In this document: piece after piece, positions 1 to 20,009 of the stretch | Position numbering within the stretch: the first letter of the stretch is position 1 | Layout of the letters: every line of letters begins with the position of its first letter | Origin: a virus | Taxonomy: Duplodnaviria > Heunggongvirae > Uroviricota > Caudoviricetes | IMG/VR virus record: IMGVR_UViG_2617270955_000003 | DNA length: 20,009 nt | Reading direction: 5' to 3' (one strand) | Translations under genes and position numbers: made by a program | Notes under the pieces: model-generated | Seen by the model: the letters and a program-made list of their open reading frames with translations, nothing else | Databases searched by the model: none | What the model was told of the DNA's origin: nothing

Positions 1-8962: not shown

Positions 8963-9507
8963 AAACGGGAGCCGAAGCTATCCGGGCGCTGGCCACGCAG
9001 CTCCCGGCGTTTCGTCAGAAACTGAATGAGGGCTGGTATCAGGTGCGCATTGCCGGGCGTGATGCAGGCGAAAACGAATTATCTGCCCGTCTTAATGAGC
9101 CGCTGGCAAATGGTGCCGTGATCCACATCGTGCCGCGTCTGGCGGGAGCTAAAAGTGGCGGTGTGTTTCAGGTGGTGCTGGGGGCGGCGCTGATTGCGGT
9201 GGCATGGTGGAACCCTGTGGGCTGGCTGGGTGCCGCGGCTGTATCGGGCATGTATGCGGCAGGGGCCAGTATGATCCTGGGTGGTGTGGCCCAGATGCTG
9301 GCACCGAAAGCCCGGACGCCCACAGCGACCAGCACGGATAACGGTAAGCAGAACACCTATTTCTCATCACTGGATAACATGGTTGCCCAGGGCAATGTTC
9401 TGCCTGTTCTGTACGGTGAAATGCGCGTGGGGTCTCGTGTGGTTTCTCAGGAGATCAGCACGGCAGATGAAGGGGACGGTGGTCAGGTTGTGGTGATTGG
9501 CCGCTGA
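8860..9507 (+). CDS. I: Tail assembly protein I
   Basis: 215 aa; N-terminus MAATHTLPLASPGMARICLYGDLQRFG and C-terminus ...QNTYFSSLDNMVAQGNVLPVLYGEMRVGSRVVSQEISTADEGDGGQVVVIGR match lambda gpI as recalled. Confidence 0.9.
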   Translation: MAATHTLPLASPGMARICLYGDLQRFGHRIDLRVKTGAEAIRALATQLPAFRQKLNEGWYQVRIAGRDAGENELSARLNEPLANGAVIHIVPRLAGAKSGGVFQVVLGAALIAVAWWNPVGWLGAAAVSGMYAAGASMILGGVAQMLAPKARTPTATSTDNGKQNTYFSSLDNMVAQGNVLPVLYGEMRVGSRVVSQEISTADEGDGGQVVVIGR

Positions 9508-9525
9508 TGCAAAATATTTCATGTG

Positions 9526-9550
9526 AAACCGCCTCCGGGCGGTTTTGTCG
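9526..9550 (+). terminator. Stem-loop plus T-rich tract between I and J
   Basis: AAACCGCC-TCCG-GGCGGTTT followed by TGTCGTTT. Confidence 0.45.
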
Positions 9551-9567
9551 TTTATGGAGCATGACGA

Positions 9568-12500
9568 ATGGGCAAAGGAAGCAGTAAGGGGCATACCCCG
9601 CGCGAAGCGAAGGACAACCTGAAATCCACGCAATTACTGAGTGTGATCGATGCCATCAGCGAAGGGCCGATTGAAGGTCCGGTGGATGGATTAAAAAGCG
9701 TGCTGCTGAACAGTACACCGGTGCTGGACAGTGAGGGGAATACCAACATCTCCGGTGTTACGGTGGTGTTCCGGGCAGGTGAGCAGGAGCAGACACCGCC
9801 GGAGGGATTTGAATCCTCCGGTTCCGAGACGGTGCTGGGTACGGAAGTGAAATACGACACGCCGATCACCCGCACCATCACGTCGGCAAACATCGACCGT
9901 CTGCGCTTTACCTTCGGTGTGCAGGCACTGGTGGAAACCACCTCAAAGGGGGACAGGAATCCATCGGAAGTCCGCCTGCTGGTTCAGATACAACGTAACG
10001 GTGGCTGGGTGACGGAAAAAGACATCACCATTAAGGGTAAAACCACCTCACAGTATCTGGCCTCAGTGGTGGTGGATAACCTGCCGCCGCGCCCGTTTAA
10101 TATCCGGATGCGCAGGATGACGCCGGACAGCACCACAGACCAGCTGCAGAACAAAACGCTCTGGTCGTCATACACCGAAATCATCGATGTGAAACAGTGC
10201 TACCCGAACACGGCACTGGTCGGCGTACAGGTGGACTCGGAGCAGTTCGGCAGCCAGCAGGTGAGTCGTAATTATCATCTTCGCGGGCGCATTCTGCAGG
10301 TGCCGTCGAACTATAACCCGCAGACGCGGCAATACAGCGGTATCTGGGACGGAACGTTTAAGCCGGCATACAGCAACAACATGGCCTGGTGTCTGTGGGA
10401 TATGCTGACCCATCCGCGCTACGGCATGGGAAAACGTCTTGGTGCGGCAGATGTGGATAAATGGGCGCTGTATGTCATCGGCCAGTACTGCGACCAGTCG
10501 GTGCCGGACGGCTTTGGCGGCACGGAGCCGCGCATCACCTGTAATGCGTACCTGACCACACAGCGTAAGGCGTGGGATGTGCTCAGTGATTTCTGCTCGG
10601 CGATGCGCTGTATGCCGGTATGGAACGGGCAGACGCTGACGTTCGTGCAGGACCGGCCGTCGGATAATGTGTGGACCTATAACCGCAGTAATGTGGTGAT
10701 GCCGGATGATGGCGCGCCGTTCCGCTACAGTTTCAGCGCCCTGAAGGACCGCCATAATGCCGTTGAGGTGAACTGGACTGACCCGGATAACGGCTGGGAA
10801 ACGGCAACAGAGCTTGTGGAGGACACGCAGGCCATTGCCCGTTATGGTCGTAATGTCACGAAGATGGATGCCTTTGGCTGTACCAGCCGGGGGCAGGCAC
10901 ACCGCGCCGGGCTGTGGCTGATTAAAACGGAGCTGCTGGAAACGCAGACCGTGGACTTCAGCGTGGGCGCAGAAGGGCTTCGCCATGTACCGGGCGATGT
11001 TATTGAAATCTGCGATGATGACTATGCCGGTATCAGCACCGGTGGTCGTGTGCTGGCGGTGAGCAGCCAGACCCGGACGCTGACGCTCGACCGTGAAATC
11101 ACGCTGCCATCCTCCGGCACCACGCTGATAAGCCTGGTTGACGGAAGTGGCAATCCGGTCAGCGTGCAGGTCCAGTCCGTCACCGACGGCGTGAAGGTGA
11201 AAGTGAGCCGGGTTCCTGACGGCGTTGCAGAATACAGCGTGTGGGGGCTGAAGTTGCCGACGTTGCGCCAGCGCCTGTTCCGCTGTGTGAGTATCCGTGA
11301 GAACGACGACGGCACGTATGCCATCACCGCCGTGCAGCATGTACCGGAAAAAGAAGCCATCGTGGATAACGGGGCGCACTTTGACGGCGACCAGAGCGGC
11401 ACGGTGAATGGTGTCACGCCGCCAGCGGTGCAGCACCTGGCCGCAGAAGTCACTGCAGACAGCGGGGAATATCAGGTGCTGGCGCGATGGGACACACCGA
11501 AGGTGGTGAAGGGCGTGAGCTTCCTGCTCCGTCTGACCGTAACAGCGGACGACGGCAGTGAGCGGCTGGTCAGCACGGCCCGGACGACGGAAACCACATA
11601 CCGCTTCAGGCAACTGGCGCTGGGGCGTTACACGCTGACGGTCCGGGCGGTAAATGCGTGGGGGCAGCAGGGCGATCCGGCATCGGTATCGTTCCGGATT
11701 GCGGCACCGGCAGCGCCTGTCACTATTGAACTGATACCAGGGTATTTTCAGATAACAGCGGTCCCGAAACTGGCTGTATATGACCCGACGGTGCAGTTTG
11801 AGTTCTGGTTCTCGGAAAAGCGGATTATCGATATCAGGCAGGTTGAAACCAGCGCGCGTTATCTTGGTACGGCGCTGTACTGGATAGCCGCCAGTAGCAA
11901 TATTAAGCCGGGTTATGATTATTACTTTTATATCCGCAGCGTGAACACCGTTGGTAAATCGGCATTTGTGGAGGCCGTTGGTCGGGCGAGCGATGATGCG
12001 GAAGGTTATCTGAATTTTTATAAAGGGTTGATCAATAAAACGCATCTCGGCAAGGAACTGCTGGAAAACTTTGAGCTGACGGAAGATAACGCCAGCAAAC
12101 TGGAGGAGTTTTCGAAAGAGTGGAAGGACGCCAACGATAAATGGAATGCCATGTGGGGCGTCAAAATTGAGCAGACCAAAGACGGCAAACATTATGTCGC
12201 GGGGCTTGGCCTCAGCATGGAGGATACGGAGGAAGGCAAACTGAGCCAGTTCCTGGTTGCCGCTAACCGTATCGCGTTTATTGACCCGGCAAACGGGAAT
12301 GAAACGCCGATGTTTGTGGCGCAGGGCAACCAGATATTCATGAACGACGTGTTCCTGAAGCGCCTGACGGCCCCCACCATTACCAGCGGCGGTAATCCTC
12401 CGGCATTTTCCCTGACACCGGACGGGCGGCTGACGGCGAAAAATGCCGATATCAGCGGTAACGTGAATGCGAACTCCGGGACGCTCAACAACGTCACGAT

Positions 12501-12963
12501 TAACGAGAACTGCCGGGTTCTGGGAAAACTGTCCGCGAACCAGATTGAAGGCGATCTCGTTAAAACAGTGGGCAAAGCTTTCCCCCGTGACTCCCGGGCA
12601 CCGGAGCGGTGGCCATCAGGGACCATTACCGTCAGGGTTTATGACGATCAGCCGTTTGACCGGCAAATTGTTATTCCGGCTGTGGCATTCAGTGGCGCTA
12701 AGCATGAGAGAGAGCATACTGATATTTACTCCTCATGCCGTCTGATAGTGCGGAAAAACGGTGCTGAAATTTATAACCGTACCGCGCTGGATAATACGCT
12801 GATTTACAGTGGCGTTATTGATATGCCTGCCGGTCACGGTCACATGACGCTGGAGTTTTCGGTGTCAGCATGGCTGGTAAATGGCTGGTATCCCACAGCA
12901 AGTATCAGCGATTTGCTGGTTGTTGTGATGAAGAAAGCCACTGCAGGCATCACGATTAGCTGA
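9568..12963 (+). CDS. J: Central tail fibre / host specificity protein J, with divergent C-terminal receptor-binding region
   Basis: 1131 aa; GGAG RBS 8 nt upstream; N-terminal ~1000 aa match lambda gpJ as recalled, with fibronectin-III-like repeats; last ~145 aa are homologous to but clearly different from lambda. Confidence 0.95.
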
Positions 12964-12982
12964 ATTTTATAACCCAGATACG

Positions 12983-13007
12983 GGCACCAGAAATGGTGCC
13001 TTTTTTA
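12983..13007 (+). terminator. Intrinsic terminator after J
   Basis: GGCACC-AGAAAT-GGTGCC hairpin followed by TTTTTTATT. Confidence 0.6.
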
Positions 13008-13030
13008 TTGCAGAAAAGCGAGAGGTAATT

Positions 13031-13630
13031 ATGCGTAAATTATGTGCTGTTATTCTATCCGCAGTAGTCTGGCTGGTTGCCGCTGGTACGCCAGCGAGCG
13101 CAGCAGAGCATCAGTCCACACTAAGCGCCGGGTATCTTCAGACCCATACTGATATGCCAGGCAGTGATGACCTGAAGGGCATTAACGTGAAATACCGTTA
13201 TGAATTTACGGACACGCTGGGGCTGGTGACGTCATTCAGTTATGCCAATGCCAAAGATGAGCAAAAAACGCATTACAGCGATACCCGCTGGCATGAAGAT
13301 TCAGTGCGTAACCGCTGGTTCAGCATGATGGCGGGGCCATCTGTACGCGTGAATGAATGGTTCAGTGCTTATGCGATGGCAGGTGTGGCTTACAGCCGTG
13401 TTTCGACGTTCTCCGGGGATTATCTCCGCGTAACTGACAACAAGGGGAAAACGCACGATGTGCTGACCGGAAGTGATGACGATCGCCACAGCAACACGTC
13501 TCTGGCGTGGGGAGCTGGCGTGCAGTTTAACCCGACCGAATCCGTGGCCATTGATATTGCTTATGAAGGCTCCGGCAGTGGCGACTGGCGCACTGACGGT
13601 TTCATCGTGGGTGTCGGTTATAAGTTCTGA
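13031..13630 (+). CDS. lom: Lom outer membrane protein (Ail/OmpX/PagC family)
   Basis: 199 aa; signal peptide MRKLCAVILSAVVWLVAAGTPASA; beta-barrel OMP signature with C-terminal ...GFIVGVGYKF; GAGAGG RBS; same position as lambda lom. Confidence 0.95.
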   Translation: MRKLCAVILSAVVWLVAAGTPASAAEHQSTLSAGYLQTHTDMPGSDDLKGINVKYRYEFTDTLGLVTSFSYANAKDEQKTHYSDTRWHEDSVRNRWFSMMAGPSVRVNEWFSAYAMAGVAYSRVSTFSGDYLRVTDNKGKTHDVLTGSDDDRHSNTSLAWGAGVQFNPTESVAIDIAYEGSGSGDWRTDGFIVGVGYKF

Positions 13631-13657
13631 TTAGCCAGGTAACACAGTGTTATGACA

Positions 13658-13683
13658 GCCCGCCGGTTCAGGCGGGCTTTTTT
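13658..13683 (+). terminator. Intrinsic terminator after lom
   Basis: GCCCGCC-GGTTCA-GGCGGGC hairpin followed by TTTTTT; a corresponding hairpin follows lom in lambda as I recall it. Confidence 0.65.
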
Positions 13684-13686
13684 GTG

Positions 13687-14397
13687 CACAGAAAACCCCC
13701 AGCTAGGCTGGGGGTTCCGGAAAGCTTTCAGCTTTAAGCCAGTTATTAAAACCCCTTTTGATTTGTTAAAACACCTTGCGGTCTGGCAACTGCAAGTGTC
13801 AAACAAGAAATCAAAAGGGGGTCCCAATGGGGAACGAAAAGAGCTTAGCGCACACCCGATGGAACTGTAAATATCACATAGTTTTTGCGCCAAAATACCG
13901 AAGACAGGTGTTCTACAGAGAGAAGCGTAGAGCAATAGGCAGTATTTTGAGAAAGCTGTGTGAGTGGAAAAGTGTACGGATTCTGGAAGCTGAATGCTGT
14001 GCAGATCATATCCATATGCTTGTGGAGATCCCGCCCAAAATGAGCGTATCCGGCTTTATGGGATATCTGAAAGGGAAAAGCAGTCTGATGCTTTACGAGC
14101 AGTTTGGTGATTTGAAATTCAAATACAGGAACAGGGAGTTCTGGTGCAGAGGGTACTACGTCGATACGGTGGGTAAGAACACGGCGAAGATACAGGATTA
14201 CATAAAGCACCAGCTTGAAGAGGATAAAATGGGAGAGCAGTTATCGATTCCCTATCCGGGCAGCCCGTTTACGGGCCGTAAGTAACGAAGTTGGATGCAA
14301 ATGTCAGATCGTGTGCGCCTGTTAGGGCGCGGCTGGTAAGAGAGCCTTATAGGCGCATTTGAAAAACCTCCGGCTATGCCGGAGGATATTTATTGTG
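13687..14397 (+). mobile_element. IS200-family insertion sequence (IS200/IS605 family), about 0.7 kb, boundaries approximate
   Basis: Contains an IS200-type TnpA gene; left end carries an 8-bp-stem hairpin (CCCCCAGC-TAG-GCTGGGGG, 13696..13714); element sits where lambda has only about 10 bp between the lom terminator and the stf start; length fits IS200 (about 707 bp). Confidence 0.7.
13827..14285 (+). CDS. tnpA: IS200-family transposase TnpA (HUH single-strand transposase)
   Basis: 152 aa from ATG 13827 (MGNEKSLAHTRWNCKYHIVFAPKYRR...); HUH motif in ...CADHIHMLVEIPP...; the track start at 13776 is an upstream in-frame extension. Confidence 0.9.
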   Translation: MGNEKSLAHTRWNCKYHIVFAPKYRRQVFYREKRRAIGSILRKLCEWKSVRILEAECCADHIHMLVEIPPKMSVSGFMGYLKGKSSLMLYEQFGDLKFKYRNREFWCRGYYVDTVGKNTAKIQDYIKHQLEEDKMGEQLSIPYPGSPFTGRK

Positions 14398-14405
14398 GAG
14401 TGGAT

Positions 14406-16784
14406 ATGGCAGCAGTAAAAATCTCAGGTGTGCTGAAAGATGGTGCGGGAAAACCAATACAGAACTGCACTATTCAACTGAAGGCAAAGCGTAACAGCAC
14501 CACGGTACTGGTGAACACGGTGGCTTCTGAAAATCCGGATGAAGCCGGACGTTACAGCATGGATGTTGAGCATGGTCAGTACAGCGTCACCCTGCTGGTT
14601 GAAGGTTTTCCGCCTTCACATGCCGGGACCATTACCGTCTATGAAGGTTCCAGACCAGGTACGCTGAATGATTTTCTCGGTGCCATGACGGAGGATGATG
14701 TCCGACCGGAGGCACTGCGCCGCTTTGAGCAGATGGTGGAAGAAGCGGCACGCAACGCTGAAGCCGCCTCTCAGAGCGCAGCGGCGGCAAAGAAATCCGA
14801 AACTGCAGCGGCATCATCGAAGAACGCGGCGAAAACCTCAGAAACGAATGCAGCTAACAGCGCACAGGCGGCAGCGACCTCAAAGACTGCATCGGCAAAC
14901 TCCGCGACAGCAGCCAAAAAATCAGAAACCAACGCGAAAAATAGCGAGACAGCCGCAAAGACGAGCGAAACCAACGCAAAGTCCAGCCAGACGGCAGCGA
15001 AAACCAGCGAAACGAATGCCAAAGCCAGTGAAACTGCGGCAAAAAACAGCCAGGTTGCAGCAGCCCAAAGCGAGAGCGCGGCAGCCGGTTCTGCGACTTC
15101 AGCAGCTGGATCAGCAACTGCTGCGGCTAACAGCCGGAAAGCTGCGAAGACGAGTGAAACTAACGCAAAGTCCAGCCAGACGGCAGCGAAGACCAGCGAA
15201 ACGAATGCCAAAGCCAGCGAAACTGCGGCGAAAAACAGTCAGGATGCAGCAGCCCAAAGCGAGAGTGCTGCAGCTGGTTCTGCAAGCGCGGCGGCTGCTT
15301 CTGCCACTGCATCAGCCAACAGTCAAAAAGCAGCAAAAACCAGTGAAACCAATGCAAAGACAAGCGAGACTGCAGCGGCGAACTCGGCGAAAGCATCCGC
15401 TGCAAGCCAGACCGCTGCAAAAGCAAGTGAAGACGCAGCCAGAGAGTATGCAAGCCAGGCAGCAGATCCGTATAAATATGTCTTACAGCCGCTGCCTGAT
15501 GTGTGGATACCGTTTAACGATTCACTGGATATGATTACGGGCTTTTCGCCATCATATAAAAAGATTGTTATTGGTGACGACGAAATAACGATGCCTGGCG
15601 ACAAGATTGTTAAGTTTAAACGTGCATCGAAAGCAACCTATATTAACAAATCTGGTGTGCTGACAGAGGCTGCCATTGATGAGCCACGATTTGAACGTGA
15701 TGGCCTGCTTATTGAGGGGCAAAGAACTAATCTTCTGCTTAATTCAACAAATCCATCTAAATGGAATAAGTCAGGCAATCTGGAACTCACAGAAATATCC
15801 ACGGATTCTTTTAATTTTACTTATGGGAGATTTACTGTAAAAGATACTCTTATTGGTCAGACAAGTGCTATTAATATCGTAACGATTTCTGGCAGTAAAG
15901 GGTTTGATGTCACAGGTGATGAAAAATATGTGACCATTTCATGCCGTGTAAGAAGTGATGTTGAAAATATAAGGTGTCGTTTAAGATTTGAACACCATGA
16001 TGGTTATACTTACACTTTTTTGGGAGATGCTTACCTCAATTTATCAACACTTGTAATTGATAAAACTGGTACTGCTGCAGACCGTATTATTGCAAAGGCT
16101 GTAAAAGATGAGGTTACTGGTTGGATTTTCTATCAGGCTACAATTAATGCACTAGATACAGAGAGCATGATTGGTGCGATGGTTCAATACGCTCCTGTAA
16201 AAGGTTCAGGTACAGCATCTGGAGACTATCTGGATATCGCAACTCCACAAGTGGAAGGTGGATCAAGTGCTTCGTCATTTATTGTAACTGATATAACTGC
16301 AAGCACTCGCGCAAGCGATATGGTGACAGTCCCAATCAAGAATAACCTTTATAATCTTCCTTTTACGGTTCTTTGTGAGGTACATAAGAACTGGTATAAA
16401 ACGCCAAATGCAGCACCGCGTGTTTTTGATACCGGCGGTCATCAAACCGGAGCGGCTATTATTCTTGGCTTCGGTCGTTCAACAGATTACGACGGATTTC
16501 CTTATTGTGATATAGGTTTGGCTAACAGACGGGTAAACGAAAACGCATCGCTTGAAAAAATGGTTATGGGGATGCGTGTAAAGTCAGATCAGTCTACGTG
16601 CTCAGTAAGTAACGGGCGTATATCCAGCGAAAAGAAAGCCACATGGTCCTATATTCAGAACTCCGCAATTATCCGTATTGGAGGCCAGACTACAGCCGGG
16701 TTGCGTCATTTATTTGGTCATGTCAGGAATTTCAGAATATGGCACAAGGCATTGACTGATGCTCAGATGGGGGAGTCAATCTAA
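14406..16784 (+). CDS. stf: Side tail fibre protein (lambda Stf-like N-terminus, repetitive Ala/Ser/Thr shaft, divergent AT-rich C-terminal domain)
   Basis: ATG 14406 gives MAAVKISGVLKDGAGKPIQNCTIQLKAKRNSTT..., matching the lambda Stf N-terminus as recalled; the track start at 14376 falls in the IS200 end region. Confidence 0.9.
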   Translation: MAAVKISGVLKDGAGKPIQNCTIQLKAKRNSTTVLVNTVASENPDEAGRYSMDVEHGQYSVTLLVEGFPPSHAGTITVYEGSRPGTLNDFLGAMTEDDVRPEALRRFEQMVEEAARNAEAASQSAAAAKKSETAAASSKNAAKTSETNAANSAQAAATSKTASANSATAAKKSETNAKNSETAAKTSETNAKSSQTAAKTSETNAKASETAAKNSQVAAAQSESAAAGSATSAAGSATAAANSRKAAKTSETNAKSSQTAAKTSETNAKASETAAKNSQDAAAQSESAAAGSASAAAASATASANSQKAAKTSETNAKTSETAAANSAKASAASQTAAKASEDAAREYASQAADPYKYVLQPLPDVWIPFNDSLDMITGFSPSYKKIVIGDDEITMPGDKIVKFKRASKATYINKSGVLTEAAIDEPRFERDGLLIEGQRTNLLLNSTNPSKWNKSGNLELTEISTDSFNFTYGRFTVKDTLIGQTSAINIVTISGSKGFDVTGDEKYVTISCRVRSDVENIRCRLRFEHHDGYTYTFLGDAYLNLSTLVIDKTGTAADRIIAKAVKDEVTGWIFYQATINALDTESMIGAMVQYAPVKGSGTASGDYLDIATPQVEGGSSASSFIVTDITASTRASDMVTVPIKNNLYNLPFTVLCEVHKNWYKTPNAAPRVFDTGGHQTGAAIILGFGRSTDYDGFPYCDIGLANRRVNENASLEKMVMGMRVKSDQSTCSVSNGRISSEKKATWSYIQNSAIIRIGGQTTAGLRHLFGHVRNFRIWHKALTDAQMGESI
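14953..15283 (+). repeat. Tandem in-frame duplication of about 189 bp (63 codons) in the stf shaft
   Basis: Segments 14953..15094 and 15142..15283 are near-identical at offset 189 bp (...GTCCAGCCAGACGGCAGCGAA.ACCAGCGAAACGAATGCCAAAGCCAG.GAAACTGCGGC...), encoding repeated AAKTSETNAKSSQTAAKTSETNAKASETAAKNSQ. Confidence 0.85.
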
Positions 16785-17065
16785 TGAAAGATTTAACACT
16801 CAAATTTGCAGACAGGGCCGACTTTTCGGCCTTTATGGATAGCATTGGCTATTATGATGACGAGTCGATGCAGGATGATATTCTTATTGACGTGATAGGT
16901 AACGTGTACAAAGAAACCGGAGAACTGACTGAAGATGGCGAACCGGTATGTGTTAAGGAAGATGGATATTATGTAAACGTGCGCATCATTAATGATGCAA
17001 AAAAATCGTCAATATTCGATGAATACGCGGTTGTAGTTGAACATCAACTTCGTGGCTGGATGTGA
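16784..17065 (+). CDS. Hypothetical small acidic protein (93 aa), translationally coupled to stf
   Basis: ATG overlaps the stf stop (TAATG); AT-rich like the stf 3' half; occupies the position where lambda has tfa but does not resemble Tfa. Confidence 0.55.
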   Translation: MKDLTLKFADRADFSAFMDSIGYYDDESMQDDILIDVIGNVYKETGELTEDGEPVCVKEDGYYVNVRIINDAKKSSIFDEYAVVVEHQLRGWM

Positions 17066-17074
17066 GGGAGACAA

Positions 17075-17779
17075 ATGGCTACATCGACAGTAATTCCAGG
17101 AGACATCACCACGTTAAAGGGAGATGTCAGTAAAGCCAAGGAAGATATTTCCTCAATTAACGGAAAAGTATCAACGCTTCAGGCTGATATGACCAGTGCA
17201 AAGCAGGATATCAGCACCAGATACACAAAAACTGAAGTTGATAATAAGCTGAAAAACAAACTGGAAGTGAACGCTCTGGAAAGCGGTCGTTATGGTGGAG
17301 ATTTTTACCCGTTGACTGGCCGTGAAGCGTTTTATTTGTGGGGATTGGGCACGACTACAGCGGCGGCAAACCTTTATCTTAATCCTGACCCCGCAATTTC
17401 GTCTGTGCTGCGGTCAACATCGTCTATCCGCTATAAACATTCAGTAGAGACAATAGATTCAGAGCACGCCGATCTCATTTTCAGGATGCGCCCTGTGTGG
17501 TACAGGTCACAATGCGAAAATGACAGGCGTGACTGGGGATTCTACGGATTGATTGCCGAGGAAGTAGGAGAAATTGCCCCTCAGTTTGTACACTGGCGAC
17601 CAGCTAACGAAGATGATGCACCGGAAGCTATTTCCAGCAATGGCCTTGTTGCCGAAGGTGTAATGTACGAACGTCTGGTTGTTCCACTGATTCACCATAT
17701 CCAGAAGCTGACTGAAAGAGTTGATGAACTTGAGTCAGAATTAAAGTTGTTATCCGTTTCCCGAAGCGATATCGGATAA
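17075..17779 (+). CDS. Tail-fibre-like protein with C-terminal intramolecular-chaperone (peptidase S74-like) domain
   Basis: 234 aa; GGGAG RBS; N-terminal periodic coiled-coil-like segment; C-terminal ...SSIRYKHSVETIDSEHADLIFRMRPVWY...WGFYGLIAEEVGEIAPQFV...NGLVAEGVMYERLVVPLIHHIQKLTERVDELESELK resembles the autoproteolytic chaperone domains of phage fibres and tailspikes. Confidence 0.65.
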   Translation: MATSTVIPGDITTLKGDVSKAKEDISSINGKVSTLQADMTSAKQDISTRYTKTEVDNKLKNKLEVNALESGRYGGDFYPLTGREAFYLWGLGTTTAAANLYLNPDPAISSVLRSTSSIRYKHSVETIDSEHADLIFRMRPVWYRSQCENDRRDWGFYGLIAEEVGEIAPQFVHWRPANEDDAPEAISSNGLVAEGVMYERLVVPLIHHIQKLTERVDELESELKLLSVSRSDIG

Positions 17780-17789
17780 AGGAGGAGTA

Positions 17790-18077
17790 ATGGATATAAG
17801 CCCCTTACTTCATGCACTTTGTGCTGTGGCTGCGCAAACACTGGTTGGTCTTTTTACCGGAAACTGGGCTTACGGAGCGATAGCCGGTTGTACGTTCTTC
17901 ATTGCGCGTGAACACACCCAGGCAGAATATCGCTGGATCGAAATGTTCGGGCATGGCAAGCGAATGAATATGCCGTGGTGGGGCGGTTTTGATCCGCGCG
18001 CGTGGGATGTGACAAGCCTGATGGATTTTGCTGTGCCGGTGGTGGCGTGTCTGCTGATCTGGATGTTGATCCGTTAA
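17790..18077 (+). CDS. Hypothetical small membrane protein (95 aa, 2-3 predicted TM segments)
   Basis: Strong RBS AAGGAGGAG 7 nt upstream; hydrophobic N-terminal and C-terminal segments; last gene before attP. Confidence 0.6.
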   Translation: MDISPLLHALCAVAAQTLVGLFTGNWAYGAIAGCTFFIAREHTQAEYRWIEMFGHGKRMNMPWWGGFDPRAWDVTSLMDFAVPVVACLLIWMLIR

Positions 18078-18084
18078 ATATAAA

Positions 18085-18120
18085 AGCCGCAGTAACTTGC
18101 CATGATAGGATACTGCGGCT
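18085..18120 (+). repeat. Inverted repeat / hairpin downstream of the membrane-protein ORF
   Basis: AGCCGCAGTA ... TACTGCGGCT (10-bp arms, 16-nt loop); no following T-tract, so terminator function is uncertain. Confidence 0.3.
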
Positions 18121-18317
18121 GGCTGGTTAACTTTCGATAGTGCGAGTATTGAATGATTTCCAGCCGTTACTGATTTTATATAACGGCAGTGGAATTATTC
18201 AACACACAGGCAAAACACAGGCAAAACGGAATAAGCTGAGAAAAAAAGCGTGCTTTCCCAATCTGGGGCAAATCACGTCTGAATGACACCTGAAAACAGG
18301 TGGTGGACTCAAGAAGG

Positions 18318-18395
18318 CTTGGAATATTCTTCTTTAATGTTATGTAATTCATTGATTTTTCGTGTACGATTTTAAGACATTTATTCCAAGAAGAA
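18318..18395 (+). promoter_or_regulatory. Candidate integrase arm-type binding sites (P arm): one direct and one inverted CTTGGAATA motif
   Basis: CTTGGAATATTCTTC at 18318..18332 and its inverted relative TTATTCCAAGAAGAA at 18381..18395, upstream of the tRNA-like core. Confidence 0.5.
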
Positions 18396-18429
18396 TTTTT
18401 AACTCTTTGATTTTTCTACTCTGTATCAT

Positions 18430-18491
18430 CGGTCTCGAAAACCGGAGTGGGGGCAACTCCACCGGGGGTTCAAATCCCCCTCTCTCCGCCA
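18430..18491 (+). tRNA. Partial tRNA-Ser(CGA) (serU-like) 3' segment, anticodon stem to CCA; probable att core
   Basis: Anticodon loop CTCGAAA (anticodon CGA), long variable arm, T-arm GGGGG-TTCAAAT-CCCCC, acceptor 3' strand TCTCTCC, discriminator G and CCA at 18489..18491; no matching 5' acceptor/D-arm upstream, so not a complete gene. Confidence 0.75.
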
Positions 18492-18536
18492 AAATTCAAT
18501 CACTTACACATCATTAAGTCAGTGACAAAAATCACA

Positions 18537-18572
18537 CTTGGAATTACTTGGAATATTTTCTTGGAATATTTT
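18537..18572 (+). promoter_or_regulatory. Candidate integrase arm-type binding sites (P' arm): three direct CTTGGAAT(T/A) repeats
   Basis: CTTGGAATTA (18537..18546), CTTGGAATATTTT (18547..18559), CTTGGAATATTTT (18560..18572); they overlap the last about 10 codons of int. Confidence 0.55.
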
Positions 18573-19569
18573 CAGGTAACGGGACATCAAGTGTTGGTGA
18601 AACTTTAACCTTCCTGTCATAGATTAGCACTTGCCCTTCGGTTTTGTGACCAGAGAAAAGTTGCTTATCCCGGCTGCTTCCTTCATAGTCTGAAATTCCT
18701 TTCGCCTTCAGATCATGAAAGGTGAAGTCGGTTAAAATACCTGAAATTTTTCCAGCACGATTTCTTGCATCTACCCACATTTCGTTAAAGCCTTTGTACA
18801 TATATCGGTTGCCGTATTGATTGCTGATCACATAGGCAGATTTTGGTAACTGTTTTGCTTTTTCGATCGCTGCCTGTAATCGTGGACTCCATGCTTTTAT
18901 CTGTTTTTTTCCGGTTTTCCCTTGCTGGATGAATATCCCGTCGTTTCCAATCTGTTCCCATTTCAGCGATAACACATCGGAAACCCTCGCTGCACACAGA
19001 TAGGCAATTTCCATTGCGATAAAAACAGGAAGAGGTGCAACGCTTAATACTGCCTGGTATTCTTTGTCGGTTACATATCGTTCGCGGTTTTTGGCCTTGA
19101 ATTTACTTACACCTGCACATGGGTTAGCCTTCACGTACCCTCGCTCATACCCCCAACTGTAAACACGGGACATACTGCTTTTTTCATGGTTGGCTTGCGT
19201 TTTACTCTGCTCCCCTCTTTTGTCCATGTATCGACGGATGTGTTCTGGTTTTATGGAATCCGCTGGTACCTTACCGAATACGGCAAGCAACTTTTTTTGA
19301 TGTTGCAGATAATCTTTTTGTGTTCTTGGACTAAGGTCACTGTAATAGGCGCTGGCGAGGAATTTTTCCCACAAGCGACCGAATGTCATTGCACGATCGC
19401 GATTATTTACAGTTTCCTCATACTTTTTCCATAAAGCAGCTAAACCATCCTTGATGGCGGTTAGTGTGACAGATTCTCTGGATGTTGGTTTCCATACATA
19501 ACTATATTTATTTGGGTATACATTTGGAGGTAATTTTTCGTGTTCAGGATTTTTCCTTCGTCTTCCCAT
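18544..19569 (-). CDS. int: Tyrosine integrase (lambda Int family)
   Basis: 341 aa; lambda-like arm-binding N-terminus MGRRRKNPEHEKLPPNVY; catalytic-region signatures ...HDLKAKG... and ...GHKTEGQVLIYDRK (candidate Tyr); adjacent to attP; start overlaps the xis-like stop (TGATG). Confidence 0.95.
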   Translation of the reverse strand: MGRRRKNPEHEKLPPNVYPNKYSYVWKPTSRESVTLTAIKDGLAALWKKYEETVNNRDRAMTFGRLWEKFLASAYYSDLSPRTQKDYLQHQKKLLAVFGKVPADSIKPEHIRRYMDKRGEQSKTQANHEKSSMSRVYSWGYERGYVKANPCAGVSKFKAKNRERYVTDKEYQAVLSVAPLPVFIAMEIAYLCAARVSDVLSLKWEQIGNDGIFIQQGKTGKKQIKAWSPRLQAAIEKAKQLPKSAYVISNQYGNRYMYKGFNEMWVDARNRAGKISGILTDFTFHDLKAKGISDYEGSSRDKQLFSGHKTEGQVLIYDRKVKVSPTLDVPLPENIPRKYSK

Positions 19570-19772
19570 CAGATCGCACCAAAATTCGGCTCTACCTCGC
19601 GTGGTGGTAAAGTTTTATTGCAGGTAAATAGATCCCGGCTGACAATCGGTTTGCCACTACGATTGGTATAGAACGGAAGCCCGTTTTCTATTAACCATTT
19701 TCGCTGGTGGCTTGCATATTTGCAGCCCGTTAATATTAGCAATTCATCTTCGGTTAAAAATAAGCTGCTCAT
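19569..19772 (-). CDS. Excisionase-like protein (DUF4224-like small DNA-binding protein)
   Basis: 67 aa, MSSLFLTEDELLILTGCKY...WLIENGLPF...; immediately upstream of and coupled to int, the usual xis position. Confidence 0.7.
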   Translation of the reverse strand: MSSLFLTEDELLILTGCKYASHQRKWLIENGLPFYTNRSGKPIVSRDLFTCNKTLPPREVEPNFGAI

Positions 19773-19789
19773 AGCTATATCTCATAACC

Positions 19790-19815
19790 GCCGCTAACTA
19801 TATACGGTTAGCGGC
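19790..19815 (+). repeat. Perfect 9-bp inverted repeat (GCCGCTAAC-N8-GTTAGCGGC) between the exonuclease stop and the xis-like start
   Basis: Read directly from the sequence; no T-tract on either strand. Confidence 0.5.
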
Positions 19816-19830
19816 AATTAGGGTTGAACA

Positions 19831-20009
19831 TTAAAAATCAGCCTGACTCGGGATCAGTTTTTGCCAGATAGCTGAAACGTATTTTGCCTGGTAACGAGCG
19901 TCATCAAGTGCATTATGGCGCTCACCTTCGAATGGAATAGCCGTTCTGGCATCGAAGTCTATGGCTTTCCCCAGCTCAACGATTGTGCGTACATCGCGAT
20001 CGTTGTAGT
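19831..20009 (-). CDS. DnaQ-like (DEDDh) 3'-5' exonuclease, C-terminal part; 5' end beyond the window
   Basis: Minus-strand frame open from the window edge to the stop at 19831..19833; translation ...DFDARTAIPFEGERHNALDDARYQAKYVSAIWQKL... contains an Exo III-like H-x-A-L-x-D-A motif. Confidence 0.55.
   Translation of the reverse strand, partial: YNDRDVRTIVELGKAIDFDARTAIPFEGERHNALDDARYQAKYVSAIWQKLIPSQADF

Follow-up and report, generated by a model that had tools for sequence, protein, structure and literature searches.

The window analysed in this study is a 20,009-nucleotide stretch of DNA with the tail module of a lambdoid E. coli prophage, taken from the IMG/VR virus record IMGVR_UViG_2617270955_000003 (Caudoviricetes), and it carries on its plus strand a gene encoding a lambda-type tip attachment, or central tail fibre, protein J (9568-12963), which the ORF list and translation present as an intact ORF of 1131 aa. 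The protein begins at the same N-terminus as lambda gpJ, is collinear with it and contains, in order, the six domains of the full gpJ architecture as defined by Pfam (FNIII-A_GpJ, Phage-tail_3, Ig_J, Ig_J_second, Phage_Tail_Tip and Ig_GpJ_C). At the DNA level the gene is 100% identical to the gpJ-annotated gene (WP_001554175.1) of strains JJ1886 and TUM1857. Two ORFs that overlap J, one at 12192-12626 on the minus strand and one at 12467-12745 on the plus strand, were found to be without support as genes.

Comparison with lambda was performed by global protein alignment employing gpJ of NC_001416 (15505-18903) as the reference. The larger part of the gene (9568-12399, plus strand), which encodes the hub domains, the FNIII domains, the helical shaft and most of the beta-prism fibre, is lambda-like, with approximately 96% identity at the DNA level and 96.0% aa identity over residues 1-963. 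Over residues 1-981, 939 of the 981 positions are identical (95.7%), which bears out an earlier, sequence-only reading of this DNA in which J was held to follow lambda gpJ closely for about 1000 residues. The resemblance ends in a mosaic transition zone (12400-12510, plus strand), across which the DNA identity to lambda in 60-nt bins decays from 98 to 85, 73 and finally 52%; the last long runs identical to lambda in the protein end at aa 953, 964 and 973, dense mismatches begin at approximately position 12488, and an identity of approximately 52% is then maintained through to the J stop codon. Downstream of this zone, residues 982-1131 (12511-12960, plus strand) share only 62 of 151 aligned positions with lambda gpJ aa 982-1132 (41.1%), the 89 observed mismatches comparing with approximately 6.5 expected at the upstream rate (binomial tail 2e-80), and on this identity the tip does not represent the LamB-binding allele of lambda. 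The sequence-only reading had also described the last ~145 aa, from position 12510 onwards, as unlike the lambda LamB-binding domain; this description stands, its start being correct to within a codon (codon 981 ends with position 12510 and codon 982 begins at 12511), and the identity of at least 90% to the lambda gpJ C-terminus that it had named as speaking against it is clearly absent.

The non-lambda block continues beyond the J stop codon, a point absent from the earlier reading, and takes in the intergenic terminator and most of the downstream gene lom, approximately 90% DNA identity to lambda being resumed only at 13540-13650. The terminator-like element between J and lom (12982-13011, plus strand), which was recognised by a consensus scan and is a pattern match only, consists of a hairpin with an 8-bp stem (GGGCACC..GGTGCCT) followed by the T-run TTTTTATT. 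Upstream of the tip boundary, a second and milder mosaic patch was observed within J at 11680-12100 (aa ~700-850, corresponding to the second Ig/FNIII domain and helical shaft region), where the DNA identity to lambda dips to 78-90%, returning to 97-100% past the patch and ahead of the boundary.

Residues 1001-1131 of J match the Pfam family PF12421 (Ig_GpJ_C, 'C-terminal receptor binding domain') with an E-value of 6e-37 and a score of 127 bits against a cutoff of 26.2, the match spanning the whole profile (positions 1-135 of 135). Searched against the PDB with phmmer, the tip had A8 gpJ713 (9wca/9wcb; E 5e-73) and lambda gpJ (8xcj and 8iyk; E 4e-52) as its best sequence hits. An AlphaFold2 model of J aa 945-1131, built from 19 relatives, presents the tip as an all-beta sandwich (mean pLDDT 75, with values of 80-95 in the domain), and the only strong Foldseek matches to this model are 9wca and 9wcb at the top of the ranking, followed by 8xck and 8xcj (E 3e-19 to 5e-17), while the match after these four gpJ structures stands at E 6e-5. 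Entry 9wcb is the 'Open state of A8 gpJ 713 central tail fiber with OmpC G17 from E. coli EDL933', 9wca is the closed state of A8, and the pair 8xcj/8xck comprises the lambda gpJ tip in its closed form and in its open form on LamB; a literature search found no paper describing 9wca/9wcb. The structure prediction, which the earlier reading had proposed as a check, thus reveals a fold in agreement with the gpJ tip structures solved for lambda and A8, and both the profile score and the Ig-like beta-sandwich fold place the segment within PF12421. The divergent tip is another allele of the receptor-binding domain of lambda and not another kind of domain. Divergence between the tip classes is greatest in four segments, at aa ~1006-1017, ~1043-1053, ~1072-1078 and ~1101-1110, all of which are loops in the model, and the second of these carries a 5-6 residue insertion in A8, 21 and 434; conserved among the tips are the FDRQIV, KNG and IDMPAG motifs and the C-terminal strand.

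On the basis of near-identity over the region corresponding to lambda aa 964 to the end, prophage J can be assigned to the allele class of 1A2 and PPompW, the latter being a natural J allele of O157:H7 prophages. The last 189 aa of J differ from the PPompW allele (O157 prophage; GenBank LC567822) by only two substitutions, R1048K and G1106N, and the 150-aa tip is identical to it at 148 of 150 positions (98.7%). The source for 1A2 was the recoded DNA printed in the supplement of PMC11338833, which was machine-read (OCR) and is noisy; plain tblastn against this text produced misleadingly low identities owing to OCR frameshifts, and a frameshift-tolerant protein-to-DNA alignment, together with PPompW, was used instead. 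In that alignment 198 of 215 residues are identical and R1048K and G1106N are the only clean substitutions, the remaining mismatches being reading-frame or stop artefacts of the OCR; the identity to 1A2 is based partly on PPompW as a proxy, because the 1A2 text is noisy and eight of its residues are unreadable. Both substitutions, K in place of R1048 (codon aga, 12709-12711, plus strand) and N in place of G1106 (codon ggc, 12883-12885, plus strand), fall in variable predicted loops: the former in HE-R/K-EH, where related alleles show substitutions and the 5-6 residue insertion, and the latter in WLVN-G/N/D-WY, which varies among alleles.

The junction between the tip and the lambda-like body of J is likewise the same as in 1A2/PPompW, and lambda aa 964, the graft point of the engineered 1A2 and A8 chimeras, maps into the 12400-12510 transition zone. 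With the remainder of J 96% lambda-like, the protein as a whole amounts to a natural counterpart of the engineered lambda-1A2 chimera, with the difference that 1A2 is recoded DNA expressed in a lambda packaging strain whereas prophage J is a natural gene.

Alignment to the J proteins of phages with known receptors, a further check that the sequence-only reading had proposed, was performed over aa 982-1131 and included lambda, 21 and 434. The tip is 100% identical to that of Escherichia phage 2G7b (LR595866/NC_049954, Nesevirus), 98-99% identical to those of PPompW, many Stx1a/Stx2a phages, VT1-Sakai and JLK-2012 (the group of the OmpC-using 1A2) and 91% identical to that of PhiR49_2, and it shares 63% identity with the tips of phage 21 and mEp460, 58-60% with the OmpC-using tips of A8 and phi330, 41% with the LamB-using tips of lambda, HK630 and DE3, and approximately 40% with those of 434 (h434), cdtI and mEp332, a group associated with OmpC (434 being reported as an OmpC user, as cited in PMC12502783). 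Phage 2G7b, whose tip is also 99.5% identical at the DNA level and whose tail-tip genes are lambda-like as in the prophage, is lambda-like in its entire head and tail; the prophage, by contrast, possesses head-tail genes of HK97 type together with a tape measure of 1077 aa. The tips of A8 (9wca, and 9wcb with EDL933 OmpC) and phi330 (PV189401) share the domain family, the fold and the C-terminal strand with the prophage tip; however, that of A8, which is OmpC-dependent and solved in complex with OmpC, is only ~58% identical, one of its loops being lengthened by an insertion of 5 residues (NFNSNNQQSYW) and another shortened by 4, and on this identity and the absence of the insertion the prophage tip does not belong to the A8/phi330 allele. 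Neither does it belong to the 434-type OmpC-binding allele: the 434 J tip (lambda h434; OmpC of K-12) is also that of a lambdoid OmpC-using phage and of the same domain family, but at 40% identity it forms a separate allele class. Literature searches found no receptor data for the phages with an identical or near-identical tip (2G7b, PhiR55_1/PhiR49_2 and vB_EcoS-783R2), and a 2026 receptor-prediction preprint covers Drexlerviridae gpJ and not lambdoid tips.

The prevalence of the two tip types was assessed by megablast of the prophage tip DNA (12488-12963) and the equivalent lambda stretch against 5426 complete E. coli genomes. Prophage tip DNA was detected at an identity of at least 80% in 3372 of these genomes (median copy number, two) and at an identity of at least 99% in 193 records, whereas lambda tip DNA was confined to a separate set of 98 genomes, all with at least 99% identity, the first eight records listed for it being K-12, B and DE3 laboratory strains. 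With 98 genomes against 3372, it is the lambda tip that is the outlier and the prophage tip that is the ordinary tip of E. coli prophages, and the divergence which the earlier reading had treated as noteworthy in fact marks a type that is common in E. coli prophages, lambda's own being rare. Because of this rarity, annotating the J proteins of E. coli prophages from their resemblance to lambda J would in most cases falsely suggest that they use LamB. That lambdoid phages exchange their J tips as modules is well established, and the locus described here contains nothing new in kind, since the allele class, the OmpC receptor and modular exchange have all been described and the exact protein is present in RefSeq under the accession number given above.

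Concerning the receptor, fusion of the 1A2 C-terminus onto lambda J at aa 964 has been found to render DNA delivery LamB-independent and OmpC-variant-dependent (Brödel et al., Nature 2024, PMC11338833). In the assay host employed, MG1655 without lamB and ompC and carrying an OmpC variant on a plasmid, delivery by 1A2 was approximately 98% with EDL933 OmpC and approximately 2% with MG1655 (K-12) OmpC, and it reached 96% with ST131 (TN03) OmpC at the high MOI of 125, while wild-type lambda achieved about 2-3% delivery in lamB/ompC-deleted cells even at high MOI (PMC11338833). The A8 tip delivers with both MG1655 and EDL933 OmpC (PMC11338833), and thus accepts the K-12 OmpC that 1A2 does not. Phage phi330, which has an A8-type tip, does not plate on a BW25113 ompC deletion strain and is rescued by complementation (PMC12502783). 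Since OmpC is used by two members of the wider clade (1A2 and A8/phi330) and also by the distant 434 class, its use is found in at least two distant tip classes. By analogy with 1A2, the tip encoded at 12511-12960 is predicted to be an OmpC binder, and its receptor is most likely OmpC rather than LamB, with recognition that would depend on the OmpC variant. The sequence-only reading, which had predicted a different outer-membrane receptor and had named none, is in this respect supported by experiments on the almost identical 1A2, beyond divergence alone.

It was also considered that the two substitutions relative to 1A2 may have shifted the specificity of the tip to an outer-membrane protein other than OmpC, such as OmpF, PhoE, NmpC-type porins or LamB. 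Such a shift would be favoured by the location of R1048 and G1106 in those predicted loops that vary most within the family, and lambda J itself gains the use of OmpF through a few tip mutations, as discussed in PMC11101478; it nevertheless appears improbable in view of the 98.7% identity to 1A2/PPompW over 150 aa, the use of OmpC by each of the two members of the wider clade that have been tested (1A2 and A8/phi330, themselves only 58% identical to each other) and the identity of only 41% to the LamB-binding tip of lambda.

With OmpC as the preferred receptor, the R1048/G1106 allele would be expected to behave like 1A2, although the range of OmpC variants that it accepts could differ, since both residues are located in the two loops most variable among related alleles. 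It is conceivable, if rather unlikely, that the ST131-type allele (R1048, G1106) has an OmpC-variant range different from that of the O157-type 1A2 and that the variable loops serve as a tuning dial by which a resident prophage J tip is matched to the OmpC of its own lineage. If this were true, the tip would have been optimised in nature for the OmpC of ST131, a variant that is only moderately well recognised by 1A2. The exact allele is carried by ST131 prophages and represents a ready-made candidate tip for delivery vectors directed against ST131 OmpC.

The stretch from approximately 12400, or from 12511, to 12960 is best explained as a horizontally exchanged receptor-binding module that belongs to the domain family of lambda but to a different allele class. 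The J trimer would end in three Ig-like beta-sandwich domains, the distal loops of which, in the case of this allele, would dock onto the trimeric porin OmpC. By analogy with the lambda-LamB and A8-OmpC complexes, binding would then spread the base of the tip trimer and twist the beta-prism fibre above it, whereupon the helical shaft would flip, the FNIII strings would dissociate and the tail tip would open for DNA ejection, this being the sequence of spreading, twisting, flipping, dissociation and opening described for lambda-LamB in PMC11101478. The residues that would carry these opening steps, 1-981, are those with 95.7% identity to lambda, and the tip shares its Ig-like fold, and presumably its opening mechanism, with lambda gpJ (8xcj/8xck, LamB) at a tip identity of 41%.

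The region 502-18506 of the window is 100% identical to the prophage adjoining zinT in ST131 strains (JJ1886, EC958 and others), and the identity to strain TUM1857, also 100%, covers 1-18506. At the left end, an IS1 element (1 to approximately 501; InsA ORF at 172-447, minus strand) abuts a major capsid gene (507-926) that is without its N-terminus, the same junction being present in TUM1857, while the corresponding upstream region of JJ1886 contains a complete HK97-type terminase-portal-protease-capsid head module. Since IS1 truncates the capsid gene, the prophage copy is defective and yields no virions on its own; its J can reach a virion only via recombination with, or complementation by, another lambdoid phage, and the protein may never act in this host. 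A gene for an IS200C-family transposase (Y1_Tnp; 13776-14285) has been inserted after lom and ahead of stf, the gene for the side tail fibre, and is also found in JJ1886 and TUM1857. These signs of damage, together with the observation that many database relatives of the prophage tip are frameshifted fragments, would suit an explanation by decay, in which the J tip of a cryptic prophage is drifting and has lost all binding, but such an explanation is very hard to sustain: J is an unbroken ORF, exactly this tip (100% identity) is carried by the plaque-isolated phage 2G7b and by the JJ1886/EC958 prophage with its full head-tail module, the domain retains its conserved core residues and scores highly against PF12421, and the lambda sequence has been replaced as one clean block and not damaged at scattered points. 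The identical tip of the isolated phage and the presence of DNA with at least 80% identity in 3372 of the 5426 genomes point to a tip that is functional in nature.

The gene lom (13031-13630, plus strand) encodes a 199-aa Ail/Lom outer-membrane beta-barrel protein (PF06316, E 2e-127), which is about 45-47% identical to lambda Lom, 86% identical to the products of phi330 and h434 lom, and 99% identical to that of 2G7b. Judged by these identities, lambda lom is the outlier allele, as is the lambda J tip. The last ~30 Lom residues are identical in all proteins compared and probably serve as a recombination joint. The notion that the J tip and lom constitute a functional, co-varying cassette in which the Lom variant is matched to the receptor type (e.g. 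for exclusion) is barely credible and was rejected, since the non-lambda block covering the J tip and most of lom requires no more than physical linkage, lambda's lom simply being the outlier, while the same 199-aa lom type (86% identity) follows both A8-type (phi330) and 434-type tips and phage 21 is without lom after J.

Within 2515-9507, resemblance to lambda was observed only in the tail-tip genes M-L-K-I-J, the major tail protein (234 aa, Ig-domain type), the chaperones and the 1077-aa tape measure (853 aa in the case of lambda gpH) being of non-lambda type. Since the tape measure, chaperones and major tail protein are of another type, the route of inner-membrane entry may differ from the ManYZ route of lambda; tape-measure clades have been linked to the inner-membrane entry route in PMC13190303. 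In the side tail fibre locus (14376-18077), an 802-aa Stf bearing the prophage tail-fibre N-terminal domain is accompanied by two ORFs of 93 and 95 aa and by a protein of 234 aa that contains an endosialidase-chaperone (Peptidase_S74) domain, an arrangement unlike the stf-tfa pair of lambda.

At the right end of the window, the match to the right end of the JJ1886/TUM1857 prophage stops at 18506, and from 18430 onwards the sequence matches the integrase end of this prophage as found in strain 4/0, the two matches overlapping in a core of approximately 77 bp. Positions 18430-18492 correspond to the 3' part of a tRNA-Ser gene, no complete tRNA being detected by ARAGORN, and the tail-fibre end directly adjoins a gene for an integrase (18544-19569, minus strand). 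The segment 18430-19569 is an attP-like or tandem-prophage junction and not the usual zinT junction.

Follow-up and report, generated by a model that had tools for sequence, protein, structure and literature searches.

A complete attP unites the two ends of an IS-degraded serU prophage of Escherichia coli ST131

The stretch of DNA analyzed here (20,009 nt; hereafter, the window) joins, as judged from its sequence, both ends of one IS-degraded and well-known prophage of Escherichia coli ST131 through a complete attP, and we conclude with moderate confidence that it lies inside a tandem array at serU, where two prophage copies meet head to tail. On the forward strand, the tail genes are followed by lom, an IS200C element, stf, three small ORFs, and a non-coding stretch, after which int and xis lie in the reverse direction (Table 1). 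The first-pass annotation had described the tail genes, lom, stf, attP, int, and xis as contiguous, with attP unsplit and serU as the integration site, and all three points were borne out: the gene calls follow the map of a circular or vegetative genome and depart from that of a lone integrated prophage, the P arm is that of attR and the P′ arm with int that of attL in the EC958 and TUM1857 strains, and the core corresponds to the 3′ 62 nt of serU.

Table 1. Features of the window, with positions counted from its first nucleotide.
Feature	Position	Strand	Basis or remark
IS1 (IS1B-like)	1-502	-	502 of 768 bp; remainder left of the window
Major capsid gene, 3′ remnant, HK97-type	503-926	+	~141 codons; 'missing N-terminus' in the PGAP annotation of TUM1857
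Head-tail connector, tail shaft, tape measure, and tail tip L, K, I, and J	1003-12963	+	TUM1857/EC958 annotation, Pfam
gpJ	9568-12963	+	
lom (Ail/Lom outer-membrane protein)	13031-13630	+	PF06316 Ail_Lom, E = 1.7e-127, full length
IS200C in the lom-stf spacer	~13687-14388	+	Bounds from alignment to the IS-free noe1104
STnc490 sRNA region of IS200C	13694-13817		Rfam RF01405, 146 bits
IS200C tnpA	13826-14284	+	PF01797; PGAP IS200C tnpA
stf, side tail fiber	14376-16784 (PGAP start 14405)	+	PF08400 phage_tail_N
93-aa conserved phage ORF	16784-17065	+	phrog_1361, E = 1e-46
234-aa tail-fiber C-terminal module, S74-type chaperone domain	17075-17779	+	PF13884 Peptidase_S74; phrog_3299, phrog_454
95-aa conserved phage ORF, last before attP	17790-18077	+	phrog_1443, E = 9.5e-57
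attP P arm	18318-18429	.	Same sequence as attR (phage side) of EC958 and TUM1857
Putative P-arm arm-type repeats, CTTGGAATA	18318-18326 (+), 18382-18390 (-)		Exact matches
Predicted IHF-consensus sites, P arm	18345-18357 and 18400-18412 (-)		Consensus matches to WATCAANNNNTTR
att core	18430-18491	+	3′ 62 nt of serU tRNA-Ser(CGA); alignment of attP, attL, attR, and K-12 attB
attP P′ arm	18492-18570	.	100% identity with attL (phage side); overlaps the int 3′ end
Putative P′ direct arm-type repeats	18536-18544 (ACTTGGAAT), 18547-18555 (+, CTTGGAATA), 18560-18568 (+, CTTGGAATA)		
int	18544-19569	-	341 aa, lambda-Int-like tyrosine recombinase; PF00589, PF22022, PF14659
xis (excisionase)	19569-19772	-	67 aa, DUF4224; PF13986, E = 3.9e-15; phrog_1266, E = 4.4e-21
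ExoVIII-type exonuclease gene, 3′ end	19831-20009	-	Coordinates from EC958 locus L002; continues past the window edge

Positions 1-18491 constitute the attR-side (tail) end of a lambdoid prophage carried at serU by ST131 strains, and positions 18430-20009 the attL-side (int) end of the same prophage, the two ends overlapping by the 62-bp core. Compared with the TUM1857 strain, positions 1-18429 show a single 1-bp indel and otherwise match, and positions 502-18429 agree 100% with EC958; this tail-side stretch terminates in either strain at attR adjoining zinT. On the other side, positions 18430-20009 are 100% identical to the attL side (serU, int, xis, and exo) of both strains. The 502-18429 stretch, including the IS200 copy, recurs without change in ~100 chromosomes of ST131 strains that carry the prophage as an ordinary single lysogen, in support of the long chromosomal history that had been proposed for the element. 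The prophage unit was computed at ~33,015 bp (~33.0 kb) with the IS1 deletion and 41.3 kb when intact. In the literature, we found nothing specific on an excised or tandem state of the ST131 serU prophage.

The window begins within an IS1 element, whose inverted repeat GGTGATGCTGCCAAC (reverse complement) terminates at position 502; the full 768-bp element is present in TUM1857 (locus L001, 11735-12502). The first-pass annotation read this as IS1 disrupting the capsid gene, and the truncation is real, but the event was no simple insertion, given IS1 took the place of 9,066 bp present in the intact prophage, comprising the genes for lysis, terminase, portal, and protease as well as most of the capsid gene. 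The latter is intact in EC958 (1218 nt), and two thirds of it are gone in the window. Because of this loss, the element cannot form particles. The IS1-capsid junction was identified in 2 of 5426 complete genomes, TUM1857 and FCI23, both of which are ordinary single lysogens, an observation that counts against a tandem arrangement. A look-up of the truncated capsid ORF located the same junction in two further assemblies, the only others found, GCA_027086925.1 and GCA_964038035.1, on contigs of chromosome scale (655 kb and 4.72 Mb), which favors the tandem reading; both are 100% identical to positions 1-10926 of the window, a comparison that used a 10-kb flank and ends 7.5 kb short of the attP junction. 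Look-up of a 145-aa ORF unique to the IS1-capsid junction returned no record.

Further along the module, the IS200 element that had been placed upstream of stf is indeed there, as an IS200C copy in the lom-stf spacer. The small ORFs that follow stf, which the first-pass annotation called cargo, are conserved phage ORFs instead, with the 234-aa product recognizable as a tail-fiber module by both its phrog and Pfam matches. In all nine neighborhoods listed for the 95-aa ORF (from 29 contigs), the gene that comes next is zinT, not int.

The attP itself (18318-18570) is complete and reconstituted, and lies at the end of a non-coding stretch (18078-18543). Its P and P′ arms are unrelated to the bacterial flanks, and its core is shared with the bacterial attB. 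Both arms carry putative arm-type sites, recognized by sequence and distinct from the core: four exact copies of CTTGGAATA occur in the window, every one within attP, where 0.14 would be expected and four were reached in 0 of 100 shuffles. The IHF consensus WATCAANNNNTTR has two matches in the whole 20 kb, both predicted sites in the P arm. A longer core of 77 bp (18430-18506) was discarded as a megablast over-extension, with base-by-base identity stopping at 18491, and the PhiR49_2 phage was set aside as a model for attP, given it shares the structural genes and has a different integrase. ARAGORN detected no complete tRNA in the window. A search with a 126-nt exact attP pattern gave one match among metagenome contigs (CYGL01000134.1, 98.9% identical and with another tail fiber), zero in IMG/VR, and zero in the GTDB species representatives; PLSDB held no record across the attP junction, and look-up of a 51-aa ORF unique to this junction found none.

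The core differs from the K-12 attB by two SNPs, with the phage-type G at 18449 and C at 18460 present in attP and attL, and A and T present in attR and attB. This pattern places the integration crossover within 18430-18448, the anticodon stem-loop segment. On sequence grounds, the P arm, G..C core, and P′ arm of the window together are the exact reverse product of that crossover, as Int/Xis gives, and a homologous crossover placed uniformly in the 62 bp would be expected to yield G..C in only ~19/62 of cases. The same two SNPs reduce the longest exact repeat between attL and attR to 31 bp, with the P arm reaching the G variant after just 19 shared bases, so a de Bruijn assembler with k > 31 would presumably need real attP molecules to build this junction.

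The integrase matches lambda Int (1Z1B) by phmmer (E = 1.2e-12), with residues 1-313 aligned to lambda 1-338, including the arm-binding N-terminus, and its Pfam domains are SAM-like, central, and catalytic. Of the R-K-H-R-H-Y catalytic set, R195, K218, H285, H308, and Y317 are present, and these residues and K288 are invariant among 15 aligned homologues (down to 57% identity). The second catalytic arginine (R311 in lambda) is Lys288 in this protein and, given the lysine is found in 15/15 homologues, it is probably a trait of the subfamily and not a lesion. At 341 aa and with a ...YSK C-terminus, the protein also agrees with the homologues. PGAP flags int as frameshifted; we considered a frameshifted and dead Int and rejected it, given the apparent 13-bp duplication is part of the three tandem P′ repeats and the ...RKYSK end is kept in distant homologues. 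From these alignments, Int appears intact and the PGAP label is probably wrong. An identical Int protein adjoins serU in 54/54 contigs, on varied prophage backbones (10 distinct neighborhoods listed).

An unsplit attP of this serU family was found in 11 of 5426 complete genomes, in each case on the chromosome; none was found among plasmid-labelled or PLSDB records. We examined three of these chromosomes: noe1104 contains a homotandem at serU with a period of 41,862 bp, the O157:H16 strain 98-3133 contains a heterotandem at serU, and M15 has the same unsplit-attP order as either a homotandem or a heterotandem. The 29 contigs around the 95-aa ORF and the 54 around int displayed ordinary integrated neighborhoods only, with none in the attP order, which weighs against a tandem array.

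Four explanations had been put forward for the gene order (a tandem double lysogen at serU, capture away from the att site, an episomal defective phage, and an assembly join), and it is the tandem at serU that these genomes support best, with unsplit attP in 11 chromosomes and both a homotandem and a heterotandem among the three examined. In such an array, the layout would be serU/attL, a first copy, attP, a second copy, attR, and zinT. Recombination of attR with attL by Int (with Xis) in the anticodon stem-loop segment of serU would yield the junction seen in the window, and entry of a further copy into a lysogen would always leave the same attP junction between the two. Lacking lysis, terminase, portal, protease, and most of the capsid gene, the left copy could not have arrived as its own virion, which excludes a second infection by the same genotype and calls for an intracellular route of duplication. 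Most likely, then, the array would have formed in the cell, either through Int/Xis excision from one sister chromosome and re-entry into the copy on the other (by Int at attL or attR, or by RecA at any point of the 33-kb homology) or through an unequal Int-mediated exchange of attR with attL between sister chromosomes. We infer both the two-copy chromosome as the source molecule and its route of formation. Chromosomal flanks are absent from the window, and none of its prophage genes is present twice, so from its sequence a tandem array and an excised circle look the same. To the right of attP, only int, xis, and 180 nt of exo are visible and, given an identical Int occurs on many serU backbones, this copy could be a different phage (i.e., a heterotandem).

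The main rival, possible but rather unlikely in our estimation, is an Int/Xis-excised circle of the ~33-kb defective prophage, perhaps replicating from its own origin and assembled as circular, with the window crossing the closure point. The junction would be the same exact attP product, int and xis appear intact, and the related attP on CYGL01000134.1 lies on a contig of 38,890 bp, the size of a phage genome. Among the O157 Sakai prophages, Sp11 and Sp12 may be those at serU. These two had int scored as disrupted and gave no circles; excision and circularization do occur in O157 for defective prophages of the lambdoid type, some of which amplify (PMC2669165). Against a circle, all 11 unsplit attPs in complete assemblies are chromosomal, with none plasmid-labelled or in PLSDB, and high copy number from productive induction is not expected of an element that lacks its lysis and packaging genes. 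We regard as doubtful that the junction is an artefact made in silico, whether by extraction from attL to attR followed by circularizing or rotating, or by a join of the att copies during assembly or scaffolding. An excerpt that opens with the first base of the attL core and stops immediately ahead of the attR core would, once circularized, reproduce the sequence, and no record of the public collections searched combines the attP junction with the IS1 junction. A cut at the other boundary would, however, give A..T, which is not seen, and the 31-bp maximal repeat between attL and attR means that an assembler with k > 31 could not build the junction from attL and attR reads alone. The random or chimeric join suggested earlier is made unlikely by the core SNP pattern, given a random chimera would not hit the crossover segment exactly.

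That the window derives from a genuine phage record (i.e., virion DNA in vegetative order) is very improbable. The gene order is that of a vegetative map, and relatives with the same structural module have been deposited as phages, such as PhiR49_2 (95% identity over 502-18178), but with terminase, portal, protease, lysis, and two thirds of the capsid gene missing, no virions would form without a helper. Moreover, no record in the phage collection covers at least 80% of the window or spans the attP junction, and IMG/VR yielded no exact attP. Least credible of all is the idea that transposition or illegitimate recombination captured the element at a place other than its att site, taking an intact attP with it. 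While IS1 and IS200 are both present in the window, no IS end or foreign DNA occurs at 18078-18543, and both sides of the junction run on as colinear prophage DNA that matches the copy integrated at serU without differences; we reject this proposal because the join is exactly P-core-P′.

A tandem prophage or an excised circle is a known and fairly ordinary state, and most likely neither a new mechanism nor a new kind of element is involved here. Nevertheless, a packaging-dead ST131 prophage in the attP configuration implies that Int/Xis is active now or was so recently. It is an improbable further step that a prophage dead for packaging and lysis is still mobile within the cells of one ST131 sublineage, as an autonomously replicating attP circle or by tandem amplification at serU. 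If true, this would raise the dosage of the remaining genes (lom and the DicB/Rac-like early genes), with serU alternately exposed and occupied. Tandem and excised states alter prophage gene dosage in a major pathogen clone, and they bear on assembly quality control and the prediction of prophage boundaries. The analysis also maps the attP of a widespread family of E. coli phages that integrate at serU, including the core, crossover segment, and predicted arm-type and IHF-type sites, and cautions that the PGAP 'frameshifted' tag on a very common serU integrase is probably wrong.

The element in the window is the same as the ST131 serU prophage of EC958, JJ1886, and others, one of the Phi1-Phi7 prophages described by Forde et al. 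2014 (PMC4134206). It differs in its state, as the EC958/JJ1886-type lysogen is single, measures 41.3 kb, has its att sites split, and lacks the IS1 deletion. Tandem prophages that share one att site have been described in general terms, for instance among the lambdoid prophages of STEC/EPEC (PMC8112680), and tandem entry via the attR of a resident prophage was obtained experimentally with Sp10 next to Rac (PMC2669165). Like these arrays and lambda dilysogens, the window has a P-core-P′ junction between units, with the same integrase specificity and the same locus, and the noe1104 and O157:H16 98-3133 arrays are direct parallels at serU itself. Unlike known tandem arrays, the left copy here is unpackageable owing to the 9-kb IS1 deletion, and the second copy itself is not seen in the window. 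The defective prophage pool of O157 Sakai is similar in that IS-hit and deleted prophages still form attP circles via Int/Xis, with the difference that the circles there were seen as minority PCR products, not as assembled sequence (PMC2669165).

The attP resembles that of lambda in its predicted layout, a complex site of ~250 bp with a core, two arm-type sites in the P arm, three tandem arm-type sites in the P′ arm, and IHF-consensus sites, and in both phages int adjoins attP directly with xis upstream of int. In lambda, the core is 15 bp and attB is intergenic. The element in the window instead targets serU, which encodes a tRNA; its crossover maps to the anticodon stem-loop, and its 62-bp core restores the tRNA 3′ half. 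The recombination proteins differ as well, with an invariant lysine in this Int subfamily in place of R311 of lambda Int and an excisionase of the DUF4224 type, not of the lambda Xis type.

The ORF list, Pfam and PHROG scans, and annotations of identical DNA from complete genomes show that the genes of the window form a single colinear late region of lambdoid type, running along the + strand, and bear out the tail-to-xis gene order described in the first-pass annotation. The small ORFs downstream of stf, which it had labelled as cargo, are instead a 234-aa tail-fibre C-terminal module (Pfam/PHROG) and two conserved phage ORFs of 93 and 95 aa, which are of unknown function and not obvious cargo. 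No complete tRNA was found in the window using ARAGORN. A 674-aa antisense ORF runs through the gpJ gene (10168-12192, -), probably owing to the codon usage of J, and stf contains an imperfect internal direct repeat (14948-15188/15137-15377; 241 nt, 83% identical) that is also present in the relative in noe1104.

Features of the window and their coordinates
Feature	Coordinates	Strand
Partial IS1	1-502	
HK97-type capsid gene, 3′ remnant	503-926	
Connector, tail and tail-tip genes to gpJ	1003-12963	
lom	13031-13630	
IS200C with Rfam STnc490 element	about 13687-14388	
stf	14376/14405-16784	
Three small ORFs	16784-18077	
Non-coding stretch (466 nt)	18078-18543	
int	18544-19569	-
DUF4224 excisionase	19569-19772	-
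ExoVIII-type exonuclease gene, end	19831-20009	-

Using megablast of the window against 5,426 complete E. coli genomes, we found positions 502 to ~18500 unbroken in ~100 chromosomes, essentially of ST131 (EC958, JJ1886, JJ1887, and others), followed in all chromosomes inspected by zinT and not by int. Positions 18430-20009 were 100% identical to a segment 22-40 kb off in the same chromosomes, directly adjoining a complete tRNA-Ser gene and mtfA. The ST131 element is thus an ordinary single serU prophage, with int at one junction with the chromosome and the tail-fibre genes at the other, just as had been anticipated for an integrated prophage, and by sequence comparison the window is a circular permutation of it. 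From one core position to its equivalent, the EC958 unit spans 41,315 bp and that of TUM1857 about 33,015 bp. Positions 1-18429 differ from TUM1857 only by a single G at 13710, in the IS200 5′ region, which is missing in TUM1857 and present in EC958.

The window junction was compared by alignment to the attL and attR sites of EC958 and TUM1857, as well as to the unoccupied K-12 site. The identity block (18430-18491, 62 bp) spans the serU tRNA-Ser(CGA) gene from the anticodon stem through the CCA end, and attL lies beside tRNA-Ser, in agreement with the earlier assignment of the site to serU. The window and both attL copies have G18449 and C18460, whereas both attR copies and the K-12 attB have A and T; these two bases form a pair within the variable-arm stem, which leaves both versions of the tRNA self-consistent. 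This pattern places the crossover at integration within 18430-18448, in the anticodon stem-loop, and makes the window junction (P arm, G..C core, P′ arm) the exact product of that crossover reversed; a homologous crossover falling uniformly within the 62 bp would be expected to give G..C in only ~19/62 cases. The same core type occurs in the internal cores of noe1104 and O157:H16 98-3133, and in that of a metagenome contig. Since the phage-borne 3′ half of serU replaces the bacterial A..T with a compensatory G..C, the predicted tRNA-Ser(CGA) of lysogens would be slightly unlike that of non-lysogens.

Around this core, at attP, lie all four occurrences of CTTGGAATA in the 20 kb of the window (18318+, 18382-, 18547+, 18560+), compared to an expected count of 0.14 (four reached in 0/100 shuffles), with a fifth, near copy at 18536. 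These putative arm-type sites lie two on the P arm and three, in tandem, on the P′ arm. The window matches the IHF consensus at just two places, both in the P arm (18345-18357 and 18400-18412).

The integrase gene, which is very common at serU, is labelled a 'frameshifted' pseudogene by PGAP (window 18519-19569, -) in every genome inspected (EC958, TUM1857, noe1104, M15, and O157:H16). The apparent source of this label is a 13-bp tandem repeat at its extreme 3′ end, ~20 codons past the catalytic Tyr, which forms part of the three arm-type sites on the P′ side. A length of 341 aa is usual among 15 aligned homologues (down to 57% identity), in which R195, K218, H285, H308, and Y317 are invariant; the C-terminal ...YSK is kept in E. 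albertii, Siccibacter, Salmonella, and the unclassified Enterobacteriaceae isolate ESL0689, and reads ...NSK in Klebsiella. The length, the conserved terminus, the invariant residues, and the origin of the repeat argue against a frameshifted pseudogene and make an annotation artefact probable. An identical Int was found beside mtfA at serU in all 54 contigs read, and the ten distinct int neighbourhoods shown include differing immunity and early regions, which is hard to square with a dead enzyme. The 67-aa ORF upstream of int is an excisionase (Pfam, PHROG), and the recombination module as a whole is probably functional.

The rest of the element is damaged. The capsid gene is indeed truncated at IS1, as first reported, though not by simple insertion: in TUM1857, a full 768-bp IS1 stands in place of 9,066 bp of EC958-type prophage. 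The deletion removes iraM, the holin, lysozyme, and Rz genes, iss/bor, an HNH endonuclease gene, both terminase subunits, the portal, the protease, and the first 794 nt of the capsid gene, leaving an element capable of neither cell lysis nor DNA packaging. Only two of the 5,426 complete genomes had the IS1-capsid junction (TUM1857 and FCI23, each a single lysogen), and the truncated capsid ORF led to two more assemblies (contigs of 655 kb and 4.72 Mb), both 100% identical to window 1-10926. IS200, also correctly placed upstream of stf, occupies the lom-stf spacer just past the lom terminator hairpin (13657-13684) and carries at its 5′ end a match to the Hfq-binding sRNA STnc490 (Rfam, 146 bits; 13694-13817, +). 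It is common to the ST131 genomes inspected, where the element sits at serU, and missing from the noe1104 relative; the long chromosomal residence proposed earlier thus stands. Together, these distributions indicate an order of long residence at serU, IS200 insertion, IS1 deletion in a small sublineage, and then the attP configuration. In another isolate (GCA_025584385.1, JAOSEE010000041.1; 2222-4994 of the locus), three genes break up stf of the same prophage, encoding an ISEcp1-like (Pfam) DDE transposase, a class A beta-lactamase, and DUF6016. This arrangement is the one usual for ISEcp1-blaCTX-M-orf477, and it lies here in the chromosome, inside a prophage tail-fibre gene.

The unsplit attP was therefore well observed and well reasoned: a complete attP joins the two ends of the ST131 prophage. 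We consider it very likely that the junction is real, whether site-specific recombination made it from the two ends of the defective prophage in residence or it was retained between two copies. That it was circularised or joined in silico is improbable; attL and attR share an exact repeat of at most 31 bp, from which a short-read assembler given attL and attR reads alone should not have been able to build the junction. Less likely still are a record derived from virions and capture at a foreign site. The main rival is an excised circle assembled as a separate contig, whose sequence would be identical to that of a tandem array across the 20 kb of the window. We regard this as possible but lean, modestly, towards a chromosomal tandem array, since all unsplit attPs of the serU family in finished assemblies are chromosomal and, of the other assemblies found with the IS1 junction, all are contigs on a chromosome scale. 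A 451-nt attP query was covered fully or nearly in 11 of the 5,426 genomes, always on the chromosome, and had no match in PLSDB. In the finished chromosome of noe1104 (NZ_CM192165.1), an intact relative forms a true homotandem, the same attP lying between its copies; the 42-kb locus has one and the same terminase protein at either end, and its head-to-tail overlap is 100% identical (1-448 vs 41863-42310; period 41,862 bp). O157:H16 98-3133 (NZ_CP051001.1) holds a heterotandem, in which a degraded lambdoid prophage with NleG/DUF1076 effector genes (11186-16449 of the locus) ends at a hybrid attP, directly followed by a different prophage with the same int; M15 has the same gene order across attP.

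As the visible copy is unpackageable, a tandem array would need to form inside the cell. This could occur by excision and re-entry into a sister copy, using either Int at attL/attR or RecA across 33 kb of homology, or by an unequal attR x attL exchange by Int. Right of attP, only int, xis, and 180 nt of exo are visible, so the array may possibly be a heterotandem with another serU phage of the same int module.

Tandem prophages, excised circles, and lambda-type attPs in tRNA genes are already well known. By-products of the analysis are a map of attP for the family of serU phages, the case that the 'frameshifted' integrase label is probably spurious, and a packaging-dead ST131 prophage whose recombination module is still probably functional. 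Tandem prophages with a common att are a familiar state (PMC8112680), and Sp10 entered next to Rac via the attR of Rac (PMC2669165). In appearance the serU-family site resembles the lambda-type complex attP, with the same layout of core, arm-type, and IHF-consensus sites. The alignment of Int with lambda Int begins at residue 1; however, where lambda Int has the catalytic Arg311, this integrase subfamily has an invariant Lys, Lys288 (motif FHDLKAKGISD; codon at 18706-18708), which, being present in 15/15 homologues, is a trait of the subfamily.

Follow-up and report, generated by a model that had tools for sequence, protein, structure and literature searches.

Insertion sequences of the IS200/IS605 family are mobilised as single-stranded DNA ("peel and paste") by a Y1/HUH transposase, with a bias for the lagging-strand template, and subterminal hairpins in place of inverted terminal repeats are a hallmark of the family. 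Its structural and mechanistic paradigms are IS608 of Helicobacter pylori and ISDra2, which encode TnpA proteins homologous to that of IS200, possess subterminal hairpins on the same strand at both ends and, as IS200 does, insert 3′ of a short specific sequence without duplicating it. Unlike these two, IS200 is devoid of tnpB, and it inserts at a T-tract (TTTTT or TTATT), in most cases behind a hairpin, whereas IS608 and ISDra2 target TTAC or TTGAT. For IS1541, the ortholog of Yersinia, insertions at terminator-like sequences of Yersinia pestis were reportedly described by Odaert and coworkers in 1998. In a published survey, an excess of terminator-like sequences was seen directly upstream of insertion sequences, and it was strongest for IS200/IS605 (PMC13548323). 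Group IIC introns are likewise mobile elements that home 3′ of Rho-independent terminators (PMC4748821). They share with IS200 the use of target sites outside genes that are shielded from transcription, but their mechanism, based on a ribozyme and a reverse transcriptase, is entirely unlike that of an HUH single-strand DNA transposase, and the two are not related as families.

The published IS200 of Salmonella is 707 bp in length and, like the 711-bp element described here, encodes a single Y1 transposase of 152 aa with the HUH motif and Y125, exchange of which (Y125F) yields a catalytically dead TnpA mutant (PMC4513863). Its landmarks are a terminator at nt 12-34, a hairpin acting bidirectionally against incoming transcription, and a 5′-UTR stem-loop at nt 69-138, and the strand opposite the tnpA 5′-UTR region encodes the antisense sRNA art200 (PMC4513863). 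The left-end hairpin is a strong terminator which stops about 85% of the transcripts coming in from upstream (PMC5435999). IS200, IS200C and IS1541 have in common this left-end terminator hairpin (nt 11-33 in the element described here), the lack of inverted terminal repeats, a 5′-UTR stem-loop hiding the Shine-Dalgarno sequence AAGGGGGU, a match to the Rfam family STnc490, a right-end hairpin related to that of the left end, and insertion without target duplication, as was also found here. Compared to known IS200C copies, solely the location of the present one is particular, namely the late operon of a lambdoid prophage between lom and stf. At the DNA level it is about 92% identical to a copy of Salmonella enterica subsp. 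houtenae.

The window, that is the whole stretch of 20,009 nucleotides that was analysed (IMG/VR record IMGVR_UViG_2617270955_000003), comprises the tail region of a lambdoid prophage, and over positions 502-18506 it shares 99.96% identity with a prophage of the E. coli ST131 strain EC958. The coordinates of the features discussed here are compiled in Table 1. The prophage encodes a Q-type antiterminator. The IS1 with which the window begins truncates the major capsid gene, with the junction at 502/503 and a capsid remnant extending to 926, and the identical IS1-capsid junction is present in E. coli TUM1857, which lacks the N-terminus of the capsid gene as well as the genes for protease, portal, terminase and lysis. 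Since IS1 truncates the capsid gene as in TUM1857, the prophage is defective. At the other end of the window (18430-20009), behind the att core comes the integrase end of this prophage, which is the gene order of the phage form (attP) or of tandem prophages. The chromosome of strain noe1104 has the tandem order, unlike EC958 and TUM1857, which show the order of a single prophage with zinT adjoining the tail fibres. The integrase gene is marked as frameshifted by PGAP in EC958, TUM1857 and noe1104. A tRNA scan of the window returned no complete tRNA, the att core containing only the 3′ fragment of tRNA-Ser.

Table 1 Coordinates of the features in the window and the observations on which their assignment is based
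Feature	Position	Strand	Basis or remark
IS1 (IS1B-like) end, terminal repeat ...AATCAGTAAGTTGGCAGCATCACC ending at 502	1-502		window starts inside the element
J (tail tip gene)	9568-12963	+	ORF list, Pfam search, PGAP
lom (Ail/Lom outer-membrane protein), upstream of the insertion	13031-13630	+	Pfam Ail_Lom E 1.7e-127; PGAP in EC958
lom intrinsic terminator	13657-13683	+	8-bp GC stem 13657-13678 overlapping T6 tract 13678-13683
IS200C element, complete, 711 bp (GTGCACAG...ATATTTATT)	13684-14394	+	empty sites at two independent insertions; PGAP name IS200C
Left-end subterminal hairpin, 10-bp stem, 3-nt loop	13694-13716	+	inverted repeat; fold -18.7 kcal/mol
tnpA 5′-UTR stem-loop hiding the tnpA Shine-Dalgarno sequence	13752-13820	+	inverted repeat; fold -37.2 kcal/mol, z -5.1
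tnpA, Y1 HUH transposase, 152 aa, intact	13827-14285	+	Pfam, NCBIfam, PDB relatives, catalytic residues
Internal hairpin between tnpA stop codon and right-end hairpin	14313-14357	+	fold -27 kcal/mol
Right-end subterminal hairpin (14367-14385) and terminal tail ATATTTATT (14386-14394)	14367-14394	+	repeat search, terminator scan
stf Shine-Dalgarno sequence GGAG and start codon ATG	14397-14400; 14406-14408	+	identical in empty sites; PGAP start in EC958
stf-like side tail fibre gene, 792 aa, ORF intact	14406-16784	+	Pfam phage_tail_N E 2.6e-67; PGAP WP_001554173.1
att core, about 77 nt, with 3′ part of tRNA-Ser	18430-18491 (tRNA-Ser part)		after the tail-fibre genes
Integrase gene int	18544-19569	-	stretch 100% identical to ST131 genomes

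Between the lom T-tract and the stf start codon 722 nt are found, which hold the intact ORF for a protein of 152 aa. The product matched the Pfam family Y1_Tnp (PF01797) with an E-value of 3.8e-38 and the NCBIfam equivalog of the IS200 transposase (transpos_IS200, NF033573) with 147.7 bits at a cutoff of 55, and its relatives of solved structure in the PDB are 2EC2, 2A6M (E 3.9e-19) and 2XM3 (E 1.9e-16). The HUH motif H61-I-H63 and Y125 are both present. Moreover, the structured left end matched Rfam STnc490 at 13694-13817 on the plus strand with 146 bits (E 2.4e-31, gathering score 56). At the locus PGAP/RefSeq gives the label "IS200/IS605-like element IS200C family transposase" in EC958, JJ1886, CFT073 and many other genomes, and one and the same transposase protein, WP_000526135.1, is common to EC958, CFT073 and TUM1857. 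The element thus combines the traits of the IS200 group within IS200/IS605: a Y1 HUH single-strand DNA transposase with its catalytic tyrosine, related same-strand subterminal hairpins instead of terminal inverted repeats, insertion without target-site duplication both at lom-stf and at a second site, which separates ren from ninB, and integration 3′ of a short conserved target resembling its own right-end terminus. Its layout is that specific to IS200, with a size of about 0.7 kb, tnpA as the only gene, a left-end terminator, a stem-loop hiding the Shine-Dalgarno sequence and a region for an antisense sRNA. The IS200-type assignment of the earlier note, made from the sequence without database searches, is therefore borne out by the Pfam, NCBIfam, PDB and Rfam matches and by the PGAP name, and so is the placement between the lom terminator and the stf start, with the T-tract ending at 13683 and the Shine-Dalgarno sequence and ATG of stf beginning at 14397 and 14406.

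The STnc490 match lies on the tnpA-sense strand and begins at the left-end terminator hairpin. According to Ellis et al. 2015, STnc490/art200 is antisense to the tnpA 5′-UTR; the Rfam model STnc490 seems to represent the structure of the sense strand.

For the definition of the exact ends, 36 copies were included in a comparison of the termini. The lom-stf site alone leaves the insert ambiguous over GTG, from 13684-14394 to 13687-14397. In the comparison of the right ends with 30 other IS200/IS1541 copies, which had been collected by scanning genome contigs and from two phages, the right end always read ...GGAGGATATTTATT, with divergence beyond. The ren-ninB site is ambiguous over TTTATT, and its overlap with the ambiguity at lom-stf leaves one solution, GTGCACAG...ATATTTATT. 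The element was therefore assigned to 13684-14394, because the right end is invariant and because this is the only solution common to both insertion sites. Of the boundaries 13687-14397 proposed before, the length of 711 bp was retained, and the coordinates, which had been set 3 nt too far to the right, were replaced. Counting from 13684 as nt 1, the published terminator (nt 12-34) falls on 13695-13717 and the published 5′-UTR stem-loop (nt 69-138) on 13752-13821. Removal of the 711 bp restores sites of 100% identity, that is, the target bases are intact and no target duplication is present.

The hairpin at the left end, which had at first been read at 13696-13714, is real and forms a 10-bp stem (Table 1). 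By analogy with the family it may also be the hairpin bound by TnpA. The Shine-Dalgarno sequence of tnpA (AAGGGGGT, 13815-13822) is paired inside the predicted 5′-UTR stem-loop. At the right end, the hairpin together with the tail ATATTTATT was terminator-like on both strands in a terminator scan. The left and right 23-nt segments AAAACCCCCAGCTAGGCTGGGGG and AAAACCTCCGGCTATGCCGGAGG are direct repeats with 78% identity, and each of the two hairpins is preceded by AAAA. A promoter scan covering 12900-14600 found no sigma-70-like promoter and thus lends no support to an outward promoter that drives stf. The segment is a complete IS200C copy, which is probably still competent for transposition. 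As a side observation, the insertion creates an in-frame ATG in the right-end hairpin, by which the stf ORF is extended by 10 codons (MPEDIYCGVD, 14376-14405); this extension has no Shine-Dalgarno sequence upstream, and the start annotated by PGAP is the ATG at 14406.

The lom terminator folds with -18.2 kcal/mol (z -3.3), was also detected by the inverted-repeat search and the terminator scan, and is left unbroken by the element, which follows directly 3′ of the last T of its T-tract. At the same junction, a "terminator" feature is annotated in the phages mEp460 and Ayreon. In-silico removal of the 711 bp gave a lom-stf sequence of 500 nt that is found uninterrupted and with 100% identity in E. 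coli Ecol_316, while the empty site occurs with 98-99.6% identity in several phages, e.g. 2G7b and PhiR46_1, and also in a sister prophage (97% identical) of strain noe1104. In the empty site the junction is of the lambda type, consisting of lom, an intrinsic terminator and stf within about 10 nt; T-tract and stf ATG are 11 nt apart (GTGGAGTGGAT), which agrees with the spacing of about 10 bp put forward for the uninterrupted state. The empty-site sequence reached a coverage of at least 80% in 4,594 E. coli genomes and 180 phage records; the number of genomes includes the 151 filled sites described below, as the search joins pieces up to 750 bases apart. By far the most lom-stf junctions are of the empty type, which is also the state in most lambdoid prophages. 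That the spacing of 0.7 kb is ancestral and was lost by the other phages, in which case no insertion would have taken place, is thus a reading of practically negligible probability: the segment is a complete mobile element known from many unrelated loci, in many phages and prophages the empty sites fit base for base, and most junctions are empty. No point in its favour was found, and it was refuted by the base-exact empty sites together with the right-end comparison, so that the view of an insertion, taken in the earlier note, holds.

In order to characterise the target, the sequences to the left of IS200/IS1541 copies in other genomes were surveyed (117 unique flanks, loci L002-L121), the copies coming from many genera such as Yersinia, Serratia, Citrobacter, Vibrio and Phytobacter. 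A perfect GC hairpin ending at most 12 nt from the element was present in 86 of these flanks (74%) compared to 130 of 2,000 random positions drawn from the same loci (6.5%), and the commonest distance between hairpin and element was 6 nt. The last 6 nt of the flanks consist of T to 87%, compared to 24% at the random positions. Regarding the last 5 nt, TTTTT was found in 55 and TTATT in 15 of the 117 flanks, the remainder being other T-rich sequences. The right end of the element itself also terminates in TTATT, and at one locus (L095, about 2156-3560, minus strand) two copies are arranged in tandem, the second directly after the ...ATATTTATT of the first. The lom terminator is a textbook IS200 target, and the position of the element is typical. 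The locus illustrates clearly how IS200 favours the 3′ edge of intrinsic terminators.

A second insertion of the same kind was found in the genomes of Lambda_ev058 (LR597651; L122, 3003-3713) and PhiR63_2 (PV340574; L123), in which an IS200 of 99% identity is located between ren and ninB. It stands directly after a hairpin with T-tract, presumably the terminator tR2 of lambda, and points in the direction of early rightward transcription. Several Lambda-like phages possess the exact empty site (300 nt, 100% identity). Both carriers were deposited as phage genomes, one of them with a named propagation host.

IS200C thus inserted just 3′ of the last T of the lom terminator, co-oriented with the late operon and with no target bases lost or duplicated. 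The target, a GC hairpin with T-tract, would resemble the right end of the element, i.e. hairpin plus ATATTTATT, and the A4 tract preceding each subterminal hairpin would base-pair with the T-rich sequence at which cleavage or insertion takes place. The idea of an A4 guide is taken from IS608; for IS200 the pairing is suggested by the position of the A4 tract 5′ of both hairpins. When single-stranded, a terminator may resemble the right end to such a degree that it serves as a target beyond the mere tolerance of an insertion. It is a tentative proposal, and one we would sooner doubt than accept, that terminators are mimics of the right end, the true structural targets of IS200-group transposases, and safe landing sites in antiterminated phage operons. 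The terminators at ren-ninB and lom may be such safe sites of lambdoid phages, where N and Q antitermination would cancel the polarity of the element and IS200 could be carried in viable phages. If true, terminator mimicry would explain both the avoidance of genes by a nearly dormant insertion sequence and its carriage by phages.

With respect to stf, the earlier note had suggested that the insertion separates the gene from upstream late transcription and may reduce or rewire its expression. In lambda, polarity caused by insertions and terminators is suppressed through antitermination by N and Q, and polymerase modified by Q transcribes past terminators; stf is dispensable in laboratory lambda, lambda PaPa being viable without functional stf. 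The best explanation, which as a whole is very probably correct, is that an IS200C copy sits at its usual target behind the lom terminator, where it would be an essentially neutral passenger with stf still transcribed. The terminator of lom and that of the left end shield tnpA from outside transcription, stf keeps its own ribosome-binding site, and after induction the Q-modified, terminator-resistant RNA polymerase would still transcribe stf on a late transcript 711 nt longer. Because a strong terminator is located 11 nt before the stf ATG in the empty site, transcription of stf must already resist terminators, and due to this ancestral terminator directly upstream and the encoded Q antiterminator a strong effect on stf expression appears unlikely. 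It becomes less likely still because the Shine-Dalgarno sequence and the ATG of stf are unchanged by the insertion and the element has no promoter-like site, and because two phage genomes carry IS200 likewise behind another terminator. Additionally, the suggested effect is weaker than was stated since the prophage is already defective owing to the IS1-truncated major capsid gene, and for this reason an effect of IS200 on stf would have no consequence for phage production here.

Three other outcomes have to be weighed against a neutral passenger. The left-end terminator and the terminator-like right end could stop most of the late transcription, leaving little or no side tail fibre. Such a polar block is in line with the termination of about 85% of upstream transcripts at the left-end hairpin (PMC5435999), with the discovery of IS200 as a polar insertion (PMC4513863) and with the terminator-like score of the right-end hairpin plus ATATTTATT. 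The lom-IS200-stf junction is moreover found in no deposited phage genome: among the 180 phage records with a full-length junction match none has IS200 at lom-stf. However, the canonical terminator that precedes the stf start in the ancestral junction means that stf already needs terminator-resistant transcription, Q is encoded in the prophage, and IS200 occupies an equivalent position, behind the ren-ninB terminator in an antiterminated operon, in the two deposited phage genomes, which makes a polar block an unlikely outcome; stf would be strongly reduced if Q antitermination were inefficient in this prophage. An effect on translation instead of transcription, in which the new upstream context lowers stf translation, appears less probable again. 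Eleven nucleotides lie between the end of the right-end hairpin and the Shine-Dalgarno sequence, and the tail of the element can pair with the region from Shine-Dalgarno to AUG in a predicted helix of 9 bp between AUAUUUAUU (14386-14394) and AGUGGAUAU (14399-14407). In two of three modelled contexts the mean unpaired probability of this region was 0.26-0.28 with the element versus 0.38-0.63 without it, but the third context gave the reverse (0.61 with and 0.49 without), the helix is rich in A-U and G-U pairs with three G-U pairs and only about -3.6 kcal/mol, and the first two G of the Shine-Dalgarno sequence are unpaired in every model.

Still further from expectation, to be given very little credence, is a co-opted element, retained because its RNAs (the processed tnpA 5′-UTR or the antisense art200) or a weak outward promoter would regulate stf or host genes. 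An sRNA derived from the IS200 5′-UTR regulates host genes in Salmonella (PMC5435999; bioRxiv 2024.06.26.600842), the structured left end is intact in the window copy, and the junction persists in 151 genomes and at least two prophage backgrounds. This persistence is, however, accounted for by clonal descent (ST131) and by exchange of the lom-stf module through recombination, positions 12900-14600 yielded no promoter-like site, and the sequence is that of a standard IS200C with nothing specific to the locus. Nor is the window copy special among its host genomes, the E. coli genomes with a match having a median of 3 matching places.

The distribution of the insertion was determined with two junction queries of 160 nt, and the left and the right junction were each found in 151 of 5,426 complete E. 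coli genomes. These include ST131 strains, among them EC958 and JJ1886, as well as CFT073 and several animal isolates, and the left junction was additionally found in eight IMG/VR contigs. A number of 1,992 records, obtained at a coverage of at least 80%, was rejected as a count of filled junctions, since 83% of that query is made up of the insertion sequence itself. The neighbouring tail genes of CFT073 are 89-91% identical to the window, and the segment from lom over IS200 to the N-terminus of stf is mostly 97-100% identical with the same junctions. This pattern fits one old insertion that was carried along by recombination of the lom-stf module between prophages, and the same insertion would then travel in a mosaic module across several prophage lineages; repeated insertion at the same nucleotide is a possible alternative history of the filled junctions. 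Both the element and its lom-stf position are already known, being annotated in CFT073, EC958 and JJ1886, and a search of the literature for an IS200 insertion in connection with ST131, lom or stf found none. The importance of the insertion is small, and its main use is that of a lineage marker for the lom-stf module of ST131, CFT073 and other prophages.

Some minor observations were made on the sequences in and around this module. In one IMG/VR contig with the left junction (IMGVR_UViG_651053022_000004; L133, 1252-1420), the insertion sequence breaks off after about 36 nt into a rearranged J-like sequence, a probable artefact of draft assembly at a repeat. Within the J gene of the window, an antisense ORF of 674 aa is located at 10168-12192 on the minus strand, which probably arises from the codon composition of J. 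The shaft region of stf contains internal repeats of about 250 nt (14940-15189 and 15129-15377) with 83% identity, and these repeats are present as well in the versions of the gene in EC958, CFT073 and noe1104.

Follow-up and report, generated by a model that had tools for sequence, protein, structure and literature searches.

The 20,009-nt stretch of viral DNA analyzed here (the window) shows a single sharp step in GC content, and our best explanation as a whole, which we consider probable, is that this step marks a recombination joint within the side-tail-fibre gene (stf) of a lambdoid prophage. Starting at codon 371 of stf lies an exchangeable host-range cassette made up of a low-GC fibre tip, ORF93 and ORF234. 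This tip cassette, whole or as sub-modules, is found in the lateral-tail-fibre loci of virulent T5-, T1- and 9g-like siphoviruses and in many lambdoid prophages. The window is the prophage that E. coli ST131 carries at tRNA-Ser (serU), here in a circular or tandem arrangement. The features on either side of the joint are:

9568-12963: J, a tail gene upstream of lom and stf
13031-13630: lom, between J and stf
14406-16784, plus strand: stf, an 802-aa ORF at the end of the tail operon after J and lom
14406-15485, plus strand: Stf N-terminal part, a tail-attachment domain and an Ala/Ser/Thr-rich heptad shaft (GC 0.544)
15486-15560, plus strand: junction box, encoding QPLPDVWIPFNDSLDMITGFSPSYK, the first stretch conserved in all phage families
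15486-16784, plus strand: Stf tip (residues 371-802), the exchangeable low-GC domain (GC 0.412, GC3 0.326)
16784-17065, plus strand: ORF93, a small acidic protein always found directly after such a fibre tip (phrog_1361, E 1e-46)
17075-17779, plus strand: ORF234, a short second fibre protein, made up of a conserved N-terminal peptide of 15 aa, a coiled coil and, at the C-terminus, a self-cleaving chaperone domain (Peptidase_S74)
17790-18077, plus strand: ORF95, a small hydrophobic protein (phrog_1443, E 9.5e-57; GC 0.528, GC3 0.552)

An earlier note on this DNA had placed a GC step near 15480. The single best GC change point in the window falls at 15471, with a GC content of 0.537 to its left and 0.430 to its right and a log-likelihood ratio of 80.2, bearing that claim out. 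No shuffled window reached this ratio (maximum 40.7; block sizes of 1, 50, 200 and 500 nt, 300 shuffles each), and the largest local GC drop, 0.19 between 600-nt flanks, lies at 15466. Codon positions show the step as well: GC3 is 0.673 in J, declines to 0.486 across Stf residues 1-370 and reaches 0.326 over residues 371-802, indicating that synonymous sites carry the drop.

The same note had described 15480-18100 as a distinct AT-rich block ending at about 18100, and here the data disagree. The lowest GC (0.345-0.38) does lie within this block, at 15700-16200, but so does ORF95 at 0.528, and the GC of 18101-20009 (0.424) is indistinguishable from that of 15480-18100 (0.437), with low GC running through attP, int and xis. 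We therefore rejected a compositionally defined genomic island, which would have two boundaries, since the left one is strong but a right one is absent; GC instead steps down once, and the low-GC right-hand part then reaches the window end. This part includes:

18085-18200, no strand assigned: structured intergenic region with two strong hairpins (fold z-scores -5.1 on the plus strand and -4.5 on the minus strand)
18430-18506, plus strand: core of the attachment site, with the last 61 nt (3' end) of tRNA-Ser(CGA) and 16 nt more, joining the right and left prophage ends
18544-19772, minus strand: integrase and DUF4224 excisionase (Pfam PF00589, PF13986; GC 0.42-0.43)

The match to the ST131 attR side stops at 18506 and the match to the attL/tRNA-Ser side begins at 18430; ARAGORN found no complete tRNA. 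The int/xis stretch is 100% identical to the opposite prophage end in EC958 and JJ1886, beside tRNA-Ser. Thus, int and xis belong to the same phage and continue its low-GC region, and the right-hand GC edge is absent because attP-int-xis is natively AT-rich. Against the right-hand part of the genome the tip is not foreign, since the phage's own int/xis have the same GC (0.42), and the direction of transfer cannot be read from composition alone. Both ORF95 and attP-int-xis are modules separate from the tip cassette.

Homology breaks at 15486, the codon for Stf Q371, 15 nt from the GC change point. BLAST matches to the virulent Tequintavirus FGS017 and Nonagvirus ESCO3 both begin at this position, and in an alignment of lambdoids with T5-like and 9g-like phages nothing is alignable before column 87 (equivalent to 15486), while the sequence after it is near-invariant. 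Upstream of codon 371, Stf is lambdoid-only backbone, comprising a PF08400 anchor and a heptad-repeat shaft: phage_tail_N (PF08400) matches residues 13-142 (E 2.6e-67; 225 bits, cut-off 26.6), the shaft is encoded by nested 21/42/189-nt repeats at 14906-15377, and 14389-14761 shares 83-86% nucleotide identity with lambda and Stx phages. In four other lambdoids, GC falls most sharply at 15-71 nt from the codons for QPLPDVW. On this sequence evidence, the junction box at 15486-15560 is the probable recombination joint. Sub-modules join at short conserved boxes: QPLPDVW, the boundary of stf with ORF93, and the 15 aa at the N-terminus of the second fibre. Such boxes would allow genomes that are otherwise unrelated to exchange tips by homologous recombination.

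The Stf tip is shared with virulent T5-like, T1-like and 9g-like phages, and more than 2,500 proteins have its domain joined to differing N-termini (PF08400, PF12571/PF03406, T1- and T5-type). Overall the tip is 91% identical in nucleotide sequence to Salmonella Tequintavirus FGS017, far above the 60-80% it shares with the tips of its own lambdoid relatives. Its GC of 0.41 equals that of the flanks in the T5-like phage (0.39-0.41), and in every lambdoid carrier the tip lies 0.13-0.15 below the upstream tail genes in GC. With virulent-phage homology starting at 15486, these data support the earlier proposal that the fibre tip is a horizontally acquired cassette on a lambda-type backbone. The search for the block as a unit proposed in the same place succeeded for E. 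coli genomes, where the unit occurs in 177 of 5,426 (parts of it in 1,896), and returned a single hit among 50,697 phage records.

Identity to FGS017 rises to about 97% over the 650 nt from 15600 to 16250, and the longest exact match extends for 237 nt (15648-15884), which would fit a recent exchange. We tentatively suggest, as a possible account that we would not yet favor, that the tip was exchanged recently between a lambdoid and a virulent T5-like Salmonella phage through the junction boxes and without an invertase, and forms part of an uncharacterised three-part branched fibre. If this were true, that fibre would combine a tip of the GTA-spike type with a 93-aa adaptor and with an S74 mini-fibre that docks through its N-terminal peptide, an architecture that would be common to four siphovirus lineages. 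Host-range mosaicism of tail fibres is classical among lambda, P2, Mu, P1 and T4. A swapped tip is an ordinary, known kind of phage mosaicism, and the one mildly notable point would be a recent temperate-virulent exchange; a survey published in 2014, covering 24 temperate and 26 virulent coliphages, reported none of this class (PMC3945230). De Paepe et al. attributed old stf exchanges to invertases (PMC3945230), and no invertase is present in the window.

The step could also arise with no specific acquisition, as the start of the natively AT-rich segment to the right of the tail genes in lambdoids (b region, att, int). Segmental GC heterogeneity in lambda, with a GC-rich left arm and an AT-rich b region, has been textbook knowledge since the 1960s, and both genomes pass from a GC-rich head/tail arm into an AT-rich stretch reaching att/int (in lambda, J 0.571, ea47 0.314 and int 0.45). 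Moreover, low GC in the window carries on without a change of character as far as the window end, across attP, int and xis, which are part of the same phage. In lambda, however, GC drops after tfa, at 22649, and not in stf (stf and tfa together 0.49-0.58), whereas here the boundary has moved left into stf, because the tip cassette itself is AT-rich, and lies where virulent-phage homology starts. This coincidence of GC step and breakpoint weakens the native-segment account, as does the recurrence of the offset between GC drop and QPLPDVW box in the four other carriers, and we regard that account as unlikely.

We give still less weight to the idea that low GC reflects the protein itself, or selection acting on a receptor-binding domain that evolves fast, by way of amino acid composition or diversifying selection, and is not a mark of foreign origin. 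The GC trough at 15700-16200 does overlap the hypervariable core of the tip (approximately 15786-16236), and the T1-like phage PeterMerian likewise has a tip of slightly lower GC (0.413) than the flanking sequence (0.445). Yet it is at third codon positions, and not at positions 1 and 2, that GC falls most from J to tip, and near-identity to a T5-like genome of 40% GC, whose flanks match the tip, is a simpler account.

A recombination joint at codon 371 places the start of the exchanged segment at a domain predicted from its sequence to be the receptor-binding, exchangeable host-range part of the fibre. NCBIfam model NF048003 (GTA_spike_fiber) matches Stf residues 445-646 with 58.5 bits (cut-off 36), PGAP labels tip homologues "phage head spike fiber domain-containing protein", and a Pfam search found no S74 domain in Stf. 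In a phmmer search of the PDB, part of the tip matches the head spike fibre of RcGTA (6tb9, E 2.8e-4). The AF2 model of the tip is confident for residues 85-260 only, a beta-sandwich, and unreliable outside them; Foldseek matched tail fibres (Pa193, E217) as well as carbohydrate-binding modules, at a query-normalised TM-score of 0.28. The RcGTA fibre (Rcc01080), which binds capsular polysaccharide (PMC10218006), belongs to the same NF048003 family as the beta-sandwich at the centre of the tip, but it is a head spike of an alphaproteobacterial gene transfer agent, and the similarity is distant and covers the tip partially. These weak similarities (PDB E-value and TM-score), together with the RcGTA precedent, suggest that the GTA-head-spike-fibre-type beta-sandwich would bind a surface glycan such as O-antigen, capsule or LPS.

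Compared with lambda Stf/Tfa (stf/tfa of Ur-lambda), our phage shares the PF08400 N-terminal domain, the place after J and lom, host-range swaps between unrelated phages, and 83% identity over the first 370 nt of stf. It differs in its GTA-spike-fibre-type tip, where lambda has a lambda/T4 gp37-type tip, and in the 93-aa protein and S74 protein that follow in place of Tfa. We found no Tfa-family chaperone after stf, with ORF93, ORF234 and ORF95 lacking a Tfa match in Pfam, NCBIfam and PHROGs.

The order of the two tandem fibre proteins, Stf, ORF93 and then the S74 protein ORF234, is the same in T5-, T1- and 9g-like phages. The closest parallel in gene content, PeterMerian/Bas05 (Drexlerviridae), has a three-gene module (bas05_0031-0029) of fibre tip, 92-aa protein and 231-aa S74 protein (BASEL, PMC8594841), with amino acid identities to the Stf tip, ORF93 and ORF234 of 62, 47 and 57% and nucleotide identities of about 62-70%. 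There too, lineage-specific sequence is confined to the far 5' end of the fibre gene; the differences are a virulent genome, a locus between primase and SSB, a T1-type N-terminus and the lack of ORF95. ORF93 has homologues at the same position in T5-like (42% amino acid identity) and 9g-like phages (90%), and also in lambdoids. ORF93 has no match in Pfam or NCBIfam, and its structure model is unreliable (pLDDT 44). Its family numbers just 50 clusters at the 50% identity level, and every member is a standalone protein of about 90-100 aa. We consider ORF93 a candidate fibre assembly factor or adaptor that would help the tip fold or bridge it to the next protein; its retention in PhiR49_2, which has no S74 protein, argues against a pure adaptor role.

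In ORF234, PF13884 covers residues 116-172 (27.3 bits, cut-off 22), and S116 and K121 are invariant in an alignment of 234-, 343-, 351- and 581-aa versions. This pair, a Ser and a Lys five residues downstream, we take to be the catalytic dyad known from the endosialidase structure. The N-terminal motif MATSTVIPxDIxTLK is kept in all of these versions, and S74 proteins of differing length are syntenic in FGS017, ESCO3 and HannyBb. The S74 region matches PDB 8hqz chain d, from the L-shaped fibre of DT57C (E 5.5e-7), and the coiled coil matches that of P22 gp26 (E 0.015). From the conserved 15-aa N-terminus only, we infer that the second fibre would be attached to the virion through the first: ORF234 would dock by this peptide and trimerise with the aid of its S74 domain. 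By analogy, the domain would then release itself by autoproteolysis after trimerisation, cleaving at Ser116 and leaving a stub of about 115 aa, and the outcome would be a branched fibre. At 234 aa, the protein leaves hardly any room for a body from the coiled coil to the predicted cleavage site, and it may be a chaperone or cap instead of a receptor-binding fibre; the BASEL authors annotated its T1-like homologue as a putative chaperone.

Tandem fibre genes with S74 domains are also seen in DT57C and DT571/2 LtfA/LtfB, where the second fibre is thought to hang on the first and O-antigen is recognised (PMC4728585, PMC10713586). LtfA has its own C-terminal S74 domain, whereas Stf has none; the sequence similarity is confined to S74; branching in our phage is putative; and the parts of the DT57C descriptions available to us contain no 93-aa gene (PMC4728585, PMC10713586).

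The earlier note had counted ORF93, ORF234 and ORF95 as cargo, but we think it highly improbable that the three are lysogenic-conversion genes (morons) hitch-hiking with the tip. They do sit at the prophage end, where morons accumulate, and lack informative annotation (in RefSeq, ORF93 and ORF95 are hypothetical and ORF234 is only a tail-fibre-domain protein). ORF93 and ORF234 had to be rejected as cargo: strictly virulent T1-, T5- and 9g-like phages hold homologues of both at the same positions in their fibre loci, so these are fibre-module parts that travel with the tip. ORF234 has a fibre-type S74 domain and coiled coil, and the fibre and an S74 protein in its position were found by mass spectrometry in virions of T5-like SIA3lw, an equivalence based on gene order and size, not sequence (PMC12752171). 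ORF95 alone could be cargo, as a separate, independently moving module, and it differs from the other two in GC and distribution. It has no Pfam match, is absent from the virulent fibre loci compared, and has homologues, among the hits obtained, solely in temperate phages and chromosomes: 91-95% identical at the nucleotide level in temperate phages with other tips (PhiR49_2, HannyBb), after J in a Comamonas prophage, and in a non-phage chromosomal context in Aeromonas.

Two further observations concern the ends of the fibre module. The immediate upstream neighbour of stf is an IS200 element whose left end is closely preceded by a terminator-like hairpin, and given these the fibre module may be poorly expressed in the prophage; the RefSeq start of stf in EC958 is 14406, and an alternative upstream ATG at 14376 falls within the IS200 end. 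Downstream, the first hairpin of the structured intergenic region is followed, when read on the minus strand, by a terminator-like U-run. It overlaps a 65-nt element kept in other lambdoids, with 18111-18179 showing 88-94% identity in phiP27, HK75, ECP1, mEp234 and Citrobacter phage Chris1.

The window is the late right-hand part of a lambdoid phage, with the side-tail-fibre gene stf followed by three small ORFs and, on the opposite strand, an integrase and an excisionase gene.

Features of the window
3948-7181, tape measure gene
Between the tape measure gene and J, tail-tip genes
9568-12963, J
13031-13630, lom
13827-14285, IS200, Y1 transposase
14376-16784, stf ORF, with its real start at 14406
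16784-17065, ORF93
17075-17779, ORF234
17790-18077, ORF95
18078-18543, intergenic stretch between ORF95 and the integrase gene
18544-19569, minus strand, integrase
19569-19772, minus strand, DUF4224 excisionase

The best single GC change point across the whole window lies at 15471 (GC 0.537 to its left vs 0.430 to its right), with a log-likelihood ratio of 80.2; block shuffles (1, 50, 200 and 500 nt) reached a maximum ratio of 40.7, none near the observed value. The largest local drop measured with 600-nt flanks, 0.19, falls at 15466, so the GC drop that an earlier note had placed by eye at about 15480 is real and was located almost exactly. Codon composition confirms the step: GC3 falls from 0.673 in J to 0.486 in Stf residues 1-370 and to 0.326 in residues 371-802, and the step is a synonymous-site effect. 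The same note had closed the low-GC block at about 18100, where we find no edge. Because GC in 18101-20009 (0.424) is as low as in 15480-18100 (0.437), and the GC-rich ORF95 (0.528) lies inside the block, the window has a single step, leading to a low-GC part that reaches its end, with a trough at 15700-16200, and no bounded island.

We compared 13000-20009 with the fetched loci by BLAST. Nucleotide homology to two unrelated virulent phages, the T5-like Salmonella Tequintavirus vB_Si_CECAV_FGS017 (91% identity) and the 9g-like Nonagvirus ESCO3 (81%), starts exactly at 15486, 15 nt from the GC change point. In a multiple alignment, nothing upstream of 15486 is alignable between the lambdoids and these two phages, while a near-invariant box, QPLPDVWIPFNDSLDMITGF, runs from codon Q371 on. 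Upstream of codon 371, Stf is backbone: lambda and Stx phages share its PF08400 attachment domain at 83-86% identity, and its shaft (14906-15377) is built of nested 21/42/189-nt repeats corresponding to heptads of KTSETNA type. The GC step marks where an exchangeable fibre-tip cassette joins a lambdoid backbone, and the start of cross-family homology so close to it upholds the proposal of a horizontally exchanged tip on a lambda-type phage.

The 432-residue tip (Stf residues 371-802) occurs in more than 2,500 proteins, on lambdoid, P2/Mu-type, T1-type and T5-type N-termini. It matches FGS017 at 91% identity overall and at 97% over 15600-16250, with an exact run of 237 nt, and matches this phage's lambdoid relatives at 60-80%; judged by sequence identity, the tip of the T5-like phage resembles it much more closely than those of its own relatives do. 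Tip GC is 0.405 in the T5-like genome, where the flanks have 0.39-0.41. In every lambdoid carrier the tip lies 0.13-0.15 under the upstream tail genes, and in four other lambdoids the maximum GC drop falls 15-71 nt from the QPLPDVW codons. In lambda, which has a different tip, stf and tfa have a GC content of 0.49-0.58 and GC drops beyond tfa, at 22649.

The central part of the tip is both its hypervariable region and the GC trough. This region matches NF048003 at 58.5 bits, and the tip matches the head spike fibre of RcGTA (6tb9; E 2.8e-4). The alignment behind our AlphaFold2 model of the tip comprised 26 sequences, none below 68% identity to the query; for that reason the model is confident only for residues 85-260, and the Foldseek matches obtained with it are weak. 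They include carbohydrate-binding modules and the tail fibres of Pa193 and E217. A Pfam search at E up to 10 gave a marginal Laminin_G_3 match to the last 50 residues of Stf (E 0.052).

At its other end, the joint of the cassette varies with the partner.

Right-hand joint of the cassette
16807, T5-like phage
17118-17134, HannyBb and ESCO3, within the stretch coding for the second fibre's conserved N-terminal peptide
About 17711, T1-like phages
18068-18182, temperate phages

Among 5,426 complete E. coli genomes, 177 carry the block as a unit and 1,896 carry parts of it. Searched as a unit among 50,697 phage records, it was recovered from IdasGreatGrand and from none of the others. Given its varying right-hand joints and its rarity as a unit, the cassette is in turn mosaic, with short conserved boxes as the joints between its sub-modules.

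The three small ORFs do not form one cargo set; ORF95 differs in behaviour from ORF93 and ORF234. ORF95 is common to temperate phages with other tips (91-95% nucleotide identity) and was not found in the virulent fibre loci compared. One homologue, in Aeromonas rivipollensis (locus L008, 6001-6309), is a lone chromosomal gene between pirin and RIO1-kinase genes in a non-phage context; another (locus L009, 6001-6303) directly follows a J-like gene in a Comamonas prophage. We found no family annotation for ORF95 anywhere, and Pfam at E up to 10 returned only a chance-level PhoR match.

ORF93 (phrog_1361) and ORF234 directly follow this tip type in strictly virulent phages, so the description of the ORFs as cargo fails for these two. 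The T1-like phage PeterMerian/Bas05 carries the full set between its primase and SSB genes, as a fibre, a 92-aa and a 231-aa protein (62%, 47% and 57% amino acid identity, respectively). In FGS017, ESCO3 and the temperate phage HannyBb, the fibre is accompanied by a protein of about 92 aa and by one of 581, 351 or 343 aa with a self-cleaving Peptidase_S74 (S74) chaperone domain. Common to every version of the S74 protein are a 15-residue N-terminus, MATSTVIPxDIxTLK, a variable body and the Peptidase_S74 domain, in which S116 and K121 are invariant. In the 234-aa version the sole body is a coiled coil resembling those of P22 gp26 and the DT57C fibre. Mass spectrometry of virions of the T5-like phage SIA3lw detected both the fibre (ORF42) and an S74 protein, ORF44 (PMC12752171); we assign ORF44 to the position of ORF234 on the grounds of gene order and size rather than sequence.

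For ORF93, Pfam at E up to 10 gave no match, and an exhaustive phmmer search gave only 50 clusters, all of small standalone proteins and with no informative fusions; its AlphaFold2 model (mean pLDDT 44) was unusable. The module of ORF93 and the S74 protein's putative N-terminal docking peptide is widespread. Annotation of its parts goes no further than 'hypothetical protein' or generic tail-fibre proteins, and our literature search found no experimental study of the module.

Chromosomes of E. coli ST131, EC958 and JJ1886 among them, match 13000-18506 at 99.9% identity, as the right end of a prophage abutting zinT. Positions 18430-20009 match, at 100%, the opposite end of that prophage, which lies beside a tRNA-Ser gene at a distance of about 40 kb. 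Since the two matches overlap by 77 nt, 18430-18506 is the att core, comprising 61 nt from the 3' end of tRNA-Ser(CGA) and a further 16 nt; ARAGORN found no complete tRNA there. The window, in which 18430-20009 is the other end of the same prophage, is therefore an excised-circular or tandem form of the ST131 prophage that joins its right and left ends, and the integrase, excisionase and fibre genes belong to one and the same phage. That 100% match also led us to reject a reading of the integrase (18544-19569) as part of a second element integrated beside the tRNA fragment. The two ends are likewise contiguous in the chromosome of strain noe1104. The att join points to an excised circle, a phage record or a tandem lysogen as the source, not a simple prophage-chromosome junction.

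The domain assignments, synteny, breakpoints and composition are direct observations, on which we base a proposal for how the fibre works. The PF08400 domain would anchor Stf to the tail tip, the heptad shaft would form a trimeric coiled coil, and the central beta-sandwich of the tip may bind a surface glycan, as the NF048003, 6tb9 and Foldseek matches suggest; the ligand of the RcGTA head spike fibre is capsular polysaccharide (PMC10218006). ORF93 may be a tip folding factor or adaptor. ORF234 would dock via its N-terminal peptide and trimerise with its S74 domain, which would then cut at Ser116 to leave a stub of about 115 aa. Tips may be exchanged by homologous recombination at the conserved boxes, consistent with relaxed recombination by phage Rad52-like recombinases (PMC3945230).

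As a compositional anomaly, the block is ordinary: the GC step is real and is explained by a fibre-tip cassette of a known kind. Tail-fibre mosaicism across unrelated phages is classical, and segmental GC content is textbook, lambda having a GC-rich left arm and an AT-rich b/att region. Host range is set by tail-fibre tips. In architecture, the branched DT57C fibre made of LtfA and LtfB (PMC4728585, PMC10713586) is the nearest system described, although LtfA carries an S74 domain itself and shows no homology to this Stf; in sequence, the lateral fibre locus of BASEL Drexlerviridae (PMC8594841) comes nearest. By its N-terminus Stf is a member of the PF08400 Stf family, but without a Tfa-type chaperone.

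One point is mildly out of the ordinary. De Paepe et al. defined recent mosaics by a BLAST match of at least 100 bp at >90% identity, found no recent temperate-virulent mosaics among 24 temperate and 26 virulent coliphages, and attributed old stf exchanges to invertases (PMC3945230). The tip described here falls within that definition for a temperate-virulent pair, in a window with no invertase. One receptor-binding allele circulates between a prophage of pandemic ST131 and virulent T5-like phages that are used or proposed for Salmonella biocontrol, which is relevant to host-range prediction and to the assumption that virulent therapeutic phages trade no DNA with prophages. In HannyBb, a DNA invertase gene (locus L004, 7188-7778) lies just downstream of the homologous fibre module and bears on the question of an invertase role in cassette exchange.

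The intergenic stretch 18078-18543 gave no meaningful Rfam match, its tmRNA and plastid matches being to the tRNA-like fragment. Within it, 18085-18200 holds two highly stable hairpins (fold z about -5) that match no Rfam family. The first resembles a terminator, with a U-run at its end when read on the minus strand; it could stop leftward int transcription or form a bidirectional end to the late operon. A 65-nt piece (18111-18179) recurs, unannotated, at 88-94% identity in phiP27, HK75, mEp234, ECP1 and a Citrobacter phage.

The Stf shaft has an extreme AT skew, up to 0.71, and its two 189-nt copies, 83% identical to each other, could mediate fibre length variation. The IS200 element (13687-14394) separates the terminator hairpin of lom from the stf start, and contains an Rfam STnc490 match (13694-13817, 146 bits). 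It is present in the ST131 genomes and missing from the otherwise collinear noe1104, and may block late transcription into the fibre module. The second-largest GC drop of the window (0.147) lies within J at about 11718, some 400 codons before its end, and coincides with the start of the C-terminal receptor-binding part, which suggests that J is also mosaic. Antisense to J, a 674-aa open reading frame (10168-12192, minus strand) is most likely a by-product of J's high GC3 and not a gene.

Follow-up and report, generated by a model that had tools for sequence, protein, structure and literature searches.

The analysed window, a stretch of 20,009 nucleotides from a tailed virus (Caudoviricetes; IMG/VR record IMGVR_UViG_2617270955_000003), contains a tail-fibre cassette whose third gene, the short fibre gene, is the subject of this work (Table 1). 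The cassette genes follow in the order stf, a 93-aa ORF, the short fibre gene and a 95-aa membrane ORF, and the same order was found in lambdoid, T1-like and 9g-like phages. The initial annotation of the window had placed a standalone 234-aa protein at 17075-17779, and an ORF with an ATG start was present at exactly these positions.

Table 1. Features of the fibre cassette (nucleotide positions in the window)
Feature	Position	Strand	Description or basis
Side tail fibre Stf, 802 aa	14376..16784	+	phage_tail_N, repeat shaft, ~430-aa globular C-domain without S74
93-aa acidic ORF (phrog_1361), constant cassette partner	16784..17065	+	candidate connector or assembly factor
Translation-initiation region, GAGGGAG Shine-Dalgarno	17057..17074	+	after the TGA of the 93-aa ORF; read from sequence
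Short fibre gene	17075..17779	+	ATG start, 234 aa, 26.1 kDa precursor; ORF listing
Conserved ~24-aa N-terminal anchor (MATSTVIPGDITTLKGDVSKAKED), putative docking peptide	17075..17146	+	allele comparison, PHROG, anchor search
Heptad coiled-coil stalk, residues ~5-48, overlapping the anchor	17087..17218	+	heptad count, AF2, gp26 likeness
Mature-fibre tip, residues ~69-115	17279..17419	+	homolog conservation, phmmer boundaries
Predicted autocleavage site Thr115|Ser116 with Lys121 (T-SSIRYK)	17417..17437	+	conservation; T5 pb1 geometry
Intramolecular chaperone (Peptidase_S74), residues 116-234, predicted 13.8 kDa release	17420..17776	+	Pfam, PDB sequence match, Foldseek
95-aa predicted membrane ORF (phrog_1443), usually the last cassette gene	17790..18077	+	locus survey

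The Shine-Dalgarno sequence lies 6-12 nt 5' of the ATG at 17075, and the nearest in-frame stop upstream of this ATG, the TGA at 17063, is the end of the preceding 93-aa ORF. The encoded protein is 100% identical to WP_000235978.1 of EC958, a "tail fiber domain-containing protein". The gene was present in 746 of 5,426 complete E. coli genomes, in 740 of them at a coverage of at least 80%, and versions of ~225-235 aa were found in dozens of virulent Drexlerviridae. The comparison with the IdasGreatGrand ortholog gave dN/dS = 0.26, with both halves of the gene constrained. The ORF matches PHROG families of tail fibres, and in one of them, which spans 1,385 positions, it aligns over its entire length to the final ~240. 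The gene is an intact and widespread prophage gene and an ordinary part of its cassette.

Stf was assigned by Pfam PF08400 (E = 2.6e-67), NCBIfam GTA_spike_fiber over residues 445-646, and a match to the RcGTA head spike fibre (PDB 6tb9, E = 2.8e-4). Its C-domain was encoded directly 5' of the 93-aa gene in 82 of 85 loci, and the next gene was an anchor-bearing S74 fibre in every locus with a visible downstream region. The set of Stf C-domain, 93-aa protein and anchor-bearing S74 fibre was observed in lambdoid, Drexlerviridae and Nonagvirus phages. A second fibre gene that stands beside the main lateral fibre gene and is kept with it as a unit is the arrangement of branched fibres, and it was found in three phage lineages. 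Within the three-gene fibre cassette common to several coliphage families, the short fibre is a regular component that can be swapped.

The short fibre gene had been described as lying downstream of a separate stf gene. Stf is indeed upstream, but not directly, as the conserved 93-aa ORF, whose start overlaps the stf stop (ATGA), stands between the two. The 93-aa protein was 90-100% identical across lambdoid loci, whichever fibre allele followed; the identity was 84-91% in other lambdoid and Nonagvirus loci and 46-52% in Drexlerviridae. It had no match in Pfam or NCBIfam, nor in PDB by a profile search, and its AF2 model, with a mean pLDDT of 52.5, was unusable. Neither this ORF nor the 234-aa protein showed homology to tail fibre assembly proteins of the Tfa/gp38/Mu-U type in Pfam, PHROGs or NCBIfam. 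The 95-aa ORF was found downstream in 49 of the 53 loci in which the region was visible, and also in many lambda-like phages that carry other fibre alleles. No tRNA was detected by ARAGORN downstream of the cassette; the tRNA-like sequence there is a partial 3' copy, an att site, outside the feature.

The N-terminal half of the 234-aa protein consists of three parts. The first ~24 residues, the anchor, are nearly identical in the 343/351-aa alleles, which are otherwise 28-29% identical, and the DNA homology between the alleles fades just past codon ~20. The anchor aligns to the start of phrog_4563 and phrog_19752 (32-33 positions), and it opens fibre genes in lambdoid, Drexlerviridae and Queuovirinae phages. 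Such a short conserved N-terminus with a variable distal part is typical of the second subunit of a branched fibre. We also searched for a likeness to the docking peptides of LtfB and phiEco32 gp15, and tblastn with residues 1-47 gave no T5-like or phiEco32 matches; the matches to Bacillus SPO1-like phages covered coiled-coil repeats only. Residues 5-48, which overlap the anchor, form a clean heptad stretch, with 12 of 12 a/d positions hydrophobic (6% elsewhere). The AF2 monomer contains a helix at residues 12-47 (pLDDT 73-82), and the stalk is weakly similar to the coiled coil of the P22 gp26 needle. The initial annotation had taken the whole N-terminal half as coiled-coil-like, which holds for residues 5-48 but not for residues ~69-115, a non-helical tip segment. 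This tip comprises ~47 non-coiled residues per chain, among which no receptor-binding domain is recognisable. Its final ~25 residues (TTTAAANL...VLRST) belong to a conserved tip and chaperone module; N99 is invariant across 35 homologs, T94 and R113 are nearly so, and phmmer matches to other fibres start at query residue ~85-93. Residues 65-116 had no resolved structure in the AF2 monomer (pLDDT <50), as expected for an intertwined trimer.

The C-terminal part of the protein belongs to the Peptidase_S74 family. The Pfam profile PF13884 matched residues 116-172 over its positions 1-57 of 58 (E = 4.4e-6), and the 27.3 bits exceed the curated gathering cutoff of 22 bits for this family (MEROPS S74). 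The closest solved sequence was that of DT57C LtfA (8hqz_d), with E = 5.5e-7, or 1.5e-7 with a profile. With the AF2 monomer as query, Foldseek returned the MyRF ICA (7dc3; E = 1.5e-4, probability 1.00), followed by 3gud and 3gw6, and all significant structural matches were intramolecular chaperones; TM-scores were low (0.2-0.4), as a monomer model was compared with extended trimer chains. The model has pLDDT 65-87 over residues 120-232 and a long C-terminal helix (residues 202-232); in the characteristic fold of the family, a mixed alpha/beta region is joined to a long helix of this kind, which builds a trimeric coiled coil. An exhaustive phmmer search gave 3,633 representative clusters at E ≤ 1e-3, of which 1,606 reached E ≤ 1e-10, and thus the domain relationship is far beyond chance; among the best 150 relatives, the match nearly always runs to the C-terminus of the protein. 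Likewise, the domain occupies the extreme C-terminus here (residues 116-234 of 234), after a segment that includes the heptad coiled coil and is probably trimeric.

The signature motifs quoted in the initial annotation were all located, SSIRYK at residues 116-121, GLIAEEVGEIAPQFV at 158-172 and MYERLVVPLIHHIQKL at 197-212. The Ser/Lys dyad that it had suspected near SSIRYK corresponds to Ser116 and Lys121, which do not vary among 35 homologs with identities down to ~30% or among 75 alleles of the same slot, and the segment T115|S116-S-I-R-Y-K121 has the S-x4-K spacing of the S74 family. The same Thr-Ser...Lys(+5) layout is found in T5 pb1, with Thr1263-Ser1264 and Lys1269 (PMC4690869). Self-cleavage at this site is predicted to convert the 26.1 kDa precursor into fragments of 12.4 and 13.8 kDa. 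Sequence profile, predicted structure and catalytic residues agree with the earlier assignment, in that the C-terminal ~120 residues of this standalone short protein are an intramolecular chaperone of the tailspike and fibre type, predicted to be autoproteolytic.

The slot downstream of the 93-aa gene is occupied by two main alleles, of ~234 and ~346 aa, and the occupant started with MAT(S/V)T-IP-DI in all 80 surveyed loci with a visible downstream region. The 343-351-aa allele (phrog_4563; the "tail fiber protein" of HannyBb and the "endosialidase chaperone" of ESCO3) agrees with the 234-aa allele in its cassette position, in its first ~24 residues and in an S74 chaperone that has both Ser and Lys of the dyad. 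It differs in being 28-29% identical overall, in keeping the canonical SDRDLK where the window allele reads S-S-I-R-Y-K, and in an additional ~110-aa globular domain that replaces most of the coiled coil. Slot occupants that appeared to lack S74 were all truncations of the 346-aa allele, by a contig end or a premature stop. The alleles assort independently of the Stf C-domain, whose identity ranges from 40 to 100% among loci that share a short-fibre allele; the 93-aa protein remains constant throughout. Moreover, the unit of coiled coil, tip and chaperone (residues ~25-234) is 52-59% identical to the C-terminus of fibres of 539-1,243 aa, some of them Stf proteins with phage_tail_N.

We propose that the gene encodes a short, self-chaperoned secondary subunit of the lateral tail fibre, which probably branches from the lateral fibre as LtfB does in DT57C. 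Among the three options raised initially, this is the "miniature second fibre". A structural fibre is favoured over an accessory chaperone by the clean heptad stalk, by the occurrence of the same unit at the C-terminus of long fibres, and by the tail-fibre PHROG families. In the proposed mechanism, three 26 kDa precursor chains would associate via the six-heptad N-terminal coiled coil, and the C-terminal S74 chaperone would serve in cis as the template on which residues ~69-115 fold into a small, intertwined tip. In a correctly folded trimer, Lys121 would activate Ser116 to cut the Thr115-Ser116 bond, which would free the 13.8 kDa chaperone and leave a stubby fibre of 3 × 12.4 kDa. The conserved first ~24 residues may then attach the fibre to the virion, with the Stf lateral fibre as the most probable site and/or the invariant 93-aa partner as the link. 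As a result, the lateral fibre would be branched and would carry the globular C-domain of Stf and the short-fibre tip as two different distal modules, each exchangeable by recombination and the tip a putative receptor-binding element. The very small size of the mature part is a point against this proposal. In the literature on Drexlerviridae lateral fibre chaperones, lambdoid intramolecular chaperones, mass spectrometry of endosialidase chaperones and temperate phages of the ECOR collection, we found no study of this protein; the SH6 paper deals with a fused 559-aa fibre, and the Hf4s preprint has no bearing on it.

The docking partner is the point at which a neighbouring explanation departs from ours, as an independent short fibre with the same cis chaperone, self-cleavage and tip could be attached not on Stf but elsewhere, to the tail tip, J or the collar. 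In favour of such an attachment, the cassette works in three tail backgrounds, and the variability of the Stf C-domain behind the same allele implies that a docking site on Stf, if there is one, lies outside the variable part. Nevertheless, the tail-tip proteins are unrelated among the three lineages, but the anchor is always accompanied by the Stf C-domain family and the 93-aa protein (82 of 85 loci), and this constant company makes a docking site within the cassette more parsimonious. Given also the precedent of LtfB on LtfA, which favours branching, we regard attachment elsewhere as unlikely. We see still less reason to expect the second option of the initial annotation, that the protein is itself no fibre but a trans-acting chaperone or transient cap for the Stf C-terminal domain, with a role in its folding, trimerisation or masking. 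Stf has no S74 domain and no recognisable Tfa, the 234-aa protein has a very small mature part, and homologs are annotated as "putative lateral tail fiber chaperone". Fibre caps formed transiently by chaperones have been described in Alteromonas phages, according to a citation in PMC11990801. However, these annotations appear to derive from the Pfam domain name only, and the characterised S74 chaperones act in cis on the segment directly N-terminal to them, with cleavage dependent on the trimeric fold of that segment (PMC4690869). The independent assortment of alleles with 28% identical tips and chaperones relative to the Stf C-domain type is the opposite of chaperone-client co-evolution, and thus argues against a dedicated chaperone of Stf. 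The extra globular domain of the 346-aa allele, the presence of the tip and chaperone unit as the cis terminus of other Stf proteins, and the combination of N-terminal anchor and heptad stalk, both structural-fibre features, also disfavour it.

The third option had been a remnant of a swapped fibre module, that is, the non-functional 3' end of a formerly longer fibre gene left after module exchange or a frameshift. The alignment of the entire ORF to the last positions of a long PHROG family and the close relationship of residues ~25-234 to the C-termini of long fibres suggest that the gene was probably born by fission or recombination of such a fibre. As a description of the present gene, this explanation is effectively refuted. 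The gene has its own Shine-Dalgarno sequence and ATG, it is full-length and intact in ~740 E. coli genomes and spread over three phage lineages, its dN/dS indicates purifying selection, and its catalytic residues are invariant. Virulent Drexlerviridae, which do not retain dead genes, carry it in dozens, and the upstream ORF is a conserved non-fibre gene, with no out-of-frame fibre segment. A frameshifted fragment of a longer fibre gene is ruled out on the same grounds.

We return to the short second lateral fibre as the favoured explanation. If it is right, about one in seven sequenced E. coli strains would have prophages bearing two independently exchangeable host-recognition modules per lateral fibre, which would be relevant to predicting the host range of temperate phages in ExPEC lineages such as ST131. 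The anchor and the 93-aa partner might then offer a ready-made scaffold to engineer receptor-binding modules across three siphovirus families, and the small size of the 234-aa protein would be convenient for model studies of chaperone-driven trimer folding and self-cleavage. The labels "chaperone of endosialidase" and "lateral tail fiber chaperone" are misleading and can be corrected, as they give the name of a domain and not the role of the protein. Conceptually there is nothing new here, since branched fibres and cis-acting S74 chaperones are already well established. More tentatively, the 93-aa protein and the ~24-residue peptide might form a portable, lineage-independent dock for trimeric tip and chaperone modules on lambdoid, T1-like and 9g-like lateral fibres. 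We do not expect this possibility to hold, but with it the 234-aa allele would represent the minimal cargo in nature, and at ~47 tip residues per chain no S74 chaperone would have a smaller natural substrate. In the radical variant of this idea, the short protein would be a trans chaperone or cap for the Stf globular domain, and so the first trans-acting S74 domain.

The closest parallel is the LtfA/LtfB pair of DT57C and DT571/2 (Golomidova 2016, PMC4728585; Ayala 2023, PMC10713586; PDB 8hqz), where, as here, a second fibre gene lies beside that of the main lateral fibre. LtfB is an S74-bearing second fibre that docks on LtfA by a short conserved N-terminus (PMC4728585, PMC10713586), a role inferred for that N-terminus and proposed here for the anchor, although the two docking peptides are unrelated. 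LtfA and LtfB both carry a C-terminal pfam13884 autocleavable chaperone and are much larger (LtfA has 1,076 aa in PDB 8hqz). Unlike LtfA, Stf as the main fibre lacks an S74 domain, and the 93-aa ORF separates the two genes. The hosts of the present cassette are lambdoid, T1-like and 9g-like siphoviruses, whereas the LtfA/LtfB phages are T5-like. The BASEL papers likewise describe lateral fibres made up of at least two proteins, as well as proximal fibres to which distal ones with a T5-like tip and IMC are attached.

T5 pb1 (PDB 4UW7/4UW8; PMC4690869) shares the Thr-Ser scissile bond, the Lys at +5 and the C-terminal coiled-coil helix in the chaperone, whose release unmasks the receptor-binding tip (PMC4690869). 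In pb1, a bullet-shaped receptor-binding domain of ~290 aa precedes the chaperone at the end of a 1,396-aa fibre, whereas here the coiled coil and the cleavage site are only ~47 residues apart. The endosialidase (K1F/endoNF), GA-1 gp12 (PDB 3gw6, 3gud) and MyRF ICA (7dc3) domains belong to the same family by Pfam and fold search and have the Ser/Lys dyad, but are fused to large enzymatic tailspikes, a neck appendage and a eukaryotic transcription factor, respectively. Compared with the canonical S-D-x-R-x-K, the window allele has Asp replaced by Ser (S-S-I-R-Y-K). Lambdoid Stf proteins that end in a fused S74 (such as P0064 and P0066; phage_tail_N + Phage_fiber_2 + Peptidase_S74) come from the same type of prophage and the same host and are 57-59% identical over query residues 34/49-234, which span the stalk end, tip and chaperone. 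In these proteins the unit ends a single polypeptide of 735-958 aa, whereas the unit of the window is encoded separately and bears an N-terminal anchor of its own; the Stf upstream of it terminates in another globular domain.

The 234-aa ORF lay exactly where the initial annotation had placed it, starting with an ATG. A Shine-Dalgarno sequence, GAGGGAG, was located 6-12 nt 5′ of this codon, and the nearest upstream in-frame stop was the TGA at 17063 that ends the preceding 93-aa ORF. The chaperone motifs quoted in that annotation were found in the protein, with SSIRYK at residues 116-121, GLIAEEVGEIAPQFV at 158-172 and MYERLVVPLIHHIQKL at 197-212. Residues 116-172 aligned to positions 1-57 of the 58 in the Pfam Peptidase_S74 (S74, PF13884) profile (E = 4.4e-6), and the score of 27.3 bits exceeded the curated cutoff of 22 bits. 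Among PDB sequences, the closest was the chaperone of DT57C LtfA (8hqz), with E = 5.5e-7 for the single sequence and 1.5e-7 for a 35-sequence profile; the MyRF ICA domain was a weaker match. In the AlphaFold2 monomer (mean pLDDT 65), the N-terminal helix (residues 12-47) was predicted with confidence and the C-terminal domain (120-232, pLDDT 65-87), which ends in a long helix (202-232), with moderate confidence; residues 65-116 were unresolved. In a Foldseek search of the PDB, this model significantly matched only intramolecular chaperones: MyRF ICA (7dc3) ranked first (E = 1.5e-4, probability 1.00), followed by those of GA-1 (3gud) and endosialidase (3gw6), with low TM-scores because a monomer model was set against extended trimer chains. 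The tailspike-type chaperone domain at the C-terminus is therefore confirmed. The ~110 aa before it had been described as coiled-coil-like, which held for residues ~5-48 (12 of 12 heptad a/d positions hydrophobic, vs 6% elsewhere) but not for residues ~69-115, a separate, non-helical segment.

The anticipated Ser/Lys dyad was present at SSIRYK. Ser116 and Lys121 were invariant in an alignment of 35 homologs, down to ~30% identity, as were 18 further positions, nearly all within the chaperone domain; Arg113 and Ser117 were nearly invariant. Among 75 intact proteins from other phages encoded in the same slot (the gene position after the 93-aa ORF), the motif read SSIRYK in 46, SDRDLK in 27, and SSSRYK and SSERYK in one each, so S-x4-K was always kept. 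The Thr115-Ser116...Lys121 layout is the same as Thr1263-Ser1264...Lys1269 in the T5 fibre pb1, in which Ser1264 is the nucleophile for Thr1263-Ser1264 cleavage and Lys1269 activates it (PMC4690869). In pb1 the cut can be made only once the trimer has folded correctly, and the receptor-binding surface is uncovered when the chaperone is released (PMC4690869). The predicted products here, by computed mass, are a 12.4 kDa mature subunit (1-115) and a 13.8 kDa released chaperone (116-234).

The window is the right arm of a lambdoid prophage. The 234-aa gene lies downstream of a separate side tail fibre gene (stf), as had been noticed, but with the 93-aa ORF between them.

Features of the lambdoid right arm, in gene order
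Feature	Position	Strand	Remarks
Tape-measure-sized ORF			First in gene order, before J
J	9568-12963	+	
674-aa ORF	10168-12192	-	Antisense, wholly within J; probably a non-coding shadow ORF
lom	13031-13630		
IS200C-family transposase (tnpA)	13776-14285	+	Between lom and stf; insertion also in EC958
stf	14376-16784	+	
Stf shaft	14740-15450	+	Residues ~120-360
Stf C-domain	15483-16781	+	Residues ~370-802
93-aa acidic ORF (phrog_1361)	16784-17065	+	Start overlaps stf stop (ATGA)
234-aa gene (candidate short fibre)	17075-17779	+	ATG start
95-aa membrane ORF (phrog_1443)	17790-18077	+	Predicted transmembrane segments; 3′ of 234-aa gene
Partial tRNA-Ser	18429-18491	+	3′ two-thirds, anticodon stem to CCA; 50 bp from integrase gene
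int, lambda-type integrase	18544-19569	-	
DUF4224 excisionase-like ORF	19569-19772	-	

In Stf, phage_tail_N is followed by a long repeat shaft rich in Ala, Ser and Thr and by a C-terminal domain of ~430 aa. The latter matched NCBIfam GTA_spike_fiber and the head-spike fibre of the Rhodobacter gene transfer agent RcGTA (6tb9, E = 2.8e-4), and ended in a LamG-like tail, '...FRIWHKALTDAQMGESI'. Pfam, NCBIfam and PDB searches gave no S74 domain in this Stf. The long, near-perfect Ala/Ser/Thr/Glu/Asn/Lys repeat of the shaft (…SETNAK.SETAAK…) yields several long spurious ORFs on both strands.

A lateral fibre with the Stf-type C-domain, followed by an ORF of ~92-93 aa and next by an S74 protein, was also found in the lambdoid phages IdasGreatGrand, PhiR49_1 and HannyBb, the Drexlerviridae KarlJaspers and SECphi27, and the Nonagvirus ESCO3. 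We surveyed 86 loci, consisting of 80 IMG/VR contigs plus annotated phages. In 82 of the 85 loci with this region visible, the Stf C-domain was directly 5′ of the 93-aa gene. The domain was itself highly variable (40-100% identity; 44% between the window and KarlJaspers, ~75% with ESCO3 over the C-domain), suggesting a second exchangeable recognition module. The 93-aa protein was the most conserved cassette element, 90-100% identical across all lambdoid loci; identity was 46-52% in Drexlerviridae and 84-91% in the other phages named. It had no match in Pfam, NCBIfam or PDB and its AF2 model was unusable; it is the best candidate for a putative connector or assembly factor. The 93-aa and 234-aa ORFs share a reading frame, a TGA plus 9 nt apart (17063-17077), as they do in IdasGreatGrand, HannyBb, ESCO3 and SECphi27, and not in KarlJaspers. 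TGA read-through fusing the two proteins is hypothetical, and chance together with close relatedness could explain the shared frame. The 95-aa ORF followed in 49 of 53 loci of the survey; many lambda-like phages that have other alleles of the fibre carry it too, at ~96% nucleotide identity. Its dN/dS was 0.41, and a role in lysogenic conversion or exclusion is possible.

Downstream, the window continues with the att-like partial tRNA and the integrase. ARAGORN found no complete tRNA in the window, so the tRNA-Ser fragment, presumably serU-like with anticodon CGA, is an att core. The identical fibre cassette of EC958 ends beside zinT instead, and the contiguous junction from 95-aa ORF to integrase occurred in only 6 of 5,426 genomes. 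The window may thus represent either a phage-form arrangement or a prophage junction of tandem or recombinant origin.

With the 234-aa protein as query, phmmer was run exhaustively against 1.84 billion representatives and gave 3,633 clusters at E ≤ 1e-3. For almost all of the 150 best of these, the alignment covered query residues ~85-230 and ended at the C-terminus of proteins of 180-1,284 aa. Short S74-bearing proteins were common among the relatives, and several close ones, sharing 52-59% identity with query residues ~25-234, were fibres 539-1,243 aa long. P0064 (735 aa) and P0066 (958 aa) combined phage_tail_N, Phage_fiber_2 and Peptidase_S74; judged by this architecture, they are lambdoid Stf proteins with the stalk-end/tip/chaperone unit as their own C-terminus. 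Since the unit also forms the C-terminus of long fibres, the whole 234-aa ORF aligned to positions 1147-1384 of phrog_3299 (1,385 positions). The unit thus occurs in a fused form, at the end of one Stf polypeptide, and in a split form, encoded separately with a putative docking peptide.

Recombination from such a long fibre is the probable origin of the split gene, although the gene is now maintained as such. Its interpretation as a remnant of a swapped fibre module was rejected, given its own Shine-Dalgarno sequence, its presence in 746 of 5,426 complete E. coli genomes (740 at ≥80% coverage), and a dN/dS against the IdasGreatGrand ortholog of 0.26 (0.31 for residues 1-115, 0.19 for 116-234). 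Moreover, full-length homologs (~225-235 aa, 57-61% identity) occur in dozens of virulent Drexlerviridae, including KarlJaspers, PeterMerian, SECphi27, tunus and tonn. Database entries for them include 'chaperone of endosialidase', 'putative lateral tail fiber chaperone' and 'tail fiber protein', wording that was apparently taken over from the name of the Pfam domain and not based on experiments. The gene was 100% identical in the ST131 strains EC958 and JJ1886, and in S88 and APEC O1, where PGAP names the product 'tail fiber domain-containing protein'.

In every surveyed locus with the downstream region visible, the ORF after the 93-aa gene began MAT(S/V)T-IP-DI(T/K). The dominant alleles were ~234 aa (~44 loci) and ~346 aa (~27 loci), the latter with an extra ~110-aa domain, and both carried the S74 module; the few apparent exceptions were contig-end or premature-stop truncations of the 346-aa type. 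The two classes were 28-29% identical overall, yet almost exactly alike over the first ~24 residues (the anchor), and their DNA homology faded just past codon ~20. The anchor peptide starts fibre genes of lambdoid, Drexlerviridae and Queuovirinae (JenP1, JenP2, ESCO3) phages; the search gave no T5-like or phiEco32 match. Such a pattern, in which the N-terminus stays constant and the distal part can be exchanged, typically marks a docking region in modular receptor-binding proteins. The BASEL papers also noted it for the lateral fibres of small siphoviruses.

If the S74 protein were instead a trans-acting chaperone dedicated to the Stf C-domain, as the initial annotation had also considered, its sequence should track that domain. 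It did not: the Stf C-domain was 40-100% identical to the window's in loci with the 234-aa allele (median 52%) and up to 98.6% identical in loci with the divergent 346-aa allele (median 76%). Characterised S74 chaperones act in cis, and the extra domain of the 346-aa allele would be needless for a chaperone; together, these points make a trans-acting role unlikely. The non-tracking alleles and the constant 93-aa protein indicate that the Stf C-domain and the distal part of the short fibre are independently exchangeable modules that flank a constant element formed by the 93-aa protein and the anchor.

The anchor, cassette conservation and module assortment favour the remaining option, a miniature second fibre, and we consider the 234-aa protein to be probably a short self-cleaving fibre on a branched lateral fibre. 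Three precursor chains would join via a six-heptad coiled coil, with the C-terminal chaperone templating an intertwined tip (residues ~69-115). After correct trimer formation, Ser116/Lys121 would cut the Thr115-Ser116 bond, and the departing chaperone would expose a small tip on a stubby 3 × 12.4 kDa fibre. The N-terminal ~24 residues may dock it onto the lateral fibre and/or the 93-aa protein, resulting in a branched lateral fibre with two distal modules; we give a small chance to attachment of the short fibre at another site on the tail. The analysis shows the identity of the domain and its motif, an intact gene under selection, the conservation of both cassette and anchor, and how the modules assort; trimer formation, self-cleavage, a place in the virion, the partner for docking and binding to a receptor are inferred.

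This functional reading corrects a misleading annotation and recognises a three-lineage fibre cassette with a putative constant connector and two swappable modules. Being very small, the 234-aa protein is also a candidate model for studying how a chaperone drives trimer folding. Lateral fibres that branch or have several subunits are established, as are S74 chaperones acting in cis; the literature searched yielded no study of this protein, of its 93-aa partner or of the docking peptide common to these phages. Among characterised systems, the T5-like phage DT57C comes closest: its LtfA and LtfB both carry pfam13884 chaperones. There, LtfB is attached through LtfA via a short conserved N-terminus, as judged from genetics and the lack of LtfB density on the tail core rather than from a resolved LtfA-LtfB interface (PMC4728585, PMC10713586).

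What the first reader, a model, noticed from the sequence alone, without database searches (positions are those of the whole stretch)
17790..18078. Small membrane protein with a near-consensus RBS as the last gene before attP
A 95-aa protein with hydrophobic segments at both ends and a strongly basic C-terminal tail, preceded by AAGGAGGAG. The region between tail fibre genes and attP is the classic lambdoid cargo (moron) position, where lysogenic-conversion and superinfection-exclusion functions are often found. The family is unrecognised, so this is the best place in the window to look for an undescribed function.
Basis: inference. Interest (0 to 1): 0.5.

Follow-up and report, generated by a model that had tools for sequence, protein, structure and literature searches.

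The report
Conserved unknown membrane protein ending tail-fibre operon
The 95-residue gene is real and encodes a three-helix membrane protein of a widespread but uncharacterised family that travels with phage tail-fibre genes (about a third of complete E. coli genomes carry it, often in several copies); what it does is still unknown.

Summary
The ORF (17790..18077, +, 95 aa) and its AAGGAGGAG ribosome-binding site are real. It is the last gene before an attP that overlaps the 3' end of tRNA-Ser. The "strongly basic C-terminal tail" is not there: the protein ends in a single Arg.

The gene is under purifying selection (dN/dS 0.16 overall, 0.04 in the central loop). It belongs to PHROG 1443, "unknown function". 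It has no Pfam, NCBIfam, PADLOC or PDB relative and no informative fold match. AlphaFold2 (pLDDT 93.6) gives a tight two-helix N-terminal hairpin, a nearly invariant Arg/Trp/acidic loop (AREHTQAEYRWI...GKRxNMPWWGGFDxRxW) and a C-terminal helix.

Its conserved linkage is to tail-fibre or tailspike genes, not to attP. It sits 9-15 nt after a fibre or chaperone-like gene in E. coli lambdoid prophages, and inside tail modules in P2-like, P22-like, jumbo, beta-, alpha- and deltaproteobacterial phages. Sphingomonadales carry chromosomal, non-prophage copies.

In this window it has no promoter of its own, so it is not a textbook moron. My best guess is a non-essential envelope-acting accessory protein of the exclusion or anti-readsorption type, made here with the late tail-fibre transcript. 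Confidence in that function is low.

The parts
17779..17787 (+). Ribosome-binding site AAGGAGGAG. It overlaps the last base of the upstream stop codon and lies 2 nt before the ATG.
   Evidence: Sequence read directly. AAGGAGG-type sites are conserved before the gene in 70+ of 80 related E. coli loci.
17790..18077 (+). Gene for a 95-aa three-helix membrane protein of PHROG 1443. A UniRef entry calls it 'Ybl63'; elsewhere it is 'hypothetical protein'.
   Evidence: ORF. PHROG match E = 9.5e-57. dN/dS 0.16. AlphaFold2 pLDDT 93.6. Source names.
17799..17906 (+). N-terminal helical hairpin (residues 4-23 and 26-39) joined by a 2-residue turn (G24-N25). G20, G24 and G29 are conserved, and His8 is nearly invariant.
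17907..18017 (+). Ultra-conserved polar/aromatic loop, residues 40-76: AREHTQAEYRWI..GKRxNMPWWGGFDxRxW. R40 is invariant across the whole family. A45, E46, Y47, W49, R58, P62, G65 and G66 are invariant among closer relatives. It is inferred to face the periplasm at the membrane interface.
   Evidence: Alignments A1 and A3. dN/dS 0.04. Topology inference.
18018..18071 (+). C-terminal transmembrane helix (residues 77-94), followed by a single Arg.
18075..18120 (-). Hairpin (arms 18085-18094 and 18111-18120) followed on the minus strand by TTTTATATTT, which overlaps the gene's stop codon. It is a terminator-like element for leftward transcripts from int or attP. On the + strand it has no T-run.
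   Evidence: Sequence. RNA fold -19.3 kcal/mol, z = -2.1. It is part of the mosaic module in some phages, where homology extends to about 18180.
17075..17779 (+). Upstream gene: a 234-aa short tail-fibre protein with a C-terminal endosialidase-type (Peptidase_S74) intramolecular chaperone domain. Its stop codon is 10 nt before the membrane-protein gene.
   Evidence: Pfam PF13884 E = 4.4e-06. PHROG tail-fibre families.
16784..17065 (+). A 93-aa acidic protein (PHROG 1361, unknown function). It is the usual immediate upstream partner of the membrane-protein gene in other lambdoid prophages, and is possibly a short fibre chaperone.
   Evidence: It is the upstream neighbour in 45 of 80 loci. Also seen in phage 21 and BL21 Rac.
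14376..16784 (+). Side tail fibre (802 aa) with the prophage tail-fibre N-terminal domain. It is the first gene of the fibre block that the membrane-protein gene closes.
   Evidence: Pfam PF08400 E = 2.6e-67.
18318..18570 (+). attP region. It holds the 3' ~62 nt of tRNA-Ser (18430-18491), flanked by three exact CTTGGAATATT repeats (18318, 18547, 18560) that are probable integrase arm sites. The prophage/host junction lies at or before 18506.

Best explanation
Shown:
- The gene encodes a small inner-membrane protein of a conserved, uncharacterised family.
- It moves between phages as a compact RBS-ORF cassette attached to the 3' end of receptor-binding (tail-fibre or tailspike) gene blocks.
- It is dispensable: lambda lacks it.

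Inferred for this phage:
- It is transcribed and translated as the last cistron of the late tail-fibre transcript.
- It inserts with the N-terminus out and the C-terminus in.
- It therefore presents its nearly invariant Arg/Trp/acidic loop at the periplasmic face of the inner membrane.

Best guess at function (inferred, low confidence): the loop engages an envelope component that is itself conserved across Proteobacteria. Candidates are a lipid-linked sugar-phosphate carrier or a conserved envelope protein. This makes the infected or lysogenic cell a poorer target for phage entry or re-adsorption. That would be an exclusion or anti-readsorption accessory function analogous in logic, not in sequence, to HK97 gp15, T4 Imm or the RBP-linked Llp and Cor genes.
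For: Real, selected gene:
- PHROG 1443 match, E = 9.5e-57.
- 575 homologues and 426 clusters at 50% identity. The 150 listed are all small stand-alone proteins of 58-146 aa.
- dN/dS 0.16 overall and 0.04 in the loop.

Membrane protein: three helices at pLDDT 93.6 and the hydropathy profile.

Cassette behaviour:
- Homology with other phages starts at window 17778 and ends at 18068 or about 18180.
- The P22-like phage Gally keeps a ~94-nt relic of the upstream fibre gene.

Coupling to fibre genes:
- 10-nt gap here.
- 9-15 nt gaps in all 70 classifiable loci of 80 E. coli loci.
- No + strand promoter in the window.

Linkage to RBP genes in unrelated phage types: phage 21, phiHAP-1, P22-likes, a jumbo Aeromonas phage, Aeromonas 4_4512, and Chelativorans, Desulfovibrio, Halomonas, Comamonas, Pantoea and Leclercia prophages.

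Positions it occupies are known accessory-gene sites:
- The P2 fun(Z) slot between the fibre genes and gene FI.
- Between the tailspike gene and attP/int in P22-like phages. From my own knowledge this is where P22 keeps gtrABC.

Non-essential: absent after tfa in lambda.

Topology (N-out, C-in):
- One homologue carries a lipoprotein signal peptide before helix 1.
- Long C-tails are basic, with K+R 2.95 against D+E 0.88 in 82 sequences.
- Some variants carry a ~45-aa acidic insertion in the loop.

Link to temperate lifestyle or host benefit:
- The copy is degenerate, with an in-frame stop, in the virulent phage 6947 group.
- It is intact in the decayed Rac prophage of E. coli B, where stf and tfa are truncated.
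Against: - No experiment or expression data exist, and no literature mentions the family.
- Known exclusion proteins diverge fast and are lineage-restricted. This loop is nearly invariant from alpha- to gammaproteobacteria.
- E. coli genomes carry a median of 2 and up to 7 copies. Phages carrying the gene therefore evidently establish themselves in cells that already have it. This argues against broad exclusion of lambdoid phages by a lysogen-expressed product.
- Sphingomonadales have copies in housekeeping contexts, next to ligA, prmA, cyclophilin, ftsZ and CFA synthase. This implies a cellular function that need not concern phages.
- Topology is not settled. The loop holds about 5.5 K/R, which by the positive-inside rule alone would place it in the cytoplasm.
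- PADLOC finds nothing.
Confidence: 0.3

Rival explanations
1. Envelope-glycan or lipid-carrier modulator (lysogenic conversion in the broad sense). The conserved Arg/Trp loop would bind undecaprenyl-(pyro)phosphate-linked sugars or another lipid-linked envelope precursor at the periplasmic leaflet. That would alter O-antigen, capsule or exopolysaccharide display, which is the usual receptor class of the neighbouring fibres and tailspikes.
For: - The gene is linked to fibres and tailspikes. These include S74-chaperone fibres and P22-type tailspikes, which typically bind polysaccharides.
- In P22-like phages it sits between tailspike and int, once next to an OafA-type O-acetylase.
- A universal lipid-linked target would explain the cross-class conservation and the chromosomal copies in exopolysaccharide-producing Sphingomonadales.
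- The conserved Arg and Trp residues lie at a membrane interface.
Against: - No similarity to GtrA, acyltransferase-3, Wzy or WaaL families, or to any other family.
- No partner genes travel with it.
- It is very small for an enzyme, and no metal or catalytic motif is conserved (His42 becomes Ile or Gln in many members).
- There is no promoter for lysogen expression here.
- Multiple copies per genome are redundant for a host-level trait.
Confidence: 0.2
2. Lysis-related membrane protein (holin-like, antiholin or lysis-timing accessory) made at the end of the late fibre transcript. T4 provides the precedent: its holin gene t directly follows fibre genes 37 and 38.
For: - Its size and predicted three-helix N-out/C-in topology match class I holins, and distant homologues have basic C-tails.
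- It has the same operon position as T4 t.
- It is coupled to late genes.
- Every phage keeping its own copy fits a function within the lytic programme.
Against: - It was not seen next to an endolysin in the contexts examined.
- From my own knowledge, phage 21 has its own S21/R21 lysis cassette.
- A 35-residue, near-invariant loop is unlike holins, which are poorly conserved with short loops.
- It lacks a dual-start motif.
- hhalign against T4 holin gives probability 0.07%.
- Only 1 of 125 members gives a weak Phage_holin_8 hit.
- Chromosomal copies sit beside housekeeping genes.
Confidence: 0.1
3. A general membrane-homeostasis protein of cellular origin that phages merely carry. It would be a hitch-hiker at a recombination-prone module boundary, with no phage-specific role.
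For: - Sphingomonadales have chromosomal, non-prophage copies in varied housekeeping contexts.
- The mosaic joints are flush with the ORF.
- The gene is dispensable in lambda and decays in a virulent lineage.
Against: - There is strong purifying selection within phage copies.
- It recurs in the same position relative to RBP genes in at least six unrelated phage groups and four proteobacterial classes.
- It is found in 35% of complete E. coli genomes, almost always full length.
Confidence: 0.15
4. A virion-associated or assembly-associated factor. Examples would be a membrane-inserting ejection protein, or a membrane tether for fibre assembly whose conserved loop faces the cytoplasm (N-in, C-out topology).
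For: - It is embedded within structural operons, next to internal-virion or DNA-transfer genes in a Halomonas prophage and in Aeromonas 4_4512.
- The loop's K/R count favours the cytoplasm by the positive-inside rule.
- It often pairs with a small acidic protein, PHROG 1361/18574.
Against: - No similarity to any structural PHROG.
- The neighbouring RBPs are highly diverse while this protein is nearly constant.
- Chromosomal sphingomonad copies have no phage genes nearby.
- A signal-peptide-bearing homologue and the basic C-tails point to N-out/C-in.
Confidence: 0.05

Closest known systems
HK97 gp15 (moron-encoded inner-membrane superinfection-exclusion protein inside the tail gene cluster)
   Same: Both are small hydrophobic proteins encoded among the tail genes of a lambdoid phage. 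Both are non-essential accessory genes, and both are inserted as compact units.
   Different: - No sequence relationship: hhalign probability 0.4%.
- gp15 is 62 aa and is annotated with its own flanking terminators as a moron.
- This gene is 95 aa with a large conserved loop and no own promoter here.
- It follows fibre genes rather than the tape-measure chaperones, and it is conserved across proteobacterial classes.
T4 Imm / P22 SieA type inner-membrane exclusion proteins
   Same: Both are small polytopic inner-membrane proteins of phages that could act on incoming phage DNA transfer. This resemblance rests on my own knowledge and was not tested by sequence here.
   Different: Those proteins are lineage-restricted and are expressed early or from the prophage. 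This family is ultra-conserved, is coupled to late genes here, and also occurs in bacterial chromosomes. Homology was not tested because the sequences were not retrieved.
Receptor-binding-protein-linked exclusion genes (T5 llp next to oad; cor next to tail genes in phi80, N15 and mEp167)
   Same: The genetic logic matches: a small envelope protein gene physically linked to, and exchanged together with, the receptor-binding module.
   Different: Llp and Cor are outer-membrane-directed lipoproteins specific for FhuA. This protein is a three-helix integral membrane protein whose sequence does not co-vary with the very different neighbouring RBPs. The 'IAGC' at residues 31-34 resembles a lipobox, but it lies mid-helix, has no basic n-region, and is lost in alphaproteobacterial members.
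P2 fun(Z) locus and the P22 tailspike-int conversion locus (accessory-gene hot spots)
   Same: The phiHAP-1 homologue occupies the slot between the fibre-assembly gene and the sheath gene, where P2 carries fun(Z). P22-like coliphages carry the gene between tailspike and int.
   Different: The similarity is in position only. Fun(Z) is a 528-aa protein on the opposite strand, and the Gtr and Oac enzymes are unrelated families.
T4 holin gene t (last gene of the 37-38-t late fibre transcript); class I holins
   Same: The operon order matches: RBP, then chaperone, then membrane protein, with a gap of about 20 nt. The predicted three-helix N-out/C-in layout resembles class I holins.
   Different: There is no homology and no endolysin neighbour. 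The loop is long and invariant, which is unlike holins. The basic tail is absent in the window protein.

Membership tests
PHROG 1443 (phage protein family, function unknown) | Full-length match to the family profile | tested here: met
   E = 9.5e-57, residues 1-95 on profile positions 1-95 of 97.
Moron (autonomous accessory transcription unit in a phage genome) | A discrete insertion relative to related phages, with joints flush with the unit | tested here: met
   Homology to many phages begins at window 17778 and ends at 18068 or about 18180. Lambda has no such gene after tfa.
Moron (autonomous accessory transcription unit in a phage genome) | Own promoter immediately upstream | tested here: not met
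   The gap to the upstream gene is 10 nt, and no + strand sigma-70-like site lies in 16700-18600. This was a consensus scan only, so a weak or embedded promoter is not excluded. In the P22-like phage Gally, a terminator and a promoter-like site do precede the gene.
Moron (autonomous accessory transcription unit in a phage genome) | Own factor-independent terminator downstream | tested here: inconclusive
   A 10-bp-stem hairpin lies at 18085-18120, but its T-run is on the minus strand. The scan found no + strand terminator.
Moron (autonomous accessory transcription unit in a phage genome) | Base composition different from its neighbours | tested here: inconclusive
   GC is 0.53 over the gene, against 0.44-0.50 upstream and 0.39 downstream. 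The shift is modest and is expected for an Ala/Gly/Trp-rich membrane protein.
Moron (autonomous accessory transcription unit in a phage genome) | Expressed from the repressed prophage | not testable with these tools
   No transcript data are available, and literature searches found nothing.
Inner-membrane superinfection-exclusion proteins (HK97 gp15 type) | Sequence or profile similarity to gp15 | tested here: not met
   hhalign probability 0.4%.
Inner-membrane superinfection-exclusion proteins (HK97 gp15 type) | Blocks entry of superinfecting phage DNA when expressed | not testable with these tools
   This needs plating and DNA-entry assays.
Known anti-phage defence systems (PADLOC-DB) | Match to any defence-protein model | tested here: not met
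   No family matched at E up to 1.
Class I holin | Three transmembrane helices, N-out and C-in | tested here: inconclusive
   Three helices are predicted. The orientation is inferred from a signal-peptide-bearing homologue and from basic C-tails, but the loop's K/R count argues the other way.
Class I holin | Highly charged, basic cytoplasmic C-terminal tail | tested here: not met
   There is a single terminal Arg in the window protein. The tail is present only in distant homologues.
Class I holin | Encoded next to an endolysin or within a lysis cassette | tested here: not met
   The neighbours are tail-fibre, tailspike or tail genes in every phage context inspected.
Class I holin | Match to a holin family profile | tested here: not met
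   The window protein has no holin hit. One of 125 members has a sub-threshold Phage_holin_8 hit. T4 holin by hhalign gives 0.07%.
O-antigen modification proteins (GtrA flippase, acyltransferase-3/Oac) | Match to the GtrA-like or Acyl_transf_3 Pfam models | tested here: not met
   No such hits for the window protein or for 125 family members.
Exclusion lipoproteins (Cor / Llp type) | Lipoprotein signal peptide: basic n-region, hydrophobic core and lipobox Cys | tested here: not met
   IAGC at residues 31-34 resembles a lipobox. However, the N-terminus has no K/R, the Cys lies inside helix 2 of a confident model, and the Cys is absent from alphaproteobacterial members.

The most novel reading that the evidence does not exclude
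The family could be a minimal (~95-aa, probably oligomeric) membrane module. Its invariant periplasmic Arg/Trp/acidic loop would bind or process a universal lipid-linked envelope intermediate. Temperate phages of Proteobacteria would have captured it from a cellular (Sphingomonadales-type) gene and fused it to the end of their receptor-binding operons. Its role there would be to remodel the producer cell's envelope late in infection. That would make it a new class of phage 'release / anti-readsorption' factor, distinct from all known exclusion, conversion and lysis proteins.
Probability: 0.12. Interest if true: 0.75.

Novelty: new member of a known kind. Interest (0 to 1): 0.45.

Why it matters
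- The gene is one of the commonest unexplained prophage genes in E. coli. 1886 of 5426 complete genomes carry it, with a median of two copies and up to seven. Laboratory B strains (C41/BL21 lineage) carry it too.
- Its central loop is conserved across four proteobacterial classes, which points to a precise and still unknown molecular target in the cell envelope.
- It travels with receptor-binding modules. Its function therefore bears on how temperate phages manage adsorption, superinfection and release.
- It also bears on phage engineering, because tail-fibre cassettes are swapped to retarget phages.
- It is small, non-essential and, I believe, absent from K-12 and lambda, so simple gain- and loss-of-function experiments are feasible.

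Tried and rejected
Database and structure searches
- Sequence families: Pfam, NCBIfam and PADLOC gave nothing for the window protein.
- A Pfam scan of 125 diverse members gave only sub-threshold hits to TM hairpins: PhoR_N in 9 of 125 (best E 0.0015) and VirB3 in 5 of 125. I regard these as compositional.
- PDB sequence profiles (A1, A3) gave no hit.
- The afdb50 library was unavailable.
- The exhaustive profile search found only small stand-alone homologues and no multidomain relative from which to borrow a function.

Genomic context and literature
- Guilt by association in Sphingomonadales failed. The neighbours are unrelated housekeeping genes with no conserved operon partner: ligA, prmA, cyclophilin, a PhyH-like dioxygenase, ftsZ and CFA synthase.
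- One look-up of encoding contigs (P0092) landed at a contig end and told nothing.
- Literature searches on accessions, 'Ybl63', PHROG and FIG identifiers, and topic words found nothing relevant.
- The Alteromonas 'chaperone cap' papers were checked for a membrane-anchored fibre chaperone. They contain none.

Readings considered and rejected
- Lipoprotein, based on 'IAGC'.
- Homology to HK97 gp15 or to T4 holin.
- A metal site through His42, because that residue is not conserved.
Full report
**Observation**

The window holds an ATG ORF at 17790..18077 (+) encoding 95 aa. AAGGAGGAG lies at 17779-17787, directly after the TAA (17777-17779) of the preceding gene and two bases before the ATG.

Hydropathy shows hydrophobic stretches at residues 1-39 and 77-95 around a polar centre. 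The C-terminus is ...ACLLIWMLIR, with one basic residue, and the protein's pI is 6.2. The 'strongly basic tail' is therefore not in this sequence.

Downstream there is no ORF of 60 aa or more before the attachment region. The evidence that this region is attP:
- Window 18430-18491 matches the 3' ~62 nt of a chromosomal tRNA-Ser gene found in virtually every E. coli genome. ARAGORN finds no complete tRNA, and Rfam sees only a T-arm/acceptor-like fragment.
- Three exact CTTGGAATATT repeats flank it; none of 100 shuffles gave three.
- An integrated copy of this same phage in E. coli 4/0 is 99.9% identical from window 11790 up to 18506 and then runs into host DNA near zinT.
- The integrase gene follows at 18544..19569 on the minus strand.

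The gene is thus the last gene before attP, and it would be the terminal gene of the prophage.

**Is it a real gene?**

Yes, on four lines of evidence:
- It matches PHROG 1443 ('unknown function') end to end at E = 9.5e-57.
- A word-indexed search returned 575 homologues, all about 95-100 aa, all 'hypothetical', none with a Pfam domain. One UniRef entry calls the identical protein 'Ybl63'.
- An exhaustive profile search of 1.84 billion cluster representatives found 426 clusters. The 150 listed are all small stand-alone proteins.
- Among 40 distinct E. coli alleles, dN/dS is 0.16 overall, 0.23-0.29 in the helices and 0.04 in residues 40-76.

**Anatomy**

AlphaFold2 with an 89-sequence alignment gives a confident model (pLDDT 93.6, pTM 0.75). 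Its helices span residues 4-23, 26-52 and 74-94, with short turns between 53 and 73. Helices 1 and 2 form a tight hairpin through G24-N25, with conserved G20, G24 and G29.

The segment from residue 39 to 72, AREHTQAEYRWI..FGxGKRxNMPWWGGFDxRxW, is almost invariant:
- R40, A45, E46, Y47, W49, R58, P62, G65 and G66 are invariant in alignment A1.
- H8, E41, Q44, W72 and P83 stay at 90% or more even in a 125-sequence alignment of 50%-identity cluster representatives, where R40 is the only invariant column.
- His42 is replaced by Ile or Gln in many members, so a simple His/Glu metal site is unlikely.

**Topology (inference)**

Evidence for N-out, periplasmic loop, C-in:
- One homologue (P0157) carries a textbook lipoprotein signal peptide (MKRLLAAILICSQLVGC) before helix 1, which puts the core's N-terminus outside.
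- Homologues with C-tails of 8 or more residues have basic tails: K+R 2.95 against D+E 0.88 in 82 sequences.
- Three variants have a ~45-aa acidic insertion in the loop.
- The depositors' TMHMM note for phage 21 also puts the centre outside.

Against this, the loop holds about 5.5 K/R, balanced by about 4.5 D/E. The orientation is therefore likely but not proven.

**Surroundings in the window**

The gene closes a block of four co-oriented, tightly packed genes:
- An 802-aa side tail fibre (phage_tail_N, E = 2.6e-67).
- A 93-aa acidic protein (PHROG 1361, unknown function).
- A 234-aa short fibre with an endosialidase-type intramolecular chaperone domain (Peptidase_S74).
- The membrane protein.

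The gap before the membrane-protein gene is 10 nt. A consensus scan finds no + strand promoter and no + strand terminator in 16700-18600. The hairpin after the gene (18085-18120) has its T-run (TTTTATATTT) on the minus strand, overlapping the stop codon. It therefore looks like a terminator for leftward transcripts from int/att, the position of lambda tI/sib (my own knowledge). GC content is only modestly higher than in the flanks.

On sequence grounds, the gene here is the last cistron of the late fibre transcript, not an autonomous promoter-gene-terminator moron.

**Related loci**

Abundance:
- In the phage collection the protein is found in 72 records, mostly wild lambdoid coliphages including phage 21 and mEp460.
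- In complete E. coli genomes the DNA occurs in 1886 of 5426 genomes. The median is 2 and the maximum 7 copies per genome, and almost all copies are full length.
- This includes the decayed Rac prophage of the B-strain derivative C41(DE3). There stf and tfa are truncated, but the 92-aa and 97-aa genes are intact.

Local context in E. coli:
- In 80 E. coli IMG/VR loci the upstream neighbour is the PHROG 1361-type 93-aa gene in 45 and the 234-aa S74 fibre gene in 25.
- The gaps are 9-15 nt, and an AAGGAGG-type RBS precedes the gene.
- Homology between this window and other phages typically starts at 17778 and ends at 18068 or about 18180. The unit exchanged is thus RBS-ORF, with or without the hairpin.

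The neighbouring RBPs differ widely while this protein stays about 85% or more identical within lambdoids (85-98%) and 77-85% in P22-like phages. It therefore does not co-vary with receptor specificity.

Contexts outside lambdoid phages:
- Halomonas phage phiHAP-1 (P2-like tail): right after the fibre-assembly gene and before the sheath gene. This is the slot where P2 carries the conversion gene fun(Z).
- P22-like coliphages: between tailspike and int. In Gally it follows a strong terminator and a promoter-like site, and retains a ~94-nt relic of the lambdoid upstream fibre gene. In 611R6 it follows an OafA-type acetylase.
- Jumbo Aeromonas phages: just upstream of a tail-fibre gene.
- Aeromonas 4_4512: inside the structural operon.
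- Chelativorans, Desulfovibrio, Halomonas, Comamonas, Pantoea and Leclercia prophages: within one or two genes of tail or tail-fibre proteins.
- The virulent phage 6947 group: only a degenerate copy with an in-frame stop remains after an S74-type fibre gene.
- Lambda has no such gene after tfa.
- Sphingomonadales: the homologues lie in ordinary chromosomal contexts with no phage genes and no constant partner. Their neighbours include ligA (upstream in four species), prmA, cyclophilin, a PhyH-like dioxygenase, ftsZ and CFA synthase.

**Function**

Nothing known matches:
- Pfam, NCBIfam and PADLOC gave no hit for the window protein.
- A Pfam scan of 125 diverse members gave only sub-threshold TM-hairpin hits.
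- PDB sequence profiles gave no hit.
- hhalign against HK97 gp15 and T4 holin was negative.
- Literature searches found nothing.

What the evidence supports is an integral membrane protein whose functional surface is the invariant loop. It is non-essential, is exchanged with receptor-binding modules, and in this phage is made with late proteins.

The extreme conservation from alpha- to gammaproteobacteria and the chromosomal orthologues argue that the target is a conserved envelope molecule, not a fast-evolving phage or receptor protein.

The multiple copies per genome argue that each phage benefits from its own copy, which points to a role in the lytic programme. They also argue against strong lysogen-expressed exclusion of lambdoid phages.

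Two observations hint instead at value during lysogeny. The copy has decayed in a virulent lineage, and it has been retained in a cryptic prophage.

These signals conflict, so I rank the readings with low confidence:
- Envelope-acting exclusion or anti-readsorption accessory function: 0.30.
- Modulation of lipid-linked glycan or receptor display: 0.20.
- A carried cellular membrane-homeostasis protein with no phage-specific role: 0.15.
- A lysis-related role: 0.10. T4 places its holin in the same operon position, but no endolysin neighbour was seen in the contexts examined here.
- A virion or assembly role: 0.05.

**Verdict**

The gene is a fibre-operon-linked cassette of a broadly conserved family, not a typical attP-side moron.

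It is a new, uncharacterised member of the known kind 'small accessory membrane proteins of temperate phages'. Interest is moderate. It rests on three things: abundance, the unusually conserved loop, and experimental tractability.

Noticed in passing
window 16784..17065 (+): A 93-aa acidic protein (PHROG 1361, unknown function, no Pfam) sits between the side tail fibre and the next fibre gene. A relative (PHROG 1361/18574) is the immediate upstream partner of the membrane-protein gene in 45 of 80 E. coli loci, and also in Comamonas and Pantoea prophages. It may be a short fibre chaperone, or a functional partner of the membrane protein.
   Followed up: partly
window 17075..17779 (+): This 234-aa protein has an N-terminal ~32 residues matching tail-fibre N-termini (PHROG 4563) and a C-terminal Peptidase_S74 intramolecular chaperone domain. 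It looks like a second, short receptor-binding fibre that could branch from the 802-aa side fibre. Alternative versions (for example 346 aa in L087) occupy the same slot.
   Followed up: partly
window 13827..14285 (+): An IS200-family transposase gene lies between lom (13031..13630) and the side tail fibre gene. I inferred this from the 99.9%-identical prophage in E. coli 4/0, where it is annotated as IS200C tnpA. It sits in the path of late transcription toward the fibre block and the membrane-protein gene.
   Followed up: partly
window 14650..15550 (+): The side tail fibre has a long Ala/Ser/Thr/Lys-rich repeat region (AAKTSETNAK-type units) with a very strong AT skew (up to 0.66). There are internal ~240-nt direct repeats of about 83% identity (14948-15188 against 15137-15377).
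   Followed up: no
window 18075..18120 (-): A hairpin with a 10-bp stem is followed by TTTTATATTT on the minus strand, overlapping the stop codon of the membrane-protein gene. It is a likely terminator for leftward int/att transcripts, analogous in position to lambda tI/sib. In the prophage it would also stop transcription entering from the host flank.
   Followed up: partly
window 18318..18570: Three exact CTTGGAATATT repeats (18318, 18547, 18560) flank the tRNA-Ser-derived core (18430-18491). They are probable integrase arm-type binding sites. The prophage/host junction in E. coli 4/0 maps to 18506 or earlier, next to zinT.
   Followed up: partly
L158 3965..4165 (Escherichia phage 6947 and four related records): An unannotated, degenerate copy of the family follows the S74-type tail-fibre gene of a virulent siphophage group. 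Its N-terminal half is lost and it has an in-frame stop (...SLLD*LVPV...). This is evidence that fibre modules are exchanged between temperate and virulent phages.
   Followed up: yes
L088 (contig assigned to a Collinsella MAG): A 2.8-kb contig binned as Collinsella (Actinomycetota) carries the E. coli-type fibre and membrane-protein genes at 92% protein identity. This is almost certainly a binning contaminant, not a Gram-positive occurrence of the family.
   Followed up: no
P0148, P0191, P0249 (family variants, 140-146 aa): A subgroup has a ~45-residue acidic, Tyr/Trp-rich insertion inside the conserved loop, between 'FG' and 'GxRxNMPWWGG'. The loop can therefore host an extra soluble element.
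   Followed up: no

Follow-up and report, generated by a model that had tools for sequence, protein, structure and literature searches.

The locus raises the question of why a phage genome should carry part of a serine tRNA gene next to its integrase gene, and whether the DNA around this segment forms a site at which the phage can enter its host chromosome. A sequence-only reading of the window, by which we mean the whole 20,009-nt stretch of DNA analysed here, had proposed that the tRNA segment and a set of short repeats on both sides of it have the layout of a phage attP, and had predicted integration at a serU-like tRNA-Ser(CGA) gene. Our comparisons with E. coli chromosomes and related prophages indicate that positions 18307-18568, together with int and xis, very probably constitute the whole integration module of a temperate, lambdoid E. 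coli phage that targets serU.

The core of the site (18430-18491, + strand) is a 62-nt segment, CGGTCTCGAAAACCGGAGTGGGGGCAACTCCACCGGGGGTTCAAATCCCCCTCTCTCCGCCA, that equals positions 29-90 of the 90-nt K-12 serU gene except for two bases, G in the phage versus A in K-12 at 18449, and C versus T at 18460. In the alignment, the block of identity with K-12 attB covers exactly 18430-18491: it ends at the CCA, and similarity is lost on both sides. The first base of the core corresponds to the second base of the anticodon stem, and the segment contains the anticodon stem-loop, with the anticodon CGA at 18436-18438, and continues through the variable arm, T-arm and 3' acceptor strand to the CCA. The two differing bases correspond to tRNA positions 48 and 59, pairing partners in the variable-arm stem, where the phage copy has a compensated change from A-U to G-C. 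ARAGORN called no tRNA gene in the 20-kb window, nor in the excised fragment, and 18430-18491 is therefore a fragment rather than a gene. The alignment and this null result agree with the original description of a serine tRNA 3' segment devoid of its 5' half, and leave no complete tRNA gene in the window that would speak against it. Two sub-threshold Rfam matches obtained at a permissive threshold, one to the 3' end of tmRNA (17.9 bits) and the other, on the opposite strand, to a plastid 3'UTR family, stem from the tRNA-like T-arm and acceptor of the fragment and were not retained as RNA genes in their own right.

In K-12, serU sits between yodB and mtfA, and both recombinant junctions of an integration at this gene occur in nature, in support of the proposed attP layout. 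The attL junction, composed of mtfA, a complete serU, and the P' arm and int of the window, is found in 1144 of 5426 complete E. coli genomes (with at least 80% of a 401-nt query covered), and the enterobacterial serU shares the 3' segment as predicted. The other prophage end, attR, for which the sequence-only reading had suggested a search, lies beside yodB (tail-fibre side, P arm, partial tRNA, yodB) in 697 to 838 of the 5426 genomes according to the query, the lower count being obtained with a 401-nt query and the higher one with a 142-nt query of the junction, each covered to at least 80%. In the single lysogens 201609 and IZSBS22 the whole succession can be followed, from mtfA, serU, int, xis and exo to the tail fibre, the partial tRNA and yodB. 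At serU in O157:H7 PV15-279, the window's P' arm and int are present with an IS element interrupting, and NCTC9064 retains only an attR remnant beside IS elements.

Matches to the site in phage collections are split at the core. The record vB_EcoS-689R5 is a prophage excerpt that holds attL (mtfA and a complete serU, followed by a P' arm and int that are 100% identical to the window), SerU-LTIIb holds attR (P arm and partial tRNA, then yodB), and in ev099 the P arm and core are followed by a K-12 flank. We considered that the site might be a chimera of two unrelated phages, with a left arm from ev099/mEp332 and a right arm from 689R5, and rejected this possibility because the split records are attR or attL junctions with host flank, and because both arms share the same repeat motif and occur together in eight viral contigs. 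In all eight of these IMG/VR contigs the site is unsplit, and its five arm sites and two marker bases are intact. An unsplit site is also present in 11 of the 5426 complete E. coli chromosomes, and in noe1104 it is enclosed by two copies of a single prophage arranged head to tail.

The two bases that differ between phage and host provide markers for the crossover (18449 and 18460; G..C in the phage, A..T in the host). All unsplit sites carry G..C (the window, noe1104 and 8/8 IMG/VR contigs), and the empty K-12 attB carries A..T. Among six genomes whose junction sequences were read, four lysogens (201609, IZSBS22, UTAK-13 and O157:H7 PV15-279) have G..C at attL and A..T at attR, that is, phage alleles at one end and host alleles at the other, which places strand exchange within 18430-18448 (+ strand; CGGTCTCGAAAACCGGAGT), the segment that corresponds to the anticodon stem-loop. 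From this allele mapping, the crossover is placeable in the anticodon stem-loop, an interval narrower than the whole 62 bp. SCU-115 was examined as a possible counter-example and set aside, as it carries G..C at both ends and is uninformative; strain 4/4, whose attL is A..T, is likewise uninformative and not contradictory. When alleles were counted with synthetic 142-nt junction queries at 99% identity or more, attL carried G..C in 1077 genomes versus A..T in 70, and attR carried G..C in 108 of 838, counts that agree with the mapping. These 108 genomes, along with the G..C at both ends of SCU-115, indicate that some hosts or phage variants share alleles. Within the interval, we infer that the overlap is the 7-nt anticodon loop CTCGAAA (18434-18440), with the stem arms CGGT/ACCG(G) as inverted core-type sites, a choice that follows from how such integrases generally work.

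The core is flanked by five putative arm-type sites whose sequence is unrelated to its own. On the tail-gene side, P1 (18318-18326, + strand, -112 from the core start) and the inverted P2 (18382-18390, - strand) are exact copies of CTTGGAATA; on the int side, P'2 (18547-18555) and P'3 (18560-18568), both on the + strand, are exact as well, and P'1 (18537-18545, + strand) reads CTTGGAATT, with one mismatch. The initial count of five motif copies hence holds for four exact ones, the fifth being a variant, and a pattern search confirmed their arrangement around the core, with one direct and one inverted copy upstream and three direct copies downstream. The shorter sequence CTTGGAAT is exact in 5/5 repeats. 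P'1-P'3 form a tandem with start-to-start spacings of 10 and 13 nt that runs into the 3' end of int, as had been observed: the int ORF (18544-19569, - strand) has its TAA at 18544-18546, so that P'1 overlaps the stop codon and P'2 and P'3 fall within the last int codons, where they also encode the Int tail ...ENIPRKYSK.

This clustering of exact copies is not due to chance. All four exact copies of CTTGGAATA in the 20-kb window are confined to 251 bp, and no other 9-mer of the window has four non-overlapping copies inside 260 bp. When one mismatch is allowed, the whole window contains 7 matches versus 4.1 expected, a count that is not significant by itself, the only further such matches being those at 1632 and 19325, both isolated. 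The argument for the repeats is thus carried by the exact clustering and by comparative evidence, and not by the one-mismatch count.

The comparative evidence comes from five full attPs, those of the window, Klebsiella KpF5, Klebsiella P7641, Citrobacter Chris1 and Salmonella ST64B, to which we added four prophage junctions in which the int-side triplet could be seen at corresponding offsets. In all five full attPs a direct and an inverted repeat precede the core and three direct repeats follow it, at about -147, -84, +71, +81 and +94 from the T-arm and within 1-2 bp of the window's positions; a P1 repeat is also found at the matching offset in 8/8 IMG/VR attPs. The motif at these fixed positions changes, being CTTGGAATA in the window, TGAGAAAA in KpF5, P7641 and ST64B, and TTGGTATA in Chris1. 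The inverted P2 copy is an exact TGAGAAAA in KpF5 and P7641, and has one mismatch in Chris1 and ST64B as judged by reading the sequences. Among the added junctions, three lie at tRNA-Ser(UGA), with int-side repeats consisting of three (C/G)TTGGAAT(A/G) in Salmonella (L017), three CTTAGAAT in Klebsiella (L018) and TTGGTATA in Dickeya (L020); the fourth, from E. coli (L019), lies at serU and has two exact copies and one diverged copy of CTTAGAAT. The motifs other than that of the window among related sites are TTGGTATA, CTTAGAATA and TGAGAAAA.

The motif appears to track the N-terminal domain of Int. The Salmonella L017 Int has an N-domain 70% identical to that of the window and the same CTTGGAATA triplet, yet the prophage sits at tRNA-Ser(UGA), so the motif follows the N-domain and not the target. 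Conversely, the Int N-termini of ST64B, KpF5 and P7641 are 86-100% identical to one another and only 35% identical to that of the window, whereas the rest of these proteins is 62-68% identical to the window's Int (for ST64B, 35-39% in the N-domain and 62-67% in the rest). Motif distance correlates with N-domain identity (Spearman -0.71), but not with identity over the rest of Int (-0.22) and only weakly with that of Xis (-0.37); as the 28 pairs drawn from 8 sites are not independent and the register of TGAGAAAA is arbitrary, this correlation serves as supporting evidence only. Taken together, the fixed offsets and the motif's relation to the N-domain support the assignment of the five repeats as predicted arm-type sites of Int. 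The Ints of ST64B, KpF5 and P7641 are shorter and end before the repeats, and the triplet is still kept. The anticodon stem-loops of serU and of the UGA tRNA-Ser differ at the first anticodon base only, a likeness that would fit a shared core-binding specificity with the target set by the attP overlap.

The product of int (18544-19569, - strand) is a 341-aa lambda-type tyrosine integrase, and this exact protein represents a cluster of 1013 sequences. Pfam identifies Phage_integrase (PF00589) at 1.7e-11, above the curated cut-off, along with Phage_int_M and SAM-like domains, and the top PDB matches are structures of lambda Int (1z1b at E 1.2e-12, phmmer). The alignment with lambda Int (1z1b) begins at residue 1 of both proteins, with MGRRR..LPPN(V/L)Y, from which it follows that the arm-binding domain of lambda Int has a counterpart here; by homology, Int carries an N-terminal arm-binding domain. 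In an alignment of 16 family members with lambda Int, the catalytic residues R195, K218, H285, H308 and Y317 are conserved. The protein departs from the strict R-K-H-R-H/W-Y signature at the position of lambda R311 (ArgII), which is K288 in the motif HDLK. HDLK is present in all 16 aligned family members and in four further integrases, and the Lys at ArgII is thus a family trait; judged by profile, the membership of Int in the tyrosine recombinase superfamily stands.

RefSeq labels int as 'frameshifted' in noe1104, 201609, IZSBS22, SCU-115 and strain 4/4. The int DNA of 201609 is identical to that of the window yet carries this label, and the ORF is uninterrupted for 341 aa; homologues from E. 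albertii, Siccibacter, Salmonella and Klebsiella have equal length and the same C-terminal ...YSK. The label is probably wrong and masks an active gene.

The start of int is overlapped by the end of a second gene (19569-19772, - strand), whose 67-aa product, a DUF4224 protein (Pfam PF13986 at 3.9e-15), is a probable excisionase. This role is suggested by the gene at the matching position in ST64B (sb29), which is annotated as excisionase, and a DUF4224 gene precedes int in all four added prophages (L017-L020). No Xis-binding repeats were identified in attP.

A scan with the IHF consensus WATCAANNNNTTR yielded candidate sites in each of the three intervals between repeats and core. An H1-like site, AATCAATGAATTA (18345-18357, - strand), lies between P1 and P2, and an H2-like site, AATCAAAGAGTTA (18400-18412, - strand), between P2 and the core; these are the only two exact matches to the consensus in 20 kb, and both fall in the P arm. 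An H'-like site, ATTCAATCACTTA (18494-18506, + strand), with one mismatch, directly follows the CCA. The candidate H' occurs at +63 with the identical single mismatch in 5/5 attPs compared, while the candidate H1 is found within one mismatch in 3/5 (KpF5 and Chris1 sharing the window's offset) and the candidate H2 in 2/5 (Chris1 sharing the window's offset). These positions suggest that IHF may act at H1, H2 and H'.

These elements can be assembled into a mechanism. The 62-bp core is a copy, carried by the phage, of the last two-thirds (3' part) of the host's serU. The central and catalytic domains of Int would bind the anticodon-stem arms, an inverted pair, and strands would be exchanged within or next to the 7-nt anticodon loop, and certainly within 18430-18448. 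The N-terminal domain of Int would meanwhile occupy the five CTTGGAATA arm sites, of which P1 and P2 lie towards the tail genes and P'1-P'3 towards int, and bending of the DNA by IHF at H1, H2 and H' would lead to the recombination complex. Integration generates an attL in which the host 5' part of serU is joined to the phage 3' part and followed by P' and int, and an attR made of the P arm and the partial tRNA followed by yodB. As the site is split in this way, the lysogen keeps a working serU whose 3' part is phage-derived, with G-C in place of A-U in the variable arm. ARAGORN still calls a tRNA-Ser(CGA) in the rebuilt lysogen gene, whose folding energy is slightly more favourable than that of the K-12 gene (-42.6 versus -40.6 kcal/mol). 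Excision with the help of the DUF4224 protein would restore attP and attB.

Some other explanations have to be weighed against this one. The window's site could be an attP-like junction between two tandem prophages at serU in a chromosome instead of the attP of a free phage, in which case its function would be the same. Unsplit sites do occur in chromosomes, as in the 11 cases above, one terminase protein accession is found on both sides of the site in noe1104, and a 601-nt query spanning the site is covered to at least 80% by no record of the phage collection. However, the site is also unsplit in eight IMG/VR viral contigs, tail genes are followed by attP, int, xis and exo as is normal for vegetative lambdoid genomes, identity between the window and noe1104 is only about 97%, and the 20 kb of the window reach neither prophage end, so that we regard a tandem origin as rather unlikely, though a serious possibility. 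That the site is a relic, with int a pseudogene and an att site that no longer works, appears very improbable. The 'frameshifted' labels in five strains, including 201609 with the window's own int DNA, and the Lys at the ArgII position might be read in this sense, but the 341-aa ORF is uninterrupted, with its length and ...YSK end conserved across genera, HDLK is present in every aligned homologue, and the five arm sites and markers are intact in the 8 viral contigs. Moreover, the precise junctions found in roughly one E. coli genome in five and the existence of tandem lysogens imply recent activity.

Two further alternatives concern parts of the mechanism. The motif CTTGGAATA might be bound by something other than the Int N-domain, such as the DUF4224 Xis or a host factor, or the downstream triplet might be a by-product of int codons. 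P'2 and P'3 indeed encode the end of Int (...NIPRKYSK), and Xis identity shows the weak trend with motif similarity mentioned above (rho -0.37). Against this, two copies lie at conserved offsets in non-coding DNA across the core, the positions are constant where the motif varies, the strongest correlation is with the Int N-domain, and ST64B, KpF5 and P7641 keep the triplet even though their Int ends before it. The 2+3 sites interleaved with candidate IHF sites also match the lambda arm-type pattern, whereas the Xis sites of lambda are confined to one arm, and a different binder or a coding by-product is in our view very unlikely. Some tRNA-targeting integrases use the T-loop or the 3' end of the tRNA gene, and strand exchange there instead of in the anticodon stem-loop could also give rise to the 70 attL junctions with A..T and the 108 attR junctions with G..C. 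But 4/4 genomes with differing ends have phage alleles at attL and host alleles at attR, SCU-115, the only attR-GC genome inspected, carries G..C at attL as well, and the combination of A..T at attL with G..C at attR was seen in no inspected genome; a crossover near the 3' end, which would in addition leave 40 bp of upstream identity unexplained, has very little probability.

The overall plan of the site is that of lambda, whose attP is arranged as P1-H1-P2-X-F-H2-C-O-C'-H'-P'1-P'2-P'3. Both systems have an integrase with two kinds of site (here predicted), homologous from residue 1; two arm sites on one side and three in tandem beside int (here putative); IHF-consensus sequences between P1 and P2, P2 and core, and core and P'1 (here candidate sites); a site of about 250 bp; and the gene order attP, int, xis, exo. 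They differ in that the window's core is a 62-bp fragment of a tRNA gene versus a 15-bp intergenic core in lambda, its arm motif is unrelated to that of lambda, P'2 and P'3 are part of the int reading frame, and its Int shares only about 22-24% identity with that of lambda and has Lys at the Arg311 position. The probable Xis of the window, unlike that of lambda, is a DUF4224 protein. In the window just 9 bp separate P2 and H2, which leaves no room there for Xis or Fis sites.

Integration into tRNA genes falls into sublocation classes, among which are integrases that target the anticodon loop. The window's site resembles these in that the phage copy reaches from the anticodon stem to the tRNA 3' terminus, symmetric stem arms surround a 7-nt loop, and the tRNA gene is rebuilt on integration; nothing in it is unusual for the class, its own family targeting serU (CGA) or tRNA-Ser(UGA). 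The closest named phage relative is ST64B, which has the same target gene, five repeats at matching offsets, H' in the same place and a DUF4224-type excisionase gene before int, and whose Int is 58.7% identical to that of the window. ST64B differs in its arm motif, TGAGAAAA versus CTTGGAATA, in the low identity of the Int N-domain given above, in an Int of 329 aa that stops before the repeats, and in a core that follows the Salmonella serU. The insertion of ST64B at serU has been noted (PMC10100743), and lambdoid prophages occur repeatedly at serU in STEC O121:H19 and O145:H28 (PMC8767318, PMC7067040). The latter prophages share the locus, but the papers give the locus and not the anatomy of the att site, and in the literature searched we found no description of serU-phage arm sites or of a crossover position.

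Systems of this type are well understood, serU was already known as a prophage target for related phages, and the accepted picture of such systems is unchanged. What is added here are the putative arm sites, the candidate IHF sites, the mapped crossover interval and the change of motif across the family. They provide a sequence-level map, from arm sites and likely IHF sites to a 19-bp crossover interval and the boundary of the module, for one of the commonest E. coli prophage integration modules, found in about 21% of the complete genomes, O157:H7 among them, and they allow the ends of prophages at serU to be defined exactly. Over a thousand sequenced strains express a serU tRNA with a phage-derived 3' part, including the compensated base pair. 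The family comparison also supplies pairs of arm motif and N-domain for the study of arm-site specificity. On a more speculative note, it is conceivable, although we would not count on it, that the family is built of interchangeable parts: a conserved body for catalysis and core binding, which recognises the anticodon stem-loop common to tRNA-Ser genes and has Lys in place of the second catalytic Arg, swappable N-domains matched to at least four motifs (CTTGGAATA, CTTAGAATA, TTGGTATA and TGAGAAAA), and a choice between serU and the UGA gene made mainly by one base of the overlap that attP carries. If this were true, one could read the arm code off the sequence, and serU phages that share a host but differ in arm motif would be insulated from each other in recombination.

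Comparison of the IMG/VR contigs with an intact attP also locates the outer (left) edge of the conserved attP-int module at 18307-18317. In 5/8 of these contigs the stretch that resembles the window begins at 18307, 11 nt ahead of P1, and to the left of this position the phages diverge. A promoter and terminator scan of 17700-20009 returned nothing above shuffled expectation. A 58-aa ORF that overlaps P1 (18176-18352, - strand) has no Pfam match and was treated as spurious; in some records it is labelled 'hypothetical protein' or 'capsid protein'.

In tyrosine recombinases, the second catalytic arginine is represented by Arg311 of lambda Int. In both alignments of Int homologues (A2 and A3), the residue standing at this position in the window's 341-aa integrase is K288 (codon 18706-18708, context FHDLKAKG), and a lysine was likewise observed in all homologues of the two alignments, down to 55% identity. 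The integrase family is clearly active in nature, and the lysine at the Arg311 position is therefore a natural Arg-to-Lys active-site variant.

The same integrase carries the label 'frameshifted' in RefSeq, where the feature stretches to 28 nt past the tRNA, equivalent to 18519-19569 in the window. Features of this type are found at 20290-21340 in the retrieved locus of E. coli noe1104 (L004), and in three further loci (L006, 471-1521; L007, 48489-49539; L012, 8596-9646). In strain 201609 the int DNA shows no difference from the unbroken 341-aa ORF of the window, the C-terminal ...YSK of the integrase is kept across genera, and the 100% and 97% protein clusters of Int have members from non-NCBI sources only. 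The label is probably a systematic annotation artefact touching many E. coli genomes. A second annotation concerns a 58-aa ORF on the minus strand (18176-18352), which overlaps the arm-type site P1; the phage record ev099 labels it a hypothetical protein, and several RefSeq genomes apparently call it 'capsid protein'. This ORF had no Pfam match, and is probably not a gene.

The regions of two IHF-consensus-like sites, H1 in the P arm (18334-18360) and H' in the P' arm (18491-18517), form an inverted repeat of 27 nt that is 81% complementary. This repeat exceeds the IHF consensus in length, and could correspond either to extended IHF contacts or to sites for another protein, for example Xis. 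Likeness also extends to the host: in K-12, the flank formed by the first 16 nt after the CCA of serU, CTTTATCAATGACTTA, includes a perfect IHF consensus, TATCAATGACTTA, and is similar to the phage H' region, AAATTCAATCACTTA (18492-18506). Moreover, BLAST alignments to empty sites run on for ~15 nt into the region after the serU CCA, and at another E. coli prophage junction at serU with a related integrase (L019) the phage arm equals the host flank over ~17 nt. These similarities suggest that phage and host once shared an older, longer block of sequence past the CCA.

Junctions of the attR type were also found in records deposited as phage genomes. In ev099 (LR597635.1), positions 3084-3400 hold a window-type P arm and a partial tRNA, followed by the DNA that lies downstream of serU in the K-12 chromosome; beyond this junction are a gene for a regulator of the AraC family, genes for transposases, and a lambda-type int. 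mEp332 and PhiR70_1 likewise hold an attR-type junction. Either these phages seem to contain DNA from bacteria or from prophage ends, or their records are given in prophage coordinates.

The unsplit site was found in 11 complete genomes. In noe1104 (NZ_CM192165.1), two copies of one prophage lie head-to-tail at serU, and a terminase large subunit with one and the same protein accession (WP_001140892.1) is encoded on either side of the unsplit attP; this pair may represent true tandem lysogeny or else an assembly duplication. The serU prophage of E. coli O157:H7 PV15-279 (L015, regions 5100-5210 and 48222-49749) has a window-type P' arm and int, the latter split by an IS1203-family element, together with an attR in which the P arm is diverged and core identity begins one base later (AGGTCTCG). 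It has probably become fixed at this locus.

Just past attP as seen from int, a GC-rich 10-bp hairpin followed by UUUUAUAUUU is located on the minus strand (18087-18122; -19.1 kcal/mol, z = -2.8), directly after the stop of a plus-strand ORF (17790-18077). In lambda, this position just past attP from int is that of the tI/sib element. DNA near the hairpin (~18101-18181) is common to many lambdoid phages whose integrases are different ones, among them HK97, phiP27 and Stx phages.

Follow-up and report, generated by a model that had tools for sequence, protein, structure and literature searches.

A phage attachment site that probably rebuilds serU with a compensated base pair in the tRNA variable arm

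The window analyzed here is the whole 20,009-nucleotide stretch of IMG/VR virus record IMGVR_UViG_2617270955_000003. Along it, lambda-type tail genes (tape measure, J, lom and side tail fibre) are followed by a tRNA fragment, an integrase gene and a gene for a DUF4224 protein. The letters at 18430-18491, CGGTCTCGAAAACCGGAGTGGGGGCAACTCCACCGGGGGTTCAAATCCCCCTCTCTCCGCCA, are the last 62 nt of tRNA-Ser(CGA), comprising serU positions 28-76 and the long variable arm. When aligned with the 90-nt serU of Escherichia coli BL21 (L001 1473-1562), which ARAGORN calls as tRNA-Ser cga, they match positions 29-90 without gaps. The features around this fragment are as follows.

18318-18325, plus strand: CTTGGAAT, candidate arm-type Int site of the P arm (exact octamer copy)
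18383-18390, minus strand: CTTGGAAT, inverted, candidate arm-type Int site of the P arm (exact octamer copy)
18430-18491, plus strand: serU 3' fragment, the tDNA part of attP (gap-free BL21 serU alignment, 2 differences)
18430-18448, plus strand: 19-bp block shared by attP and attB, CGGT-CTCGAAA-ACCG-GAGT (attL and attR read in Ecol_244 and EC958)
18434-18440, plus strand: anticodon loop CTCGAAA, presumed 7-bp Int overlap region (between inverted CGGT/ACCG arms; class analogy, PMC4383910)
18447-18462, plus strand: variable-arm hairpin with a 6-bp stem and a GCAA tetraloop (ViennaRNA energies, cloverleaf)
18449, plus strand: variant base G (host A), 5' partner of variable-arm pair 3 (BL21 serU alignment, fold)
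18460, plus strand: variant base C (host T), 3' partner of variable-arm pair 3 (BL21 serU alignment, fold)
18494-18506, plus strand: ATTCAATCACTTA, putative IHF-consensus-like motif directly 3' of the tRNA end (1 mismatch to WATCAANNNNTTR)
18537-18567, plus strand: three tandem copies of CTTGGAAT (at 18537, 18547 and 18560), candidate P'1-P'3 arm-type sites that overlap the int 3' end
18544-19569, minus strand: lambda-family tyrosine integrase, 341 aa (Pfam PF00589, PF22022 and PF14659)
19569-19772, minus strand: DUF4224 protein at the excisionase position (Pfam PF13986)

The fragment contains the anticodon stem-loop, the variable arm, the T arm, the 3' strand of the acceptor stem and CCA. Its first base is base 2 of the anticodon stem, its last bases are CCA, and homology with the host starts exactly at 18430. 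Among the 62 bases, only G18449 and C18460 differ from the common E. coli serU. The original prediction had counted two changes relative to E. coli serU; the gap-free BL21 alignment has exactly two, and the serU string on which that count was based, GAGTAGGGGCAACTCTACC, is correct. Sequencing error was considered as the source of the G-C form and rejected, as this form is seen in more than 1000 independent assemblies. The fragment lacks the complete cloverleaf of a stand-alone tRNA gene. ARAGORN found no tRNA gene in the whole window, and a search of the whole window with Rfam at the gathering score returned no tRNA (RF00005) hit, its sole match being an IS200-type small RNA elsewhere. A low-threshold Rfam scan of the fragment gave irrelevant partial matches only (a plastid 3'UTR family with an antisense tRNA piece, and tmRNA). 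Certain phage records annotate the serU fragment as tRNA-Ser.

Over window positions 18430-20009, int included, the DNA matches the attL side of the EC958 serU prophage at 100% identity, and positions 502-18506 are 99.96% identical to its attR side. This prophage is 41 kb long, and the window matches both of its ends and therefore joins them across attP. Judged by these matches, the window is the EC958 serU prophage in excised (attP) form; EC958 belongs to ST131, and this phage has an HK97-type head and a lambda-type tail. The unsplit attP junction is also present in about 50 complete E. coli genomes, which suggests that these carry tandem or recently active copies. The Rfam match mentioned above is to STnc490, an Hfq-binding small RNA, and is full-length (window 13694-13817, 146 bits). 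There, the matching EC958 prophage has an annotated IS200C transposase, flanked by lom and the side tail fibre gene; the small RNA therefore belongs to an inserted IS200 and not to the phage.

The gene adjacent to the fragment encodes a tyrosine integrase with the PF00589 domain and the central and SAM-like domains. Its alignment to lambda Int structures is full-length and includes the N-terminal MGRRR..LPPN arm-binding region. By tblastn, the integrase is identical to the serU-adjacent integrases of Ecol_244 and noe1104. Its first histidine, second histidine and tyrosine align with the catalytic residues of lambda Int (the R-H-R-H-Y set). Residues 285 to 288 read HDLK instead of HxxR, a lysine replacing the second catalytic arginine of lambda Int (FHDLKAK versus FHELRSL). 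The same lysine is found in all five of the other serU-targeting integrases compared (O157, w264, ST64B, KpF5 and Chris1), and the serU integrase family with this lysine is evidently active in nature. RefSeq labels the 341-aa integrase a frameshifted pseudogene in noe1104 (L003), Ecol_244 (L007) and EC958 (L148); the open reading frame is intact through the catalytic tyrosine, and the longer O157 version differs only in continuing for 18 codons beyond that stop. The DUF4224 protein is, by its position only, a putative excisionase.

Five exact copies of CTTGGAAT are present in the 20-kb window, all of them within 250 bp around the core. By chance, 0.76 copies were expected, and none of 100 shuffles reached five. 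Two of the copies are on the P side, one of them inverted, and three stand in tandem on the P' side. This layout is that of a lambda-like attP with candidate arm-type sites, which Int would presumably bind. ATTCAATCACTTA resembles the IHF consensus and is a putative IHF site. Unrelated serU elements also have a conserved copy of the 18494-18506 motif in their P' arms. The IHF-consensus-like sequence ATTCAAnCACTTA was found 2 to 3 nt past the CCA end in every serU element seen, with any integrase subtype, and the empty E. coli serU site has TATCAATGACTTA where the elements have ATTCAAnCACTTA. The regions compared were window 18494-18506, L001 about 1565-1577, and the P' arms of L004, L008-L016 and L144-L146. 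Either the arms were copied from a host locus, or the "native" downstream region is an old element scar.

Both prophage junctions were read in Ecol_244 and EC958. At attL, the host C lies to the left of the 19-bp block and the phage G..C to its right; at attR, the phage T lies to the left and the host A..T to the right. Because these polymorphisms lie on both sides of the block in attL and attR, strand exchange takes place within 18430-18448, that is, inside the anticodon stem-loop at a resolution of 19 bp. Within this interval, the two halves of the anticodon stem form an inverted repeat around the 7-nt anticodon loop, in which the anticodon CGA occupies 18436-18438. By analogy with other anticodon-centred sites, CTCGAAA is presumed to be the 7-bp overlap of the Int reaction.

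In EC958 and Ecol_244, the 90-nt serU that adjoins int leads from the host 5' part to the phage G..C, and the phage P' arm comes next. Past the tail genes, at the opposite end of the prophage, the order is phage left arm, 62-nt fragment with A..T, host DNA. The same chimeric G..C serU adjoins int in O157:H7 strain F7386, for which the int-side junction only was read. The gene is regenerated beside int, and the host fragment is displaced. A chimeric tRNA with a host 5' part and a phage 3' part had been proposed as a check, and ARAGORN called this gene tRNA-Ser(cga). The contrast between attL with G..C and attR with A..T in EC958 and Ecol_244 supports the earlier proposal that the phage copy joins the functional tRNA after integration; the phage copy would be the working 3' half of serU in lysogens. 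The phage records ev099, mEp332 and SerU-LTIIb end in attR with host genes (an AraC-family regulator and yodB) and are therefore prophage cut-outs. In mEp332 (L142), the displaced attR fragment has an extra change, CCGT for CGGT, which is consistent with decay of an unused copy.

Seryl-tRNA synthetase recognizes its tRNAs mainly by the variable arm. In the window, the stem of this arm is formed by the pairs G18447-C18462, T18448-A18461, G18449-C18460, G18450-C18459, G18451.T18458 and G18452-C18457 and is closed by the GCAA loop at 18453-18456. Both variant bases are partners of pair 3 of this 6-bp stem, which is A-U in BL21 and G-C in the window. The variants are thus partners of one another, and A-U and G-C are both standard pairs. 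ViennaRNA folded three forms of pair 3 into the hairpin, at -7.1 kcal/mol for A-U, -9.1 kcal/mol for G-C and -6.8 kcal/mol for G.U; the hairpin was lost in the A.C form. That the two changes keep the variable-arm stem paired, from A-T to G-C, had been predicted, and both the cloverleaf and the ViennaRNA folds agree with this. ARAGORN called tRNA-Ser(cga) for all four versions of pair 3 (A-U, G-C, G.U and A.C), and the generic Rfam tRNA model gave 57.0 bits to each of the A-T, G-C and G..T genes. These Rfam scores do not discriminate among the alleles, as the variable arm is not part of the model. Exchanging one pair for another with the helix intact should be neutral in effect, and this expectation agrees with the wide spread of G-C. 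The route from A-U to G-C probably led via the tolerated G.U wobble.

Counts of the two alleles in 5426 complete E. coli genomes gave the following results.

attL junction, 1150 of 5426 genomes: 1061 (about 92%) at most one mismatch from the G-C form; 32 at most one mismatch from the A-T form (2 exact)
attR junction, 824 genomes: essentially always A-T; the exact G-C form never
Empty serU site, 3853 genomes: 3776 A-T; up to 77 G-C, at least 30 of them exact (for example, KBN10P04869)

At attR, G-C was seen only in two sister ETEC genomes, each with one additional, unrelated SNP. The half-changed G..T allele was present in one of the 5426 genomes, at an empty site, and the other half-changed allele, A..C, was present in none of these complete genomes. 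Unpaired intermediates are accordingly rare or absent. This rarity reflects the small number of mutation events as much as selection, since recombination always carries the two sites, 11 nt apart, as a unit. In E. coli, the G-C allele goes with the phage arm in the overwhelming majority of cases. In a sample of 120 IMG/VR stretches, G-C was likewise tied to the P' arm of the window phage, and other serU elements with unrelated arms had the same fragment with A-T; one stretch had G..T. The original prediction would fall if the host serU had the same bases as the phage. This is not so in most E. coli, and it is so in a small minority, at up to 77 of the 3853 empty sites.

The G-C allele was also found in other species. 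We scanned one genome per species (GTDB representatives) with a query that specified "not A" at the first variant site. Ten stretches were returned, all of them G..C, and no G..T was found among the species representatives with this query. Two of the stretches are lysogens of the window-type integrase (an E. coli and a Shigella flexneri), and one is a fragment without a tRNA on an Enterobacillus contig. The other seven are full serU genes, from Brenneria (two species), Rosenbergiella, Entomohabitans, a Pluralibacter MAG, Enterobacillus and a record labelled "Vagococcus." The full serU of Enterobacillus adjoins an integrase remnant. No integrase-like open reading frame was found within 4.5 kb downstream of the G-C serU in Brenneria populi, Rosenbergiella, Entomohabitans or Pluralibacter; the second Brenneria locus has about 1 kb of downstream sequence, which is too little for this search, as is that of the Vagococcus-labelled locus. 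Beyond E. coli, G-C thus also exists either as a natural allele or as an old scar. In Enterobacillus tribolii NZ_QRAP01000001.1 (L016 and L017), the full G-C serU and a G-C tRNA fragment lie 2.7 kb apart, both with the same downstream sequence and with a short integrase remnant nearby (83% identical over 48 aa). The appearance of this locus is that of a small island in decay, or of a tandem site.

Other phages carry other versions of the fragment. In the attP of Klebsiella phage KpF5 and in that of Citrobacter phage Chris1, the 62 nt are the same except for A-T at pair 3. In Salmonella phage ST64B, the attP fragment (L144 1801-1862) has ten differences from the E. coli-type fragment, and six of the ten form three compensated pairs, namely, variable-arm pairs 2 and 3 and T-stem pair 2. 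The ST64B attP also has an A at tRNA position 27 that could pair with its own U43, which suggests that this fragment may have descended from a complete foreign tRNA gene. In ST64B-like attR fragments in IMG/VR (L062 and L099), an E. coli-type sequence is the one displaced, and the native Salmonella serU allele is probably of that type. The 77-kb record of Salmonella phage 118970_sal3 contains two phage copies, each with the ST64B-type attP fragment, and the host allele is absent from it.

The explanation that we favor, and hold with high confidence, is that the serU fragment in attP rebuilds the working 3' half of the tRNA, is held to the shape of a tRNA and has been compensated at pair 3. Recombination by the lambda-family integrase would join attP and the host serU within the anticodon stem-loop. 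In the integrated state, the host would supply its own 5' 28 nt of serU, and the phage would supply everything from the anticodon loop through CCA, including G18449-C18460. The original 3' part of the host gene would be displaced to the far prophage end as a dead fragment. The phage segment would be held to a tRNA shape because, in every lysogen, this segment forms the working 3' half of a tRNA gene that exists in a single copy. Rightward of the crossover, 43 nt that recombination does not need are conserved in serU elements with unrelated arms. That they stay tRNA-like despite the unrelated arms argues for constraint through tRNA function, and purifying selection, rather than recent common origin, probably keeps the segment tRNA-like. 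serU can be mutated to the supD suppressor; for this reason, cells may be able to do without the gene, and it may be under weak selection only.

Two differences that fell opposite each other by chance, as unrelated neutral substitutions, could also account for the pair, as could a fragment that is kept only for the homology of Int with attB. Lambda-family Int needs homology in the overlap region, and only two substitution events are involved. Of the 1891 ways to pick two positions in the fragment, 15 hit stem partners, so that two random changes would do so with a chance of 0.8%, or about 0.3% if Watson-Crick pairing must also be restored, and compensation recurs in the three ST64B pairs. The need for homology, moreover, is limited to the 19-bp block, yet 43 more bases up to CCA are identical across unrelated arms. 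We consider this account very improbable.

Where the pair changed is a separate matter, and the change need not have arisen in the phage, because G-C is also found at empty E. coli sites and looks native in other Enterobacterales. It is quite conceivable, and we propose it tentatively, that G-C did not evolve in the phage at all, the att region having been captured from, or having once matched, a host with a native G-C serU, with the allelic variation simply carried along. Full serU genes with G-C that are identical at the other 49 scanned positions exist in the two Brenneria species, Rosenbergiella, Entomohabitans and the Pluralibacter MAG, the G-C of up to 77 empty E. coli sites would fit as well, and the A27 of ST64B that matches U43 suggests ancestry in a complete foreign tRNA gene. 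The G-C sites in other genera, however, share the downstream CTATTCAAnCACTTA motif with the P' arms of the elements and could be old integration scars, and in E. coli, G-C is overwhelmingly a companion of the phage arm. A native origin would also alter only the place of compensation, not the mechanism or the constraint. The direction may instead have been the reverse, with the phage as the donor and the G-C at empty sites as a footprint of past lysogeny, the prophage having been lost by homologous recombination in the 31 bp of identity to the right of C18460 and not by Int excision. Since the crossover lies to the left of 18449, Int excision must restore A-T, and yet there are empty G-C sites with 100% host downstream sequence. 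The reciprocal rare forms exist (A-T at attL in 32 genomes and G-C at attR in 2), and many of the genomes with G-C empty sites look clonal (4.8 to 4.9 Mb, same map position), which implies few independent events. Against this, no junction marker separates a footprint from a standing polymorphism or from import by ordinary recombination, and the G..T of one empty-site genome indicates that point mutation at the native site also happens. We regard such a footprint as possible but rather doubtful. The wider claim that the phage, by passing through serU, leaves the host with a permanently altered tRNA allele, the G-C empty sites (about 2% of E. coli) being footprints of former lysogeny, we consider unlikely; if it were true, phage-borne tRNA 3' halves would donate polymorphism to host tRNAs, and pair 3 would be a marker of prophage history.

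The original prediction invoked selection for a foldable tRNA 3' end. The compensated pair agrees with this; selection on the phage copy is inseparable from inheritance of an already compensated host allele, because G-C is also present at empty and native-looking host serU sites. Under selection and under inheritance alike, it is tRNA function that constrains the fragment.

What the window contains is a very common E. coli prophage in its attP form, present at serU in about one-fifth of complete genomes, including ST131 and O157:H7. In all strains with this prophage, host and phage each contribute a part of the sole tRNA-Ser(CGA) gene, and the variable-arm stem of this chimera is slightly stronger. 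The G-C/A-T pair conveniently distinguishes the regenerated serU from the displaced one, and it possibly traces past lysogeny. The crossover is fixed to a 19-bp interval. Beyond such bookkeeping the importance is small. The mechanism is already known, being the textbook restoration of a tRNA gene by an attP-borne fragment, and the case is real but ordinary. Reiter et al. in 1989 and Williams in 2002 are said to have described tRNA-gene attachment sites of tyrosine-integrase elements. In the literature, we found nothing specific on EC958 and serU or on compensatory changes in attP tRNA fragments.

Elements whose attP carries a tDNA fragment that restores the split tRNA gene have been described, including a class with anticodon-centred attachment sites (Islander database, PMC4383910). 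These class A sites share with the window phage a 3' tDNA fragment in attP that runs from the anticodon stem to the gene end, a gene that is regenerated while the host fragment is displaced, a crossover in the anticodon stem-loop and an adjacent int. The mechanism is the same; the window phage, however, regenerates an allele (G-C for A-U) and not an exact copy. serU itself is a recurrent prophage site in STEC genomes (PMC8767318, PMC7067040). The CP-933U/ST64B-type serU integrases use the same target gene as the window phage and share with its integrase the conserved FHDLKAKGISDYEG...GHKTE..V.VYDRK motif, and the ST64B record describes its own integrase as similar to that of CP-933U. ST64B differs from the window phage in being a different phage type with unrelated arms and with 10 differences in the fragment rather than 2. 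Phage 21 and e14 integrate into icd and carry a replacement 3' end, so that lysogens express a chimeric gene. Like the window phage, they bring a replacement 3' end with substitutions that preserve function relative to the host copy. In phage 21 and e14, the target is protein-coding and the changes are mostly synonymous, whereas in the window phage, the target is an RNA and it is a base pair that is preserved.
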